Shown here one piece after another: positions 1 to 64,000 of a stretch of DNA of 64,000 nucleotides (position 1 is the stretch's first letter; each line of letters starts with the position of its first letter). The notes under the pieces are model-generated. The model was not told the DNA's origin and made no database searches. It was given only the letters and a program-made list of their open reading frames with translations. The stretch is from Candidatus Marinacidobacterales bacterium (GTDB lineage: Bacteria; Acidobacteriota; Vicinamibacteria; Marinacidobacterales; DATDRI01): NCBI GenBank assembly GCA_965226495.1, contig OZ245365.1:5088001-5152000 (forward strand), in the 5' to 3' direction. A program made the translations under genes and the position numbers.

Positions 1-471
1 GGCAAGAAGGTTCCCTTCAAGTTAGCCGACGTGCTTCGAAAACCCTACTTCCTGCCCGACCGGGCGAAGGTGGAGCAGGCGCTCGAACAGATGCAGAAGC
101 ACCGGGTTCACCTAGCGTTGGTGGTCGACGAGCACGGCGGCGTAGAAGGCATGGTGACTCTCGAAGATCTGCTGGAAGAAATCGTGGGAGAGATGAGCGA
201 TGAACAAGAAGAAGAGGTGCCGCCGATCCGCGCGCTCGCCGATGGTAGCTACTCCTTGGAGGGCTCCATCTCCGTCAAAGACTTGAACGACAGCCTGGAA
301 CTGGAGCTGCCTGAGCAACCCGATTACAACACTCTCGCCGGCCTCATCTTGACACGACTGGGGCGCATTCCGGTCGAGGGAGAAGAGCTGGCGGTGGAGG
401 GTATGTTTTTCTCGATCGAGAGGGTCGAGGACCGGCGAGTCGTTCGAGTGAGAGCCAGGCGGGCGCGCTGA
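1..471 (+). CDS. Hemolysin/CBS-CorC_HlyC transporter-associated family protein, 5'-truncated by the window edge
   Basis: Frame open from base 1; CBS motif ALVVDEHGGVEGMVTLEDLLEEIVGE and CorC_HlyC motif YNTLAGLILTRLGRIP. Confidence 0.9.
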   Translation, partial: GKKVPFKLADVLRKPYFLPDRAKVEQALEQMQKHRVHLALVVDEHGGVEGMVTLEDLLEEIVGEMSDEQEEEVPPIRALADGSYSLEGSISVKDLNDSLELELPEQPDYNTLAGLILTRLGRIPVEGEELAVEGMFFSIERVEDRRVVRVRARRAR

Positions 472-489
472 CCGCTCATCACTGCTCGC

Positions 490-660
490 TCAATCCATAT
501 CGTCTTCGTCCCCGTAGAAAAAATAATCGGCGCAGTTGGTCATGCAGAACCAGCGCCCGCTGCGATCGACCCCGCAGTCTTCGCAGAAGTACTTGAAGCA
601 GATCGGGCACTTCCGAAGAGATTTCTCCTCGTCGGAGATCTCGCATACGGAACAGTTCAA
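490..660 (-). CDS. 56-aa Cys-rich zinc-finger-like microprotein (absent from the ORF track)
   Basis: Manual translation MNCSVCEISDEEKSLRKCPICFKYFCEDCGVDRSGRWFCMTNCADYFFYGDEDDMD*; TTG start preceded by AAGGAGGAG RBS; CxxC x3 plus CxxxC. Confidence 0.8.
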   Translation of the reverse strand: MNCSVCEISDEEKSLRKCPICFKYFCEDCGVDRSGRWFCMTNCADYFFYGDEDDMD

Positions 661-685
661 CGCCAGCTCCTCCTTGGCGGATTTC

Positions 686-739
686 TTGACAATTTCTAGT
701 GAACACCATTAATATACAATGTTTAGAGGAATTTACCAA
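686..739. promoter_or_regulatory. Overlapping divergent sigma70-like promoters for tilS (+) and the microprotein (-)
   Basis: + strand TTGACA(686-691)-18 nt-TAATAT(710-715); - strand TTGGTA(739-734)-17 nt-TATATT(716-711); AT-rich intergenic patch. Confidence 0.55.
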
Positions 740-802
740 GGTTCCCAAGCAGCGGCTCGCACAAAGTACCTCGGTCGGCACCTGGCGGCGGGGTCATCAC
801 GA

Positions 803-2266
803 ATGCTCATCAAGAAGGTACTTCACTCCCTCCGGCGGTTCGGGATGATCCGCTCCGGAGAGTGTGTGCTCGTCGGCATCTCCGGCGGACCGGATTCCGT
901 CGCCCTTACTCACGCGCTGGTCGAGTTGGCCGCCACCCAGGAGTTCGAGATTCGCTTGGCACACCTCAATCATCAACTACGCGAGGACGCAGACGCCGAT
1001 GAGGCGTTTTGCGCGGAATTGGCACGGCGATTGGAGTTGCCGTTCGCGTCGCATCGCCTCGATGTCGCTGGTGTGGCGCAACGCAACGGGTCTTCTCTCG
1101 AAGAGCAAGCCCGAATCAGTCGATATCGTTTCTTGAGCGAGACGGCTGAACGCTGGGGCTGTGCCGGGATCGCCGTGGGCCACACCCGAGACGACCAGGC
1201 CGAAACATTCCTGCTGCGGTTGCTGCGTGGGTCCGGCACAACTGGTTTGGCCTCGATCCGCCCTGTCACCTCTGTGCCGATTTCGTTCACACCCTCGTTC
1301 AATGCCCGTCTATTACGACCGATGCTCAAGGTCACACGCACCGAAGTGCTTGCTTTTCTCGATGCGAAGGAAATCGTTTACCGGCTGGACCGTACCAACT
1401 TAGACCCATCGATCCCACGGAACCGTGTCCGGCATGAAACGCTGCCCTTTTTGGCGCGCCACCACAATCCGAATGTAGCCGAAACCCTGGCCCGGACGGC
1501 CGAGCTTCTACAAGACGACGAGGATTGGATGGACCGGGAGGCGAGGCGAATGCTCGACTCCCTAATCGAGGACGCTGGGTGTCATGGAACCCGTATCTCA
1601 TTGCCCATCGAGGCGCTCGAACGACTGGACCCCGCCCTGCGCCGGCGAGTCGTCCGGGGTGCCATTGGGAGCGTCCGCGGAGAGTTGCGGGCCGTGACCT
1701 CTCGCCACATCGAGGACGTGCTGGAGCTTATCTCCCCCGGCAAGAGCGGCCGCCGATTATGCCTACCTGGACTCGATTGTGGGCGTTCCTTCGGCGCCAT
1801 CTGGTTCAAACCCGCCGCGCCTAGCGATTCGGAAGCAAAGAGCTATAATAGTTATGAGTATGCCCTGACCGTGCCTGGAGAGCTCCGAATCCCCGAAGCC
1901 GGCGGAGCCATCCGGGCGGTGGAGACGAATGCCTCGTCCCTTCCGCCGGCAGCGGGGGAAACGGTCAAGATCGCGCTCGAGGAGGTTTGCGGGCAGCTGG
2001 ACCGGATAGAAACGCTAAACGTGCGAAGTCCGTTGCCGGGGGATCGGTTCCGGCCCCTCGGGGCACCAGGCTCCAAGTCGGTAGCGCGCTATCTCATGGA
2101 GCGCCGGGTGGACCGGGATCGGCGGCGGCTCATCCCGCTGGTCGTTCGGGGGGAACGGCGTTCCGAACAGGAGATTTTGTGGGTAGTCGGGCATGGAGTT
2201 TCCGAGGCATCTCGAGTGGATCGAGATGCTCGCCGGGTGCTCCAATTGAGTTGGTCGACGGTATGA
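803..2266 (+). CDS. tilS: tRNA(Ile)-lysidine synthetase
   Basis: PP-loop [39 protein letters not shown]; ATG at 803 preferred; first gene of tilS-hpt-ftsH. Confidence 0.95.
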
Positions 2267-2793
2267 CTGACATGGTCAAACCCGCTGTCCTCTTTAGCGA
2301 GGAGGAGATCCGGCGGCGCATTTTGGACATGGGTCGCCGCATCACTGCCGACTACAACGGCTCGGACCTTGCCATGGTGGGAATACTGAAGGGCACCATC
2401 GTCTTCATGGCGGACCTCATTCGGGCCATCGAGCAACCCCTTACTTGCGATTTTCTCAAAGTGGGCCGGACCAAGGATCGGCGGATCGACATCGCGTTCA
2501 GCCCGGAGACAGACTTTCGTGCCCGAGAGGTCTTGTTGCTCCAAGACGTAGTCGATACCGGCGTCACGATGAGTTTCATCGTGGGACACATCCAAGAAGA
2601 CTGGCAACCGCGTTCGCTGAAAGTCGCCGCACTCATCGATCGGGAAGATCAACGCAAGGTCGACTGTGCCGTCGACTATGCATGTTTCAAAGTCGTAGAG
2701 GACGGCTTCGTAGTCGGATACGGCCTGGACAGCGAGGAGCAGTATCGGGGACTTCCTTACCTCGGAAGGCTCGACAGAAAGAAGGCCGAATAA
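2263..2793 (+). CDS. hpt: Hypoxanthine phosphoribosyltransferase-like protein (divergent)
   Basis: [37 protein letters not shown]; ATGA overlap with tilS. Confidence 0.85.
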
Positions 2794-2857
2794 AGACAGC
2801 GGAAGCTGTTCTGGCCAAATCAAACAAATAGAAGACCTAGAATCTCGGAGGCAAACG

Positions 2858-4783
2858 TTGAACTCGACCATGAAGAACTTGATGTTCTGGATGGTGGCTG
2901 CTTTGCTCATTATGCTCTTCTGGAGCGTATCGTCCCGCATCCAGCAGAAGGAGAAACAGCTCACCTTCAGCGATTTCATGGAGTACGTGGAGCGGGGGAG
3001 CGTTGCCGAGGTGACGATCACCGGAAGCTCGGCGGGGAGCCAGATCATAGGAACATTGAACAACGGCGACCCCATCCGAACCTTCGCTCCCCCGCAGTAC
3101 GAGTCTCTCGTCGACAAGCTACTGTCGCAAAGCGTCGAGGTAAGCGCGCGAGATGCGAATGGATCTTCCGTCTGGGCGCACCTCATCAACTGGACACCCA
3201 TCATCATCATGATCGCCTTCTTGGTCTTCTTCATGCGACAGATGCAAGGCTCGGGTAACCGCGCGCTGTCGTTCGGAAAGAGCAAGGCGAAGCTCAGCGG
3301 CACCCAACAGAAAAAAATCACGTTCAAAGACGTGGCGGGAGTCGACGAGGCAAAGGGCGAGCTTGAGGAAATCATCGACTTTCTGAGAGAACCACAGAAA
3401 TTCCAAAAGCTGGGAGGACGAATCCCCAAGGGCGTCCTGCTTATGGGCCCGCCGGGGACCGGGAAGACGCTGCTGGCGCGCGCCATCTCGGGGGAGGCCA
3501 ATGTACCGTTCTTCTCTATTAGTGGGTCCGACTTCGTCGAAATGTTTGTTGGAGTTGGTGCCAGTCGTGTGCGCGACCTCTTCGAGCAAGGGAAGAAGAA
3601 CGCTCCCTGCATCGTCTTCATCGATGAGATCGACGCGGTGGGACGTCACCGCGGCGCTGGCTTGGGCGGCGGACACGATGAGCGCGAACAGACTCTGAAC
3701 CAGTTGCTCGTGGAGATGGACGGCTTCGAGTCTAACGAAGGCGTCATCTTGATCGCGGCCACCAACCGGCCGGACGTACTGGATCCGGCGCTACTTAGGC
3801 CCGGCCGTTTCGACCGCAGGGTGGTGGTCTCGCTTCCCGATGTCAAGGGGCGGGAAGGAATTTTGAAAGTGCACACCACCCGGATTCCACTGGGTTCCGA
3901 TGTCGACCTGAGCATACTCGCCAGAGGAACGCCTGGTTTTTCGGGCGCCGATCTGGCGAACCTGGTGAACGAAGCTGCCCTGACCGCGGCCCGCTACGGG
4001 ATGAAGGCCGTTGGCATGCGGGACTTCGAAGACTCCAAGGACAAGGTGCTCATGGGTGCCGAACGGCGGTCCATGATCATGAGCGAGGAGGAAAAGAAGA
4101 CCACCGCCTACCACGAAGCGGGCCACGCGTTGGTGGCGTCGCTTCTCCCCGAGGCCGACCCCATTCACAAAGTTACGATCATCCCGCGCGGCATGGCCCT
4201 CGGAGTCACGCAGCTTCTCCCCGAGTCCGAGCGCTATAGTCATAGCAAGGCATACGTAGAAGCGATGATCGCGGTCAAAATGGGAGGCCGCATTGCCGAA
4301 GAGCTCTTCCTAAACCAGATCACCAGCGGGGCTCACGACGATCTCGAAAAAGCCACCGAGTTGGCTCGCAAAATGGTCTGTGAGTGGGGCATGAGTGACA
4401 AGCTCGGGCCGATGACCTTTGGACGGAAAGAGGAGCAAGTTTTCCTCGGGCGCGACATCGTCCAACAACAGGACTATAGCAGCGACACCGCCATCAAGAT
4501 CGACGGAGAAGTGAAAGCCATCGCCGAGCGAAACTATCAGCGGGCCAAGGATCTTCTAACCACCAATCGCGCTCTGTTGCAGCGCGTGGCGGAGACACTG
4601 CTGGAGCGTGAGGTTCTGGACGCAGAGGAAGTGAAGATGGTGCTCGAGGGGATTCCCCTCAAGGAGAGGGTGCCCGCACCCACGCTCGCCGCTCCCGAGA
4701 AGAAGCCCGAAACCCAGGGCGAGAAGAAGGCCCCGCTCACACCGCCCATCCTGCCCGCGCCAAAGAGCATTCCGCAGAGCTAG
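2858..4783 (+). CDS. ftsH: ATP-dependent zinc metalloprotease FtsH
   Basis: Two TM helices, Walker A GPPGTGKT, Walker [17 protein letters not shown] zinc motif; GGAGG RBS before TTG. Confidence 0.98.
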
Positions 4784-4789
4784 GGCACT

Positions 4790-4820
4790 AGGGCTGGCGG
4801 TGGTCTTGGCTCTTTTTGTT
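4790..4820 (+). terminator. Weak possible intrinsic terminator after ftsH
   Basis: GU-rich stem AGGGCTGG/TTGGCTCT followed by TTTTGTT. Confidence 0.25.
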
Positions 4821-4834
4821 CGAACGAGTCGACT

Positions 4835-5716
4835 TTGACGGCCCCTCTCGCCCCGCGGTCCATCCACACATTTCGGGCGCGAGGACGGACGCTCTCGATG
4901 GGCCGTCGGACCCGCGTCATGGGTGTCATCAACGTGACCCCGGACTCTTTCTCCGACGGTGGCCTCTTCTTGGACGCCGACAAGGCCATTGCCTGCGGCC
5001 TGGAAATGGCCCGGTGTGGAGCCGACTTCATCGACGTCGGCGGGGAATCCACGCGGCCTGGAGCTTCGCCGGTCTCGGCAGAAGAGGAGCTTGAACGGGT
5101 TGCTCCGGTGATCACCGCGTTACGGCGGCAAACGGACGTCCTACTCTCCGCCGACACCGCGAAAGCCGCGGTGGCGAAATGGGCGCTCGAGCAAGGGGTC
5201 GAAATCATCAACGACATCTCTGGACTGACCAGCGACCCGACGATAGCGAAAATGACCGCGCGGGCCAACGCCGGGTTGATCTTGATGCACATGAAGGGTA
5301 CGCCCCGGACGATGCAGAAAGACCCAACCTATGAGGACGTCGCTTCCGAGGTGCGTGATTTCCTCGCCGAGGCGTCGAGCCGAGCGGAAGCCGCGGGGGT
5401 GGCACCGGATTCGATACTGGTCGATCCCGGGATCGGTTTCGGCAAGTCGGCGGAGCACAACCTCCAACTGATAAATCGCCTGGGATCGTTGTCGGCCCTC
5501 GGCAAACCGATCTTAATTGGCACGTCTCGCAAGAGCTTCATCGGCCGCCTTCTAGGCGTCCCGGTAGAAGAGAGGATTCAGGGGACCTCGGCTTCCGTTG
5601 CCGCATCCATACTCCGCGGCGCGCACGTCGTGCGCGTCCACGACGTGCCGGAAATGATTCAGGTCGCCAGGTTAGCCGACGCTATCTTGAACGAGACGGG
5701 AGCGACATCAGGGTGA
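4835..5716 (+). CDS. folP: Dihydropteroate synthase
   Basis: MGVINVTPDSFSDGG, DVGGESTRPG, DPGIGFGK, SRKSF, RVHDV. Confidence 0.97.
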   Translation: MTAPLAPRSIHTFRARGRTLSMGRRTRVMGVINVTPDSFSDGGLFLDADKAIACGLEMARCGADFIDVGGESTRPGASPVSAEEELERVAPVITALRRQTDVLLSADTAKAAVAKWALEQGVEIINDISGLTSDPTIAKMTARANAGLILMHMKGTPRTMQKDPTYEDVASEVRDFLAEASSRAEAAGVAPDSILVDPGIGFGKSAEHNLQLINRLGSLSALGKPILIGTSRKSFIGRLLGVPVEERIQGTSASVAASILRGAHVVRVHDVPEMIQVARLADAILNETGATSG

Positions 5717-6549
5717 ACGAGCTGGCAAGTTACATTAAGTCGTTCATCCGGGTGACAGAGTTCTCCTGGGTCGATGCCATCGACATCGCTCTCGTCAGCT
5801 TCCTCATCTACAAGCTGTTGCAGCTCATCCGTGGCAGCCGCGCCTTCCAGATGGTGGTGGGCACTCTCATCGTTGTGACGTTGTTCTTCGTCTCCCGCTG
5901 GGCGAGGCTCGAGACTGTCAATTGGTTGCTGCGCAATAGTCTGGCCTACATCGGATTCGCCATCATCGTGCTCTACCAGGCCGAGCTCCGTAAGGTGCTC
6001 GCGCACCTGGGCAAAGCCCCGCTGTTCCGCCTTCTGGGCCAACAGCATACGAGCGAAACTATCGACGAAGTGGTGCTCGCCTTCACCACATTGGCAAGAC
6101 GCAAGACCGGTGCGATCATAGTCGTCGAGCGAGACATCGGCCTCAGGAGTTACATAGAGGGCGGCATCATTCTCGACGCGATACTCACCTACGATCTGCT
6201 ACTCTCCATTTTCAATCCCAAGACGCCGCTACACGACGGCGCCGCGATCGTACAAAGTAATCGGGTCGCCGCCGCCGCGTGCTTCCTGCCGCTTTCCATC
6301 AACCCGCAACTATCGAAGGAGCTCGGAACCCGCCACCGCGCGGCGATCGGGATCACCGAGGATACCGACGCGGTTGCCATCGTCGTCTCGGAAGAAACGG
6401 GTACGGTCAGCTACGTGGAAGATGGAAACATTTTGCGCGGTGTGGACGGGGAGACTCTGCGTGCAAAGCTCATTCGGGCGCTCGGGACGAGTCGAGCCAA
6501 GCAGTCCCAAGACGTCAAGGCGAAGGTCCGCGAAGGGTCGGCGGTATGA
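5713..6549 (+). CDS. cdaA: Diadenylate cyclase CdaA/DacA
   Basis: Three N-terminal TM helices; DAC motifs PLHDGA and GTRHRAA. Confidence 0.95.
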   Translation: MNELASYIKSFIRVTEFSWVDAIDIALVSFLIYKLLQLIRGSRAFQMVVGTLIVVTLFFVSRWARLETVNWLLRNSLAYIGFAIIVLYQAELRKVLAHLGKAPLFRLLGQQHTSETIDEVVLAFTTLARRKTGAIIVVERDIGLRSYIEGGIILDAILTYDLLLSIFNPKTPLHDGAAIVQSNRVAAAACFLPLSINPQLSKELGTRHRAAIGITEDTDAVAIVVSEETGTVSYVEDGNILRGVDGETLRAKLIRALGTSRAKQSQDVKAKVREGSAV

Positions 6550-7478
6550 GGTCGTGGATCTTCGAAAACTCGGGGCTCAAAGTGATCTCTCTCCTCTTGG
6601 GGGTCTCCCTCTGGTACATCGTGGCCGGCGAGCGAAGCACCGAGATCGTGTTTTCGATTCCACTCGAGTTTCAAAACGTCCCGGAAGGACTCGAAGTGAT
6701 CGAGGAGTCCGCTCAGCAAGTCGACGTACGACTACGTGGCTCGTCCGAGTTCTTGAGAGGACTCTCGCCTCAGGAGATTCAGGCGGCGGTGGACCTGACG
6801 GCCGCCCTCCCTGGAGACAGTACCGTTTACTTGACGCCGGGTCAGGTGGACACGCCCTACGGCGTTCGAGTAATGAGAGTGACCCCTGCTTCCGTCAACT
6901 TGACGGTCGAGCCGGTATCGCAGCGAAGGGTACGGGCAGTCCCAAGAGTTGTTGGGGAGCCGGCCACCGGTTTCGTATTGGCCAGCATCGATCTCGAGCC
7001 ACCCGAAATTTTGGTCAGCGGACCCATCTCACGGCTTGCGAACCTGGAACAAGTCGCCACCGAGCCCATCTCTGCTGAAGGACTCCGCGAGACCTACTCG
7101 CAGTCGCTCAAGGTGCTCATCGACGACCCGTTCGTAAGACTGACCGATGGGAATACCGTGGAGGTGACGCTCGAAGTCCAGGAAGAGAGAATCCAGCGGG
7201 AGCTGAGCCCGGTGCCGGTTAGCGAGAGCCCTTCCTCCGCGAAGGTCACGCTGACCCCCGCCTCGCTGAAGATCGTGGTAGCCGGTCCTCGAAGTGTCGT
7301 GGAGAAGCTTCGCGTCGAACATCTCCAGGCACGGGTGAATGTGGACGGCCTGGATCCGGGAGACCACCGACTCGCTCCCCAGATCGAAGTGCGCCTCCCG
7401 GACGGCGCCGACGTCGAGATCGTTAGCGTCGTTCCCGAAGAAGTTGGAGCCCGCTTGTCCAAGCCGGGGAGCGAATGA
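6546..7478 (+). CDS. cdaR: CdaR/YbbR-like regulator
   Basis: N-terminal K.ISLLL...LW TM anchor and repeated YbbR-type domains; lies between cdaA and glmM; ATGA overlap at 6546. Confidence 0.9.
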   Translation: MRSWIFENSGLKVISLLLGVSLWYIVAGERSTEIVFSIPLEFQNVPEGLEVIEESAQQVDVRLRGSSEFLRGLSPQEIQAAVDLTAALPGDSTVYLTPGQVDTPYGVRVMRVTPASVNLTVEPVSQRRVRAVPRVVGEPATGFVLASIDLEPPEILVSGPISRLANLEQVATEPISAEGLRETYSQSLKVLIDDPFVRLTDGNTVEVTLEVQEERIQRELSPVPVSESPSSAKVTLTPASLKIVVAGPRSVVEKLRVEHLQARVNVDGLDPGDHRLAPQIEVRLPDGADVEIVSVVPEEVGARLSKPGSE

Positions 7479-8809
7479 AGAATCTCTTCGGCACCGACGG
7501 TATTCGAGGCAAAGCGGGGGTTCCGCCGCTCGATGCCACGACGGTTTACCGCGTTGGCCGCGCCTTAGCTCGAAACCTGGGCTCGAACGGTCCCCGCCTG
7601 CTCATCGGGCGCGACACACGGAGCTCGGGAAGTACGCTCGGGTCCTGGCTCGCGGCAGGTATCTCTGCGGGCGGCGGCGAGGCGGTCTCAGCCGGTGTCA
7701 TCTCGACACCGGGGGTAGCACACCTCACCAGACGCTTCGATTTTGCGGCAGGAGTGGTCATTTCCGCTTCGCACAATCCCTTCCCCGACAATGGTGTGAA
7801 GCTCTTCTCAACCGACGGGAAGAAGGTGAGCGAAGACCTGGAGACCACCATCTCGAAGGAGGTCGCCGCGGACATCTCGGACGAAGAGGTTGTCGAACGC
7901 CCCCTTCCCGCTCCCGACCCAACGCTTCAAGACGAGTACCTAAGGCACCTGAAGTCCAGTATTCCTCCGGAAACGGATTTTTCGCCGCTCAAAATCGGTC
8001 TCGACTGCGCCAACGGAGCGACCTATCGGGTCGGACCCCGTCTTCTCGAGGAGCTCGACATCGACTTCGAGCCCATGGGCGTCACCCCCGATGGACGGAA
8101 CATCAACGACGCCAGCGGCTCGACGCACCCGGAACAGCTCGCACGCCGCGTGGTGGAATCCCGCTGCGACCTCGGCGCCGCCTTGGACGGCGACGGGGAT
8201 CGGCTGCTACTGGTCGACGGCGACGGCCAGTTGATCAACGGGGATGCGATTCTTCTTATGTGCGCTCGGCACATGAAAGCCGAGCAAAGACTCCCCGGTC
8301 CTGGTATCGTAGCAACGGTCATGAGCAACCTAGCTTTGGAACAAGCCTTGGAATCGGAAGAGATCGGCCTTTTTCGGACGAAGGTGGGCGACAAGTACGT
8401 CGCCGAGGAGATGGAAAGACGCGGGCTGGCGCTCGGTGGCGAGCAGTCCGGCCACATCATTTTTTCGGACTTCTCGCCCACCGGGGACGGCTTGCTCACA
8501 CTCCTCCAGGTTTTGCGGGTCGTCGCCACTTTGGCGAAGCCGTTGAAAGAGCTTGCGTACCTCCGGCAGTTCCCACAAGTTCTCGTCAATGTTCCGGTCA
8601 AAGAAAAGCGTGACGTCCAGCAGGTGCCGGAAATCGCACACGCGATGGAAGAGGCTGAACGTCAGATGGCGGGGCGTGGCCGGCTCTTGGTGCGTTTTTC
8701 GGGAACCGAGCCCTTACTTCGCATCATGATGGAGGGGCCTGACGAAGGAGAAATTCGGGCACTTTCCGCATCTATTGCGGAAGCCACCCGCCGCAGCCTG
8801 GCAGAATGA
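7475..8809 (+). CDS. glmM: Phosphoglucosamine mutase
   Basis: FGTDGIRG, SASHNP, DGDGDR, GGEQSGH, RFSGTEP. Confidence 0.97.
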   Translation: MKNLFGTDGIRGKAGVPPLDATTVYRVGRALARNLGSNGPRLLIGRDTRSSGSTLGSWLAAGISAGGGEAVSAGVISTPGVAHLTRRFDFAAGVVISASHNPFPDNGVKLFSTDGKKVSEDLETTISKEVAADISDEEVVERPLPAPDPTLQDEYLRHLKSSIPPETDFSPLKIGLDCANGATYRVGPRLLEELDIDFEPMGVTPDGRNINDASGSTHPEQLARRVVESRCDLGAALDGDGDRLLLVDGDGQLINGDAILLMCARHMKAEQRLPGPGIVATVMSNLALEQALESEEIGLFRTKVGDKYVAEEMERRGLALGGEQSGHIIFSDFSPTGDGLLTLLQVLRVVATLAKPLKELAYLRQFPQVLVNVPVKEKRDVQQVPEIAHAMEEAERQMAGRGRLLVRFSGTEPLLRIMMEGPDEGEIRALSASIAEATRRSLAE

Positions 8810-9543
8810 TGAAAGAACTTGGTGTCACCCTAAACGCCGTCGCTTTTCTGCGCGAGTCGCGCAAGGCCAAAGATCCCGACCCCGTCATGGCGGCGTTTCT
8901 CGCCGAGCAAGCCGGGGCAGATGCCATCAACGCACATTTGCGCGGCGACCGCCGACACATCCAGGAGCGCGATGTCACGCTGCTCCGCGAGACCGTAAAA
9001 ACGGAGCTCAATCTGTTGGCCGCTCCCAGCCAAGAGTTGACCCGTGTTGCCCTCACCGTTAAGCCTGACCGCGTGACATTCGTCCCCGAGCGAATCGAGG
9101 AGGCCGGTGGTCCCCTGGGAGTCGACGTCATTCTCAACAGCTCCCAGCTGCGTCAACTCACGAGGATGCTTCGGGAAGGCTCGATCCGATGCAGCGTTTT
9201 CATCGAGCCCGACCCAGACCAGATTCGAGAAGCTCATCGCATCGATGCCGATGGCGTAGAGCTTTCGACCGAAACCCTCGTTGGCGCGCAGGGCGACGAT
9301 ACGGTGGCCCAGCAACTGCAGCGGATTGCCGACGGAGCTCGACTAGCGGAGAAGTTCGGTATGGAAGTCTCCGTGGGTCACGGCCTTTCCCTGCGCAGCA
9401 TACCCCCGCTCCTCGGCCTTCAAGGGTTGAAACGTATCAACGTGGGCTATCACCTCGTGGCGCGCTCTCTTGTGATCGGCTTCGAGAATGCGGTGCGCGA
9501 AATGGCGCATCTCGTCAAGCAGCCGATCCCGCCACGTCGTTGA
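8806..9543 (+). CDS. pdxJ: Pyridoxine 5'-phosphate synthase-like protein (several active-site residues altered)
   Basis: PDPV.AA..AEQAGAD, HLRGDRRHIQERDV, VPE, GHGL; follows glmM. Confidence 0.85.
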   Translation: MMKELGVTLNAVAFLRESRKAKDPDPVMAAFLAEQAGADAINAHLRGDRRHIQERDVTLLRETVKTELNLLAAPSQELTRVALTVKPDRVTFVPERIEEAGGPLGVDVILNSSQLRQLTRMLREGSIRCSVFIEPDPDQIREAHRIDADGVELSTETLVGAQGDDTVAQQLQRIADGARLAEKFGMEVSVGHGLSLRSIPPLLGLQGLKRINVGYHLVARSLVIGFENAVREMAHLVKQPIPPRR

Positions 9544-9704
9544 CCCCCGTTGACGAAGACCGCCTTGGTCTGGTATTTTCAATAGTTTAGAGCGATTCAA
9601 CGTTAACCTTATGAACCCATCCCACGACCGCCACTTCTCGGTCATTGGCCGCGACACTCCACAAGAGGCGTTTCTCCCCTTTGCCAATACGGAGGTTTCC
9701 TGAC

Positions 9705-10490
9705 GTGGCGACCAAGAAGGCAATGACCGACCGGCGCCCCGACGGGCCTGACGGGAAAGTCGGGAAAGTCGGGAAAGACAGAAAAGCCGAGAGCGATTCC
9801 GGGCCCGCCAAGTCGACCCTGCGTGAATACTTCGAGTCCATATGCGTCGCCGTCATCCTGGCGCTTTTCATTCGCACCTTCGTGGTCCAGGCGTTCAAGA
9901 TCCCTACCGGCTCGATGGAACACAACCTCCTGATCGGTGACCATCTTCTCGTCAACAAGATGCTCTACTCGCCCGTGGTGGCTCCGATGGAGAAAGAGAT
10001 CTTTCCGATCCGAGACATTCGCAGGGGAGACGTCGTGGTGTTCAAGTTCCCCATGGAGCCGGAAAGAGATTTCATCAAGCGGGTTATCGGACTTCCGGGC
10101 GATGCCATCCGCATCGAGAAGAAGAGGGTCCACATAAACGGGGAACCACTAGAAGAAGATTACGCGTTCTTCGCCGAGCCTCCCGGGAACGGCGATAAAG
10201 AAGTATTTTACGACTTCCGCCGCGACAACATGCCGGAGTTGGTGGTGCCCGAGGGCCAATACTTCGTGATGGGCGATAACCGGGACAACAGCCACGACAG
10301 TCGCTTCTGGGGAACGCTCCCTCGTGAGCTGGTCAAAGGGCGAGCACTTATCGTATATTGGTCTTATAAAGCACCCAGGGAGGCCTATTTGGCGACGGGT
10401 CTGATGGAACGACTCAAGGAGTTGGGCTCGGTCGCGATCCATTTCTTCGGCAACACCAGATGGGACCGGTTCTTCCATCTGGTCCGGTAG
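9705..10490 (+). CDS. lepB: Signal peptidase I
   Basis: IPTGSM (Ser), FIKRVIGLPGD (Lys), MGDNRDNSHDSRFWG; GTG at 9705 has GGAGG RBS (alternative ATG at 9723). Confidence 0.95.
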   Translation: MATKKAMTDRRPDGPDGKVGKVGKDRKAESDSGPAKSTLREYFESICVAVILALFIRTFVVQAFKIPTGSMEHNLLIGDHLLVNKMLYSPVVAPMEKEIFPIRDIRRGDVVVFKFPMEPERDFIKRVIGLPGDAIRIEKKRVHINGEPLEEDYAFFAEPPGNGDKEVFYDFRRDNMPELVVPEGQYFVMGDNRDNSHDSRFWGTLPRELVKGRALIVYWSYKAPREAYLATGLMERLKELGSVAIHFFGNTRWDRFFHLVR

Positions 10491-10511
10491 AGGTCTTTGG
10501 TAGGAGGTGTC

Positions 10512-10877
10512 ATGAAGAGGCTGGCTAGCGTAAAGGGGGAGGCCCGTCTCGGGTCGATCCTGACTCTGGTGGTAATTGTCTTCGCCGTCTACGTTGGCGT
10601 CCAGTTCGTACCGGTGCTCTTCGCTCAGTACGAGTTCAAGGACGCGGTGGTCGAAGCAGCGAAGTTCTCCGCGAGAAAGACCCCCGAAACTGTCCGAAAC
10701 GGTTTGGTCGAAGAGGCCGCAGCGCTAAGGCTACCGGTCACCCAACAACAGATCCATGTCCAGCGCAAGCCGACCTTCACACGAATAGAGGTTAACTACC
10801 AGCTGAGTGTGGAGTGGCTGCCGGGCAAAGTGTACACCTGGGATGTGAACGAAGTCGCGGAGAGCGTCTTGTTTTAG
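10512..10877 (+). CDS. Small single-pass membrane protein (DUF4845-like)
   Basis: AGGAGG RBS; basic N-terminus, Gly and TM helix; directly downstream of lepB. Confidence 0.7.
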   Translation: MKRLASVKGEARLGSILTLVVIVFAVYVGVQFVPVLFAQYEFKDAVVEAAKFSARKTPETVRNGLVEEAAALRLPVTQQQIHVQRKPTFTRIEVNYQLSVEWLPGKVYTWDVNEVAESVLF

Positions 10878-10885
10878 TGCCCACT

Positions 10886-11176
10886 TTACAACTTTGCCAG
10901 CCGGTCCTGCGCCTGGGCCGCGCTCAACCCTCGCACCCAAACCGTTTTCCGCCGGGAGCTCAAACCGGAGACGATCTCCACATCCTTTTTTCCGACACCG
11001 AGAGAACGGGCAAGGAGCTTGACGAGATCTTGATTCGCCTTTCCTTTTGCCGGAGGTGAAGTGAGGCGCACGCGGATCTCTTCTTGATCGCCATAGAGCA
11101 ATTCCTCGCGGCCGCTGCGAGGGGTGACGCGAACCCGGATGAGAACACCTTCACGCGCGTCCGAGAACGCGGCCAT
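10886..11176 (-). CDS. yggU: DUF167/YggU family protein
   Basis: VRVTPRS, PPAKGKANQ.L...LA, IVSG.SSRRK. Confidence 0.9.
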   Translation of the reverse strand: MAAFSDAREGVLIRVRVTPRSGREELLYGDQEEIRVRLTSPPAKGKANQDLVKLLARSLGVGKKDVEIVSGLSSRRKTVWVRGLSAAQAQDRLAKL

Positions 11177-11194
11177 GACGTCTCCGGTGTCTCG

Positions 11195-11713
11195 TTAGGA
11201 CGACTCGGCCTTTTGTTGGTCGGTGCCACGTCGCCTGAGAAAAGACAGCTTATCCTGCTCGATCTCGCTTTCCTCCATCAGCTTGATCAGATTGCGTAGG
11301 TTGGCAATGGTCGCCAAGATCGAATTCTGCACCTGTCGCTTCTGGATCCGGAGCTCGAGGATATCTTTTTCGATATCGTGGGCCTTCATCTGAGCGGCTT
11401 CTATCAGGCGATCGGCTGCCAACTCCGCCTCCCGCAGAAGCATTTGCGACTGCTTCTTCGCATTTTCTTTCAGCTCCTCCGAGGTCCGTTGGGCTGCGAC
11501 CAGCGTGTTCTTCAATATTTGCTCGCGCTCGTGATGCTCGGCGAGCAGGGCGGACAACCTCCTCGTTTCTTCCGCCGTGTTTTCGTTCTCCGCGCGGAGC
11601 TGTTCCATCTCTTCGGCGACCATATTTAGGAACGTCTTGACTTCATCGGCGTCGGCTCCACGAAAACGCGTTTGAAAGCTATGCCTCTGGATGTCCAACG
11701 GCGTCAGCTTCAT
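11195..11713 (-). CDS. divIVA: DivIVA domain protein
   Basis: MKLTPLDI...F...FRG....EV..FL N-terminus followed by coiled coil. Confidence 0.92.
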   Translation of the reverse strand: MKLTPLDIQRHSFQTRFRGADADEVKTFLNMVAEEMEQLRAENENTAEETRRLSALLAEHHEREQILKNTLVAAQRTSEELKENAKKQSQMLLREAELAADRLIEAAQMKAHDIEKDILELRIQKRQVQNSILATIANLRNLIKLMEESEIEQDKLSFLRRRGTDQQKAESS

Positions 11714-11731
11714 ATTCCATCCTCCCGGGCT

Positions 11732-12475
11732 CTAGCGGCCCCCTGCGAACGTCGGCCCGTCGCCTAGCATTGAGCCTCTCACCGGTCTCCTGCCAAATAG
11801 GGCCGTCCCCACTCGCACGAGTGTCGCACCTTCCTCCACCCCGACCTCATAGTCGTGGCTCATTCCCATTGACAGCTCCTTGAAGGCCCCGCCCACCAAA
11901 CCCTTGGCGCAAGCTTCGTCGCGGAGCTCTCGCAATTGCCTAAAATAAGGCCGTGTATCTTCTGGATCCTCCAGATAAGGCGGTAGCACCATCAACCCTT
12001 CTAACCGAAGGTTTTCGAGCTCGGCCATTTGTTCGAGATCCTCGAAAAGCCGTGCGACAGGAAGGCCGACCTTGCTGTCCTCGCCTGCCAATTGAACCTG
12101 GATCAGCGCCCGCTGTATCTGGTTCTGCTCCTTGCACAAACGGTCCACGCGTCGAGCCAACTCTAGCGAGCTGATCGAATGAATGAGATCAAATACTTGA
12201 ATCGCCTTTTTTGCCTTGTTGCCTTGTAGACGACCCACGAGGTGCCACTGCAAGTCAGGTCCGACAACAAGCTTTTGCTTGCCCTCTGCCTCCTGGACGC
12301 GATTCTCGCCGATATCGATCGCTCCGGCCGCGACCGCTTCTCGGACCTCTTCGACCGACCGGAACTTCGCTACCGCGACGAGTCGAACGGATTCTGGTTC
12401 ACGCCCCGAACGCGACGCCGCCACAACGATTCTCTGACGGACGGCTGCAATGCGGCTGGCCAGCTCCGTTGGCAT
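11732..12475 (-). CDS. yggS: PLP homeostasis protein YggS/PLPBP
   Basis: LVAVAK (PLP Lys), GENRVQE, WHLVGRLQGNK, LSMGMSHD, VRVGTALFG; start trimmed to MPTEL. Confidence 0.95.
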   Translation of the reverse strand: MPTELASRIAAVRQRIVVAASRSGREPESVRLVAVAKFRSVEEVREAVAAGAIDIGENRVQEAEGKQKLVVGPDLQWHLVGRLQGNKAKKAIQVFDLIHSISSLELARRVDRLCKEQNQIQRALIQVQLAGEDSKVGLPVARLFEDLEQMAELENLRLEGLMVLPPYLEDPEDTRPYFRQLRELRDEACAKGLVGGAFKELSMGMSHDYEVGVEEGATLVRVGTALFGRRPVRGSMLGDGPTFAGGR

Positions 12476-12489
12476 CAGCTGAAAAACGC

Positions 12490-13446
12490 TCAATTCGTCT
12501 TGAGATAACCCAGGAGTCCTGTTGCGGTGGCCGCCTGCGGACCATCCGGTTCCAGCTCGAGGTACTTTTCCAGTTGAGCGATCGCTTCCTCGCTTTTGCC
12601 CTGATTGACGTAAACCATCCCCAATTGATAATGGCCTAGCGCGTGGGCGTCGTCGAGCTCGACGACCCTCTGGAACGCCCTCTCCGCGGCGGGGATATCT
12701 ACTGCGTTCATCGCCACCGCTCCAATGTCGAATACAATCGAAACATCGTCCGGCTGAAGCTTCTCCGCTTCTTGGAGCATCGCCATGGCTTCGGGCCACT
12801 GCTGATTCGCGGTGTGAATCGCGGCGAGTGCCAGATAAGGTTCGACCGCTGATGTCTGGAGCTCGATCGCCTTCTTGTAGAAGGTCACGGCTTGATCGAT
12901 CTGCCCGAGGTTTTCGTGCGCAACCCCCAGGTTGTAGAGCGCCTCCGGCTGATCCGGATCGATCTCCAGTACTTTTTCGAATGCAGCGATGGCACCGGCA
13001 AAGTCCTCCGCGCTCATCGCCGCCACACCGTCCTTGAAGACTGAGGCGATCGCCTGGTTCAGCTTCCGCTGCTCGAGATCGGAACGCGCCCCTTCGGACA
13101 AGGTTGGCAGAACCACCTTCCCCAGCCGTGTCGGGGGTCCTCCCAAGACCTTGACTTCATATTGGTACGACTGGTGCCCGCTCTTAGTGAAGCTGAGCTG
13201 GTAACGCCCGGTGGGTAAGCCGGCCCGAATGAAGTCGCCATCTTCTTCGGATTTTGCCGTGTGCTCGCGGTTCACTCCTCCTAAGAATTTGAAGAGGATC
13301 TCGACCCCATCCACTGGCTGCTCGTTCTCGTCGACGATCTGCCCGCGAATCGATCCGGTCTGGGCATAGACTTCCGCCCCGAGTAGGATGGCCATCGATA
13401 ACAACACGAGAAGGCGCGACAACGGTTTCCCAGACGCCATCATCAT
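12490..13446 (-). CDS. Exported TPR protein with N-terminal carboxypeptidase-regulatory-like domain
   Basis: Signal peptide, QTGSIRGQIVDE..GL..G.Y beta domain, multiple TPR repeats (ALYNLG, HYQLG). Confidence 0.85.
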   Translation of the reverse strand: MMMASGKPLSRLLVLLSMAILLGAEVYAQTGSIRGQIVDENEQPVDGVEILFKFLGGVNREHTAKSEEDGDFIRAGLPTGRYQLSFTKSGHQSYQYEVKVLGGPPTRLGKVVLPTLSEGARSDLEQRKLNQAIASVFKDGVAAMSAEDFAGAIAAFEKVLEIDPDQPEALYNLGVAHENLGQIDQAVTFYKKAIELQTSAVEPYLALAAIHTANQQWPEAMAMLQEAEKLQPDDVSIVFDIGAVAMNAVDIPAAERAFQRVVELDDAHALGHYQLGMVYVNQGKSEEAIAQLEKYLELEPDGPQAATATGLLGYLKTN

Positions 13447-13549
13447 TTTCCTCTGTAGTCCGAAACTCGATTATACGTCTCAGTCGTGAGGAACGCATCT
13501 GCCTCCGGGCCAGGCGACCCGTGGGAGCTACGGCGGACAGGTCCGCCCA

Positions 13550-13939
13550 TTACCCCTGCTCCCGCTCGTACGAGGCGCTATAGGTGGGCGCCTCCCAAAC
13601 TCTGATGCGTCTGACCTCGAGGCCCTGCGGCGCCAATCTTTCCTCCAACTTCTCGTAGAACCAACGCGCCATGTTCTCGGTAGTGGGATTCATGTCATCG
13701 AACGGAGCCAATTCGTTCAAATGTCGATGGTCGTACGGGGCGAGGACCTCCTTCAATTCCCGCTCCAGCTCCAGGAAATCCAGGCTGAGCCCTAGTTTGT
13801 CCAACTCTCGCGCCGCGACGCAAGCTTCGACCCTGAAGTTGTGCCCATGAAGAGGCTCAATGGGTCCTTTGTAGCCGCGGAGTTGGTGAGACGCGGAAAA
13901 CATGGTTTCCACAGTGACCTGGTAGCAAGCTGTACCCAA
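13550..13939 (-). CDS. 6-pyruvoyltetrahydropterin synthase/QueD family protein (ExxHGH, PTPS-III-like)
   Basis: FSASH, IEPLHGHNF, YDHRHLN, PTTENMA, VWEAP. Confidence 0.88.
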   Translation of the reverse strand: MGTACYQVTVETMFSASHQLRGYKGPIEPLHGHNFRVEACVAARELDKLGLSLDFLELERELKEVLAPYDHRHLNELAPFDDMNPTTENMARWFYEKLEERLAPQGLEVRRIRVWEAPTYSASYEREQG

Positions 13940-13942
13940 TGT

Positions 13943-15967
13943 CTACTCCCTTAGTGCGGGGCCGAAGAACCCGATGACTTCCTCTCGGCGGTGGGTCAAC
14001 GGAAAAGGAGGAAGACTTGCCAAAAAACGTTGGCCGTAGCCCATTCTCAGCAAACGGCTGTCGAGAACTGCCAGCACTCCGCGATCACTGCGAGAGCGGA
14101 TCAGTCGACCCAGCCCTTGCTTGAGCCCCAGAATAGCCATCGGCACTTGATAGTCGTCGAAGCCGCTCCCCCCTCGTTCCTCCACCCAATCGATACGCGC
14201 CGACACCAATGGGTCGGCAGGCACCGCGAAAGGAAGTTTGTCGATGATCACACAAGATAGCTGCTCGCCGACCACATCGACTCCTTCCCAAAAACTGGAA
14301 GTGGCGAGGAGGACCGCGCCGGGCGTGGCTCGAAATCGATCCAAGAGCTCGCCTCGCGACGCCTCTCCTTGTACCAGGAGCGGATAGTCGATGCGATCCC
14401 GAAGCAGCCTTTCGACTCCGTGGAGGTTCGCGAAGCTCGTGAAAAGTACGAACGCCCTACCGCGGCTCGCCTTCGTCAAAGCGAGCACCTCCTCTGCCAC
14501 TCGGTCCAGAAATGCGGGGTCTCGCGGGGCCGGCATCCCGTTAGGGATGTAGAGAATGGTTTGCCGAGAGAAATCGAATGGGGAGCGTAGTACTTTTTGC
14601 TCCCGCGGCTGGCTTCCCAATCGCTCCCGCGTATAGTCGAGAGAGCCGTCGATGGACAGGGTCGCCGAAGTCATTACCACGCTCCGCTTCCGCTCGAGGA
14701 GTGATTTGCTCACCAGCTCACTGACGTTGATGGGCGAAGTTCGGAGAACCACTGATCGCTCGCGTACCTCACACCACGAAACCGATTCCGGATCCGAGCC
14801 GACCAGAATCCGTTCCAAGTCAAACAAGATATCCGCCGATCGCTTCGCGAGACCCACCGTAGTCTCATCCGGCTCGGGAATACCCTTGAGGTCGGCAGCC
14901 AAGCGCTGGACATGACCTCGAAGCGCCTCGTAGGCCCGGGATTGTCGAGGAGATTCTGAATCGCCACCGATCCGATAGCGGTCCTTCGAGAGTCGGTAAC
15001 CATCGAAGAACTCTTGCGCAACCCCGCGCATGATGCGAATGTGCTCCAAGGGTCGACGTTGGCGAGGCGAGCGGGCTTCCCAGGACGATTTTACTTCGCG
15101 CGCGAGCTCCTCGACGCGAAAGCTACTGACTGTGGCACCGAAATATTGTGTGGCTACATCTTCAACTTGATGCGCCTCGTCTAGCACTAGGAAATCGTAG
15201 TCTGGCAACACTTCGCCGTACGAGCCCTCCCGGACGATGAGATCCGCGAAAAGAAGGTGGTGGTTAACAATGATGATTTCGCTCTCCGATGCCCGCTGCC
15301 GAAGACGCGTGACGTAACATTTGTCGAAGTCACGACATTCCTTTCCTATGCAGTTCTCGCTCTTCGCGGAGAGCCGACCCCAGAACTCGACGTTTTCCGG
15401 AAATCCGGGAATCTCAGCGCGGTCGCCAGTCTTCGTCATCGGAACCCAGCGGGCCAGCGTATCGAAGTGTTCGGCTTCTTCGAACATTCGAAAGCTGGGC
15501 TGCGCCGCGAACTGATCGTAGCGACTGAGACAAAGGTAGTTGGCTCGCCCCTTCATGAGGCACGCCTTGAACGGAACCCCCAGGGCCTTCCTGAGAAGTG
15601 GCAGGTCTTTGTAGTACAGCTGCTCCTGGAGGTTTTTGGTTCCGGTGGAAATGACGACTCTTTGCCCGGAGAGCACCGCGGGGATCAAGTAGGCGAGGGT
15701 TTTTCCGGTGCCGGTCCCCGCCTCCACCATGACCTCGCCACCCTCGCGGAAAGCGTCGGCCACCGCGACGGCCATTTCTACTTGCGGCAGGCGGTGCTCG
15801 AACCCCGGGAGCTCGGCGGCTAAAGGCCCGTCGGGCCCCAGGAGTTGCTCGATCTCTTCTGGCTGGAGTCTGCTGAGACCACGAGGAGCCGACGGCACCT
15901 CGGCATCGATTTCGATGTCCTTGATATCTTTGATGTCAGGGATGTCGGGCTCTCTTCCGTTGGGCAT
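13943..15967 (-). CDS. DinG/YoaA-family Fe-S ATP-dependent helicase
   Basis: Q motif, EAGTGTGKT, four Fe-S Cys, DEAH, SATL, FWEGVD, QGLGRLIR. Confidence 0.95.
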   Translation of the reverse strand: MPNGREPDIPDIKDIKDIEIDAEVPSAPRGLSRLQPEEIEQLLGPDGPLAAELPGFEHRLPQVEMAVAVADAFREGGEVMVEAGTGTGKTLAYLIPAVLSGQRVVISTGTKNLQEQLYYKDLPLLRKALGVPFKACLMKGRANYLCLSRYDQFAAQPSFRMFEEAEHFDTLARWVPMTKTGDRAEIPGFPENVEFWGRLSAKSENCIGKECRDFDKCYVTRLRQRASESEIIIVNHHLLFADLIVREGSYGEVLPDYDFLVLDEAHQVEDVATQYFGATVSSFRVEELAREVKSSWEARSPRQRRPLEHIRIMRGVAQEFFDGYRLSKDRYRIGGDSESPRQSRAYEALRGHVQRLAADLKGIPEPDETTVGLAKRSADILFDLERILVGSDPESVSWCEVRERSVVLRTSPINVSELVSKSLLERKRSVVMTSATLSIDGSLDYTRERLGSQPREQKVLRSPFDFSRQTILYIPNGMPAPRDPAFLDRVAEEVLALTKASRGRAFVLFTSFANLHGVERLLRDRIDYPLLVQGEASRGELLDRFRATPGAVLLATSSFWEGVDVVGEQLSCVIIDKLPFAVPADPLVSARIDWVEERGGSGFDDYQVPMAILGLKQGLGRLIRSRSDRGVLAVLDSRLLRMGYGQRFLASLPPFPLTHRREEVIGFFGPALRE

Positions 15968-15968
15968 T

Positions 15969-17264
15969 CTAGGTCGCGGCCTGACTGGCTCGCGTTAGGC
16001 TCTCGCTATGCCGGCGCGGGTAGAGTGGAAAGCCCGCGGTCAGGTCCTTGACTTTTTGGGCGATACCCTCGAGAACAGACTCATTCTCCCGCTCTCGGAT
16101 AGCCTCGGCGATCCATTTTCCGATGACCTTCATTTCTTCGTCCTTCATCCCCCGAGTCGTAATGGCAGGAGTTCCGATCCGAACGCCACTCGCTACCATT
16201 GGAGGTCGGGTGTCGAAGGGAATCGCGTTTTTGTTGACAGTCATTTCCGCCTTGCCGAGAGCTTCCTCCGCTTCCTTTCCGGTGACGCCCATGGCGCCGA
16301 CGTCCAACAAGATTAGGTGATTGTCCGTACCACCAGACACTAGACGGAAGCCCTCACCGAGCAAAGTCTCCGCTAGGACGCGGGCGTTGTCGACGACCTG
16401 CCGTGCATAGGATTTGAACGCCGGACTCATGGCTTCTTTGAAACAGATGGCCTTGCCGGCTACGACGTGCTCCAAGGGACCGCCTTGAATACCCGGGAAC
16501 ATTATCCGGTTCAGATCCTTCGCAAACTTCTCCTTCGAGAGGACGAAGCCCGAGCGGGGACCGCGGAGCGTCTTATGGGTTGTCGAAGTGACGAAGTCGG
16601 AATGCTCGACCGGGCTCGGATGCGCCCCACCGGCAACGAGACCGCTGATGTGGGCCATGTCCGTCACCATCACCGCCCCGACCTCGTCGGCTATGTTACG
16701 AATCCGCTCGAAGTCGATGAACCGCGGATAGGCGCTGGCACCGACCATGATCATCTTCGGGTTGTTGTCTCTTGCCAAACGCTCCATTTCTTCGTAGTCG
16801 AGCGTTTCGTCTTCCTGGCGCACGCCGTAGGGCACCACCTTGTAGAACCGACCGGAGAAATTGAGCGGATGGCCATGCGACAGGTGACCTCCATGGGCGA
16901 GGTTCATCCCCATGAACGTGTCGCCCGTGTCGAGAACCGCGAGATAAACCGCCATATTGGCCTGAGTCCCGCTGTGCGGTTGCACGTTGGCATGCTCGGC
17001 GCCGAAGAGCTCTTTCGCGCGCTCGATGGCCAACCGCTCCACGACGTCTACGAACTCGCAACCTCCGTAATAACGACGGCCGGGATACCCCTCTGCATAC
17101 TTGTTGGTGAGTACCGAACCAGTGGCTTCCAAAATCGCTTCGCTCGTGAAGTTCTCGGAAGCAATGAGCTCCAGTCCTTCCGTCTGCCGACCTATCTCTT
17201 GATCGATAGCCTGGGCGACCTCTGGATCCACTTCGAAGAGCGGGCGTTCTATCTCAAGACTCAT
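15969..17264 (-). CDS. glyA: Serine hydroxymethyltransferase
   Basis: [32 protein letters not shown]. Confidence 0.98.
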
Positions 17265-17356
17265 GACGGCTCCTCTGGAAGAACGTGATGGCTTTGGATT
17301 TCTGCTCGCCTCATCCTATAATACGCGGCCTGTTCCAGCAAAAGCACTAACCTTCC

Positions 17357-18529
17357 GTGGAAAACACAGTGACGCGGGTCCAAGTCAGTAAGCGAGGGCG
17401 AGCGCGGATTCTCGCGGGTCATCTCTGGATCTTTCAGTCCGATGTGCAAAAACTAGAGGGAGCCGCTTCCGGGGACGTGGTCGAAGTGAGGGGGCCGCGA
17501 GAGGACTTTCTGGGTCGAGCCTTCTTCAGCGAGTCATCGCAGATCGCCCTTCGAATCATCACCACCCAGCAGGAACCGGTCGACGAAGACTTTTGGAAGC
17601 GAAGACTCGCGGCGGCCTTGGCTTTGCGGCGCGGACTCGCACCGTCCACCACTGCTTACCGATGGGTACATGGTGAAGCCGATGGGATTCCTTCGCTCGT
17701 GGTCGACCGATATGGCGAGACTCTGGCCGTCCAAACTCTATCGGCGGGAACGGATCGACTGAAGTCAACCTTCGTCCGGCTTTGGATCGAGCTGGTGCAA
17801 CCGTCCGGCATCATCGAGAGGAACGACCAGAAGGTGCGGGCGCTCGAGGGACTCCCGCTCGCGAAGGGGACGCTTTACGGAGAAGTTCCCTCTGAAATCG
17901 TGGTCCAGGAAGAGGGGATTCGCCTGCGCGCCAACCTCTGGGAAGGCCAGAAAACCGGCCTCTTTCTCGACCATCGGGAGAACCGACAGGCGGCGGCTCG
18001 GTGGGCCAAAGGCCTGGCCCTCGACCTCTTCGCATACGACGGTGGATTCTCGCTTCACCTAGCCCGTGTCTGCGAACGGGTGACGGCGGTCGATGCCTCC
18101 ACCGAAGCGTTGGCGCGCCTCCGGGCGAACGCGGCAATGAATGAGCTCGACAATATCCAAACACGGGAGGGGAACGTCTTCGACCTCCTCCGCGAATTGC
18201 AGTCCGACGGACAAACCTTCGACACGATCGTGCTCGACCCCCCGGCATTTGCCAAGAACCGCGCCGCCGTGGCCAAAGCGAGACGAGGGTACAAAGACAT
18301 TAACTTACGTGCTATGAAGCTCTTACGGCCTGGTGGACACCTCATCACCTCAACGTGCTCGTACCACATATCAGAAATCGATTTCCTGAATATTCTCACT
18401 GATGCTGCCGCCGATGTGCGTGCGCACTTGGTCTTGGTCGAGAAAAGAACACAATCCCGCGACCATCCCATCCTTCTCTCCATGCCGGAGACCTACTACC
18501 TGAAGTGCGTGATCTTGCGTAAATTGTAG
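17357..18529 (+). CDS. rlmI: RlmI-like class I SAM-dependent rRNA methyltransferase
   Basis: PUA-like N-terminus GHLWIF, GQKTGLFLDHR, LDPPAFAK, TCS, PETYYLK. Confidence 0.85.
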   Translation: MENTVTRVQVSKRGRARILAGHLWIFQSDVQKLEGAASGDVVEVRGPREDFLGRAFFSESSQIALRIITTQQEPVDEDFWKRRLAAALALRRGLAPSTTAYRWVHGEADGIPSLVVDRYGETLAVQTLSAGTDRLKSTFVRLWIELVQPSGIIERNDQKVRALEGLPLAKGTLYGEVPSEIVVQEEGIRLRANLWEGQKTGLFLDHRENRQAAARWAKGLALDLFAYDGGFSLHLARVCERVTAVDASTEALARLRANAAMNELDNIQTREGNVFDLLRELQSDGQTFDTIVLDPPAFAKNRAAVAKARRGYKDINLRAMKLLRPGGHLITSTCSYHISEIDFLNILTDAAADVRAHLVLVEKRTQSRDHPILLSMPETYYLKCVILRKL

Positions 18530-18576
18530 GTTACAATATCCTTGTTTCTCCAAGTCAATTCTAGGAGCTGTTTCTC

Positions 18577-19449
18577 TTGACCGAGGACCGCGATAACGAC
18601 CGCGCGCAGGGACCTCCCGAGGCGCCGGAGTCAATTCCATCTCAGCCGGCTCAGCCGGCTGAGCCACGTGAGCCCGCTGAGCCCGCTGAGGCTGTCGAGT
18701 CGATCGAGCTCATCGAGGAGCCTGCTGAGCCCGTCGCGCCTGCCTATAACGAAGAACCTGGTCATATCGAGGGGCTCGCTCCTCTAGAGCCTGCAGTACC
18801 TGCTAAGCCTGCCGTGCCGGCAGATACTGACCGACCGATTCGGGTTCAACCGCCAGCCATGGCGCCTGCGGCGGACCTCCAGAAGAAGGTGGAGGAAAAG
18901 GACGCTCAGATCGCCCAGGTGATGAATGCGTACCGGGGCCTCAAGAAAGATACCGAGAAGCTTCGCGAAAGAGCCGTCAAAGCCGAAAAGCGTCGGTTCG
19001 AGCTGTCGAAGAACGATTTCATCGGTCGCTTCGTGGAGGTTCTGGACAACCTGGATCGAGCGATCGACTCCATTGAGAACAACTTCGACTCAGACGCGGT
19101 CCTCGAAGGCATCATTTTGGTTCGCTCGCGCCTAGTGCAGCTTCTCCGCGAAGAAGGCTTAGAGAAGATCTTTGTGGGTGGCCAACCCTTCGACCCAACG
19201 CACAGCGAGGCGGCCGGTATTGAGCCGGTCGAGGACGATTCTCAGGACAACGTCGTGCTCAAGGAGCTGCAACGCGGATATATGCTGAAGGGAGCCTTGC
19301 TGCGTCCCGCCCGTGTTGTGGTGGGTCGCTTCTCGCACACCGATGCTAACTCGTCATCACCTGCGGAATCGACGGCAGAGGCACCAGAAGCGACGTCATC
19401 CGAGCCCGCGCCTCCCGAACCGCCACCCGACCCAGAAGAAAAAAACTAG
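18577..19449 (+). CDS. grpE: Nucleotide exchange factor GrpE with long low-complexity termini
   Basis: VLDNLDRA, GQPFDPTHSEA, QRGY.L...LLRPARVVV. Confidence 0.88.
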   Translation: MTEDRDNDRAQGPPEAPESIPSQPAQPAEPREPAEPAEAVESIELIEEPAEPVAPAYNEEPGHIEGLAPLEPAVPAKPAVPADTDRPIRVQPPAMAPAADLQKKVEEKDAQIAQVMNAYRGLKKDTEKLRERAVKAEKRRFELSKNDFIGRFVEVLDNLDRAIDSIENNFDSDAVLEGIILVRSRLVQLLREEGLEKIFVGGQPFDPTHSEAAGIEPVEDDSQDNVVLKELQRGYMLKGALLRPARVVVGRFSHTDANSSSPAESTAEAPEATSSEPAPPEPPPDPEEKN

Positions 19450-20396
19450 CCAAGATTTTCCCGCCAGTGGCCCAGTAAGTCTGCCAGCGTCTGCTTCAAC
19501 TCGGTTTCCGGCTGCCATCCCACTTCCGAACGTAGCTTGGTGTTGTCGCCAAGGACAAGCGGAGCATCGGCCGCATGAAAACGAGCCGCGTCCACCTCCA
19601 CGGTTACTTTCGTGCCCGCTAGGTCGCGAAGCGTCGCGAGAATCTCATCCATCGAGAACGCTTCTCCGCGGCAGATGTTGTAGGGGGTAGCCGGCTGCCC
19701 TTGTTCCAAGACTCCTCGGTAACCTCGAACCACATCACGAACATCGCTGAAGTCTCGGCGGGCGGACAAGTTTCCGACTCGAATCGTGGGCTCCCGACGC
19801 CCAACTTCTATCTCCGCCACCTGGCGGGCGAAGCTCGAGCAGACATAGGAGGATTCCTGGCCTGGACCGGTATGGTTGAACGAGCGCACCAAGAAAACGG
19901 GAAGCTCCTCTGCGAGAAAGAACCGCAGGCCCAGGACCTCTTGAGCCGTTTTGCTCACACCGTACGGCGTGAGCGGACGTTGGGGTTGATCCTCCCCGAT
20001 GGGTTGCTCTCCCTCAGGAACCAGCCCGTACTGCTGCGCCGACCCCACCAGCAACACCCGGGGGCGCATGCCGGTTTCCAGTGCCGCCTGGAGCACATTG
20101 TGGCTGCCGATGATGTTCGTCTCGAGGGCTCGGCGCGCGTTGGCCCAAGAGCCTTCGGGGTTGGAAAAAGCCGCTAAATGATAGATCGCCTCGGGCTTGA
20201 AGTCGGAAACGATCCGAGCCAAAGATGTCGTGTCCAGGATATCTGCCTCGTGAACTTCGACCTCCGGTGGACAATCCTTTCCCGATTTGCGGTCGCCCGG
20301 TTGACGTATACCGACCACCTTGTCGTCCCGATCGAGTAAGTGGCGAGCGAGGTGGCCGCCGGCGAAACCAGCCACCCCCGTAACGAGGGCTTTCAT
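19446..20396 (-). CDS. NAD-dependent epimerase/dehydratase (GDP-6-deoxy-D-mannose reductase Rmd-like or GMD-like)
   Basis: TGVAGFAG, YGVSK, FNHTGPGQ, GNL...RDFSDVRD. Confidence 0.85.
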   Translation of the reverse strand: MKALVTGVAGFAGGHLARHLLDRDDKVVGIRQPGDRKSGKDCPPEVEVHEADILDTTSLARIVSDFKPEAIYHLAAFSNPEGSWANARRALETNIIGSHNVLQAALETGMRPRVLLVGSAQQYGLVPEGEQPIGEDQPQRPLTPYGVSKTAQEVLGLRFFLAEELPVFLVRSFNHTGPGQESSYVCSSFARQVAEIEVGRREPTIRVGNLSARRDFSDVRDVVRGYRGVLEQGQPATPYNICRGEAFSMDEILATLRDLAGTKVTVEVDAARFHAADAPLVLGDNTKLRSEVGWQPETELKQTLADLLGHWRENLG

Positions 20397-20399
20397 CTT

Positions 20400-21359
20400 C
20401 TATCGGAGGGTTGCTCGCCAATACTCCAGCATATCGGCCAGGGTCTTCTCGTAGGGTATCTCTGGCACCCATCCGGTGGCTTTCTTGAACTTGGAGTAAT
20501 CCCCCAGCAAGACCGGCACATCGGATGGGCGGAGTCGCTCCGGGTCGGTTTCCACTTTCACCTTCACCCCGGATTGTTCGACGAGTCGGTCTAACACCTC
20601 TTGGATGGAATAGGCTTTTCCGCTACAGAGGTTGTAGACCTCCCCCGCCTCGCAGCGCTCGGTCGCGAGCCAATAGCCACGAACGATGTCCCGCACGTCG
20701 GTAAAGTCTCTACGCGCTTCTAGATTCCCGACATGAAGCACCGGGGGCTTTTTTCCCTTTTCCACTTCGATTAGCTGCTTCGCAAAGTTCGAAGAAACGA
20801 ACACCTCTCCTCTTCGCGGACCGTCATGGTTGAAACCCCGAGTCCGCACCACCTTCAAGCCAAAGCTCATGTGGTACTGGTATCCCAAGTAGTCCTGCGC
20901 GATCTTACTCACCGCGTAGGGCGATAGAGGGCGAAGCGGATTCGTCTCCGTAATGGGAAGCTCGTCCTCATGGACCAATCCATACTCCTCACTGGAACAG
21001 GCAATTTGAATCCAGGGCTCGATTTCTAGTTCTCGTATCGCCTCGAAGATGTTCAGCTGACCCAAGACGTTCGTGGTGAGCGACTCCGCGGGGGCGTTCC
21101 ATGAGGCCGGCACGTAGCTTTGCGCAGCTAAATGGAAGATCTTGTCGGGACGTACGCGACCGAGTAGCGCCTTCACCGAAGTGGCGTCACGAAGATCGCA
21201 TTCGATCAGTTGGATGCGTTCCTGGATGTCCTGGATGTTCTCGGTACGACTCCTCCATCTCATAATCCCGTAGACTTCGGTGTCCGGATGATGGGCGAGG
21301 ATGTACTCAGCCAGATGACTTCCGGCGAATCCAGTGATACCGGTTATGAGAGCTCGCAA
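20400..21359 (-). CDS. GDP-mannose 4,6-dehydratase-like SDR
   Basis: TGITGFAGSHLAE, HLAAQS.V, SSEEYG, SPYAVSK, FNHDGPRRG. Confidence 0.85.
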   Translation of the reverse strand: MRALITGITGFAGSHLAEYILAHHPDTEVYGIMRWRSRTENIQDIQERIQLIECDLRDATSVKALLGRVRPDKIFHLAAQSYVPASWNAPAESLTTNVLGQLNIFEAIRELEIEPWIQIACSSEEYGLVHEDELPITETNPLRPLSPYAVSKIAQDYLGYQYHMSFGLKVVRTRGFNHDGPRRGEVFVSSNFAKQLIEVEKGKKPPVLHVGNLEARRDFTDVRDIVRGYWLATERCEAGEVYNLCSGKAYSIQEVLDRLVEQSGVKVKVETDPERLRPSDVPVLLGDYSKFKKATGWVPEIPYEKTLADMLEYWRATLR

Positions 21360-21419
21360 AGTTCCTCCTATGATCCGTTACTTGAGCTATTAGGGAGAAC
21401 AAGTATCTAGGGCGCGGCT

Positions 21420-22436
21420 TTACTTTCGGCCCTCACCGTAGTGTTTTTCGTAGAACTGCCGGTATTCCTGACTTCCGGACTTAATGTCCTTCCACCACGC
21501 CTCGTGCGACCGGTACCACTCTACCGTGGAGGCCAGCCCCTCGTCGAAGTCGACACCCGGCCTCCAGCCCAGTCCGCGAAGCCGGGTCGTATCTAGGCTA
21601 TAGCGACGGTCGTGCCCCGGCCGGTCGGCCACCTTTTTGATCAGGCTCTTGGGCTTCCCCACTAATGCCAAGATTCGCTCGGTAAGCTCGAGGTTACCGA
21701 GCTCGGTTCCGCCCCCGATATTGTAAGTCGTGCCCGGTTGCCCTTTCTCGATAACGAGATCCAAAGCGCGACAATGATCGTCCACGTGGAGCCAGTCGCG
21801 AACCTGAAGCCCATCACCATAAAGCGGCAGCGATTCGTCCTCCAAAGAGTTAGTGATGAACAACGGGATGACTTTCTCTGGATATTGGCGGGGACCATAG
21901 TTGTTCGACGCCCTGGTGACGATCACCGGCAGCCCGTACGTCGTGAAGTAGGAGTAGGCCAAGCGATCCGCTCCCGCCTTGCTCGCGGAATAAGGATTGC
22001 GTGGAGCCAGTGGATCCTCCTCGCGGGCAGATCCAGAGCTTATGCTTCCATACACCTCGTCGGTCGAGATCTGGACGAAAAGCTGCGATCTAGACTCTAG
22101 GCGAACTGCTTCCAAGAGAACGAAAGTGCCATAGACATCAGTGAGAATGAACTGACCCGCGTCATGTATGGATCGATCGACATGGGTCTCCGCAGCAAAG
22201 TTGACGATAATGTCCGCCTCGGCAACCAGTGGCTCTACCGCCGCGCGATCGCATATATCTCCCTGGACGAAACGATAACCCGCATGTGTCTCCAAACCCT
22301 CCAAGTTCGCAAGGTTCCCGGCGTATGTAAGCTTATCTAGGTTTGTAATGTGCCAATCCGGGTGGGCGCGGGTCAGATAGTGAATGAAATTACTACCGAT
22401 GAACCCCGCTCCACCCGTCACGAGGGTGTGGGTCAC
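21420..22436 (-). CDS. rfbB: dTDP-glucose 4,6-dehydratase
   Basis: TGGAGFIGSNF, DKLTYAGN, AAETHVDRS, STDEVYG, PYSASK, DRPGHDRRY. Confidence 0.95.
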   Translation of the reverse strand: MTHTLVTGGAGFIGSNFIHYLTRAHPDWHITNLDKLTYAGNLANLEGLETHAGYRFVQGDICDRAAVEPLVAEADIIVNFAAETHVDRSIHDAGQFILTDVYGTFVLLEAVRLESRSQLFVQISTDEVYGSISSGSAREEDPLAPRNPYSASKAGADRLAYSYFTTYGLPVIVTRASNNYGPRQYPEKVIPLFITNSLEDESLPLYGDGLQVRDWLHVDDHCRALDLVIEKGQPGTTYNIGGGTELGNLELTERILALVGKPKSLIKKVADRPGHDRRYSLDTTRLRGLGWRPGVDFDEGLASTVEWYRSHEAWWKDIKSGSQEYRQFYEKHYGEGRK

Positions 22437-23497
22437 GTAACGTCCACCTGGCTGTTGTCTCCCAGCATGAAACGATGGGCCTTAGGAGTTGATTGGGAGC
22501 GCTCTATGCGAACGTTGTAACCGACCAGGCTGTCTTCCATACGGCTACCCAGCTCGAGGATGACACTGTCCGAGAGGACAATGCTGTGCTCGACTTCACT
22601 CGCTCTAACGTGAACGTTGTTCTGAATCGAGGTAAAGGGCCCGATGTAGGAGCGCTCGATTCGTGATCCCGATCCAATGATGGCGGGCCCGCGCACGACA
22701 CTGCCAACGATCTCCGCGCCTTCATCGATCACGACCTTGCCTTCGATCCGAGAGTCACTATCCACTCGGCCGGCCACGTTTGGTTTCAGGCTGTCTAGTA
22801 CCAAACGATTCGCTTCCAAGATGTCATCGCGCTTGCCGGTGTCCTTCCACCAACCGTCGACCACATGGGGACTCACCTCGTGGCCATGGTCGATCAAGTA
22901 CTGGATGGCATCGGTGATCTCCAGCTCGTTCCGCAAGGACGGGCTAATGGCACGTGCCGCCTCGAAGATAGCAGCGCTGAACATGTACACACCCACCAGG
23001 GCGAGATCGCTCTGAGGGTTCTTGGGCTTTTCTTGTAGACGCGATACTCGGCCATCTTTGAGCTCCGCGACTCCGAACTGCTCGGGGTGCGGGACATGCG
23101 CCAACAAGATCTGGGCGGTTGGTTGTTTCTCGCGGAACTCCCCGACCAAACTCTCGATACCGTTGGCGAGAATATTATCGCCCAGATACATCACAAACGG
23201 TTCCTTGGCTAGAAACTCCTCTGCGGTAAGCACTGCATGGGCTAGCCCTAGCGGAGCTTCCTGAGGAATCAGGCGGATCTTCACTCCCCAACGAGAACCG
23301 TCTCCGACAGCCTCCTTAATCTCATTCGCGGTTTCCCCGACGATGATCCCGATCTCTACGATTCCCGCTGCGCGGATCGCCTCAATTCCGTAAAAAAGGA
23401 TGGGTTTGTTCGCCACCGGCATGAGCTGCTTGGCCCGAGTGTGCGTGAGCGGTCGGAGCCGGGTCCCGGTCCCGCCACTCAGAATGAGGCCTTTCAT
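22433..23497 (-). CDS. rfbA: Glucose-1-phosphate thymidylyltransferase (long form)
   Basis: LSGGTGTRLRPLT, KQL.PVANKP, ELEITD, GWWKDTG, C-terminal hexapeptide region. Confidence 0.93.
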   Translation of the reverse strand: MKGLILSGGTGTRLRPLTHTRAKQLMPVANKPILFYGIEAIRAAGIVEIGIIVGETANEIKEAVGDGSRWGVKIRLIPQEAPLGLAHAVLTAEEFLAKEPFVMYLGDNILANGIESLVGEFREKQPTAQILLAHVPHPEQFGVAELKDGRVSRLQEKPKNPQSDLALVGVYMFSAAIFEAARAISPSLRNELEITDAIQYLIDHGHEVSPHVVDGWWKDTGKRDDILEANRLVLDSLKPNVAGRVDSDSRIEGKVVIDEGAEIVGSVVRGPAIIGSGSRIERSYIGPFTSIQNNVHVRASEVEHSIVLSDSVILELGSRMEDSLVGYNVRIERSQSTPKAHRFMLGDNSQVDVT

Positions 23498-25714
23498 CTA
23501 CTGGATCCGACCTCCTTGCCCGCCGAGTTGGGTACCGAACGATCCAATGTTGGCCAGCGTAATACCAACCCGGAAGAGGTTCTCGTCCCGTACCGTACCG
23601 AAACGGTATCGGGCCCACTCCGCCATGAAGCCGCAACACTGAATGTTGTAGTTGACACCCGCCCGGACGAGATTCAATTCCTCGGTCTCGATGTTGTAGG
23701 CAGACTCGAATCGCACCTGCACGGTGCGTGTAGCGTTCAGGGTGGTGACGCCGCGCAGGTTCCGGCGCTCTCGGCCCGTGGTCAGCTGTACGCTTTGAGC
23801 CAGCGAGCCGCTGACATTGCCCCAGCCACCCCCGTGGCTCCCCACCAAGCTCATCGAGCGCATCCTGTTGAAATTAACGTCATACTCGAAATTCCAGGAA
23901 GCGGCCAGTCGACCGGTAGGACGGAAGCGTAGCTTCGAAGTAATCGGGGAATAGTTGCTGGGAACACCGCCCTCGGTGAAAAAGGGCGTACTGAATTGGC
24001 GATCGTAGAGGCTGGCATCGACCTGGAGAAAATATCTCTGTGCGAGCGTCCAGGTCAGAAACTCGTAGGGGACCGCTTTGTCACTTTGGCCGATTTTGCG
24101 CTTTGCTAGAAATCGATTCACCAGAGAAAAAGAAAACTGGTTGGTACCGGGAACGTAGTCGTTGGAGTCGAACTTGGGGATATCTCCGAAGTTGTCAACC
24201 AGCGAGCGATAGCTCCAAACGAGCTGCGGCTCGATAACGTGCTTGTACTTTTCCGCATATCCGTTACCGGGGGTATTGAAAATGCGGGAAAAGGTCGGTC
24301 CCCGTACGTCGACACGGACCTCGTTGTAAGTTCGGTCCAAAGCATCCCCGATCACTTCTCCAGTCGAGTCAGTTTGCTGTGAGTAGCGCGTGAAGCGCGT
24401 CATGAACGACGTTCGCGCGGTCAGGAAAGGCCAAATATTGAAAGGGTAGGAAATAGTTGGCAGGACGTCGTAACGTTGATAATCGACCAGATCGTCTCGC
24501 ACACTCCGGGAGAACGAAGAAGCGGACGTGCTAAAACCGAACAAGATCGGCGTCGGACCGATCTTCGTTTGCCTACCCTGGAAAGCGACGCGGGGAAGTA
24601 TCTCCCGGAAACTAATACTATCCGTGAAAGACGTCTCGTTGCGATCGTAGAGAAAACGTAAGGTGTAGGCCGACCAGGATCGAGCCACGTTCACGGTGGC
24701 TCGCTTCGAGCGGCGGGTCAAATCTGCGTAGCTCTCCTGGTACGTTTGTTGGAAGGCGAAGGAGCTGAAGTAGTCGACGCGCGCAATCGTCGTGAAGTCG
24801 GCAGGTAGCTGCTGATTGACATTCGCCCTGATCTGCCATTCCTTCTGTTCTAAAACCTTGTCGTCGATGTAGTAGGATTCGAAGCGACCTCGCGACGCTC
24901 CGCTGAGCAGGTAGCGATACTCGGTTCCAAGCCCCACCCCACTTTGGGAAAACCAATCGACATTGATGGTCGCATCGTGGGAGCGGTTGATGGCCCAGAA
25001 GAAACCCTGGCTGACCATGAAACCCTTGAAGGTAGAGTTTCCTATTTGGGGAAGCATGAGGCCCGTCGATCGGTCTTTGTCATTGATGGGGTAGTAGAGA
25101 TACGGCACATAGAAGACCGGTACCGACTTCACCTTGAGAAACGCGCCGTGGAGGGAAACGTGGTGGTCGCGACGGATGGTGGCCTTTCCGGAGGTGAATC
25201 GCCAGCGAGGCGTCGGCTGCGCGCAAGACGTGAAAGCTCCTCGTTCCACGACGTAGACATCCTCCGAAATTTTCTCCACCACGTCACCCTGAAAGTAGAG
25301 ATCGTTGCCCGAGCTTCCATAGGCGTTATAGAACTTGCCCGTCCCGGTCTCGAGATCGACTTCCATCCGATCACCGACGATCTTTTGGTCGCCCTGCTGG
25401 AAGACGACGTTGCCTTCCGCGATGACCCGCATCTCCTCGTTCCAGAAATCGACTTTGTCTGCCGAGACACGGATATCTCCCGACACCATGTCCACGTACC
25501 CGGTCGCCCTGACGTGCCCCTTTTCGATCTGCTCTTGCTCATCGGCGTTCAGAGTGACCGACCCGGGTGGGGGAGGAGCCGGTGGTGGAACCTGCTGAGC
25601 CTGTTGAACCTGTTCCGACTCTTGGGTTTGCCGAGAAGCGTCGTCTTCGTCGTTGTTTTGCCCGCCGGCGAGGGGCACCGCGGTTAAAAGAAAGACAATA
25701 GTCAGTCTCAACAT
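23498..25714 (-). CDS. lptD: LPS-assembly protein LptD
   Basis: Signal peptide, OstA-like jellyroll, FTSC..P.P.W, RSTGL..P, beta-barrel with YNIQCC near the C-terminus. Confidence 0.9.
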   Translation of the reverse strand: MLRLTIVFLLTAVPLAGGQNNDEDDASRQTQESEQVQQAQQVPPPAPPPPGSVTLNADEQEQIEKGHVRATGYVDMVSGDIRVSADKVDFWNEEMRVIAEGNVVFQQGDQKIVGDRMEVDLETGTGKFYNAYGSSGNDLYFQGDVVEKISEDVYVVERGAFTSCAQPTPRWRFTSGKATIRRDHHVSLHGAFLKVKSVPVFYVPYLYYPINDKDRSTGLMLPQIGNSTFKGFMVSQGFFWAINRSHDATINVDWFSQSGVGLGTEYRYLLSGASRGRFESYYIDDKVLEQKEWQIRANVNQQLPADFTTIARVDYFSSFAFQQTYQESYADLTRRSKRATVNVARSWSAYTLRFLYDRNETSFTDSISFREILPRVAFQGRQTKIGPTPILFGFSTSASSFSRSVRDDLVDYQRYDVLPTISYPFNIWPFLTARTSFMTRFTRYSQQTDSTGEVIGDALDRTYNEVRVDVRGPTFSRIFNTPGNGYAEKYKHVIEPQLVWSYRSLVDNFGDIPKFDSNDYVPGTNQFSFSLVNRFLAKRKIGQSDKAVPYEFLTWTLAQRYFLQVDASLYDRQFSTPFFTEGGVPSNYSPITSKLRFRPTGRLAASWNFEYDVNFNRMRSMSLVGSHGGGWGNVSGSLAQSVQLTTGRERRNLRGVTTLNATRTVQVRFESAYNIETEELNLVRAGVNYNIQCCGFMAEWARYRFGTVRDENLFRVGITLANIGSFGTQLGGQGGRIQ

Positions 25715-25892
25715 CGAGCGAGACCCGATCTCGACCCCCCTTAATCCTTTTGGACCAACGCATTATGCATCGGGGGCCCGGTTTTTTCCAGGCCCAGTTT
25801 CTTTATCATCCCTTAACTGTCACCCTCAGAATGACATACACTCTTGCTGGCGCTTTGAATGCCGACACGTCATGCTTATGGGCGTCGGGAGA

Positions 25893-27377
25893 ATGACAGT
25901 TACAGTGGAAAAGACAGAGGTCTTGCTCGTTTCGTGTTACGAGCTTGGGCACCAGCCTATGGGGCTTGCCAGTCCTATGGCGTTTCTTGCACGAGCGGGA
26001 TTTCCGGTCACCGCGGTCGACATCTCCGTCGACCCTCTCGAGAAGTTGGACGAGAACCTCATCCGTCGGGCTCGGCTTGTCGCGATTTCCGTCCCCATGC
26101 ACACTGCCCTGCGTTTAGGCTCACGCGTCGCGGAGCGAATCCGCGAAATGAACCCGCGCTGCCATGTTTGTTTTTACGGATTGTACGCCACTCTGAATCG
26201 CGATTACCTCATACGGAACGGGGTGGACTCTATTTTGGGAGGAGAGTCCGAGCAATCTTTGGTACGCCTCGCGGAAGCCCTTGCCAAAAACAGCAACACC
26301 CTCCCAACCTTCTCCGGGCCGGTACTGGAGCGCCTTCGATTCCCGGTGCCGCTACGTCGAGGCCTCCCACCACTCGAAAAGTACGCCCACTTGGAGCGCG
26401 AAGGAGGCCATGGCCCGGTCGGCTACGTCGAAGCTAGTCGTGGATGCCTGCATCATTGCTTGCACTGTCCGATCCCGCCGGTTTACCAAGGTCGTTTCTT
26501 CGTCGTACCCAAGGAGATCGTGCACGCCGACATTCGCCAACTCGTCGAATCAGGAGCCACCCACATCACATTCGGGGATCCCGATTTTTTGAACGGACCG
26601 GGGCATTCACTGGCGGTTGCTCGTGCTCTTCACGAAGAGTTTCCCGAGCTCACCTTCGACTTCACGGCGAAAGTGGAGCACATTTTGAAACACCGAGCCC
26701 TTTTGCCGGAGCTCCGCAACCAAGGCTGTATCTTCGTCGTGTCGGCCATCGAATCTCTCAGCGACCACGTACTGAATCAGATCGACAAAGGACACACGCG
26801 CCAAGATGCCAACGAAGCGGTGAGCGCTCTCCGACGCACCGGGATCGCGCCGCGCCCGACTTGGGTCTCGTTCACACCTTGGACGACTCTCCGGGACTAC
26901 ATTGACGTCCTCGAGTGGGTGGACGAGGAGGGGCTCGTCGGTCACGTCGACCCCGTACAATTCACGGTCCGTCTACTGGTTCCCCCGGGCTCCTTACTGC
27001 TGGAGAGAGGAGCGATTCAACCCTTCTTGGAACCACTCGTGCCGGAGTCGTTTACTTATCCGTGGAGACACCCCGACCCTAGGATGGATCTCCTCCACGC
27101 TCGAGTCAGCAAGCTCGTCGAGAAATCCGCTTCGGATGACGAGGACCCTTTTGAGACTTTTTCACGCATCCACGACCTGGCTTGGTCCGAGCTGGAAACG
27201 GGAAAACGACCGCCGCTGCTCCGAGATCGGGCCGAGCGTGGAAAGCGCCCTCCCCGACTCACCGAAGCGTGGTTCTGCTGATCAGAGCCCACAGAGGGTC
27301 AGTTGGGCCCAGTCGAGAAATTGAAAAATCCGGGGGTTGAAACCGAAGCGTCGACTTCATATAATGAAGCGGGATAG
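25893..27377 (+). CDS. Radical SAM protein with B12-binding-like N-domain and C-U-S-E-P tail (probable selenoprotein; ends at 27281 if UGA is a true stop)
   Basis: SCYELGHQP N-terminus, EASRGCLHHCLHC (CxxxCxxC), TFGDPDF; in-frame TGA at 27279-27281 in WFC-U-SEPTEGQ; frame continues to TAG at 27375-27377. Confidence 0.85.
27282..27311 (+). promoter_or_regulatory. Putative bacterial SECIS hairpin
   Basis: GCCC/GGGC lower stem, AC/GU and GA/UC upper pairs, GGG apical loop, immediately 3' of the UGA. Confidence 0.6.
27337..27369 (+). promoter_or_regulatory. Sigma70 promoter for the nfu gene with overlapping palindrome
   Basis: TTGAAA(27337-42)-17 nt-TATAAT(27360-65); inverted repeat CTTCAT-ATA-ATGAAG (27355-69). 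Confidence 0.75.
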
Positions 27378-27388
27378 GAGAGCATGAG

Positions 27389-27985
27389 ATGAGCGAAGAC
27401 CTCAAGATCACCTGCGAGCCAAAGGATACGGAGAGCTGTAGCTTCGTCCTCGACCGACCCGTCTACGAAGGAGGCTCCGCGTACTTTGGCGACCAAGACC
27501 GAGCCAGTGGCTCTCCGTTACCCGAAAAACTCTTTGCGCTGGACGGCGTCAAGACGGTGCTGGTGCAGGACAACAAAGTGACCATCACCGCGGAAGGCAT
27601 CGGCGACGATTGGCTTCCGTTGGCCAAGCAAGTGGGTGCGACCATTCGCAGCGTGCTCCAATCGGGCGAGAAACCCATCTCCGACTCCCTGCTCAACTCC
27701 ATGCCTGCGTCCGAGCAGATCAAGAAGACGATCGAAGAGCTCTTCATTCGGGAGATCAACCCCTCCATTGCCGCGCATGGCGGTTTCGTGGAGGTGCTAG
27801 ACGTGAAGGGGAACGAGGTCTATATTCGTCTTGGAGGTGGGTGCCAAGGTTGCGGGATGGCGGACGTCACACTCAAACAGGGGATAGAAACGTCCATCCG
27901 CAAGGCGGTGCCCCAGATCGGAGCCATCATGGACACGACCGACCACGCGGCGGGAAGAAACCCCTACTACGCGCCCTCCAAGTAG
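27389..27985 (+). CDS. NifU/Nfu-family Fe-S cluster carrier (Nfu_N plus NifU_C)
   Basis: SPL..KLF.LDGV..V, INP.IA.HGG.V, GGGCQGCGMA.VTLKQGIE, DHAAG.NPYY; AGGAG RBS. Confidence 0.92.
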   Translation: MSEDLKITCEPKDTESCSFVLDRPVYEGGSAYFGDQDRASGSPLPEKLFALDGVKTVLVQDNKVTITAEGIGDDWLPLAKQVGATIRSVLQSGEKPISDSLLNSMPASEQIKKTIEELFIREINPSIAAHGGFVEVLDVKGNEVYIRLGGGCQGCGMADVTLKQGIETSIRKAVPQIGAIMDTTDHAAGRNPYYAPSK

Positions 27986-27986
27986 A

Positions 27987-28004
27987 CTGGCTCATAAGAG
28001 CCAG
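27987..28004. terminator. Perfect hairpin immediately after the nfu stop codon
   Basis: CTGGCTC-ATAA-GAGCCAG; no clear U tract. Confidence 0.35.
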
Positions 28005-28039
28005 CCTCGCGCTCCCGACCCCACCTTCCCCCTTGCCTG

Positions 28040-28069
28040 TTGACTCGCGCCCGGGGTCGGTGTTATATA
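28040..28069 (+). promoter_or_regulatory. Sigma70-like promoter upstream of the PRTase-like gene
   Basis: TTGACT-18 nt-TATATA with TG extended -10. Confidence 0.45.
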
Positions 28070-28202
28070 TCGTCACCCAATCAAACGTGGCTGCAACCAA
28101 CCCTTACAGCCTAAAAATATAGCCTTTTTTTGCGGCTTTTCTTGGCGTACGAAGTACTGGTGTGTGCTTAACCGCTACTTCGAGATGACGGAGTCCACCT
28201 TG

Positions 28203-28877
28203 ATGCAACAGATGGCTATTAAGGTCGTTTGGTTCTGCACGAGCTCGAGCAACCCCAACGAGCAGAGCTCTGCCAATCTCGATGCCTTGAATTTCCTGCG
28301 CGCCCTCAAGGGGGAGCGCATCGAGGGGGAAGCAACTATCCCCATCGCCGGGCAAAACCGGCGTCTCAGCAATTCCAACCTGGATGAGGCGATCGACTGG
28401 TTCGGCGAAATGGTCGCCAGCTATTTCCAACGTCAGGGTTTAGATCCGCCGTTTTACCTGGTTCCCATTCCGGACACCAACACGACGGTGGAATCGAGTA
28501 CCGGCCCCTGGACGTCCTTGACCGCAATGGCTATTGCCTCCAAGCTCGAAGGTGATGTGGAAGCTCTAGACGTTCTTCGCTGGAAAAAGAACCTCTCCTA
28601 CCTCAGTGCGGAGACGCAGGATGCCACTCGGCTATACGAGAACCTAGCCCTGCTCGGAAAAACCCAATGGGATAAACCGGTAGTGCTGGTGGACTACCTG
28701 GCGGCCAACGCGGCGCGAGCCCAGGCCTGCGAGGCGTTCTTGAGGGCGAACGGCGCTCGCGTCCTGCTCTGTGTGTTTGCGGGAAGAATCGTCCCCGAGA
28801 AGCCCGAGAAGAACTTTGCGGTCTTTAGAGCCGAAGTCGCAGGAATCAATCCTGTTCCCCCTCGCTCGGCGGACTGA
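28203..28877 (+). CDS. Hypothetical PRTase/ComF-like fold protein with degenerate PRPP loop (start uncertain, 28164-28212)
   Basis: LVPIP, LRWKK, and VVLVDYLAANA where VVLVDDVxTTG is expected. Confidence 0.65.
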   Translation: MQQMAIKVVWFCTSSSNPNEQSSANLDALNFLRALKGERIEGEATIPIAGQNRRLSNSNLDEAIDWFGEMVASYFQRQGLDPPFYLVPIPDTNTTVESSTGPWTSLTAMAIASKLEGDVEALDVLRWKKNLSYLSAETQDATRLYENLALLGKTQWDKPVVLVDYLAANAARAQACEAFLRANGARVLLCVFAGRIVPEKPEKNFAVFRAEVAGINPVPPRSAD

Positions 28878-30102
28878 TGACAAAGTCGAGGCAAGCGGCA
28901 GCCTCTCTGAGAGCGCTCTCAACGGTCGCCGGAGTTTCGCCGCTGGCAAAGATAAAGCCGAGATAACTCGAGCCTTCCGGAAGGGGCACCAACACCTTAC
29001 CGAGATGTGAGGTGATCGTCACGTCTTGAACTCCGGAAACCGCCTCTGCCTCTCTGACTCCCCGAACGCCTTTCAGAACACCTGCCTGTGGGATCGGTAT
29101 CATCATGACACCGGATGCGGCGGACTCGCGGCATAGCGTGCTCACCTCCATCCCCAAGGCGTGCCGAAGGAGCAATTCCTCGAGCGAAAGCCCTACACCG
29201 AATCTAAGCGACCGCGAGCAAAGCCCCCCAATGGATCGCCCGGCGATCTCTATGACCCACACCCCCTTGGAGTTCAATCGAAGCTCGGAGTGGACGGGTC
29301 CCTCTCGAAGCCCCAATGCGGCCGCCGCTTTGGCGGTGGTTGCCGCGATCTCAGATTGGCGTTGCTCGGGCAATCTGGACGGAGTCACGTAAATTGTCTC
29401 TTCGAAAAAAGGTCCCTCTAATGGATCGGGCTTGTCGAAAAGAGCTAGCACTTTGAGCTCCCCTCCGGTCATGACTCCCTCGAGGGCGACCTCGACACCC
29501 GATACGTAATCTTCGACCAACACCTGGCGAGCCAACGGCCCGCCACGACGGGCTAAATCGCGGTCGCCAAGAATCGCTCTCAATCGCTCGAAAGCCGAAA
29601 CGAATTCGCGCTCGCCGTTGGCGCGCATCACACCCCGGCTCGCCGCAAGAAAGACGGGCTTCAAAACACATGGGTAGTCGACGCGGCTCGCCAAATCCTC
29701 TGCGTCATCGGCTATCGCGAAGAGCCGATGGGCGGGAACAAGTACTTCGGCGCGAGAAAGCATTTCCCTCATCACGTGCTTCAAACGGGTCGCGGTGGCT
29801 GCCTGGGGAGAGTTGTGAGCGAGCCCGACCGCCTGCGAGATCGCGGCCGCCACGACTGCAGTGTCTTCGTCGACGGAGACCACCGCCTCGAAGGGGTATT
29901 CTCGATAGAAAGAAAGGGCTTTTTCCGCCGCAGAATCCGGGTCTAGGAAGTCGACGGTAAAGAGCGACCCTGGCTCTCGACTCTCCATCGTGCTGGCCTG
30001 CTCGGAGACGACCACCACGTCCACACCGAGCTTCCGCGCCGCCACCATGAAATCATGGGTGCGGTAGGTGTTGGTGGGCAATAAGAGGAGCACGCGAGGC
30101 AT
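28846..30102 (-). CDS. ATP-grasp domain protein
   Basis: K..MRE.L, YPCVLKP...ASRGV, VEDYVSG.EVALEG, HSELR..IEIAGRSIGG. Confidence 0.92.
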   Translation of the reverse strand: MPRVLLLLPTNTYRTHDFMVAARKLGVDVVVVSEQASTMESREPGSLFTVDFLDPDSAAEKALSFYREYPFEAVVSVDEDTAVVAAAISQAVGLAHNSPQAATATRLKHVMREMLSRAEVLVPAHRLFAIADDAEDLASRVDYPCVLKPVFLAASRGVMRANGEREFVSAFERLRAILGDRDLARRGGPLARQVLVEDYVSGVEVALEGVMTGGELKVLALFDKPDPLEGPFFEETIYVTPSRLPEQRQSEIAATTAKAAAALGLREGPVHSELRLNSKGVWVIEIAGRSIGGLCSRSLRFGVGLSLEELLLRHALGMEVSTLCRESAASGVMMIPIPQAGVLKGVRGVREAEAVSGVQDVTITSHLGKVLVPLPEGSSYLGFIFASGETPATVESALREAAACLDFVISPPSEGEQD

Positions 30103-30133
30103 AAAACCACATCAGGCAAGGGGGCTCGAGAAG

Positions 30134-30490
30134 CTATTTACGGTGAAAGTAACTGTCGGTGCCGTCGAGCCAGTCGTGCCGAATGGGACTGAAGATGTCC
30201 ACGTCCACCGTATCCTCGAGCGCCTCGGCGCGGTGCGGAACGTTGGGAGGTATGACCACGAACTCGCCGGACCTTACCGTGACTTCCTCCTCTGCCTCGC
30301 CGATCCAAAGACGGAGTGCCCCTTCCATGATGTAGGTGATCTGTTCCGCCTCGTGCGAGTGGGTCGGAACGACGGCGTCTTTCTTGAGAAGAACGCGAGC
30401 CATCATCTCGTTCTTGCCCATCACGATCTGGCGACTAATGACGTCCGTCACCTTCTCGATGGGGACCCGATCCCAATTCAGTGGCTCCAT
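30134..30490 (-). CDS. Cupin domain protein
   Basis: PTHSHEAEQ and IPPNVPH metal motifs, DIFSP.R.DW. Confidence 0.92.
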   Translation of the reverse strand: MEPLNWDRVPIEKVTDVISRQIVMGKNEMMARVLLKKDAVVPTHSHEAEQITYIMEGALRLWIGEAEEEVTVRSGEFVVIPPNVPHRAEALEDTVDVDIFSPIRHDWLDGTDSYFHRK

Positions 30491-31084
30491 TTATTCTCCC
30501 GTTTGCAGACGGATCGTCTTGATGACGACGGCCTCGACGGGAACATCTTGTTTAAAGGGGCCCTTACTCCCCGTTTTGACCTTCCTGATCTTATCCACGA
30601 CGTCCATGCCTTCGGTGACCTCCCCGAAGACCGCATAGCCATAATCCCGCGCGCTCGGCCCTTTGTAATTCAAGAAAGCGTTTTTGTTCGAAACGTTGAT
30701 GAAGAACTGCGACGTGGCACTATGAATCTCGTTCGTGCGCGCCATCACGATGGTGCCGCGGGTGTTCTTCAAGCCATTGGCCGCTTCGTTCTTGATTGGC
30801 TCACCAACCGGCTTCTTCTGCATGTCGGCGGTGAATCCTCCACCCTGGATCATGAAGTTCGGGATGACACGGTGAAAAACGGTGCCGTCGTAGAACCCGT
30901 CGTTGACGTAGGCCAGGAAGTTCTCGACCGAGACCGGCGCCTTGCTTGGGTTGAGACGAACCGTGATGTCTCCCATAGAGGTCTCAATGACAACGACCGG
31001 ATCATCTGCTCCCTCGACGAGAGCTCCGGAAGCGAGCGCCAGTACTAAGCAAAGCGAACCGAGAGAAAACCGACCGACGGTCAT
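30491..31084 (-). CDS. ppiA: Periplasmic cyclophilin-type peptidyl-prolyl isomerase
   Basis: Signal peptide, [36 protein letters not shown]. Confidence 0.95.
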
Positions 31085-31170
31085 GCGGCCACCTCCTTTA
31101 GGAAAGGGAAATCTTTGGCGTTAAACAGAACGGAGCCGAGTATGCCCGATTGGCCGACCGCTTGTCCAAT

Positions 31171-31223
31171 ATGGCAGGTAATGGCAGGTATGGCCGGCTG
31201 TCAGGCTGTCAGGCTGTCAGGCC
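31171..31223. repeat. Short tandem repeats (ATGGCAGGTA)x2 and (GGCTGTCA)x3
   Basis: Seen directly; the 8-mer repeat includes the ogt stop codon. Confidence 0.85.
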
Positions 31224-31795
31224 GGCGGCGGAGCAGTACCTCGGTTGAAGAGGCTCATTTGAACAGGCTGCGGGGCACCGTCGCGGAGCACCCCTTCGTG
31301 CAGCAATAGCCAACGCTTAGCCGACAACCCACCCCCGAAGCCGGTCAGCGAGCCATCCGCCCCCACCACGCGATGGCAAGGGATGACCAAGGGAATCGGG
31401 TTAGCACCGTTGGCCGCCCCGACCGCGCGAGAGGCAGCGGGGCTTCCCGCCAAGTGCGCGATCTCGGAGTAAGACGCGATGCACCCGAACGGAATTCGTG
31501 CGACGTTAGCCCAAACCGTCTTCTGGAACGGGGTTCCGCGTAGGTCGAGGGGTAGATCGAAAACCCTCCGACGTCCTTCGAAATACTGGTTCAGTTGCTG
31601 GACGACCTGAGTGTGAGCGGAACCGCCGGGCAATGTCGTTTGTTCTTTGGCCCGAGGGAAGACCCGCCGCATCCATCGCTCGTGACGCTCGGGCTCCTTC
31701 GGGAAGGCGATAGTCGCCAGACCGATGGAGGTGAACACCAAGCGGAGAGGGCCTAGCGGACTATCTAGCGTGGATCGAAAGACGGTCTCGCTCAT
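31217..31795 (-). CDS. ogt: Methylated-DNA-protein-cysteine methyltransferase
   Basis: GTPFQ..VW, SY..IA, RAVGAANG.NP, active site PCHRV. Confidence 0.95.
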   Translation of the reverse strand: MSETVFRSTLDSPLGPLRLVFTSIGLATIAFPKEPERHERWMRRVFPRAKEQTTLPGGSAHTQVVQQLNQYFEGRRRVFDLPLDLRGTPFQKTVWANVARIPFGCIASYSEIAHLAGSPAASRAVGAANGANPIPLVIPCHRVVGADGSLTGFGGGLSAKRWLLLHEGVLRDGAPQPVQMSLFNRGTAPPPA

Positions 31796-31849
31796 TGCGG
31801 TAAGCCACCTAATAGCACGGTGGCCCTTAAAGTCAAAGCGGGGTTTTGG

Positions 31850-32323
31850 CTAGTGCTCGAGCGCTTTGAGCATCGCTTCCCACTCGGCCTCGAGCTCGAA
31901 AAAACCCTTGCCGAAGGCGGAGCGGGCAGCCGCATCGATGCCGACTTTCTCCGCACGCTGAAAGAAACGCCGTAAGCGCTGCATTCCCTGCCTCTCGAAG
32001 AGGTATTGGACGAAAGACCCGATCAATTGGAACCGGATTCCGTCGGTGGCTCGCTTCCCAGCCTCGTGGAGATGGTTGAGCGCATCGGCGGCCCGCTGAT
32101 GGAGAGAAGCAAGTGACCGGCGAGAGGACCAGACGAAGGTTGCGAGACCTCGGCGAAGCCATTCCATATTCACCGGGAAACCCTGAGGGCCGCCGAGAAC
32201 TGGCCCGAGCCCCCCTATCGAGATGGAACGAGCGCTTTCCAAAGCAAATTCTCCTTTATCAGTCAAACAGATCCCTCGAAACCCTACATCGATTGATGCA
32301 ATCCGCGTACCAGAGCACGCCAT
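31850..32323 (-). CDS. Hypothetical protein resembling the C-terminal half of a peptidase MA/gluzincin
   Basis: WLRRGLAT, GSFVQYL.E..G...L, AFG....LE.EW pattern; no HExxH; start uncertain. Confidence 0.55.
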   Translation of the reverse strand: MACSGTRIASIDVGFRGICLTDKGEFALESARSISIGGLGPVLGGPQGFPVNMEWLRRGLATFVWSSRRSLASLHQRAADALNHLHEAGKRATDGIRFQLIGSFVQYLFERQGMQRLRRFFQRAEKVGIDAAARSAFGKGFFELEAEWEAMLKALEH

Positions 32324-32497
32324 GCGCCTATGGCTGTAACCCGCACATTAGAAAGCGAATTTTCTCGGTTGGTGCTCGACGAATCGATGGCGTGTGTAAA
32401 AATTTCGTCACCTCTTGCGCGAATCGGTACAAAGAATTGGACACTTCTCGGGCTGGCCCTCGTGGATCGTCTCCCGACTAAGTACTAGACTGACATC

Positions 32498-33136
32498 GTG
32501 GAACGGATCCTCGCCATCCTCTTCGACTGGGACGGTACGTTGCTGGATTCTTATGCCGCCGGCTTCCGCGCGTCGATGGCGGTTTTCCGTCATTTTGAAA
32601 TCCCGGTCGACCGAGAGCGATTCCTAAGCACCTACAGCCCGAATTGGTATGTCACCTATCGCCAATTGGGAGTACCCGAGGGCAGTTGGGACGAGGCCGA
32701 CCGGGTTTGGCTCGACACTTACGGCAAGGAACAGCCCGAGCTCTACCCTTTCGCGCAACGAACGATCGAGACGCTGAACCGGAACGGCTATACGCTGGGA
32801 ATCGTGACGAGTGGAAGCCGGGAGCGAGTCATGAGAGAGCTTGAGCACCACGGTCTAGCTGAGATCTTTTCCACGGTCGTTTGCTTCGAGGACACGAAGC
32901 AAAAGAAACCGGATCCCGAACCCCTGCTGGCGGCACTGGAGCAGCTGAAACGTCAGCCTGAAGAGGCAGCCTACGTCGGGGACCGACCGGAGGATATCCT
33001 GATGGGCAAGAAAACCGGCTCCTATAGCATCGGTGTGGAAAGCCCTTTCGGCACCCGGCAGATTCTCGAGGAGGCGTCGCCCGATCTCATTCTTCCCGAT
33101 GCTGGACACCTCCCTAGCCGCTTCGGTCCGAGATGA
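32498..33136 (+). CDS. HAD-superfamily hydrolase (phosphoglycolate phosphatase-like)
   Basis: FDWDGTL, VTS, KPDPEP, YVGD...D. Confidence 0.92.
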   Translation: MERILAILFDWDGTLLDSYAAGFRASMAVFRHFEIPVDRERFLSTYSPNWYVTYRQLGVPEGSWDEADRVWLDTYGKEQPELYPFAQRTIETLNRNGYTLGIVTSGSRERVMRELEHHGLAEIFSTVVCFEDTKQKKPDPEPLLAALEQLKRQPEEAAYVGDRPEDILMGKKTGSYSIGVESPFGTRQILEEASPDLILPDAGHLPSRFGPR

Positions 33137-33606
33137 CGGGGCCTGAGACACCGAGCTTCGTAGCCGACGCCATGGTCGGAAAGCTGGCGCGTTGGCTGCG
33201 CGTGCTGGGCTTGGACGTCCTCTACGATGCCTCACTCAACGACCACCAGCTCCAGGCCATCGCTCGCCGCGAGAGACGGGTGTTGCTCACCCGCGATGTA
33301 CCTTTGGCCTCGGCAAGCCATGGGCTGGAACGGCTACTTATCGCGAGCGGCGACTTCCGCGAACAGGTGGTCCAAGTAGTCGAGGCCTATCGACTCGATC
33401 CGTGGCGGGGGCTATTCAGGCGTTGCATGGATTGCAACACTCCACTCGTACCGGCGCTCCGGGAGGAGGCACAGCACCGGATCCCGCCCTATGTTTTTTC
33501 AACCACCGCCAGCTTCATGAGATGCGAACGCTGTGGCAAGATTTTGTGGGAAGGTACTCATCGCGAACATATGCGAGAAGTGCTCGAAGGATTGTTCGCG
33601 GAGTGA
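33133..33606 (+). CDS. Mut7-C RNase (PIN plus Zn ribbon) domain protein
   Basis: FVADAMVGKLARWLRVLG.D, LLTRD, RC..CN, C..CGKI.WEGTH. Confidence 0.92.
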   Translation: MTGPETPSFVADAMVGKLARWLRVLGLDVLYDASLNDHQLQAIARRERRVLLTRDVPLASASHGLERLLIASGDFREQVVQVVEAYRLDPWRGLFRRCMDCNTPLVPALREEAQHRIPPYVFSTTASFMRCERCGKILWEGTHREHMREVLEGLFAE

Positions 33607-33706
33607 GAGCGCTCCTTCACTCGAGCTCGTAAACCGGCCCACGCCCAGCAGAAGTCAACATGGCAAACTCTCGAACCTCCGCGAACCATCCGTTACACTG
33701 TTTAAC

Positions 33707-34864
33707 GTGAAAGTTCTCCTGCTCGCCGATGTGTCTCCGTGGAAAGTGATTGGGGGCGCGGAGCGTGTCCTGAGGGAGCACGCGACGCGTCTGGCCCGTC
33801 GAGGTCACCAGGTAGTCGTTCTCTGTCGGCAACCGGCCCCCGAAGCACCGCCGATCGTCACAATAGGCGAAGTGGAGGTCCGGCACGTTCGAGGGCAGCG
33901 ACGGTGGCCGTGGGACTGGACACTCGGCGTGGCCTGGCGTGCGAAAAATATGACGCGAGATCTGGCAGCGGACGCTCTCATCGCCTACCAACCCATTGTC
34001 AGCTGGGGAGCCAGCGGAAAAAGTCGCGTCCCCCTCATTTATTGTTTCCTGTCCCCTGCCTCCGACGAATACGCTACTCGGCATGCCCCCGGCCTCTTCC
34101 GGTGGGTCGGTTCGACTCTTCTGGGTTGGATAGAGTCTAGAGTCATTGCCCGAGCCAACGAGGTGATCGTCTTGAGTGAGTTCTCTCGTGGTGAGCTTCG
34201 GCGCCACCATGGACGAAACATCACCACGGCGCGACTAATACCGGGGGGTGTGGACACACAAGTCTTTCGCCCGGTCGAAGATCCAAGCGGTGCGCGGGAC
34301 GAGCTCGGTCTGCCTCGAGAGGGACCACTCCTAGTGACGGTACGCAACTTGGTTCCGCGAATGGGGCTCGAAGTTCTGCTGCGAGCCATGCCCGCGGTGC
34401 TCTTAGAGATCCCCGAAGCGACCCTCGCAATCGGTGGCCAGGGACCGTTACGAAAGGAGCTCGAGTATCTGGCAGAGACCTTGGGAATCCATTCACGCGT
34501 CCGTTTTCTGGGTTACGTCGAAGAAGAGCGCTTGTCTTCTCTGATGAGCGCCGCCGATCTGTTTGTCTTGCCCACCGTCCTGATGGAGGGTTTCGGTTTG
34601 GTGACGGTCGAGGCCCTCGCGTGCGGCACGCCGGTGGTGGGCACCTCGGTGGGTGCCACTCCCGAGATCTTGGCTCCACTGGACGAAAGACTTCTCATCA
34701 CCGATGTACAACCGTCCACGCTCAGCAACAAGATCATCGAGAGGCTCAAGTTCTCAGCCGAGGATCCAGATGAGAATGCTCGGTTCCGCCGCTCCTGCCG
34801 GGAGTACGCGAAGAAATACGACTGGGAGCTTGCCGTCGACGCTCTCGAGAGCTCCCTTCCCTGA
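33707..34864 (+). CDS. Glycosyltransferase family 4
   Basis: GGAERV, IPGGVD, VRNLVPRMG, EGFGLVTVEALACG. Confidence 0.92.
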   Translation: MKVLLLADVSPWKVIGGAERVLREHATRLARRGHQVVVLCRQPAPEAPPIVTIGEVEVRHVRGQRRWPWDWTLGVAWRAKNMTRDLAADALIAYQPIVSWGASGKSRVPLIYCFLSPASDEYATRHAPGLFRWVGSTLLGWIESRVIARANEVIVLSEFSRGELRRHHGRNITTARLIPGGVDTQVFRPVEDPSGARDELGLPREGPLLVTVRNLVPRMGLEVLLRAMPAVLLEIPEATLAIGGQGPLRKELEYLAETLGIHSRVRFLGYVEEERLSSLMSAADLFVLPTVLMEGFGLVTVEALACGTPVVGTSVGATPEILAPLDERLLITDVQPSTLSNKIIERLKFSAEDPDENARFRRSCREYAKKYDWELAVDALESSLP

Positions 34865-34866
34865 AA

Positions 34867-35733
34867 ATGGAACTCGGCCCGTGCCCTTTCTGCGGCGAGG
34901 GAGCTTCACGACGATCGCTCCGCCTCAGAGAATTCACCCTGTGGAAGTGTGAAAGCTGTGACACGCTGCAACGAGTCGCTCGAATGAACCCCGAGGAGGC
35001 CGAACGGTTTTACCGATGCGAGTACGGTCCCCGGTTTCTCTCCGGAGCGGACGTGGCGGCCCGACGTCGCATGTTTGGTCACCTGCTTGCTGGTCTTGGC
35101 CCGCCCCATCGGCGGAGATTGCTCGACCTCGGCGCAGGAAGCGGACTCTTCGTTCGCATGGCGTTAGATTCCGGATGGCAGGCGGAGGGTACGGAGCTTT
35201 CGATCCAGAGCCGGGACTGGGCAATGGAGCACCACGGTGTCGCGCTGCGCGATCCCGTGTCCTCGCCGCCGGACGATGCCAGCTATGACGTGGTAAGCAT
35301 CATCAACGTACTGGATCAGGCACCTGATCCAGTAATGCTGCTGCGTCAGGCTCGTAAAGCGCTTCGCCCCAATGGCCTTTTGCTCGTGCGGGTCCCCAAC
35401 GGCTCCTTCCACATCTGCTGGAACCGCCTCGCCTCGCTGCCGGGGCTGAGTCGCTTCGCGCGGCTCGGCATCATACATTCGCTTGCCTTCACTCCCAAGA
35501 GCCTCCGGCACGTCCTCCACGCCGAGGGATACTTAATCCTGAGCATCCGAAATGCACGGTTTGCCGAGGGGCCACCCCCGGGCGCGTCCCCCAGTTTTCT
35601 GCTTCCAATTCTGCTCAAAGTAGCTGCCTTGTTCGCCCGAGCCCCCGTTCTCTGGGGTCCTTCTCTGGAGATTTACGCGAGTCCGGGAGGGCGCCACCTC
35701 GGACAAGTTGATCTCGCGACCTCGAAGGTGTAG
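34867..35733 (+). CDS. Class I SAM methyltransferase with N-terminal Cys4 zinc ribbon
   Basis: CPFC...C..C, LLDLGAGSG, L.PNG.L...VPN. Confidence 0.88.
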   Translation: MELGPCPFCGEGASRRSLRLREFTLWKCESCDTLQRVARMNPEEAERFYRCEYGPRFLSGADVAARRRMFGHLLAGLGPPHRRRLLDLGAGSGLFVRMALDSGWQAEGTELSIQSRDWAMEHHGVALRDPVSSPPDDASYDVVSIINVLDQAPDPVMLLRQARKALRPNGLLLVRVPNGSFHICWNRLASLPGLSRFARLGIIHSLAFTPKSLRHVLHAEGYLILSIRNARFAEGPPPGASPSFLLPILLKVAALFARAPVLWGPSLEIYASPGGRHLGQVDLATSKV

Positions 35734-35786
35734 CCTCGATGAAAAGCTCATATCTCTAACTCTCTGCCTGAATTGCGCGGAAAAAT

Positions 35787-37730
35787 ATGACGAGAGAACT
35801 TTGCCGTGACTTCGTTTGTCCTCGGTGTCACGGCGAGCTCGCGCGGGCATCGGACCGCCTGCAATGCGGCAACTGCGACTCCGAGTACTCCATCACGGCA
35901 AACATTCCCTGTTTCGCGATCGGATCGAGCGCGTGGCAGTTTTCTTCCCACACGTCGCCCGAAGGCTTGTTGGCGCAAGCCAGAGAAAAGGGCTGGCGAC
36001 ACAGCATCGCCGAGATGGACGACGATCGGGCCGATTGGGTCACAGGCGAGAATCGTTTCACTCTTTCGATTCTTTCAACTCCGAAGGGACGGGTGCTCGA
36101 CTGTGGGAGCGGTTGGGGAGGTTTGACCTTTCGGCTAGCCGAAGAGTTCGACGAGGTATATGCCTTCGATTTCTCATTGGATGGTCTTCAGTTCATCCAG
36201 ATTCGGTCCGAACAAGAGGGAATCACCAACGTGAACACCACCCAGGGCAGCGTCTTATCGCTTCCGTACCCGGACGATTTCTTTGATGTCGTCGTTTTGA
36301 ACGGCGTCTTGGAATGGGTGGGCACGTTCTCAGACGAACGTCCTCCGGATCAACTGCAGGAAATCGCGCTTAGAGAAATCATGAGGGTTCTTCGGCCCCA
36401 GGGTACGCTCTTCCTGGCCATTGAGAACCGGTACGGGCTACAGTATTTCCTAGGATACAAGGAAGAGCACACCGCGCTCCGATTCATTTCGCTATTGCCC
36501 AGACCGCTCGCCAAGCTCTACCACCGGATCCGACGGGGCAAGGACTTCAGGGCTTTGACCCATTCCCGCTCCGCACTAGAAGGAATGTTAAAAAGGTGCG
36601 GCTTCGCCGAGATGACATGGCTGTTCGTACACCCCAGCTACCGGAACACCCGTCTCGCCGCGACGCTAATGGGCCCGAGTGGATTGAGATTCCTAATCGG
36701 TCATTTCCTATCCAACGCACCGCTTCTGCGAAGACGGGTACCGCGATTCCTGTTAGACGGCCTCCTTAGGGTAGATGAGTTTCTCAAATTGTGCGTCTTC
36801 TTCTCCCCGTCCTGGACTGTCTTCGCCTGTCCCACTTCCACTCCTCGGCTCGCCTTGCGGACTGGAAACGATCTCATCGAGCTGAGCGCCCCGGGAACCG
36901 ACTTGGCAGTGGTCATAAATGACCGGAGGGCCAACTTCTTTTCCGTCGAAGGAACGGGGGCCCGCCTAACCGGGAAATACTCGCTCCCCGTCACGAAAAA
37001 AGCATCGCGCAAGACGCAAATCTCGTTCGCCTTCTGGGAAACCATCACCGAGCAACGGCCGGAACTCAAAGAGAATTTCCCACGGACTTCGATCTGGAAG
37101 GGGCAGTGGGGCTATTTCGATCACACCGCTGCCGTTACGGGCTCGGTGATGAATCTGAACGACCCTGAACAGATGAAGTGTTTTCACACCCTGGTTCTTG
37201 AGTTGAATCGCTTGTCCGTTCCTCAGCCGAGGGTAGAAGCCCTCTTTGCCGACTTCGACATTCGAACGAGCCTGATGGAAAGAGCGAACAAGTTGGGCTT
37301 TGATCGAGCGTTCCGAGAATCTTTAGACAGGCCGCAATTCATTCACGGAGACCTGAACGCCGGCAACATTCTCATGTCTCTCAACGGTTCCTTGCACGCG
37401 ACACTGATCGATCTAGAACACGCCAAGATTGGACCCGCGGTCTTGAACTGGTACGACTTCCTCCTGCGAAATTTCGTTATTGCGGGAGACAGAATTCCTT
37501 TGAAGTCGCGGACCGTGATCGATCGGTTCCGGAGGCTCCCAGGAAACAAGGACAGCCAACCGCTCTTGAGCCGCCTGACGGCGCAGTTCCTGAACGAGTG
37601 TGAGGTTCCCATCGCTCGGCACCACCAGTACGTCACTTTATATATGCACTACCTCTGCCAAGATCCAGTCGTCGACAACCCGAAGAAGGCTCTCGACGCC
37701 CTGTCCGACATGAAATTTTCCCTATCTTAA
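35787..37730 (+). CDS. Trm112-like Zn finger + SAM methyltransferase + APH/kinase-like fusion protein
   Basis: CPRC...C..C, VLDCGSGWG, NGVLEWV, C-terminal HGDLNAGNIL and IDLE. Confidence 0.85.
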   Translation: MTRELCRDFVCPRCHGELARASDRLQCGNCDSEYSITANIPCFAIGSSAWQFSSHTSPEGLLAQAREKGWRHSIAEMDDDRADWVTGENRFTLSILSTPKGRVLDCGSGWGGLTFRLAEEFDEVYAFDFSLDGLQFIQIRSEQEGITNVNTTQGSVLSLPYPDDFFDVVVLNGVLEWVGTFSDERPPDQLQEIALREIMRVLRPQGTLFLAIENRYGLQYFLGYKEEHTALRFISLLPRPLAKLYHRIRRGKDFRALTHSRSALEGMLKRCGFAEMTWLFVHPSYRNTRLAATLMGPSGLRFLIGHFLSNAPLLRRRVPRFLLDGLLRVDEFLKLCVFFSPSWTVFACPTSTPRLALRTGNDLIELSAPGTDLAVVINDRRANFFSVEGTGARLTGKYSLPVTKKASRKTQISFAFWETITEQRPELKENFPRTSIWKGQWGYFDHTAAVTGSVMNLNDPEQMKCFHTLVLELNRLSVPQPRVEALFADFDIRTSLMERANKLGFDRAFRESLDRPQFIHGDLNAGNILMSLNGSLHATLIDLEHAKIGPAVLNWYDFLLRNFVIAGDRIPLKSRTVIDRFRRLPGNKDSQPLLSRLTAQFLNECEVPIARHHQYVTLYMHYLCQDPVVDNPKKALDALSDMKFSLS

Positions 37731-37734
37731 AGTC

Positions 37735-39663
37735 ATGTGCGGCATCGCGGGAATGGTAGGGGATCCAGATCCGGGTCTCCTTGCCGATATGGCCCGCGTC
37801 ATGACGCACCGTGGCCCCGACGACGAGGGGATCTGGCATGACTCGATGGCGGGGTTAGCCTCTCGGCGGTTGAAAGTCATCGACCTTGTGGGTGGGCACC
37901 AACCGATCAGCAACGAGGACGGAAGTTGCTGGCTGGTATTCAATGGGGAGATCTACAACCACCGCGACCTGCGCCGTCAACTGGAAGGCAAAGGACACCG
38001 GTTCACGAGCCAGAGCGATAGCGAAGTCATCGTTCACCTTTACGAAGAAGAAGGCGAGTCATGCCTGGAACGCCTGGAGGGAATGTTCGCGTTGGCGATT
38101 TGGGACTGCTCCAAGCGCCAACTACTGCTCGCCCGCGATCCTATCGGCATCAAGCCGCTCTACTACCGTGTAGAGGGCAGCCGACTATGGTTTGCCTCCG
38201 AGGCCAAGGCGCTCCACCTCGATCCGAGCTATCGCAGCGACCTCGATCCGGCGGCCCTCGCCGCCTACCTTTCTCTGTTGTACATCCCGGCTCCACGAAC
38301 CGCCTTCAAAGGCATGAAGAAACTTTGTCCGGGAGAGGCACTCACGTTTCGTAACGGGAATACGCGGCTTCATCGTTACTGGCAACCACCCGTCGTCGAC
38401 CAGTGGATCAGCGATCCTCGAGACGCGGCTGCGAGAGTGATCGAGGCTTTGGAAGAGGCGGTAGCAAAGCATTTGATCAGCGATGTTCCGCTCGGAGTGT
38501 TCCTTTCGAGCGGAATCGACTCATCGAGCATCGTCGCCCTGATGCGCCGCGTCTCCTCAGGAATCATCCGTACCTTCACACTCGATTTCGAGGAAGCGAG
38601 CTTCAGTGAAGCTGATGGGGCTGGTGCGGTGGCGAGACACTTCGGTACCGAGCACCACGTGTTCACCGTGAAGCCGGAGATAGCCACAGTCCTGCCGAAG
38701 TTGGCTTGGCATCTCGATGAACCGCTCGCCGACTCCTCTCTCATCATCACCCATCTTATTTCGAACTTGGCCCGGGAGCAGGTCACCGTCGCGCTTTCCG
38801 GGATCGGGGGCGACGAGCTTTTCATCGGTTACCCTCGCTATCTGGGCATGAGGCTCGGCGCTACCTATGATCGAATTGCCCCCCGCGCCCTCCGCCGCGG
38901 GTTAGGCAAACTCTCCGCCGGCCTGCCGGATTCAACTCGCAGCGACAACCCCACCGGTCGATTACGTCGCTTCTTGGCCAGTGGTCCCCTCGAACCGGAG
39001 GAGCGGTATCTCGATTGGATCTCCTTCCTCAGCGCGAGTGAGCTCCGTGAGCTCGTGCCCGATCTGCCGGGCGGCATCGATCCTTTGGCGAGTCATCGAG
39101 AAAACCTGGCCGCCAACCTCTCCCGCGGCCGTTCGGGACCGGAAGCCGTGGCCGCCGCTAGCCTCCTCGATTTGGCCACTTATCTTCCCGACGATCTACT
39201 GATGCTCGGTGACAAGATGTCGATGGCATCTTCGCTGGAGCTGAGAGTGCCGTTTTGCGATCGACGTCTGGTCGAGACGGTCCTCTCCATCGATCCACAA
39301 CTCCGAAGCAGCCCGGTTCGATTGAAGCCACTCTTGAAGCGCGTCATGCGATCGGTCCTGCCCTCGGAGTTCTTGACACAGCCCAAACGTGGGTTTTCTG
39401 TTCCGCTCGGAAGCTGGCTTCGAGGTCCTCTGGCAGAGCTCACCGCGGACATGCTTTCCGAGAGCCGTTTGCGTCGTCGCGGTCTTCTCGATCCTAAGCC
39501 GGTCGCGTCTTTGTTAGCCGAGCACCGCACCGGAGAGAGAGACCATGCCGATCGGCTCTTCGCGTTCCTCATGCTCGAGCTTTGGATGGAGGCCTATCAA
39601 TCAAATCCTCGGGTGCAGGGGAAAGAATCTCCGTCGTTTGACGACCTTTCTGCAAGGGTGTAG
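37735..39663 (+). CDS. asnB: Asparagine synthase (glutamine-hydrolysing)-family amidotransferase
   Basis: MCGIAG, HRGPD, FNGEIYN, LSSGIDSS, SGIGGDELF.GY, LELRVPF. Confidence 0.95.
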   Translation: MCGIAGMVGDPDPGLLADMARVMTHRGPDDEGIWHDSMAGLASRRLKVIDLVGGHQPISNEDGSCWLVFNGEIYNHRDLRRQLEGKGHRFTSQSDSEVIVHLYEEEGESCLERLEGMFALAIWDCSKRQLLLARDPIGIKPLYYRVEGSRLWFASEAKALHLDPSYRSDLDPAALAAYLSLLYIPAPRTAFKGMKKLCPGEALTFRNGNTRLHRYWQPPVVDQWISDPRDAAARVIEALEEAVAKHLISDVPLGVFLSSGIDSSSIVALMRRVSSGIIRTFTLDFEEASFSEADGAGAVARHFGTEHHVFTVKPEIATVLPKLAWHLDEPLADSSLIITHLISNLAREQVTVALSGIGGDELFIGYPRYLGMRLGATYDRIAPRALRRGLGKLSAGLPDSTRSDNPTGRLRRFLASGPLEPEERYLDWISFLSASELRELVPDLPGGIDPLASHRENLAANLSRGRSGPEAVAAASLLDLATYLPDDLLMLGDKMSMASSLELRVPFCDRRLVETVLSIDPQLRSSPVRLKPLLKRVMRSVLPSEFLTQPKRGFSVPLGSWLRGPLAELTADMLSESRLRRRGLLDPKPVASLLAEHRTGERDHADRLFAFLMLELWMEAYQSNPRVQGKESPSFDDLSARV

Positions 39664-39724
39664 CCTCGAAGGGAAGACCCCAAAGAATTTATCGACTCCA
39701 TTCACGCCATCGAGTCAAGACGGC

Positions 39725-40927
39725 ATGACACTCTTGCATCTGATTACGCGGCTGACCCTCGGTGGTTCGGCTCGTAATACTATTGACTCTACTGCCGCTT
39801 CGGTTCGTGCGGGGTACGACACGATCCTGGCTACCGGCCCCAGCGGTGACGAAGTAAACATCTCTCACTTGGCAGAAGAGACCGGATGCCGGCTCGAGGT
39901 CATCGATTCGCTTCGGCGCGAGATCTCGCCGATGCATGATACTCGAGCGCTATGGGAGACCGTCCGACTCATTCGAGCGAATAAGGTCGCGATCGTACAC
40001 ACCCACACCTCCAAGGCCGGTTTCATTGGCCGGCTAGCCGCGCGGATGGCTGGCGTTCCAGCCATTATTCACACGCCGCACGGACATATCTTCTACGGTT
40101 ACTTTGGGCGAGCACGGACCGCGCTTTTCGTCGCCCTCGAACGATGGGCGGCGACGTTCTCCGATCGCCTGATCACCCTCACTGAGCAAGGAGTTTACGA
40201 GCACCTCGCTCAAGGCATCGGCAAGAGGGAGCAATACGCAGCGATACCCAGCGGAGTCGACACCGAGGCGCTGCGAAGACGAGCACCCGATCGTCAGACC
40301 GCGCGAGAGCGACTGGGATACTTGCCCGAGGAACGAATCGTCGTCGGTGTCGGGCGGCTCGTGCCGATCAAAGGTTTCGACATCGCCGTCCGGGCCCTCC
40401 CGGGATTGCTCGCTCGAGTTCCCACCGCCCAGCTGATATTGGTCGGTGATGGGCCCGAGCGTGCCCGTCTCGAAGAGCTCGCGGTCGCGCTTCGAGTACG
40501 CCATAGGCTAACCATTACGGGAGTCGACGACGACGTCCCTGCGGTTTTGGCGGCTGCCGACATTCTCGTGGCCCCGTCGCGCAACGAAGGAATGGGACGA
40601 GTCCTGGTCGAGGCGATGACGCTCGGAGTGCCGGTGGTCGCGGCCAAGGTCGGGGGCGTGGCGAGTGTCATAGAACCCGGCCGTTCGGGAGAGTTAGTAG
40701 CTCCGGACGACCACGCCGCACTGGCTAGCGCCATCATCTTGCTCCTCAATGACCAGCGCCGCATGGAAGCCTACCGTACAGCCGGCCCCGCCCGTGCAGA
40801 GCAATTCTCCCTTCCGGTCATGGAGCGGAACCTTCTTGCTCTCTACCGACAAGTCGCGTTGGAAAAGGGCTTGTCATTCGAAGCCTACGTTGGCGCGCCA
40901 TCGCCCGTTTTGACGACGCGTCGCTGA
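39725..40927 (+). CDS. Glycosyltransferase family 4
   Basis: ITRL..GG, HTHTSKAG, EGMGRVLVEAM. Confidence 0.92.
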   Translation: MTLLHLITRLTLGGSARNTIDSTAASVRAGYDTILATGPSGDEVNISHLAEETGCRLEVIDSLRREISPMHDTRALWETVRLIRANKVAIVHTHTSKAGFIGRLAARMAGVPAIIHTPHGHIFYGYFGRARTALFVALERWAATFSDRLITLTEQGVYEHLAQGIGKREQYAAIPSGVDTEALRRRAPDRQTARERLGYLPEERIVVGVGRLVPIKGFDIAVRALPGLLARVPTAQLILVGDGPERARLEELAVALRVRHRLTITGVDDDVPAVLAAADILVAPSRNEGMGRVLVEAMTLGVPVVAAKVGGVASVIEPGRSGELVAPDDHAALASAIILLLNDQRRMEAYRTAGPARAEQFSLPVMERNLLALYRQVALEKGLSFEAYVGAPSPVLTTRR

Positions 40928-40960
40928 AAACGTCCGAGCGCCCCGTCTGCTCGTCACACG

Positions 40961-42520
40961 ATGACCGGTAAGCCACCGTCTGTTGTAAGTAACGTCCTTT
41001 GGAACTGGACCAACTATGGGCTCCAGCTTGCGGTCGCTTTCTACATCACCCCGTTGCTCATCGCGCGATTGGGCGACACGCCTTACGGACTCTGGATCCT
41101 CCTGAGCGCGATCCTCGGCTATTACGGACTGCTGAACTTCGGGATCGACTCCGCCCTAGTTCACTACATCGCGAAGTATCTTGCCGAAGGTAAGCGTGAA
41201 GAGATCGGGAAGGTCATTCGTACAAGCCAGCTGGTCTTCGCCATCATTGCCGCCGGCGTCGTACTGCTAAGCTTGGGGGTAGGTGCCGCATTCGCCCATT
41301 CCGATTTCGTCTTCCAGCACGTCTTCCACCTACCCGAGGAACTCCGCCGGCCATTCGCCATCCTCCTTGTAATTCTGAGTGTGGGAGCGGCGGCCTCCTT
41401 CGTCTCCCGTGTCTTCGTCAGCATCTTACGAGCTAAGGAACGGTACGATCTCCTGAACGCCATCCAGATCACAATGTTGATCGGTAGGACCCTGGCCATC
41501 GTCTTCTTGATGGGCGATTCGCTGGTAGCACTAGGAACTATCTTTGCGGTGTCCGGTATTCTCACTGGCATCGCAATGTGGTTAACGGTGAAAATCGTTT
41601 CTCCCATCGGCCTTGAGGATACCGCCTCCGGATTCGATTCCAACACCTTTCGTGCCATCCGAAGGTTTGGCTTCTTCTCCTTCCTCAACTCTTTTGCCGA
41701 TCAGTTTCGTTTCTACACCGATTCTTTGGTGATCGGGCAGTTCATGAAGATTCATTTCATCACCTACTACAACTTGGCCGCGGTCTTCATAACCTACTTC
41801 CGCTACTTCATCGGTCACGCCGCGTCTCCGTTTTTCCCAGTCTTTAGTCGGTATCACGGCAGCGGAGACAAGGAGGCGATGCGACGTACGTTCTTGCGCG
41901 CCTCGAAGATCCTAGCTTTTCTGGCCGTCTTGGCGGCCGGGAATCTCATGGGAAGTGCCTATCCATTTCTAAGACTCTGGGTGGGTCGAGTTCTGGCTCC
42001 CGAGCATGTCCTCTTGAGCTATCGAGTCTTACTGTTGCTACTACTACCGTTCACCATCGAGCTGACGCAGTCCATCGCGGTGAATCTAATTTACGGCGTG
42101 GGACAGCACCACCGGCTGACCACACTGAATGGCCTAGAGGGACTGGCAAACTTGATCTTGAGCATTGTACTCGTGCAGCATTTCGGCTTGCTCGGAGTCG
42201 CCCTAGGAACCGCGATTCCCCTAGTCGTCACACAAATGGTGTTCGTCCCCCGCATCGTGTGTCGTCTAACCGGGCTCGACACGCTGCGCTACGTTGTGCG
42301 GTCCATTGTGATCCCGGTGCTGGGCGGGTTAGCCTTGGGAGTGGTGCAAATCATGGTCTATCGTTCGAGCGGCGCCGAGACCTACTGGATGTTAGGGACG
42401 GTCGCGGTTTCGACGTCCCTGGCCTTCACCATACCTATGCTCTTCCTCTATTTCTCCACGGATGAGCGACTGATGCTCCGAGAAATGTGGGACTCGTGGA
42501 GAGGAGCACCCCAGCGGTAA
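40961..42520 (+). CDS. wzx: Oligosaccharide flippase (Wzx/MOP family)
   Basis: Many TM helices, LG...YGLW, NL.LS..LV...GL.GVALGT. Confidence 0.88.
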   Translation: MTGKPPSVVSNVLWNWTNYGLQLAVAFYITPLLIARLGDTPYGLWILLSAILGYYGLLNFGIDSALVHYIAKYLAEGKREEIGKVIRTSQLVFAIIAAGVVLLSLGVGAAFAHSDFVFQHVFHLPEELRRPFAILLVILSVGAAASFVSRVFVSILRAKERYDLLNAIQITMLIGRTLAIVFLMGDSLVALGTIFAVSGILTGIAMWLTVKIVSPIGLEDTASGFDSNTFRAIRRFGFFSFLNSFADQFRFYTDSLVIGQFMKIHFITYYNLAAVFITYFRYFIGHAASPFFPVFSRYHGSGDKEAMRRTFLRASKILAFLAVLAAGNLMGSAYPFLRLWVGRVLAPEHVLLSYRVLLLLLLPFTIELTQSIAVNLIYGVGQHHRLTTLNGLEGLANLILSIVLVQHFGLLGVALGTAIPLVVTQMVFVPRIVCRLTGLDTLRYVVRSIVIPVLGGLALGVVQIMVYRSSGAETYWMLGTVAVSTSLAFTIPMLFLYFSTDERLMLREMWDSWRGAPQR

Positions 42521-42533
42521 CCCTGCTTTCAGG

Positions 42534-45206
42534 CTAGTGTTTCCAGGACGGTCCCAAGGTAATGTCTACTTTGAGGGGTACAGACAACTCGTAGCAACCC
42601 TCCATCACTTGTCGCACGAGCGCGGAGACTTCTTCCGCCTCTTTTTCGGGCACTTCAAGAACCAGCTCGTCGTGTACCTGTAGCAACAGGCGACTCTCGA
42701 CGCCTTTGCGTTGCAGCTCGCGCCATAAATCGATCATCGCCTTCTTGATGAGGTCCGCTGCGGTGCCTTGGATGGGAGCATTGACGGCAACCCGCTTGGC
42801 CGCCTCGCGAGTAGCTCGATTGCGGCTCCCAATCTCGGGGATGTAGCGATGGCGCCCGAAGATAGTCTTCACTTTCCCGGTCAGCTGTGCGTCTCGAATG
42901 ATTTTATCCAGAAGCTCTCTCACTCTTGGGTAACGATCGAAATAGTTATCGATGAAAACCTGGGCCTCCCGAGTCGGAACGCCGAACTCTTTGCCGAGGG
43001 TGAACGCCGTCTTGCCATAGATGATGCTGAAGTTGATGATCTTCGCTCGCCGCCGCTGCTCGGCTTCGGAAAGTTCGGAGTCCTCTCCGAACACTTGAAG
43101 TGCGGTCTGGGCGTGGATGTCTTCCCCCTTCTGAAAGGCCTCGATCAAATTCGGATCGCCGCTCATGTGTGCAAGCACACGAAGCTCGACCTGCGAGTAA
43201 TCCGCGGAGAGGAGGAGCCAACCCGGCTCCGCCACGAACGCGGTACGGATCCGACGGCCGAGCTCAGTCCGTATGGGAATGTTTTGAAGATTGGGTTCCG
43301 AGCTGGATAACCGCCCGGTCGCGGCAACCGTTTGGTTGAACGTGGTGCAGATGCGCCCGGTCTTAGGGTCGACGAGGGCAGGTAGAGCATCCACGTAGGT
43401 CCCCTTCAACTTGGACAGGCTTCGGTAGTCTAGAATCTTGCGCGGAAGCTCGAAGTGCTCGGCGAGCCCCTCAAGAACTTCCATCTTGGTGGAAGCGGAC
43501 CGTTGCTTTTGCGTTTTTCGGAAGGAAGGGAGGTTCATCTTCTCGAAGAGGATCTCTCCCAGTTGCTTCGGAGAGTTGATGTTAAATTCGACTCCGGCGA
43601 GCTCATAGATCTCCGCGGTGAGCCGGGCGAGCTCGATTCCGATCTCCTCCGACATAGCATTTAGCACGTCCACATCGAGACGGATCCCCGTCTGCTCCAT
43701 ATTCGCCAAAACCTCGATGAGTGGCAGCTCGAGGTCGTTGTACACGATTCCCAGTCCCTCTTCGTCGAGCCGACGCTCCAGTCGTTCCTGGATGCGGAGG
43801 ACGACCTCCGCTCGCTCCGCACTTGGCCTCACTTGGCTTTCCGGAGGCACCGCGCCGACGCCGTCCATGCCCGGAAGCACGCCTTGTTCGGCGGCGTCAT
43901 CCGATTCGGCGAGTGGTCGTTGGAGGATCTCGACGGCTAGTGTTTCCAACTGATGAGCTCGCTTGCCTGGATTCAAGACGTATGAAGCGACCATCGAATC
44001 GAAGCCGATGCCACTGAGGGACACTCCTTTTCTCCCCAACCAGACGCTCGCCGACTTCAAGTCGTGGCCCACCTTTAGGACTCCGCGATCCGACAGAGCC
44101 GGTCCGAGCTCAGCTAGCAGAGAGGACTCCGTAAACTTGCTTTGCGGGCCGCCCACCGTAATAAAAAAGGCCTCGCCCGGCTCGACCGCCAGACCGAGCC
44201 CCAAGAGACGGTCTTCGCCGTCGCCGTTTCCGGTCGCAAGCGAAAGAGCCAGGAGCCCTCGTTTTCTCGCCGATTCCAAGAGGCGTTTGAGCTCGGTGGC
44301 CGTTGCGATCGGAAGGTACGAACCGGGCGGTGCAGATCCCGTCTCCGGAAGATAATCATTCAAGAGCGACGTAAAACCGAGCCTTTCGAAAAGCTCGAAG
44401 GCCGCTTTCCGATCCGCACCTCGGTAGCGAAGCTCCTCGGGCTTCACTGCCAGGGGGACGTTAGTGTCCAACTGCACCAGCTTTTTGGAGAGTCGAGCCT
44501 GCTCTGCGTGCTCGAGCAAAGCCTCCCTTTGCCTCTTGTTAGAAATCCTCTCGGCATTCTCTACCGAGTCTTCCAGCGAACCCCATTCCTTGATTAAAGA
44601 AACCGCACCCTTCATTCCGATGCCCGGCACTCCCGGCACGTTGTCGACGCTATCACCCACCAAACCAAGGACGTCGGTGACCTTCTCCGGCGTCACGCCG
44701 AATTTCTCTACCACTCCGGCCGAATCGTAACGAAACTCCTTGCCAGGATTAATCACGGTGATTCGGTCCGAGACCAACTGCAAGAAATCCTTGTCCGAGG
44801 AAACGATGAAGACTTCGAATCCTTCATCGTCCGCTCGAACAGCGAGAGTGCCGATAACATCGTCGGCTTCGACATCTCCGATCTCCAATATCGGAAGGCC
44901 CAATACGTCGCAGACTTCCCTCGTCAACGGCATTTGCACCGCCAGATCGTCGGGAGTAGGCGGCCGATTCGCCTTGTACTCCGGGTAAAGTCGATGTCGG
45001 AAATTGGTTCCTGCGGCATCGAAGACCACCGCAACGTGCGCCGGAGTTTCCTCCGCCAGGATTTTTCGCAAAACGGTGGCGAAACCGTAGGCGGCGTTGG
45101 TGGGGACCCCCTCGCGATTAGTAAGCCGAGGGATCGCGAAGAACGACCTGTAGACCAGTGAGTTGCCGTCGACCAGCAGGATCTTGGGTTTGCTGCCCTC
45201 GTTCAT
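42534..45206 (-). CDS. polA: DNA polymerase I
   Basis: LLVDGNS..YR.FFA 5' nuclease, TGRLSS.EPNLQNIP, ADYSQVELR, LQVHDEL; start trimmed to MNEGSK. Confidence 0.97.
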   Translation of the reverse strand: MNEGSKPKILLVDGNSLVYRSFFAIPRLTNREGVPTNAAYGFATVLRKILAEETPAHVAVVFDAAGTNFRHRLYPEYKANRPPTPDDLAVQMPLTREVCDVLGLPILEIGDVEADDVIGTLAVRADDEGFEVFIVSSDKDFLQLVSDRITVINPGKEFRYDSAGVVEKFGVTPEKVTDVLGLVGDSVDNVPGVPGIGMKGAVSLIKEWGSLEDSVENAERISNKRQREALLEHAEQARLSKKLVQLDTNVPLAVKPEELRYRGADRKAAFELFERLGFTSLLNDYLPETGSAPPGSYLPIATATELKRLLESARKRGLLALSLATGNGDGEDRLLGLGLAVEPGEAFFITVGGPQSKFTESSLLAELGPALSDRGVLKVGHDLKSASVWLGRKGVSLSGIGFDSMVASYVLNPGKRAHQLETLAVEILQRPLAESDDAAEQGVLPGMDGVGAVPPESQVRPSAERAEVVLRIQERLERRLDEEGLGIVYNDLELPLIEVLANMEQTGIRLDVDVLNAMSEEIGIELARLTAEIYELAGVEFNINSPKQLGEILFEKMNLPSFRKTQKQRSASTKMEVLEGLAEHFELPRKILDYRSLSKLKGTYVDALPALVDPKTGRICTTFNQTVAATGRLSSSEPNLQNIPIRTELGRRIRTAFVAEPGWLLLSADYSQVELRVLAHMSGDPNLIEAFQKGEDIHAQTALQVFGEDSELSEAEQRRRAKIINFSIIYGKTAFTLGKEFGVPTREAQVFIDNYFDRYPRVRELLDKIIRDAQLTGKVKTIFGRHRYIPEIGSRNRATREAAKRVAVNAPIQGTAADLIKKAMIDLWRELQRKGVESRLLLQVHDELVLEVPEKEAEEVSALVRQVMEGCYELSVPLKVDITLGPSWKH

Positions 45207-45273
45207 CGGGGGGCCATTGTATGGGTTATTCCCTTCGCATGGAAGGCGCCTTCGAGATAAGATCGGCAAACAA

Positions 45274-46002
45274 ATGGGAACCTCCGCCGCACTCGTCACG
45301 TCGACGCTACTGATGAGCCTCTCGGCCGGCTGCTCCAAATACGAATACGAAGAGGAAGTCGATTTGAGAATCGACGGCTCTGGTGAGTTTTACATTCACG
45401 CTGCCCAGGATCTCTTCACGTCTCTTCACGGAGTGGGAAGGGCTGACTCTGAAGCCGCGTTTCTCGATGAGCTGCGTGCGTTCTATGATTCCTCGGCATT
45501 CGAAGTCGTCTCGGTTAAGCGTTCCCGACGCGATAGGCGCACGTTCTTCCACGTCCGGGGTCGGTTCGTGGACCTAGCGGAACTGTCGGACCAAGCGGGT
45601 TTCGCCGTTCGCGGCCTCCGCATCGGCCGCGGCGAAGAACTGAGCCTAACGGCCCACGTCGAAGGGAAAGACAAGTGGAAAAACGTCGTGCGACTCCCGG
45701 ACGACGCCCTCGTGGCCTTCCGCTTTCATTTTCCTGGCCCGGTAAGGCATCACAATTCGACGGTCGGCCTCGAACGTGGCAATATCGTTCGATGGGAAAC
45801 GACCGTCTCCGAGCTGCAGCGCGGAGTGCCACTCCGCCTAGAGGCTCGCTTCGACCAGCGGACCGTTTTCTCCATGACGCTCACCTTGCTGGCCGCGGCG
45901 GGGGCTTCGGTGATTCTCGTGATCTCGGCGTTCCTGTACTTTTTGACCCGGTTGGGCCGGCGGCAACTGGCCGAACAGGCGGAGCCCAATAGAACCGGAT
46001 AG
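45274..46002 (+). CDS. Putative lipoprotein with C-terminal TM helix
   Basis: Lipobox LSAGC, beta-rich body, hydrophobic C-terminal helix followed by RLGRR. Confidence 0.7.
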   Translation: MGTSAALVTSTLLMSLSAGCSKYEYEEEVDLRIDGSGEFYIHAAQDLFTSLHGVGRADSEAAFLDELRAFYDSSAFEVVSVKRSRRDRRTFFHVRGRFVDLAELSDQAGFAVRGLRIGRGEELSLTAHVEGKDKWKNVVRLPDDALVAFRFHFPGPVRHHNSTVGLERGNIVRWETTVSELQRGVPLRLEARFDQRTVFSMTLTLLAAAGASVILVISAFLYFLTRLGRRQLAEQAEPNRTG

Positions 46003-46020
46003 AGCCAGGTAAAAAAACCC

Positions 46021-47214
46021 GTGAGTCAATTACCGACCGACTTGATCCAAACCACGCTCTCGGAACGTCAGCTCGACGGCTGGCTCCTCTACGATTTCCA
46101 CGGACAGAATCCCATCTCGAAGAAAGTCGCCCGCTTCCCGGAGGACAGATTCGCAACGCGACGTTGGTTCTACTTCCTTCCTGCGAAAGGCGAGCCGGTT
46201 GGCATCGTGCATGCCATCGAGAGACACCACTTGGATCATTTACCCGGTCGGAAGCTGGTCTACGCGAGTTGGCGAGAAATGAGAGAGCGTTTGTCGGAGG
46301 CGACGGCCGGCGCCACTCGTATCGCGATGGAGTATTCACCAGAATGCAACATTCCCTACGTCTCACGCGTCGATGCGGGAACGGTGGAACTTCTCAAGGG
46401 TCTGGGAAAGGACATCGAGAGCTCGGCCGATCTGGTGTCGATCTTCGAGTCTCGCTTCACGCCCGCCCAGGTCGAGTTCCATCGCGGCGCCGCGCGAGCG
46501 ACGACCGAGGCCAAGGATCGCGCCTTCGCCGAGATCAAACAACGTATCATCGCCGGGGAAAAGGCCAGCGAGTACCAAACTCAACAGTTCATTCTCGAGC
46601 AGTTTGCCGCACTCGGCCTCGTTACTTCCTCGCCGCCTATCGTGGCGGTCGACGAGCACGCCGCCGACCCTCACTATGCACCCCACCCGTCCTCGGATCG
46701 GGAGATCGGGCTGGCAAGTTTCGTGCTCATTGACCTTTGGGCCAAGCTGGATCGAGCGGACGGAATTTACGCCGACTTCACTTGGGTCGGTTACGTCGGG
46801 CCCACCGTGCCGGCTCGGATTCAGGAAGTTTGGGACGTGGTGGCGGGTGCCCGCGACGCCGCCATCAACTTCGTAGTCGGTAACGTGCAGCGGAACGAAA
46901 CCTTTCGCGGCTATCAGGTGGACGACGTGGCGCGGAACTTCATCAACGAACGGGGCTACGGCGAGTACTTCTTCCATCGCACCGGCCATAACATAGGGCT
47001 GGAGGTCCACGGAAACGGGGCCCATATGGACAACTTCGAGACCCGCGACGAACGTGAGGTGCTCCCATTCACCGCCTTTTCAATCGAGCCCGGAGTCTAC
47101 CTCGACGACTTCGGTATCCGCAGCGAGATCAACATGCTCCTCACCGAGGGTAAGGCAGAGGTCACGGGTGAACCCATCCAGCGCGAGGTGCTTTGTCTGA
47201 TCGAGGACGATTAG
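46021..47214 (+). CDS. M24 family (Xaa-Pro) metallopeptidase
   Basis: DPHY, IDLW, YADFT, HRTGH, FSIEPGVY, GIRSE. Confidence 0.92.
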   Translation: MSQLPTDLIQTTLSERQLDGWLLYDFHGQNPISKKVARFPEDRFATRRWFYFLPAKGEPVGIVHAIERHHLDHLPGRKLVYASWREMRERLSEATAGATRIAMEYSPECNIPYVSRVDAGTVELLKGLGKDIESSADLVSIFESRFTPAQVEFHRGAARATTEAKDRAFAEIKQRIIAGEKASEYQTQQFILEQFAALGLVTSSPPIVAVDEHAADPHYAPHPSSDREIGLASFVLIDLWAKLDRADGIYADFTWVGYVGPTVPARIQEVWDVVAGARDAAINFVVGNVQRNETFRGYQVDDVARNFINERGYGEYFFHRTGHNIGLEVHGNGAHMDNFETRDEREVLPFTAFSIEPGVYLDDFGIRSEINMLLTEGKAEVTGEPIQREVLCLIEDD

Positions 47215-48242
47215 CGAGCGGCGTCTCGGTCGTCATCCCTGTTCTGAACGCTGCGCGGACTCTACCGATCCTCTTCGATGCCCTAGATCGACTCGCTCCG
47301 GCACCCCTCGAGATCCTCCTCGTCGACAACGGCTCCACCGACGACGGGCCGACCCTCATGCGCTCTTTTGCCGAGCGAACGGAGCGCGGCGTGAAGATCC
47401 TGGTGGAACCAAAGAGGAGCGCGTCGGCCGCTCGCAACACGGGGATTCGTTCGGCGAAAGGAGAGATCGTTGCCTTCACCGACTCGGACTGCGGTCCCGA
47501 CCCTAGGTGGCTTGCGGGCTTGGCGTCCTCGTTCGGCGATCCTGACGTCGGAGCGGTCGCCGGTCGAGTCGCAGGCGCTCCTGAAACGACGTTACTAGGG
47601 CGCTTCAGCTCTTTGTACACACTCAGACTCCCCGACGAACCGTCCCGACACCGAGAATGGACGCCGCGGTCAGGAGGATTCCCGACCGCTAATTTCTCGG
47701 TGCGGCGCTCGCTCGCCGACAAGCTCGGTGGCTTTGATGAAGACGTGGTCCTTTACGGTGAAGACTACGACTTCTGCGCGCGAATCTACGACCTCGGCGC
47801 CAGCGTCGCCTATCAACCGGAAGCCCTCGTGGTTCACCATCATCGAACGAACCTAGGTGGAATGATGAAACAGGCGTTCGGTTTCGGGCGAGGGCACGCC
47901 TACCTATTTCGAGGTCACGGATCGGGTCTTTGGATCGATCTTCCGGGCCGCGGACTCGACTGGCGGCGGTCCCCGGTGCACGCGTGGCTGGATCTCGCCG
48001 CCGCCGACAAGAAGCTCTTAGCCATCCTGCTTGCGGCGATCGTCTACACACCGCTATGGGGGCTATTTCCGATTTACGCGGTCTACCTGCTCATCTCCAT
48101 CCACCGCCGGGCTCGCGAAGCCGAAAGAGCCGCTCCCATCTGGCAGTCTGCCCAGCTCGCTTGCTTGTTGTTGGCTAAGTCCGCGGCCCTTACCTCGGGG
48201 CGCTGGTGGGGCTCCCTGAAGTACCGAACGCTGTGCCTCTAG
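47193..48242 (+). CDS. Glycosyltransferase family 2 (start uncertain)
   Basis: SVVIP, VDNGSTD, ARN.G, FTDSD, GED.D. Confidence 0.9.
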   Translation: MSDRGRLASGVSVVIPVLNAARTLPILFDALDRLAPAPLEILLVDNGSTDDGPTLMRSFAERTERGVKILVEPKRSASAARNTGIRSAKGEIVAFTDSDCGPDPRWLAGLASSFGDPDVGAVAGRVAGAPETTLLGRFSSLYTLRLPDEPSRHREWTPRSGGFPTANFSVRRSLADKLGGFDEDVVLYGEDYDFCARIYDLGASVAYQPEALVVHHHRTNLGGMMKQAFGFGRGHAYLFRGHGSGLWIDLPGRGLDWRRSPVHAWLDLAAADKKLLAILLAAIVYTPLWGLFPIYAVYLLISIHRRAREAERAAPIWQSAQLACLLLAKSAALTSGRWWGSLKYRTLCL

Positions 48243-48376
48243 CGGCACGCTAGTCCTCAATCCCACACGGGTATGCAGCTTGCATGGAGACTCCACACGG
48301 GGTGTTTTAGCCCACGTGTCAACAGTTAGAGGTGTGGATTTTTAGCACCACTGAGGGGAATGTCCCCCAAGGCAAG

Positions 48377-48405
48377 TTGACAGCGATCCGAGGGACCCGT
48401 AGAAT
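48377..48405 (+). promoter_or_regulatory. Sigma70 promoter of the EPS operon
   Basis: TTGACA-17 nt-TAGAAT, 38 nt upstream of ATG 48443. Confidence 0.75.
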
Positions 48406-48442
48406 CAGGGTATCTCAAGCTAACAACCAGATTACAAAGGAA

Positions 48443-49777
48443 ATGTCAGTTAGAAAACTGGCCGTTTTCGCCAGTTTGAGTGACGACACCCTGCTAGAGC
48501 TTCAGCCTCTGGTGTCGGACCTCGGACTGACGACGGTCTTCGCCGCCGATCACGCAGAGGCTCTGCGTCTCGTGGACACCGACGATCCGGCGTTGGTCGT
48601 CGCGGAAGCAGGCCGAGATGGTATGGATGCTTCCGCGTTTTGCGCGCGCCTGAGGCGGGAGTCGCCGAACCCCGACCTCCCCATCATTCTCATCGGCGCG
48701 GGTGACGGACGCGAGAACCGATTGGCCGCTTTACGAGCGGGAGCCGACGAGTTCTTTGCCAAACCTCTGGATCCAGAAGATACGAGACTGCGCCTCAGCG
48801 CCTTGATGAGACGGGCTCGGCTGCAGTCGGCCGGAAACGGCAGCGTGGCGGTGACCGCCTCGGAGGCCCCACCTGCTGCGGCCTCGAGTTATGACCCTCG
48901 ACCACTTTACAAAGACCTGCAGTCTCTGGTGTCTCGAGTTCTCGAGCAAGTCAAGAACGATCAACCCATCGTCCTAGATCAACTCAGAGAGAAGGCCGCT
49001 CCCCTCGCCGAAGCCGTGCAGAGTTCCGAGAATACCGTCTCTCTGGCCCTCGGAGATCGCGAGGCAACGGATCTTGCTACGCATCATGTGAACGTGGCCA
49101 TCCTCGGGCTTGCGATGGGACAAGAGCTCGAACTGCCGGCGAGAGAGCTCGAAACGCTCGCCCTTCTCGGCTTGGTCCACGACCTAGGGATGGTGAAGGT
49201 CCCCGAGCCCATCCGCTACGCACCCCGGCGACTCACGAGCGAAGAGCTCGGTATTGTTGCCGAGCACCCACGTCATACTCGCGAGCTCTTGAAGGCCGCC
49301 GGGCCGGCGTATCACGAGATCGCCGAGATCGCCCACCAGGAGCACGAACGTGAGCAGGGACAAGGGTACCCCGGAGGGCTCAAGAGAGATCAAATTCATG
49401 AGCTGGCGAAGATTATCGGCGTCGCCGACGTCTACGAAGCATGTACTCATTCCCGCACCTACCGCAAAACGTTCATTCCTTACGAAGCCCTCCAGGAGCT
49501 CATCGAAATGCGGGGCAACCAGTTCCATCCTCGTTACATCAAAGCACTCATGAACGCGCTGACCGTCTACCCGATTGGGAGCTACGTGCAATTGAACACC
49601 GGCGAGATCGGTCGGGTACAGGCAATTAATCGCAAGAACTTGATGCGACCTCGGGTGGAACTCATTTGGAACGCTCAAGGACAACGGTTTGCATCGGCCA
49701 AGGTTGTCGACTTGGTTAAGAGCACGTTTCTTTTCGTGAGCAAGCCGCTCCACGAAGAGCAACTTCCCCAGTCGTAG
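48443..49777 (+). CDS. Atypical receiver + HD-GYP cyclic dinucleotide phosphodiesterase
   Basis: REC-like N-terminus (GADEF..KP); HHVNV, VHDLG, HQEHER..GQGYP, DVYEA. Confidence 0.9.
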   Translation: MSVRKLAVFASLSDDTLLELQPLVSDLGLTTVFAADHAEALRLVDTDDPALVVAEAGRDGMDASAFCARLRRESPNPDLPIILIGAGDGRENRLAALRAGADEFFAKPLDPEDTRLRLSALMRRARLQSAGNGSVAVTASEAPPAAASSYDPRPLYKDLQSLVSRVLEQVKNDQPIVLDQLREKAAPLAEAVQSSENTVSLALGDREATDLATHHVNVAILGLAMGQELELPARELETLALLGLVHDLGMVKVPEPIRYAPRRLTSEELGIVAEHPRHTRELLKAAGPAYHEIAEIAHQEHEREQGQGYPGGLKRDQIHELAKIIGVADVYEACTHSRTYRKTFIPYEALQELIEMRGNQFHPRYIKALMNALTVYPIGSYVQLNTGEIGRVQAINRKNLMRPRVELIWNAQGQRFASAKVVDLVKSTFLFVSKPLHEEQLPQS

Positions 49778-49803
49778 TCATCGTGAGAAGAAGCGAGAAG
49801 ACA

Positions 49804-50790
49804 ATGCCGCTTTCGAAGGAAATTCTCATCGTCTTGTTCGTACTTGGCCAGATTTCGGTTCCGCAGATCGCTCTCGCGTCTCAGCAGGAAGAAAACCAAG
49901 CGTTCACAACCTCCCGCGGCTTCGCCGAGTATCGGATCGGACCCGGGGATGAGCTTCGGATCCGCATCTGGACCGGCGTCGATGCCAAAGAGTACGAAGT
50001 CTTCGTCCAGGACGACGGAAACATCTTCCTCCCCTTTCTGGGACTGGCTAGCCTGAAAGCGGGAGATAAGAGCGCGCTGGAGCTTCGTGACGAGATCGTT
50101 GAACGATTGCGGGAGTCGTACCGGGATCCGGCAGCGGAGGTCATGGTCACCAAGCGCGTGGCTAGGCTGGTTACCGTAATGGGAGAAATCCGTAACGTGA
50201 ACAGGGAGAACACCGGTCCCGGCCGCTACGCACTACCGGGTCGCATTCGACTGGTGGAGTTCGTCACCCAGCACGGTGGCTTCACCGACGAAGCGGATTT
50301 CACTCGCACCAGCCTCGCCCGTGACGGAGAAACCTTCACCTACAATCTTTCCAAAGCGATCTTCGAGAACGACGACTCTCAGAATCCTATCCTGGATGCG
50401 GGTGACCTCGTTTACATCCCCTCTCTCGACATCAACAGTCTAAAGATCCTCATCTTCGGGGAAGTGGACAGACCGGGACTCCTTCAGGTAAGCGAAAATC
50501 TTTCCATTGCAGAGGCCATCGCCCACATGGGAGGCACGACCAAGAGCGCACACCAGAGTGCGATATCGGTGGTGCGAGGAGGCCTGGAGAAACCTATCGT
50601 GATGGTTTCTAATTGGGAAGAGCTCAAGAAGGGCGATCTTTCACAAAACTTCACAGTCCAGAACGGAGACCTGATCTTCGTCGGGCGCAGAAAACTGGCG
50701 ACGTTTTCGGACATCATGCAGGCCTTCGCGCTGCCCTTGTCCGCCATCTACACGACCGTCTTGATCAGCAATGCTGCGAGCACCAACTAA
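49804..50790 (+). CDS. wza: Polysaccharide export protein (Wza/Poly_export plus SLBB domains)
   Basis: Signal peptide, Y.IGPGD.L, DG.I.LP..G, GEV.RPG, GD.I.V. Confidence 0.85.
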   Translation: MPLSKEILIVLFVLGQISVPQIALASQQEENQAFTTSRGFAEYRIGPGDELRIRIWTGVDAKEYEVFVQDDGNIFLPFLGLASLKAGDKSALELRDEIVERLRESYRDPAAEVMVTKRVARLVTVMGEIRNVNRENTGPGRYALPGRIRLVEFVTQHGGFTDEADFTRTSLARDGETFTYNLSKAIFENDDSQNPILDAGDLVYIPSLDINSLKILIFGEVDRPGLLQVSENLSIAEAIAHMGGTTKSAHQSAISVVRGGLEKPIVMVSNWEELKKGDLSQNFTVQNGDLIFVGRRKLATFSDIMQAFALPLSAIYTTVLISNAASTN

Positions 50791-50805
50791 CGCTAGTAGG
50801 TACAG

Positions 50806-53115
50806 ATGATCCAACCCGAACTCAACCTGCGCGATTATCTACGGATCCTTCGCAAGCATCGCTACTACCTGATCGCTCCGACCTTGCTGCTGGGCATCCT
50901 CACCTATTTGTTTACGCCAACTGCGTCCATAACCTACCGGGCCTCGGCGAGCATCAAGATCTCGCAAAGCAGTACCTTGGCCGGCCTCATGCTGCAGGTA
51001 TTTACCTTTTCTTCCGGAGATAACCTGGCCACTCAAACGCAAATCATCACCAGCCTTCCATTGGTCGCACGGCTCGCCCAAAACCTGGGGCGGATACCCG
51101 CCGACACGAGCTTCAAAGAAATTATGCGGCAGCCAAAGATGGTTGCCGAGATCGAAGACCTGCGAGGGATGGTTTCCGCAGAGCAAACCGGAAACACCAG
51201 CATTGTTCAGATTATCGCCGAGGCGAACTCCAGCCAGGAGGCGAAGGACGTGGTTAACGGACTGGCGGACGCCTTTGTAGAGTGGAGCGTGGAGGAGAAG
51301 AACCGACAAGTCATCGAGGCCAAGGACTTCATCGGGCAACAACTCGGCCAGGCGGAGATCCGACTCAAGGAGGCCGACAACGAGGTACAGGCCTTTCAGG
51401 AGCAACATCTGGATGAGCTTTCACTCTCTCCTGACACGATGTCCAGGTTGCAGCAGGAAAGGCAGAACATTCGGCAGCATTCTGCGACTCTCGGGTTGCA
51501 AGTGGAGCAGTTAAGGGCCCGCGGGAGTGAGGGCGCGATTCAGATCGACTGGATCTCGTCCGCCGAGCTCAACAACCCCGTGCTCGAAAAATTCAACACC
51601 GAGCTGATCGAGCTTCAATTTCAAAAGCAACGCCTCCTTGTCTATCAAACCGACGCTTCACCAGAAGTCCGAGTCGTCGAGAACAAGATCCAAACTCTGG
51701 TGTCGAACCTCGTCCGAGAGTACGAGGACACCCTGGAGAATCTCTCCGAGAGGCAAGCCGAGATCGACCAAAAACTGGCGGTCATCCCGGAGAACGATGC
51801 CGCGTTCGCTCGGCTGCGCAGGAATCAGCAAGTGGCCAGCGAAGCCTACACCATGCTGAAATCGAAATACGAGGAAGCATCGATTCGAGAGGCCGAGAAG
51901 ATTCGAGAGGCCGATGTGGTCGAGTACGCCATGAGCTCGGCTCCGCTGGTCGCTTCGGGAAAACTTTCGAAAAGCCTGGTTGGCGCTCTAGTCGGTCTCG
52001 TGCTGGGCTTCATTCTGGCTCTACTCGCAGAGGGATTGGACACTTCCATCGGCACCATCGAGGATGTGGAATCATATCTCCAAGTCCCGGTCCTGGGGGT
52101 CATTCCGCACATCGATCGCGACCACGTTGCGGGGCTGGTCAAGTTGTCCAGCCCTCAATTGGCGCACGAGTCGTTGGCGTCTTACTCTACGCTGGTCGCC
52201 CAGTTCGACCCAAAATCGCCTGCCGCGGAGTCCTACCGATCCCTCAGAACGAATCTCGAGTTTACGAAATTGAGCAGTCCGGCCCGGACCTTCCTGGTCA
52301 CCAGCTCTACGTTAGAGGAGGGCAAGTCGACGACCGTCGCCAACCTGGGTCTCACGCTCGCTCAGAGTGGTAAGCGGACCCTCGTTGTGGGGAGCGATCT
52401 GAGGAGACCCTCGATCTACAGCTACTTCGGCCTCTCGAGGGAGCCTGGACTCACTGAAATTCTTTTAGGCACCGTTCGGTGGCAAGAGGCGCTTCGATCC
52501 ATCGCCGATGTCTTCGTCGGAAAGTTGGACATGGACACCTTGGTTCAGACGCCTGGGTTGGAGAACCTATCCTTCATTACCAGTGGCGCGCTGCCTCCCA
52601 ATCCGGCGGAGCTGCTTGGATCTTCTCCGATGCGCCAGTTCATCGATGAGGTCTCGCGAGAGTTCGATATCGTGATCTTCGACAGCCCGCCCTCGCTTCC
52701 GGTCACCGACGCTGCCATCCTTGCCTCGCAAGTGGACGGAGTGGTCTTGATTTACCAGATGGGGCGGGCGGGCCGAAGCTTGCTAAAACGAGCGAAGAGC
52801 CATATGGAGGCGGTTCAGGCGAATATTCGCGGTGTCGTACTCAACGACATCAAGGCCGAAGTTAGCGAGTTCTCACCGGCAGAATACTACTATCAGTACT
52901 ACACGTCTTCCGGACAAAAGAGTAACGGCGAGCCGCAGAGTCTCTTGCAGCGAACTCTACAACAAGTTCTCGGTCGAACCACGAGGACCTCGCCGCGTCG
53001 CCACACCTCGAGCGATTCCAGTCATCGGGCTGGACTAATCGGCGGTAAGACCGAGTACGAGGACGTCCTCCGGGTAACCGAAGAAACGCGGACCGACGAC
53101 ACACAAGGGGAGTGA
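50806..53115 (+). CDS. wzc: Polysaccharide co-polymerase/BY-kinase Wzc
   Basis: Two TM helices flanking coiled coil, AESYRSLRTN, EEGKST, DLRRP, FDSPP, C-terminal Tyr cluster EYYYQYY. Confidence 0.93.
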   Translation: MIQPELNLRDYLRILRKHRYYLIAPTLLLGILTYLFTPTASITYRASASIKISQSSTLAGLMLQVFTFSSGDNLATQTQIITSLPLVARLAQNLGRIPADTSFKEIMRQPKMVAEIEDLRGMVSAEQTGNTSIVQIIAEANSSQEAKDVVNGLADAFVEWSVEEKNRQVIEAKDFIGQQLGQAEIRLKEADNEVQAFQEQHLDELSLSPDTMSRLQQERQNIRQHSATLGLQVEQLRARGSEGAIQIDWISSAELNNPVLEKFNTELIELQFQKQRLLVYQTDASPEVRVVENKIQTLVSNLVREYEDTLENLSERQAEIDQKLAVIPENDAAFARLRRNQQVASEAYTMLKSKYEEASIREAEKIREADVVEYAMSSAPLVASGKLSKSLVGALVGLVLGFILALLAEGLDTSIGTIEDVESYLQVPVLGVIPHIDRDHVAGLVKLSSPQLAHESLASYSTLVAQFDPKSPAAESYRSLRTNLEFTKLSSPARTFLVTSSTLEEGKSTTVANLGLTLAQSGKRTLVVGSDLRRPSIYSYFGLSREPGLTEILLGTVRWQEALRSIADVFVGKLDMDTLVQTPGLENLSFITSGALPPNPAELLGSSPMRQFIDEVSREFDIVIFDSPPSLPVTDAAILASQVDGVVLIYQMGRAGRSLLKRAKSHMEAVQANIRGVVLNDIKAEVSEFSPAEYYYQYYTSSGQKSNGEPQSLLQRTLQQVLGRTTRTSPRRHTSSDSSHRAGLIGGKTEYEDVLRVTEETRTDDTQGE

Positions 53116-54191
53116 CGATGGGTTGGTTCGGTAAGAGAACTGAAGATACGGCCGATCGGCCTCAGGAGCTCCACCCGCGGGTCAAGGGGTTAGCCGATCG
53201 ACTCGAGGAGAGTCTGCCCAGCAATGACTTCCCTGGCGAGATGGCCCAACTCGATCGTCATGTGATTGCCGTGGGGAGCGGTAAAGGTGGGGTCGGTAAG
53301 ACGCTCGTATCTTCTAGTCTGGCGCTCAGACTAGCCGAGCTGGGGACACGCCCGGTCGTCGCGGTGGACGTGGATCTGGGCGGTGCGAACCTCCACACTG
53401 GCCTCGGCATCAAGAGACCCTCCTTCGGTCTCAACCGGTTCATTCTCGACCAGGTTCCGCTGAAGGCCCTTTCCCAAGAAAGCGGCATCGACGGGCTGGA
53501 GTTCGTCGGTGGCGCTTCGGACATTGTCGGCCTCGCCGAGTTCTCGGAGCGAGATCGAGCACGTTTCCTCGAGGAGCTGGAAGGCTTTCGCGAGGAAACG
53601 TTGATCCTCGATCTAGGGGCAGGCTCCTCTTTGTTCAACCTCGATCTGTTCTGCACCGCCGACCAAGGGGTCTTGGTGACGACTACCGAGCCGACCGCTG
53701 TTCAGAACGCCTACGGCTTCTTGAAGGCGGCCATCTATCGCCGACTGCGTTTACGTTTCGAAGGCGAAGAAGCGCTCCTCGACATGCTCGACGACGCCAT
53801 GAACCACCGCGGCGGCGAAGAAAACAATTCCGTGCCGGCTTTGTTGCAGCGGGTGTCTCGATACAACCGCTCTGCTGCCTCACGCATCGAGGAAATCGTC
53901 ACTGGGCTCAAGATCGGAGTGGTCGTCAACATGGCCACGGCCTCTGAGGCCGCTGCCATCGCCGAGAAACTTGCTCACGTCGTGCTTCAGCACTTGAGAG
54001 CAAGGTTGGACTTGCTCGGCAACGTCGACTACGACAAATCGGTACCTCGCAGCGTCCGGGAGTGGCGGCCTTTCGTCGTTCACTTCCCGAGAACTCGAGC
54101 CGCTCGGAAACTCGAGGGTGTGGCCACGCGGGTCGCGAACCGCCTGGATCGCGAGTCAGGGGAGAACTGGCGACCGCAAGTAGGAACTTGA
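53112..54191 (+). CDS. MinD/FleN(FlhG)-like P-loop ATPase
   Basis: Deviant Walker A GSGKGGVGKT, DVDLGGANLH, DLGAGS, TEPTA.QNAY.FLK. Confidence 0.88.
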   Translation: MTMGWFGKRTEDTADRPQELHPRVKGLADRLEESLPSNDFPGEMAQLDRHVIAVGSGKGGVGKTLVSSSLALRLAELGTRPVVAVDVDLGGANLHTGLGIKRPSFGLNRFILDQVPLKALSQESGIDGLEFVGGASDIVGLAEFSERDRARFLEELEGFREETLILDLGAGSSLFNLDLFCTADQGVLVTTTEPTAVQNAYGFLKAAIYRRLRLRFEGEEALLDMLDDAMNHRGGEENNSVPALLQRVSRYNRSAASRIEEIVTGLKIGVVVNMATASEAAAIAEKLAHVVLQHLRARLDLLGNVDYDKSVPRSVREWRPFVVHFPRTRAARKLEGVATRVANRLDRESGENWRPQVGT

Positions 54192-54228
54192 ACTAAGAAA
54201 CCCGCGCTTCGCCTACTCCGACAAAGAA

Positions 54229-55587
54229 ATGACTACCGCCTCGGAACGGGCCCCGCTCACACCAATGCTTTTGGCGTTCTCTGCGATCCTGGTTCCTCTC
54301 TTGGCCGCATTCGTCGTCGCCCGCGTTCCCGTCTCGAGCACCACGCTCATAGCTGGAGTGCTGTTGCTGACGCTTGTCGGTCTACTGCATGTACGTCTGA
54401 CGGTTTACCTCATCATCTTCAGCATGCTGTTGTCGCCCGAGCTGGGGCTCGGCGCCACCGCGGGCGACCGGGCGGTGACCATCCGTTTCGAGGACTTTCT
54501 TCTCATTCTCGTCGCCGCCGCGTGGCTGGCTCGCTCCGCATATCAAAAAGACCTCGGCTTGATCCGCTCTAGTCCATTGAATTGGCCGATCGCCGCATAC
54601 ACCGCCGCGGCTATCTTGGCCACCCTAGTGAGCGGTTGGTTGGATGAGATCGACTGGTTGCGGGCACTGCTCTTCCTCGCCAAGTACGTTGAATACTTCG
54701 TTCTCTATTTCTTGGTATTGAATACGGTCAGAAATAGGACCGATATCCGAAACTACCTCATCGCCGCCTTCGTTACGTGCGTGATTGTGTCCATCGTAGG
54801 GATCGCACAGATACCCACCGGCCAGCGCGTGTCAGCGCCGTTCGAAGGAGAGATCGGGGAACCGAACACGTTCGGTGGCTACCTCGTCTTCATGCTGGCA
54901 CTAGCATCCGGTTTCTACCTGATGGCCACCTCCCTTCGAGAACGTGCCTTGTGGATCGGCATGGGAGCACTCATCACCCTTCCCTTGCTCTATACGCTCT
55001 CGAGAAGCTCATGGCTCGCCGCGGGCGCGATGGGACTCACGTTGCTCTGGCTCTCTCCGAAAAAGGGCCATTTGCTCGTCGCCGCGACGATAGCGTTAGC
55101 GCTGTCTCCGGTTGTCCTGCCCCACCAGGTGGTTGAACGAATGGCGTATACTCTCGAGCAACCACCGGAGCCAGGACAAATTAGGTTTGGAGAGGCCCGG
55201 CTCGACACTTCCTTGTCGGCGAGGATACGGAGTTGGCAGTTCGGGCTCGATGGCTGGGCGGCGCGTCCTTTGACGGGATACGGAGTAGCCAGCTACGGGT
55301 TCATGGATGCTCAGTACGTGCGAATCCTCGTCGAGACTGGCATCATCGGCCTCGCGGCGTTCGGCTGGCTGATGATCAATATCTTCCGCATGGCGCGCCT
55401 TCGACTACACGAAGCCAAGGACCGATTCGCCGTCGCCCTCAGCCTCGGCTATCTGGCTGGGTTCGTCGCTCTGCTTGTTCACGGAATCGGTGCGAACACC
55501 TTTATCATCGTTCGCATCATGGAACCGTTTTGGCTGGTAACCGCTTTAGTGGTGGCGTTGCCACAGACCGAGCCGGCCAGTGACTGA
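54229..55587 (+). CDS. O-antigen ligase/Wzy_C family polymerase
   Basis: Multiple TM helices, EPN.FGGYL, T.SRSSW, R...W, P..GYG, L.ETGIIG. Confidence 0.88.
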   Translation: MTTASERAPLTPMLLAFSAILVPLLAAFVVARVPVSSTTLIAGVLLLTLVGLLHVRLTVYLIIFSMLLSPELGLGATAGDRAVTIRFEDFLLILVAAAWLARSAYQKDLGLIRSSPLNWPIAAYTAAAILATLVSGWLDEIDWLRALLFLAKYVEYFVLYFLVLNTVRNRTDIRNYLIAAFVTCVIVSIVGIAQIPTGQRVSAPFEGEIGEPNTFGGYLVFMLALASGFYLMATSLRERALWIGMGALITLPLLYTLSRSSWLAAGAMGLTLLWLSPKKGHLLVAATIALALSPVVLPHQVVERMAYTLEQPPEPGQIRFGEARLDTSLSARIRSWQFGLDGWAARPLTGYGVASYGFMDAQYVRILVETGIIGLAAFGWLMINIFRMARLRLHEAKDRFAVALSLGYLAGFVALLVHGIGANTFIIVRIMEPFWLVTALVVALPQTEPASD

Positions 55588-56578
55588 ATCGGAATCCCCT
55601 TTCGTCTCGGTGCTGATTAGCACCAAGGATCGCCGCGACCTCCTACGCCAGACCCTGGAGTCGCTCTGGCAGCTCGATTACCCGCGAGAAAAGATGGAAG
55701 TCGTAGTGGTTGAGGAAACGAGTCAACCCGAAGACCCAGGAGTCGATCGGTATGTGGTCCTTCCGAGAGAGGGGCGGGGCTTCGCTTGGAGCCGTAACGC
55801 CGCCCTGCGAGTCGCCTCTCATCCTTTGGTGGCGTTCACGGACGACGATTGCATCGTGGACCGACGATGGCTCCGTGAGTTAGCGGCCCCCTTCGAGGAC
55901 CCGGAGATCGGAGCTGTGGCGGGTGCCGTCTTAGCACAACCTTCTGGGCTACTCGGGAAAACGGAGATCGTTCTGGGGTTTCCTGGCGGCGGACTTCGCC
56001 GGATCGCATGGGCCCAAGACCAGATCCGACCGGTGAGTGGCTTATCCACTGTGAACGCCGCCGCACGCCGCAAAATCCTAGAGACCTTAGGCGGTTTTTC
56101 CGAGGCGACGGGAATCTACGGTGGAGAGGATTCCGATCTCTTCGGTCGTTTGACGGAACGTCATCGCGCCGTCTTCAATCCGCGGGCGATGGTTCACCAT
56201 CGGGCTCGCGATTCCGTTGGGGGTATTGCACGCTGGCTCTACCGACGCGGCATCTCGGCGATCTCTCTGGTTCGCCTCTCTCGCACGCATCGGCTTCGCG
56301 CTGTTCTTGGCGAGCTCCGGAGCTCCGTTCTACTACGTCTGGGATTCGTGACCGCCTTGCTCTACGTCCTCGGTCGACCGATTGCAATGTCTCTCTTAGT
56401 CCTTGCTGTCGTTTACTACGCGCTGATGATCGTCCGCTACCGCTTCGCGTGGCGACCCATGGGCTTGTCGGTCCTTCTCCTTACACCGTTGACCAAGGTC
56501 TTAATGGATGCGGCGTTCGACGTCGGCCGTCTGAAGGGACTGCTGCTCTGGTTCAGCGGGAGCTTTCAAAACGCATGA
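55580..56578 (+). CDS. Glycosyltransferase family 2
   Basis: VSVLI, SRN, FTDDD, GGED. Confidence 0.9.
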   Translation: MTESESPFVSVLISTKDRRDLLRQTLESLWQLDYPREKMEVVVVEETSQPEDPGVDRYVVLPREGRGFAWSRNAALRVASHPLVAFTDDDCIVDRRWLRELAAPFEDPEIGAVAGAVLAQPSGLLGKTEIVLGFPGGGLRRIAWAQDQIRPVSGLSTVNAAARRKILETLGGFSEATGIYGGEDSDLFGRLTERHRAVFNPRAMVHHRARDSVGGIARWLYRRGISAISLVRLSRTHRLRAVLGELRSSVLLRLGFVTALLYVLGRPIAMSLLVLAVVYYALMIVRYRFAWRPMGLSVLLLTPLTKVLMDAAFDVGRLKGLLLWFSGSFQNA

Positions 56579-57708
56579 CTAAACCGCGAGTCCTTCTCGC
56601 CGAAAACGCCGGGAGCTTCGTAGGTGGCGGACAGGTGAGCTTTCTGGGGTTGGTCGACCGACTGAACCGCTCTCGCTTCGAACCTTACGTAGTTTGTCCG
56701 GAAGAGGGGGATTTCCTGGAAGCGGTGCTAGAACGAGGCATCCCCTCGCTCGTTCGCCGCATGCCATCCTTGCGAGGAGTGGGGGGACTGCGCGTTCCGT
56801 CCGCCGTCTATTCGTGGCTAGGCCTCATCGAGAAATATCGCATCAATCTGCTTCACGCCAACGGGACACGCGCCATGATCTATGCGGGACTCGTAGGAAG
56901 GATCGCTTCTATTCCGGTTCTTTGGCACGTGCGGGTTCTGGAAACGGACGGGCTCCTGGATCGGATCCTCGCCCGCCTCTCGACAAGGGTATTGGTTAAC
57001 TCCCACGCCGTGGCTCGCCGGTTCGAGTTCTTGAGTGGGCAATCGACCTCACGCGGACCCACGGTCGTCCCTAACGGGGTGGAGCTGGGAATCTTCGAGC
57101 GAGCAACGCCTGATCCCATTCTTCGCAAGGATTGGAAACTGGACGGAAAGTTCGTATTGCTCGAACTAGCGCAACTCATTTCATGGAAGCGGCAAGAACT
57201 GGCCTTACAGATTCTCGCGCTTCTCAGAGGACGAGGCATGAACGCGAACTTGGTCCTGGTGGGAGATGAAGTTCCCTCCTCGCAGGGAGAGCGAGCACGC
57301 CTGAACGCTCTCTCTAAGCGCTTGGGCGTGGAAAACCACTGTATCTTTGCCGGATTCCGCCGTGATGTTCCCGAAGTGCTCAAGCAAGCAGACGTGCTGA
57401 TTCATCCTGCCCGAGAGGAGCCGTTCGGGCGAGCCCTGATCGAAGCGATGGCCGCCGGCCTTCCGGTGATTGCCGCGGGCGGTGGCGGTGTGGATGAAGT
57501 CGTCGAGGATGGCGTGACGGGTGTGATCGTACGCTCTGCTTCCCCGGGGATATGGGTAGAAGCGATCGAAAAGCTCTATGAAGATCAGCCGCTGCGACAA
57601 CAGATGGGCACGGCGGGACGCAAAAGAGTGAAGGAGCATTTCACCATCGAGGCACACGTAGCCGACGTCGAAAAAATTTACGAGGAGGTTCTATCTTCAT
57701 CCCGATGA
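56575..57708 (+). CDS. Glycosyltransferase family 4
   Basis: GGGQ, VPNGV, WKRQ, EPFGRALIEAMAAG. Confidence 0.92.
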   Translation: MTKPRVLLAENAGSFVGGGQVSFLGLVDRLNRSRFEPYVVCPEEGDFLEAVLERGIPSLVRRMPSLRGVGGLRVPSAVYSWLGLIEKYRINLLHANGTRAMIYAGLVGRIASIPVLWHVRVLETDGLLDRILARLSTRVLVNSHAVARRFEFLSGQSTSRGPTVVPNGVELGIFERATPDPILRKDWKLDGKFVLLELAQLISWKRQELALQILALLRGRGMNANLVLVGDEVPSSQGERARLNALSKRLGVENHCIFAGFRRDVPEVLKQADVLIHPAREEPFGRALIEAMAAGLPVIAAGGGGVDEVVEDGVTGVIVRSASPGIWVEAIEKLYEDQPLRQQMGTAGRKRVKEHFTIEAHVADVEKIYEEVLSSSR

Positions 57709-58805
57709 GAATCGGCGTGGACGTTCGAGAATTGCAGCAGGGGGCTAGGACCGGGATCGGTCGCGTGGTCGAGGCATTCATCACCGAGACGCCGAAGATC
57801 GATCCCGAGGCCAGGCTCTTCCTATACGCGGACAAGACGACACGCCCCGATCTTCACGCCGACAGAGTCGAGGTTCGCACACTCAACCAGCCGGTGACCC
57901 TTTGGTTCGATCAAGTAGCCCTTCCGATGGCCCTTGCCAAGGATCGCGTGGACGTTTTCTTCTCGCCCTACTACAAGGCTCCCGTCGCCGCTCCATGCCC
58001 CTCGGTGGTCACGATCCATGACATTCTCTTCTTGAAGTTCAGCGGCCAACGCATCAAGAACGCGCTCTTCAAGCCCTGGGCTAAATTCATCGCCTCCCGC
58101 GTGGCCCGAATCCTCACCGACTCCGATCATTCGCGCCGCGACCTCGAGAAAACGCTGGGGCTCGATTCTTCCGACATCGAAGTCATCCCACTCGGAGTCT
58201 CACCGAGCTTTTCTCCGTCCGCCCGATCCGGCAGCGAAACGCTCGCCGAGAATCTGGGTTTCTCCAAGAACTACATCCTTACCATCACGAACTTTCTAGC
58301 CCACAAGAACAACGAGTGCCTCGTACGTGCCTTCGCCGAACTGGCTCCTCAGGAGCCGGACCTAACCTTGGTGCTAGCCGGGCGCTCGGCGGCTCCCACG
58401 CGAGACCTAAAGGCTCTCGTGGAACGACTCGGGATAGGGGGACGTGTCTCGATGCCGGGGTTGATCGCCGACGAAGATCTTCCGCTGCTTTATGCGGGGG
58501 CCCGCGTCTTTGCGTTTCCCTCTTTGTACGAGGGTTTCGGGCTTCCGGTCCTCGAAGCCTTCGCCAGCGGAGTCCCGGTGGCCTGTTCTTCGGCCACATC
58601 GCTCCCGGAGGTCGCTGCCGATGCCGCCTTGCTGCTGGACCCCAACGATCACTCGGCCTGGACTGAAGGGCTAGAGCGACTGCTGAGCGACGAGCCATTG
58701 CGGGAACGGCTCATCGAAGCCGGCCTCGCTCGAGCTTGCCAGTTCTCGTGGCGCAATTCGGCGGCGCGAATTCTCGCCGTACTGGAAAAGGTGCGCAAGA
58801 AGTGA
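57705..58805 (+). CDS. Glycosyltransferase family 4 (mannosyl/rhamnosyltransferase-like)
   Basis: TGIGR, VTIHD, HKN, FPSLYEGFGLPVLEA. Confidence 0.92.
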   Translation: MRIGVDVRELQQGARTGIGRVVEAFITETPKIDPEARLFLYADKTTRPDLHADRVEVRTLNQPVTLWFDQVALPMALAKDRVDVFFSPYYKAPVAAPCPSVVTIHDILFLKFSGQRIKNALFKPWAKFIASRVARILTDSDHSRRDLEKTLGLDSSDIEVIPLGVSPSFSPSARSGSETLAENLGFSKNYILTITNFLAHKNNECLVRAFAELAPQEPDLTLVLAGRSAAPTRDLKALVERLGIGGRVSMPGLIADEDLPLLYAGARVFAFPSLYEGFGLPVLEAFASGVPVACSSATSLPEVAADAALLLDPNDHSAWTEGLERLLSDEPLRERLIEAGLARACQFSWRNSAARILAVLEKVRKK

Positions 58806-60232
58806 CCGCCTTCGTATTGGCAGTGACCGTCGTCGCGACGACGAGCTACGCGGATAAAATCCCGCTGCGAACGGCGTTTCACGTTCACACGACGTTCAGC
58901 GACGGCTCCCACAGTCTAGATGAACTCGCATCGCGTGCCAGCCAAGAAGATATCGATGTCATCATCCTATCCGATCACTTCCAAACCCAGATCGAGTATG
59001 GCCCTCCTCTGTTTCGAAAAGCGCTAGGAGTCTCGGCCAACTCAGCCTCCCTCGGACTTCATGACCTGCCTGGTTACGTGGAAGCTGCGGCCGAAGCGGA
59101 ACGGCAAAGTGGCGTCCTCATGATGCCCGGCGTCGAGATAGCTCCTTTTTATTATTGGGAAGGCGACCTGGCCTCACAGGATCTCACGCTCAAATCGGCT
59201 CATCGCCACCTATTGGTTCTCTTTCCGGACCCACCGAACGTCGCCAGCCTTGGAACACTCCTACAGCGAATGAATGCCCCGGGTATCGAAGAGTTCGGCC
59301 TCGGCTCCCTGCTGCTCATCTGGCCTTTGATCCCGGGAGCCTGGGCCCTACATCGACTGCTCCACGGTAAGCGCTCTCTCGTTCTCTGGTTGGTGGCGGC
59401 GGGAAGCGTAGGCGCGCTCGCCCGCTCCTGGCCGTACCGTGTCCCGCGACATAGTCCCTACGCGAGTGATGCGGGGCCTGCTCCTTACCAAGACGCGCTC
59501 GATGAGTCCCGGGAGACGAAGACGTTGACGTTGTGGGCACATCCGGAAGCATCCGCCGACTTCCAGCATTCCCGATACCCGGTGACCTACCACAGCGAGA
59601 AATATCCGGAGCTCATCTATCAAACCCACGGTGCTACAGGATTTGCTGCTTTGTACGAAGGCTACCGGGAAACCGGAGGCATCGGAGGCGCTTGGGACCG
59701 CGCGCTCAACGAGTTCAGCCTCGAACGGCGGGGAGAACCAATCTGGACGGTAGGTGAGCTCGACCTTCACGAAGAAGGCGAATCGGGAGGTAAGATCCTC
59801 GGTCAAGTGGAGACGATCGTCCTCGCCGAGGGAAGATCGCGGCGGGCGGTCATGGATGCACTGGGCGAGGGATCCATGTATGCGGTCCGTCAGCCGGGAG
59901 CGACTCGTCTCACGCTCGAACGCTTTCGCGCCGTTTGTGACCAGGACGCAGTGAACATGGGGCAGAGGGCAACCGTGACGTCTCCTTGTCGGATCGAGGC
60001 CAGACTTCGCGCCCGTGGGGAGACGCTCGGTAAGGTATCCACGACACTCGTCAGGAATGGAGAAGTGGCCGGTGAGCGCACCATTGACATCGGTGAGGAT
60101 GGGATCGAGTTAACCTGGGATGCAGATGTCGCGCCGGGCCGCATCTCCTACTTCAGGCTCATGGCGCGGCGCGGAAACACGCTTTCTTTGTTTTCCAATC
60201 CTATCTTCCTCGTAGCGGGAGGTCGGCCTTGA
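58802..60232 (+). CDS. PHP-domain metallohydrolase with internal TM hairpin
   Basis: HVHT.FSDG, LSDH, PGVE, WAHP, GELDLH; two hydrophobic helices mid-protein. Confidence 0.8.
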   Translation: MTAFVLAVTVVATTSYADKIPLRTAFHVHTTFSDGSHSLDELASRASQEDIDVIILSDHFQTQIEYGPPLFRKALGVSANSASLGLHDLPGYVEAAAEAERQSGVLMMPGVEIAPFYYWEGDLASQDLTLKSAHRHLLVLFPDPPNVASLGTLLQRMNAPGIEEFGLGSLLLIWPLIPGAWALHRLLHGKRSLVLWLVAAGSVGALARSWPYRVPRHSPYASDAGPAPYQDALDESRETKTLTLWAHPEASADFQHSRYPVTYHSEKYPELIYQTHGATGFAALYEGYRETGGIGGAWDRALNEFSLERRGEPIWTVGELDLHEEGESGGKILGQVETIVLAEGRSRRAVMDALGEGSMYAVRQPGATRLTLERFRAVCDQDAVNMGQRATVTSPCRIEARLRARGETLGKVSTTLVRNGEVAGERTIDIGEDGIELTWDADVAPGRISYFRLMARRGNTLSLFSNPIFLVAGGRP

Positions 60233-60915
60233 TTCTCGCTGCCCACCAGCCACAGTTCGCTCCATGGTTGGGTTACTTCGACAAGTTGGACCGTGCCGAT
60301 GTCTTCGTTCTTCTCGACAACGTACAGTTCAAAAAGAACGAATGGCAGAACCGCAACCGGATCAAGGGCTCGGGAGGACCGCAATGGCTTACCGTGCCCG
60401 TCTCGGGCGATTTCGGAAAAAAAATAGCGGAGCTGGATATCGTCTCACCGCAGAACTGGCCGGAACGACATTTGAAGACGCTCCGGGCGTGCTATGGACG
60501 GGCGCCTTATTTCGAGGCGACGTTCTCTCGTTACGGGTCAGTCGCTTGCCGTCCATGGAAGAAGCTGGCAGACTTGAATATACAGCTTTTACACGACCTG
60601 CTCGCTGAGATAGGTCTCGAGAGAAAAATCTTGCTTGCCTCCGAGATCGGCCCACTCTCCGAGGATCGCGACGAACGCCTCATCGACATCTGTCGGACGC
60701 TCGGCGCGGAGACCTACTTGGCGGGAGCGGGCGGTCGCGATTACATGCAACTCGAGCGGTACCGAGCCGCTGGGATCGAAGTGGTGTTTCAAGAGTATCG
60801 ACATCCCTCGTACCCTCAGCTCTTCGGCGAATTCACGCCGAACCTCTCGGTCTTGGACCTGCTCTTCAACTGCGGTCACCGTTCGATGGAGATCATTCGA
60901 GAAGGGAGACAATGA
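60229..60915 (+). CDS. WbqC family protein
   Basis: HQP.F.PW.GYF, QNRNRI, WLTVPV, LS.LDLLFN.G. Confidence 0.92.
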   Translation: MILAAHQPQFAPWLGYFDKLDRADVFVLLDNVQFKKNEWQNRNRIKGSGGPQWLTVPVSGDFGKKIAELDIVSPQNWPERHLKTLRACYGRAPYFEATFSRYGSVACRPWKKLADLNIQLLHDLLAEIGLERKILLASEIGPLSEDRDERLIDICRTLGAETYLAGAGGRDYMQLERYRAAGIEVVFQEYRHPSYPQLFGEFTPNLSVLDLLFNCGHRSMEIIREGRQ

Positions 60916-61541
60916 ACGTCTTAGCTATCGGCGCTCACCCGGACGACATCGAGTTCGGTTGTGCGGGCACACTAATGAAATATGCCGATACCGGGCACAA
61001 CGTCTACGCGATGGTGCTCACCGGTGGAGGAATGGGTGGATCGAAGGGCGTTCGCCAAAAGGAGGCGGAGGCGGCGGCTCTCAAGATGGGCGTCAAAGAG
61101 ATTGTCTGGGGAAGTTACCAAGACACGGAGCTCCCCCTGAGCAAATCTCTAATCGAAGACATAGAGAAAGCCATCGAGTCCGTCCAACCCTCGTTCATTT
61201 TCATTCACCATCAGTACGACACCCATCAAGATCACCGAGTTCTCGCCCAGGCCGCTATTTCGGCAACTCGCTACATCAGAAACGTCCTTTTCTTCGAGGG
61301 TCCCACCTCGGTCGATTTCAGCCCCAACGTCTTTGTAGATGTCACTACCCATATGGACCGAAAAATGGTGGTGCTCGCCGCACACGCCTCGCAGATGGAG
61401 AAGACGAATATTCCCGGCCTAAACATCGTGGACATTGCGCGCGCCGTCGCCGTTTCTCGCGGCATCCAGGCCCGATCCGGTTATGCGGAGGGCTTCGTTT
61501 CGCTTCGACTGTTCATCAACGTGGGGGAGGAGGTCGGCTAG
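60912..61541 (+). CDS. PIG-L family deacetylase
   Basis: GAHPDDIE.G, D.HQDH, H.SQ. Confidence 0.92.
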   Translation: MNVLAIGAHPDDIEFGCAGTLMKYADTGHNVYAMVLTGGGMGGSKGVRQKEAEAAALKMGVKEIVWGSYQDTELPLSKSLIEDIEKAIESVQPSFIFIHHQYDTHQDHRVLAQAAISATRYIRNVLFFEGPTSVDFSPNVFVDVTTHMDRKMVVLAAHASQMEKTNIPGLNIVDIARAVAVSRGIQARSGYAEGFVSLRLFINVGEEVG

Positions 61542-61544
61542 ACC

Positions 61545-62597
61545 GTGAGACGCATTCCCCACTCACGTCCACTCATCGGCACCGCGGAGCACAGAGCGGT
61601 GAGCCGGGTTCTCGCTTCCGGACTTCTTGTCGAAGGGCAGGAAGTGGCCGGCTTCGAGAGGGAGATGGCACGCAAGCTCGGTCGCCGACATGCCGCCGCG
61701 GTCAGTTCGGGGACCGCCGCGCTTCACCTCGCTCTCACCGCGCTCGGGATCGGCTCCGGAGATCGAGTCGCTCTTCCGAGCTACGTCTGTGCTGCTCTGC
61801 TCCACGCCGTCGAGCTGGTCGGTGCCAAACCACTTCTTATCGATATCGACCCTTCCACCTTCAATCTAGATCCGGATGATCTTCGCAAGCGACTCCGCTC
61901 GGGCACAAAGGCGGTGATCGTCCCTCATATGTTCGGCCTGCCCGCGTCGATAACAGAGATCGCCGCCTGCGGGGTACCGATCATCGAAGACTGCGCCCTG
62001 GCGCTCGGCGCCAAGTATCGGCGCAAGCCGGTGGGCAGCCTCGGCGTGCTTTCCGTCGTGTCTTTCTATGCCACGAAGATGATCACCAGCGGCGAGGGAG
62101 GGATGGTTCTGGGTAATCGAGCCGGTTTGTTGCAGGACATCTTAGATCGCCGAGGCTACGATGGCCGGAGCCAGCATCGCCGGCGATTCAACTACAAGAT
62201 GACGGACCTCCAGGCAGCCCTCGGAAAGGCGCAACTACGCAGGCTAACCGACTTTGTTCGCCGACGCCGCCGACTGGCGGCTTTTTACACTAAGAAACTG
62301 CGGGGGGGTCCTTGGGATTTGCCACCGCTCGACCGCGACCATTGCTTCTATCGTTTCGTTGCTCGTCCACGACGTGGGACTGAACGTTTGCTCATCGAAC
62401 TGGAGCGTCGCGGTATCGAGGCGCGGCGGCCTGTCTTTCGTCCACTGCACCGGTACCTCGGCCTCCAAGGCTTTCCCGGTACGGATGAAGCCTATCGACG
62501 GGCCGTTTCGATCCCTCTGTACCCGGCCCTGAGCTCTGTAGAAGCGGAGCGCGTCGCGAAAGTAACGGTGCAGGTGGGCAACCGCCTCTCGCGGTGA
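61545..62597 (+). CDS. DegT/DnrJ/EryC1/StrS aminotransferase
   Basis: SSGTAALHLAL, IEDCA, SFYATKMITSGEGG. Confidence 0.93.
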   Translation: MRRIPHSRPLIGTAEHRAVSRVLASGLLVEGQEVAGFEREMARKLGRRHAAAVSSGTAALHLALTALGIGSGDRVALPSYVCAALLHAVELVGAKPLLIDIDPSTFNLDPDDLRKRLRSGTKAVIVPHMFGLPASITEIAACGVPIIEDCALALGAKYRRKPVGSLGVLSVVSFYATKMITSGEGGMVLGNRAGLLQDILDRRGYDGRSQHRRRFNYKMTDLQAALGKAQLRRLTDFVRRRRRLAAFYTKKLRGGPWDLPPLDRDHCFYRFVARPRRGTERLLIELERRGIEARRPVFRPLHRYLGLQGFPGTDEAYRRAVSIPLYPALSSVEAERVAKVTVQVGNRLSR

Positions 62598-62601
62598 CCG
62601 T

Positions 62602-63738
62602 ATGCGTAAGATCTATCGTTTCGGTGCCGCCGGGTTAGCCGTGTTCGCCGCGTTTGGGCTCGCCTTTCCTTTTCTTGAGGTAACGGAAACACACTTGCTC
62701 GTGCTGTTCGCTCTGGGTATATCTGCCACGCTGACCCCGGTGGCGGCTTGGCTGGCACGCCGGGTTGGCGCCATTGACACGCCGGGCGGCAGAAAGATTC
62801 ACGATCGGCCGACTCCTTTGCTCGGAGGCGGAGCGATTTACGTCGCGTTCTTCGTCGCCGTATCGCTGGGCTCTGGAGTCACGGGAGAGCTACGGGGTGT
62901 GGTTCTTGCCGGCAGCCTCATTTTCGCGATTGGCATCGTCGAGGATACGAGAGGCGCTTCCGCAACCGTGCGGCTACTCTTCCAAACCGCCGCCGTCATT
63001 ACTCTGATTCGCTACGGCGTGGTACTTACATTCCTTCCACCGACATGGTGGGGAGTCGCCGGCGAATGGATTCTCACATTCCTTTGGGTGGTCGGAATCA
63101 CAAACGCCTTCAATTTCCTAGACGGCTTGGATGGACTGGCGGCGGGCTCGGCCACCATCAATGCGTTCTTCCTCGGAGCCTACGCCGAGGCCACCGGCCA
63201 GGGAGGTCTAGCGCTACTTTCCTTTTCTCTAATGGGAGCGGCGGCGGGGTTTCTTCCTTACAACTACAAACCCCACCGGCGAGACACCGGAGGGGAGATC
63301 TTCCTGGGCGACTCCGGATCTACTTTTCTCGGGTTCACACTTGCGTCGCTAGCCATTATGGGCGACTGGGCCGAAGGAAGCCCCAAGGACATGATCGTGC
63401 CGGTGCTGATCATGGCGGTTCCGATCTTCGACATGATTTTGATCACCATTATGAGAGTACGGGAAGGTTTGGTCCGCAATTTCACCGAGTGGATCGTCTA
63501 CACCGGGCGCGATCACTTTCATCATCGGCTGCTGGGTCTGGGCATGCGCAAGAAGGAAGCGGTGGCGGTCATCTACCTCGTCAGCCTGTGTCTCGGTATC
63601 TCCGCGTTTCTCCTCAAGGGATCCAAGACCGCGGATGCCTTCTTGGTCCTAGGGCAAGTCACGATCATCTTCGGCATCATCGGCTACGCGATGGTTGTCA
63701 TGCGAAACAGGCGCGGCGCCGACGACGCGTCAGAGTAG
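62602..63738 (+). CDS. MraY/WecA-family undecaprenyl-phosphate sugar-1-phosphate transferase
   Basis: D.PGGRKIH..PTP.LGG, NAFNFLDGLDGL, IFLGDSGS, H.HHRL. Confidence 0.92.
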   Translation: MRKIYRFGAAGLAVFAAFGLAFPFLEVTETHLLVLFALGISATLTPVAAWLARRVGAIDTPGGRKIHDRPTPLLGGGAIYVAFFVAVSLGSGVTGELRGVVLAGSLIFAIGIVEDTRGASATVRLLFQTAAVITLIRYGVVLTFLPPTWWGVAGEWILTFLWVVGITNAFNFLDGLDGLAAGSATINAFFLGAYAEATGQGGLALLSFSLMGAAAGFLPYNYKPHRRDTGGEIFLGDSGSTFLGFTLASLAIMGDWAEGSPKDMIVPVLIMAVPIFDMILITIMRVREGLVRNFTEWIVYTGRDHFHHRLLGLGMRKKEAVAVIYLVSLCLGISAFLLKGSKTADAFLVLGQVTIIFGIIGYAMVVMRNRRGADDASE

Positions 63739-63816
63739 CCCTCCTACCTCGGGGTGCCGTCCCTGACAAGCTCCGGTTGGGGCAACTACCTACCTCGGGC
63801 GCCCTTCGGTTTTCTG

Positions 63817-64000
63817 CTAGTTTCCGTTGCTGGAAACCGCGTAATAGAGGTCCAAGGCAGCGTTACTACGCTTTCCGACGGCGTTCAAATCCACGAGCTT
63901 GTCCAGCACGCGGCGAACCTCGACCGGATCGTCTTGCACCCACCACTTGGCGATCCCCTCGACCGTGTCCTTCGCCTGGGGGTAACGTCGGAAGTAGTCG
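63817..64000 (-). CDS. Small winged-helix-like hypothetical protein, 5'-truncated by the window edge (absent from the ORF track)
   Basis: Manual translation ...DYFRRYPQAKDTVEGIAKWWVQDDPVEVRRVLDKLVDLNAVGKRSNAALDLYYAVSSNGN*. Confidence 0.7.
   Translation of the reverse strand, partial: DYFRRYPQAKDTVEGIAKWWVQDDPVEVRRVLDKLVDLNAVGKRSNAALDLYYAVSSNGN

Follow-up and report, generated by a model that had tools for sequence, protein, structure and literature searches.

ArsL is the radical SAM enzyme of arsinothricin biosynthesis and forms the C-As bond in this antibiotic. It splits SAM into MTA and an aminocarboxypropyl (ACP) radical, and it needs its C-terminal cysteines for the binding of As(III) (10.1101/2024.02.01.577332). 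The same chemistry and the same As(III)-binding tail are given in the accessible parts of two further reports (10.64898/2026.04.29.721666, PMC13598754). The ArsL tail, which is homologous to the one described below, binds no extra cluster (10.1101/2024.02.01.577332), and, according to the accessible part of a review (PMC12931638), AprD4 and ArsL homologs bind no cobalamin. Haft and Gwadz read the CU motifs of HgcA and the SAO proteins as heavy-metal ligands (accessible part of 10.1101/2022.07.06.499078). The same accessible text calls the radical SAM family named for its CUAEP/CCAEP tail, NF040546, uncharacterised, and this passing mention was the only one found when the literature was searched for the family names; the original prediction, made from the DNA alone, had likewise assigned the gene studied here to a family without a known reaction. 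Among the L-amino acid ligases, BL00235 makes Met-Gly and Met-Met (accessible part of PMC6920838).

The window, that is, the whole stretch of 64,000 nucleotides analysed here, from a Candidatus Marinacidobacterales bacterium (contig OZ245365.1), carries an NF040546 gene (Table 1), for which ATG 25893 or GTG 25905 may be the start codon as alternatives to 25872. With Sec read as Cys, the product scores 669.1 bits against the NF040546 profile (cut-off 500) and covers profile positions 1-467 of 468, and the predicted membership of the CUAEP/CCAEP-tail family is thus borne out. The second-best NCBIfam family is ArsL, NF040542, at 318.2 bits (cut-off 450), and every other family scores 44 or less. 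Both sequence hallmarks, CLHHCLHC and WFCUSEP (C-[U/C]-x-E-P), are present. Residues C192, C196, H198 and C199 show no variation across all 58 aligned sequences, and beyond the cluster motif and C469 there is no other invariant Cys in the alignment. Pfam finds a B12-binding-like domain (18-133) and a Radical_SAM domain (187-330). The AlphaFold model has a mean pLDDT of 92.8; its neighbours in a fold search include AprD4, OxsB and MiaB, and the top match is AprD4, despite the Pfam B12-binding match. The protein is an ordinary member of NF040546 and, judged from sequence, a real selenoprotein. It shares with the family the CxxxCxHC motif, the W-F-C-U-x-E-P tail and the alternation of Sec and Cys, and differs from it in having Ser instead of Ala after Sec and, through a local insertion of 8 nt, a longer tail. 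The CUSEP form, pointed out in the original prediction, is a minor variant that is common to a few relatives (L002, L079 and L132) and occurs as CCSEP in P0026 and P0060.

Table 1. Features of the locus, with positions in the window
Feature	Position	Strand	Basis
Radical SAM selenoprotein gene, CUAEP/CCAEP-tail family	25872..27377	+	501 aa, Sec470; NF040546, Pfam and AlphaFold
CxxxCxxC [4Fe-4S] motif CLHHCLHC (C192, C196, C199)	26445..26468	+	Invariance in the alignment
Cys469-Sec470 codons, TGC TGA	27276..27281 (TGA 27279-27281)	+	C469 invariant; TGA/Cys alternation; aligns with CC of ArsL RCCLKC
Conserved post-Sec tail, SEPTEGQLGPVE	27282..27317	+	xEP[TS]xxQ kept in TGA and Cys relatives; ordered in the model, helix 475-482
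Bacterial SECIS hairpin GGGUC-AGUUG-GGCCC	27296..27310	+	Folding and comparison of TGA with Cys loci
8-nt insertion (exact placement ambiguous)	27324..27331	+	Alignment with L002 and L079; gapless in public contigs
Predicted sigma-70-like promoter of nfu, TTGAAA-17-TATAAT, within the tail extension	27337..27365	+	11/12 consensus matches
NfuA-like Fe-S carrier (Nfu_N and NifU domains, CQGC)	27389..27985	+	Pfam PF08712 and PF01106
237-aa ORF	28164..28877	+	No Pfam or NCBIfam hit; Atlas cluster score 0.96, PF00156 on 13% of members
L-amino-acid-ligase-type ATP-grasp gene, near-obligate partner; Cys295 codon 29218-29220	28846..30102	-	Pfam, structure match, co-occurrence

The sequence around the codon in question reads TGG TTC TGC TGA TCA GAG CCC ACA GAG GGT CAG; with TGA as U, the C-terminus of the protein is LTEAWFCUSEPTEGQLGPVEKLKNPGVETEASTSYNEAG, and the frame stays open for 31 codons past the UGA to TAG 27375-27377, as had been stated. 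From sequence comparison, this TGA is a Sec codon and not a chance occurrence. Pooled over 189 related loci, of which 180 are readable, the position is occupied by TGA in 124, by TGC/TGT in 56 and by nothing else; the counts are 31 TGA, 33 TGC and 14 TGT in the GTDB loci (78 of 80 readable), 27 TGA and 2 TGC in the phylum sample (29/29 readable), and 66 TGA, 7 TGC/TGT and 7 unreadable in 80 metagenome loci. The Sec/Cys alternation that the original prediction gave for this family is found at this very position. The pattern xEP[TS]xxQ persists 3' of the codon in TGA and Cys relatives alike. All four genes for Sec incorporation that the original prediction proposed to look for are present in the source genome, with selA (570 bits), selB (378 bits) and selD (333 bits, with one in-frame TGA) over the cut-off and selC scored as tRNA-Sec at 70.9 bits against 47. 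Furthermore, a search for selA succeeded in 25/31 genomes that have a TGA enzyme vs 2/19 hand-picked ones that have a Cys enzyme, in assemblies that are incomplete and taxa that are related. The contigs of two public runs, either of which may be the source sample, are identical to the region letter for letter and gapless, and show no sign of an assembly error at the UGA or at the 8-nt insertion. The contigs from RNA libraries (runs with small word shares left out) cover parts of the enzyme gene that exclude the UGA and are silent on read-through. The claim that the apparent stop of the radical SAM gene is a Sec codon in a C-U-S-E-P tail is upheld by the TGA/Cys alternation, the conservation past the codon, the sel genes and the tracking of TGA by selA.

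Some further selenium loci were observed in the source genome. SelD (G000:C1:5697778-5698710) is itself a selenoprotein (TSAGUASK). At G000:C1:173953-176447 (L001, L203), ARAGORN calls two tRNA-Sec genes, of which Rfam accepts the first only; the second, lying some 2.4 kb downstream, is a repeat of the last two-thirds (3') of selC, which fits a small element integrated into selC, and between the two calls lies a 551-aa ORF that looks like a TolB/TPR-type regulator.

Downstream of the UGA, where a SECIS is expected in bacteria, a hairpin is indeed present (Table 1). The GGG apical loop that had been described for it was not found, neither among stems of at least 3 pairs whose loop begins within 45 nt of the UGA nor among the 25 suboptimal folds listed. 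The hairpin has a 5-bp stem and a 5-nt loop, which starts 19 nt past the UGA and has G and then U at loop positions 2-3, and the pair probability of the stem is 0.84-0.85. According to the accessible part of PMC13188914, a bacterial SECIS has a loop of 3-9 nt, a stem of 4-16 bp, a distance of 16-37 nt from the UGA, a G within the first two loop positions, and an MFE of -7.5 or lower; the AGUUG hairpin satisfies this consensus model, and nt 13-40 after the UGA fold at -7.8 kcal/mol. The same stretch reaches -7 kcal/mol or lower in 120/122 loci with TGA vs 11/56 with Cys, and the loop G is found in 122/122 vs 37/56. The stem pairs swap G-C for A-U even where the protein changes (EGQFGP vs ESQFGS). 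When the register is fixed with a 5-nt loop, the hairpin is seen in only 36 of the 65 TGA loci from metagenomes; nearly all of the others form a hairpin shifted by one base with a 4-nt loop. The same geometry, which was set after the loci had been seen and is thus indicative only, occurs, as a background rate, at 43 of the 169,871 TGA triplets of the genome. The whole 67-nt stretch is no more stable than its shuffles (z = +0.43), and the support for the hairpin is therefore comparative and not energetic. It is well supported that SelB uses the AGUUG hairpin to place Sec at the UGA, and that the outcome is a radical SAM enzyme with a vicinal Cys-Sec close to the C-terminus, or Cys-Cys where the organism lacks Sec.

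The alternative is that the UGA is a true stop and that the protein ends at WFC. The ordinary stability of the 67-nt region would agree with it, as would the 37 of 150 database representatives listed that terminate precisely at W[FY]C, but gene calling by stop codons would truncate entries at this very place. The strict alternation of TGA with TGY, the conservation beyond the codon, the retention of the hairpin specifically in TGA loci and the tracking of TGA by selA make a true stop extremely unlikely.

Following the selenocysteine, conservation past the UGA, which had been expected to continue, extends over about 12 codons; the rest of the 31 come from the local insertion. In the two closest relatives (84-89% identity), the stop lies 16 codons after the UGA, and the longer tail in the window arises because the 8-nt insertion shifts the frame past the stop used by the relatives (TGA 27338-27340). 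The 31-codon tail was accordingly rejected as a functional feature and is a local accident. The extension holds the predicted nfu promoter; the RNA-library contigs over nfu, all from one study, start at 27371 (X16) and 27354 (X17), a weak hint for it. In two other loci, L041 and L054, the stop after a Cys-Cys tail is lost and the enzyme reads on downstream, in L054 into a DUF169 gene; either a fusion or a fault in the assembly could account for this. In the model of the window protein, pLDDT is about 70 in the linker 451-460, 84-88 at 461-480 and below 50 at 494-501. Thus, as far as the model goes, the Cys-Sec pair is probably tethered and docked, and followed by a disordered end at 494-501.

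A vicinal Cys-Sec or Cys-Cys pair on a peripheral segment is known from the C-terminal arms of thioredoxin reductase and MerA, and Sec in place of Cys is typical of redox sites. The tail could accordingly be a redox arm in the same sense, in which a selenenylsulfide cycle of Cys-Sec reduces a substrate, the cluster or a bound product, and the less confident linker would tether it. However, at least 10 conserved residues follow the pair, the pair itself is predicted to be ordered, the recurring neighbours (read by eye and partly annotated) included no recognisable reductase partner, and the homologous cysteines of ArsL are ligands of the substrate; we regard the redox arm as improbable. Of the original suggestion of metal(loid) capture or redox delivery, the capture part gains from the alignment of the pair with the As(III)-binding CC of ArsL. 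The comparison with a swinging arm is weakened, as the pair does not stand at the very end of the chain, order is predicted for residues 461-480 and no disulfide reductase was recognised among those neighbours.

The relationship to ArsL, which the original prediction did not mention, was seen in several ways. Over 417 aa, the window protein has 38% identity to a protein with the RCCLKC tail, and in the tail alignment the Cys-Sec pair (CC/CU) stands opposite the Cys-Cys of RCCLKC. A quick tree places P0120, a protein with a CCAEP tail, among six ArsL-family rows at an SH-aLRT of 99; this tree could not be rooted, since the branch of the single outgroup is too long, and P0120 is itself a long branch. 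No structure of ArsL was found by sequence or fold search, and the active sites were compared at the level of the alignment.

The ligase gene, a near-obligate partner of the enzyme, is likewise absent from the original prediction. Its product has the domains ATPgrasp_N, ATP-grasp_4 and LAL_C2, all over the Pfam cut-offs, and the nearest structures are the L-amino acid ligases BL00235 (3VOT, E 9e-36) and BacD (4e-15). Cys295, in the RSIGGLC loop after Arg289, is invariant (75/75). Among 251 genomes of the phylum, the enzyme occurs in 41 and a strong ligase ortholog in 45; 40 genomes have both, 1 has the enzyme only, 5 the ligase only (one of them, G073, unpublished), 1 a weak ligase hit, and 204 neither. 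The ligase is thus present in 40/41 genomes with the enzyme vs 5/210 without it, in counts that include related, and hence not independent, genomes. A single ligase ortholog was found in each of the 50 enzyme-bearing genomes searched whole. It lies in the fetched stretch in 36 of the 54 GTDB loci having at least 2.5 kb downstream, namely in 32/32 Cys loci (mostly Nitrospira kin) vs 4/22 TGA loci, and one predicted protein, P0144, fuses it with the enzyme. The enzyme-ligase pair occurs in acidobacteria, Nitrospira, Gemmatimonadota and Rokubacteria. No recurring exporter was recognised near these loci. In Nitrospira loci (e.g. L015:8593-9039, minus strand), a protein of 144-148 aa without a Pfam or NCBIfam hit is encoded convergent to the ligase, in 34 of the 189 loci.

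The genes in the third slot vary. Among the 189 loci, tblastn found Nfu in 50, DUF169 in 47 and a YggX-like gene in 11, with suf genes in a few; clustering of ORFs, for which no gene caller was used, gave noisy groups. C152 and C155 of Nfu are invariant (47/47). Nfu was rejected as an obligate third gene, being present in 12 of 41 enzyme-bearing genomes at E<=1e-30, and from its distribution it appears to be a frequent but replaceable helper. The 237-aa ORF is probably a phosphoribosyltransferase-like insertion between nfu and the ligase gene; it was rejected as part of the module, being found in 1 of 189 loci, and in related contigs, where the ORF is absent, position 27985 is joined directly to 28834. 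A related strain lacking this ORF was observed in two public runs. Divergent from the enzyme gene lies an LptD-like gene (23498-25714, minus strand), whose synteny is local and common to L002 and L079.

These neighbours bear on another possibility, namely that the enzyme uses canonical 5'-deoxyadenosyl radical chemistry on an amino acid or on the dipeptide made by the ligase. The tail would then be a sulfur or selenium donor, through a persulfide, a selenide, an auxiliary metal or an Fe-S cluster, and the product a small dipeptide with a thiol or selenol group, linked to the maintenance of Fe-S clusters or to oxidative stress. The recurring neighbours are iron and Fe-S proteins and not arsenic genes, the ligase has an invariant Cys, and AprD4, OxsB and MiaB are fold neighbours. 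However, the similarity to ArsL, at 318 bits, is far above that to MiaB-type and other families, the homologous ArsL tail binds no extra cluster, and two ligands are few for a cluster. We consider canonical chemistry rather unlikely.

As for arsenic, eight companion genes of ArsL clusters (arsM, arsN, arsR, aquaporin, arsI, arsB, CMD protein and GTPase) were searched for and found in 0 of 189 loci, over 1.45 Mb. ArsM-like genes are barely enriched in genomes with the enzyme (30/41 vs 123/210 without it), and ArsM was rejected on these counts as an obligate partner. Separately, the source genome has an ArsM-like methyltransferase gene with an in-frame TGA in DLWTGUIAG (G000:C1:5785440-5786213, minus strand; L202:1938-2714). 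A clade of homologs about 63% identical, with one TGA each, is spread over roughly a dozen of the phylum's genomes, and the protein is below every NCBIfam cut-off for arsenite methyltransferases.

All three of the ArsL-family plasmid clusters that were opened carry an ATP-grasp gene. The one product compared with the ligase of the window is 26% identical, and all three are without an equivalent of Cys295 (GGD vs GGLC). These RCCLKC clusters, on plasmids of Alicyclobacillus, Pantoea and Priestia (L087, L088 and L089), have the ATP-grasp ligase and a GTPase, and two of them a CMD-family protein. They point to a peptide form of arsinothricin, of which no account was found in the literature searched.

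Our best guess, drawn from sequence comparison and quite possible though short of probable, is that a soft acceptor held by the tail receives ACP from SAM and that the ligase then makes a dipeptide. ACP transfer with dipeptide formation is favoured because of the kinship with ArsL, the use of Met by the closest solved ligase and the resemblance of ACP products to Met. The [4Fe-4S] cluster would cleave SAM at the C-gamma-S bond with release of MTA, as in ArsL, and the Cys-Sec tail, or Cys-Cys in organisms without Sec, would hold the acceptor for the transfer. The partner ATP-grasp enzyme would join the product into a dipeptide, with Cys295 possibly taking the product over from the tail, and the cluster would be kept loaded by one of several interchangeable helpers for Fe or Fe-S, Nfu in the window and a YggX-like or DUF169 protein at other loci. 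An As(III) species such as methylarsenite is unlikely overall as the acceptor, a sulfur or selenium species somewhat less likely again, and another metalloid the least likely of the three. Arsenic in particular is disfavoured by the missing third tail Cys, by the zero hits for the eight companion genes and by the weak enrichment of ArsM-like genes. Against the ArsL-like reading in general stand the score under the ArsL cut-off and the low identity and absent Cys of the ATP-grasp proteins from ArsL-family clusters.

The tail could also serve in the handling or detoxification of an organometal (mercury, antimony or similar), by capturing the metal while the enzyme forms or cleaves its bond to carbon and the ligase conjugates the product. 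The reading of the CU motifs in HgcA and SAO proteins as metal ligands would suit such a role, and one homolog (P0013, a predicted protein) is fused to a MerB-like domain. However, this is the one such fusion among the 150 representatives listed (11 scanned), and none of the recurring neighbours was recognised as a mer gene; the role is about as improbable as that of a redox arm.

If ACP transfer followed by ligation is correct, it may be part of a widespread and so far undescribed pathway, with a second ACP-transferring enzyme, a Cys-Sec clamp, an acceptor other than arsenite, a handover to the ligase Cys and a heteroatom dipeptide as the product, of which arsinothricin synthesis would be a specialised offshoot. 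We offer this wider view tentatively, as doubtful when taken whole. No account of the enzyme-ligase pair was found in the literature searched, with subscription journals and bioRxiv supplements outside the search (the sequence networks in the ArsL supplement could bear on the pair), and the accessible part of PMC8552651 does not mention ATP-grasp. Sec is expected for NF040546, in which database entries are often truncated at the UGA, and the correction of the gene is in itself routine. With ArsL as a characterised sister of unusual chemistry, and with a partner enzyme that is nearly obligate, the reaction of the family can now be tested with two proteins, SAM and ATP. An ACP radical in this family would widen a chemistry reported, in the literature searched, only for ArsL and Dph2, and the metabolite would be made by about one in six of the sampled genomes of the phylum (41/251).

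Compared with known systems, the window protein has the two-domain build of ArsL, and the vicinal Cys pair at the C-terminus is common to both. It differs from ArsL in falling under the NF040542 cut-off, in having about 45 extra residues before the tail and in having Sec. Its tail offers two chalcogen ligands and not CCxxC, the third tail Cys of RCCLKC being absent. Furthermore, the cluster motif has CxHC rather than the CxYC of ArsL, no ars genes are nearby, and the ATP-grasp protein is of a different subfamily. In thioredoxin reductase and MerA the pair lies on an arm, whereas in the window protein it is internal to a conserved tail that is predicted to be ordered. With HgcA and SaoB, SaoC and SaoL (accessible part of 10.1101/2022.07.06.499078), the protein has in common a peripheral segment that bears Cys-Sec or Cys-Cys as a vicinal pair, a likeness in the motif alone. 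The ligase has the same three-domain build as BL00235 and BacD, from which it is distant, and it differs from them in the invariant Cys of the GGLC loop and in being tied to a radical SAM enzyme.
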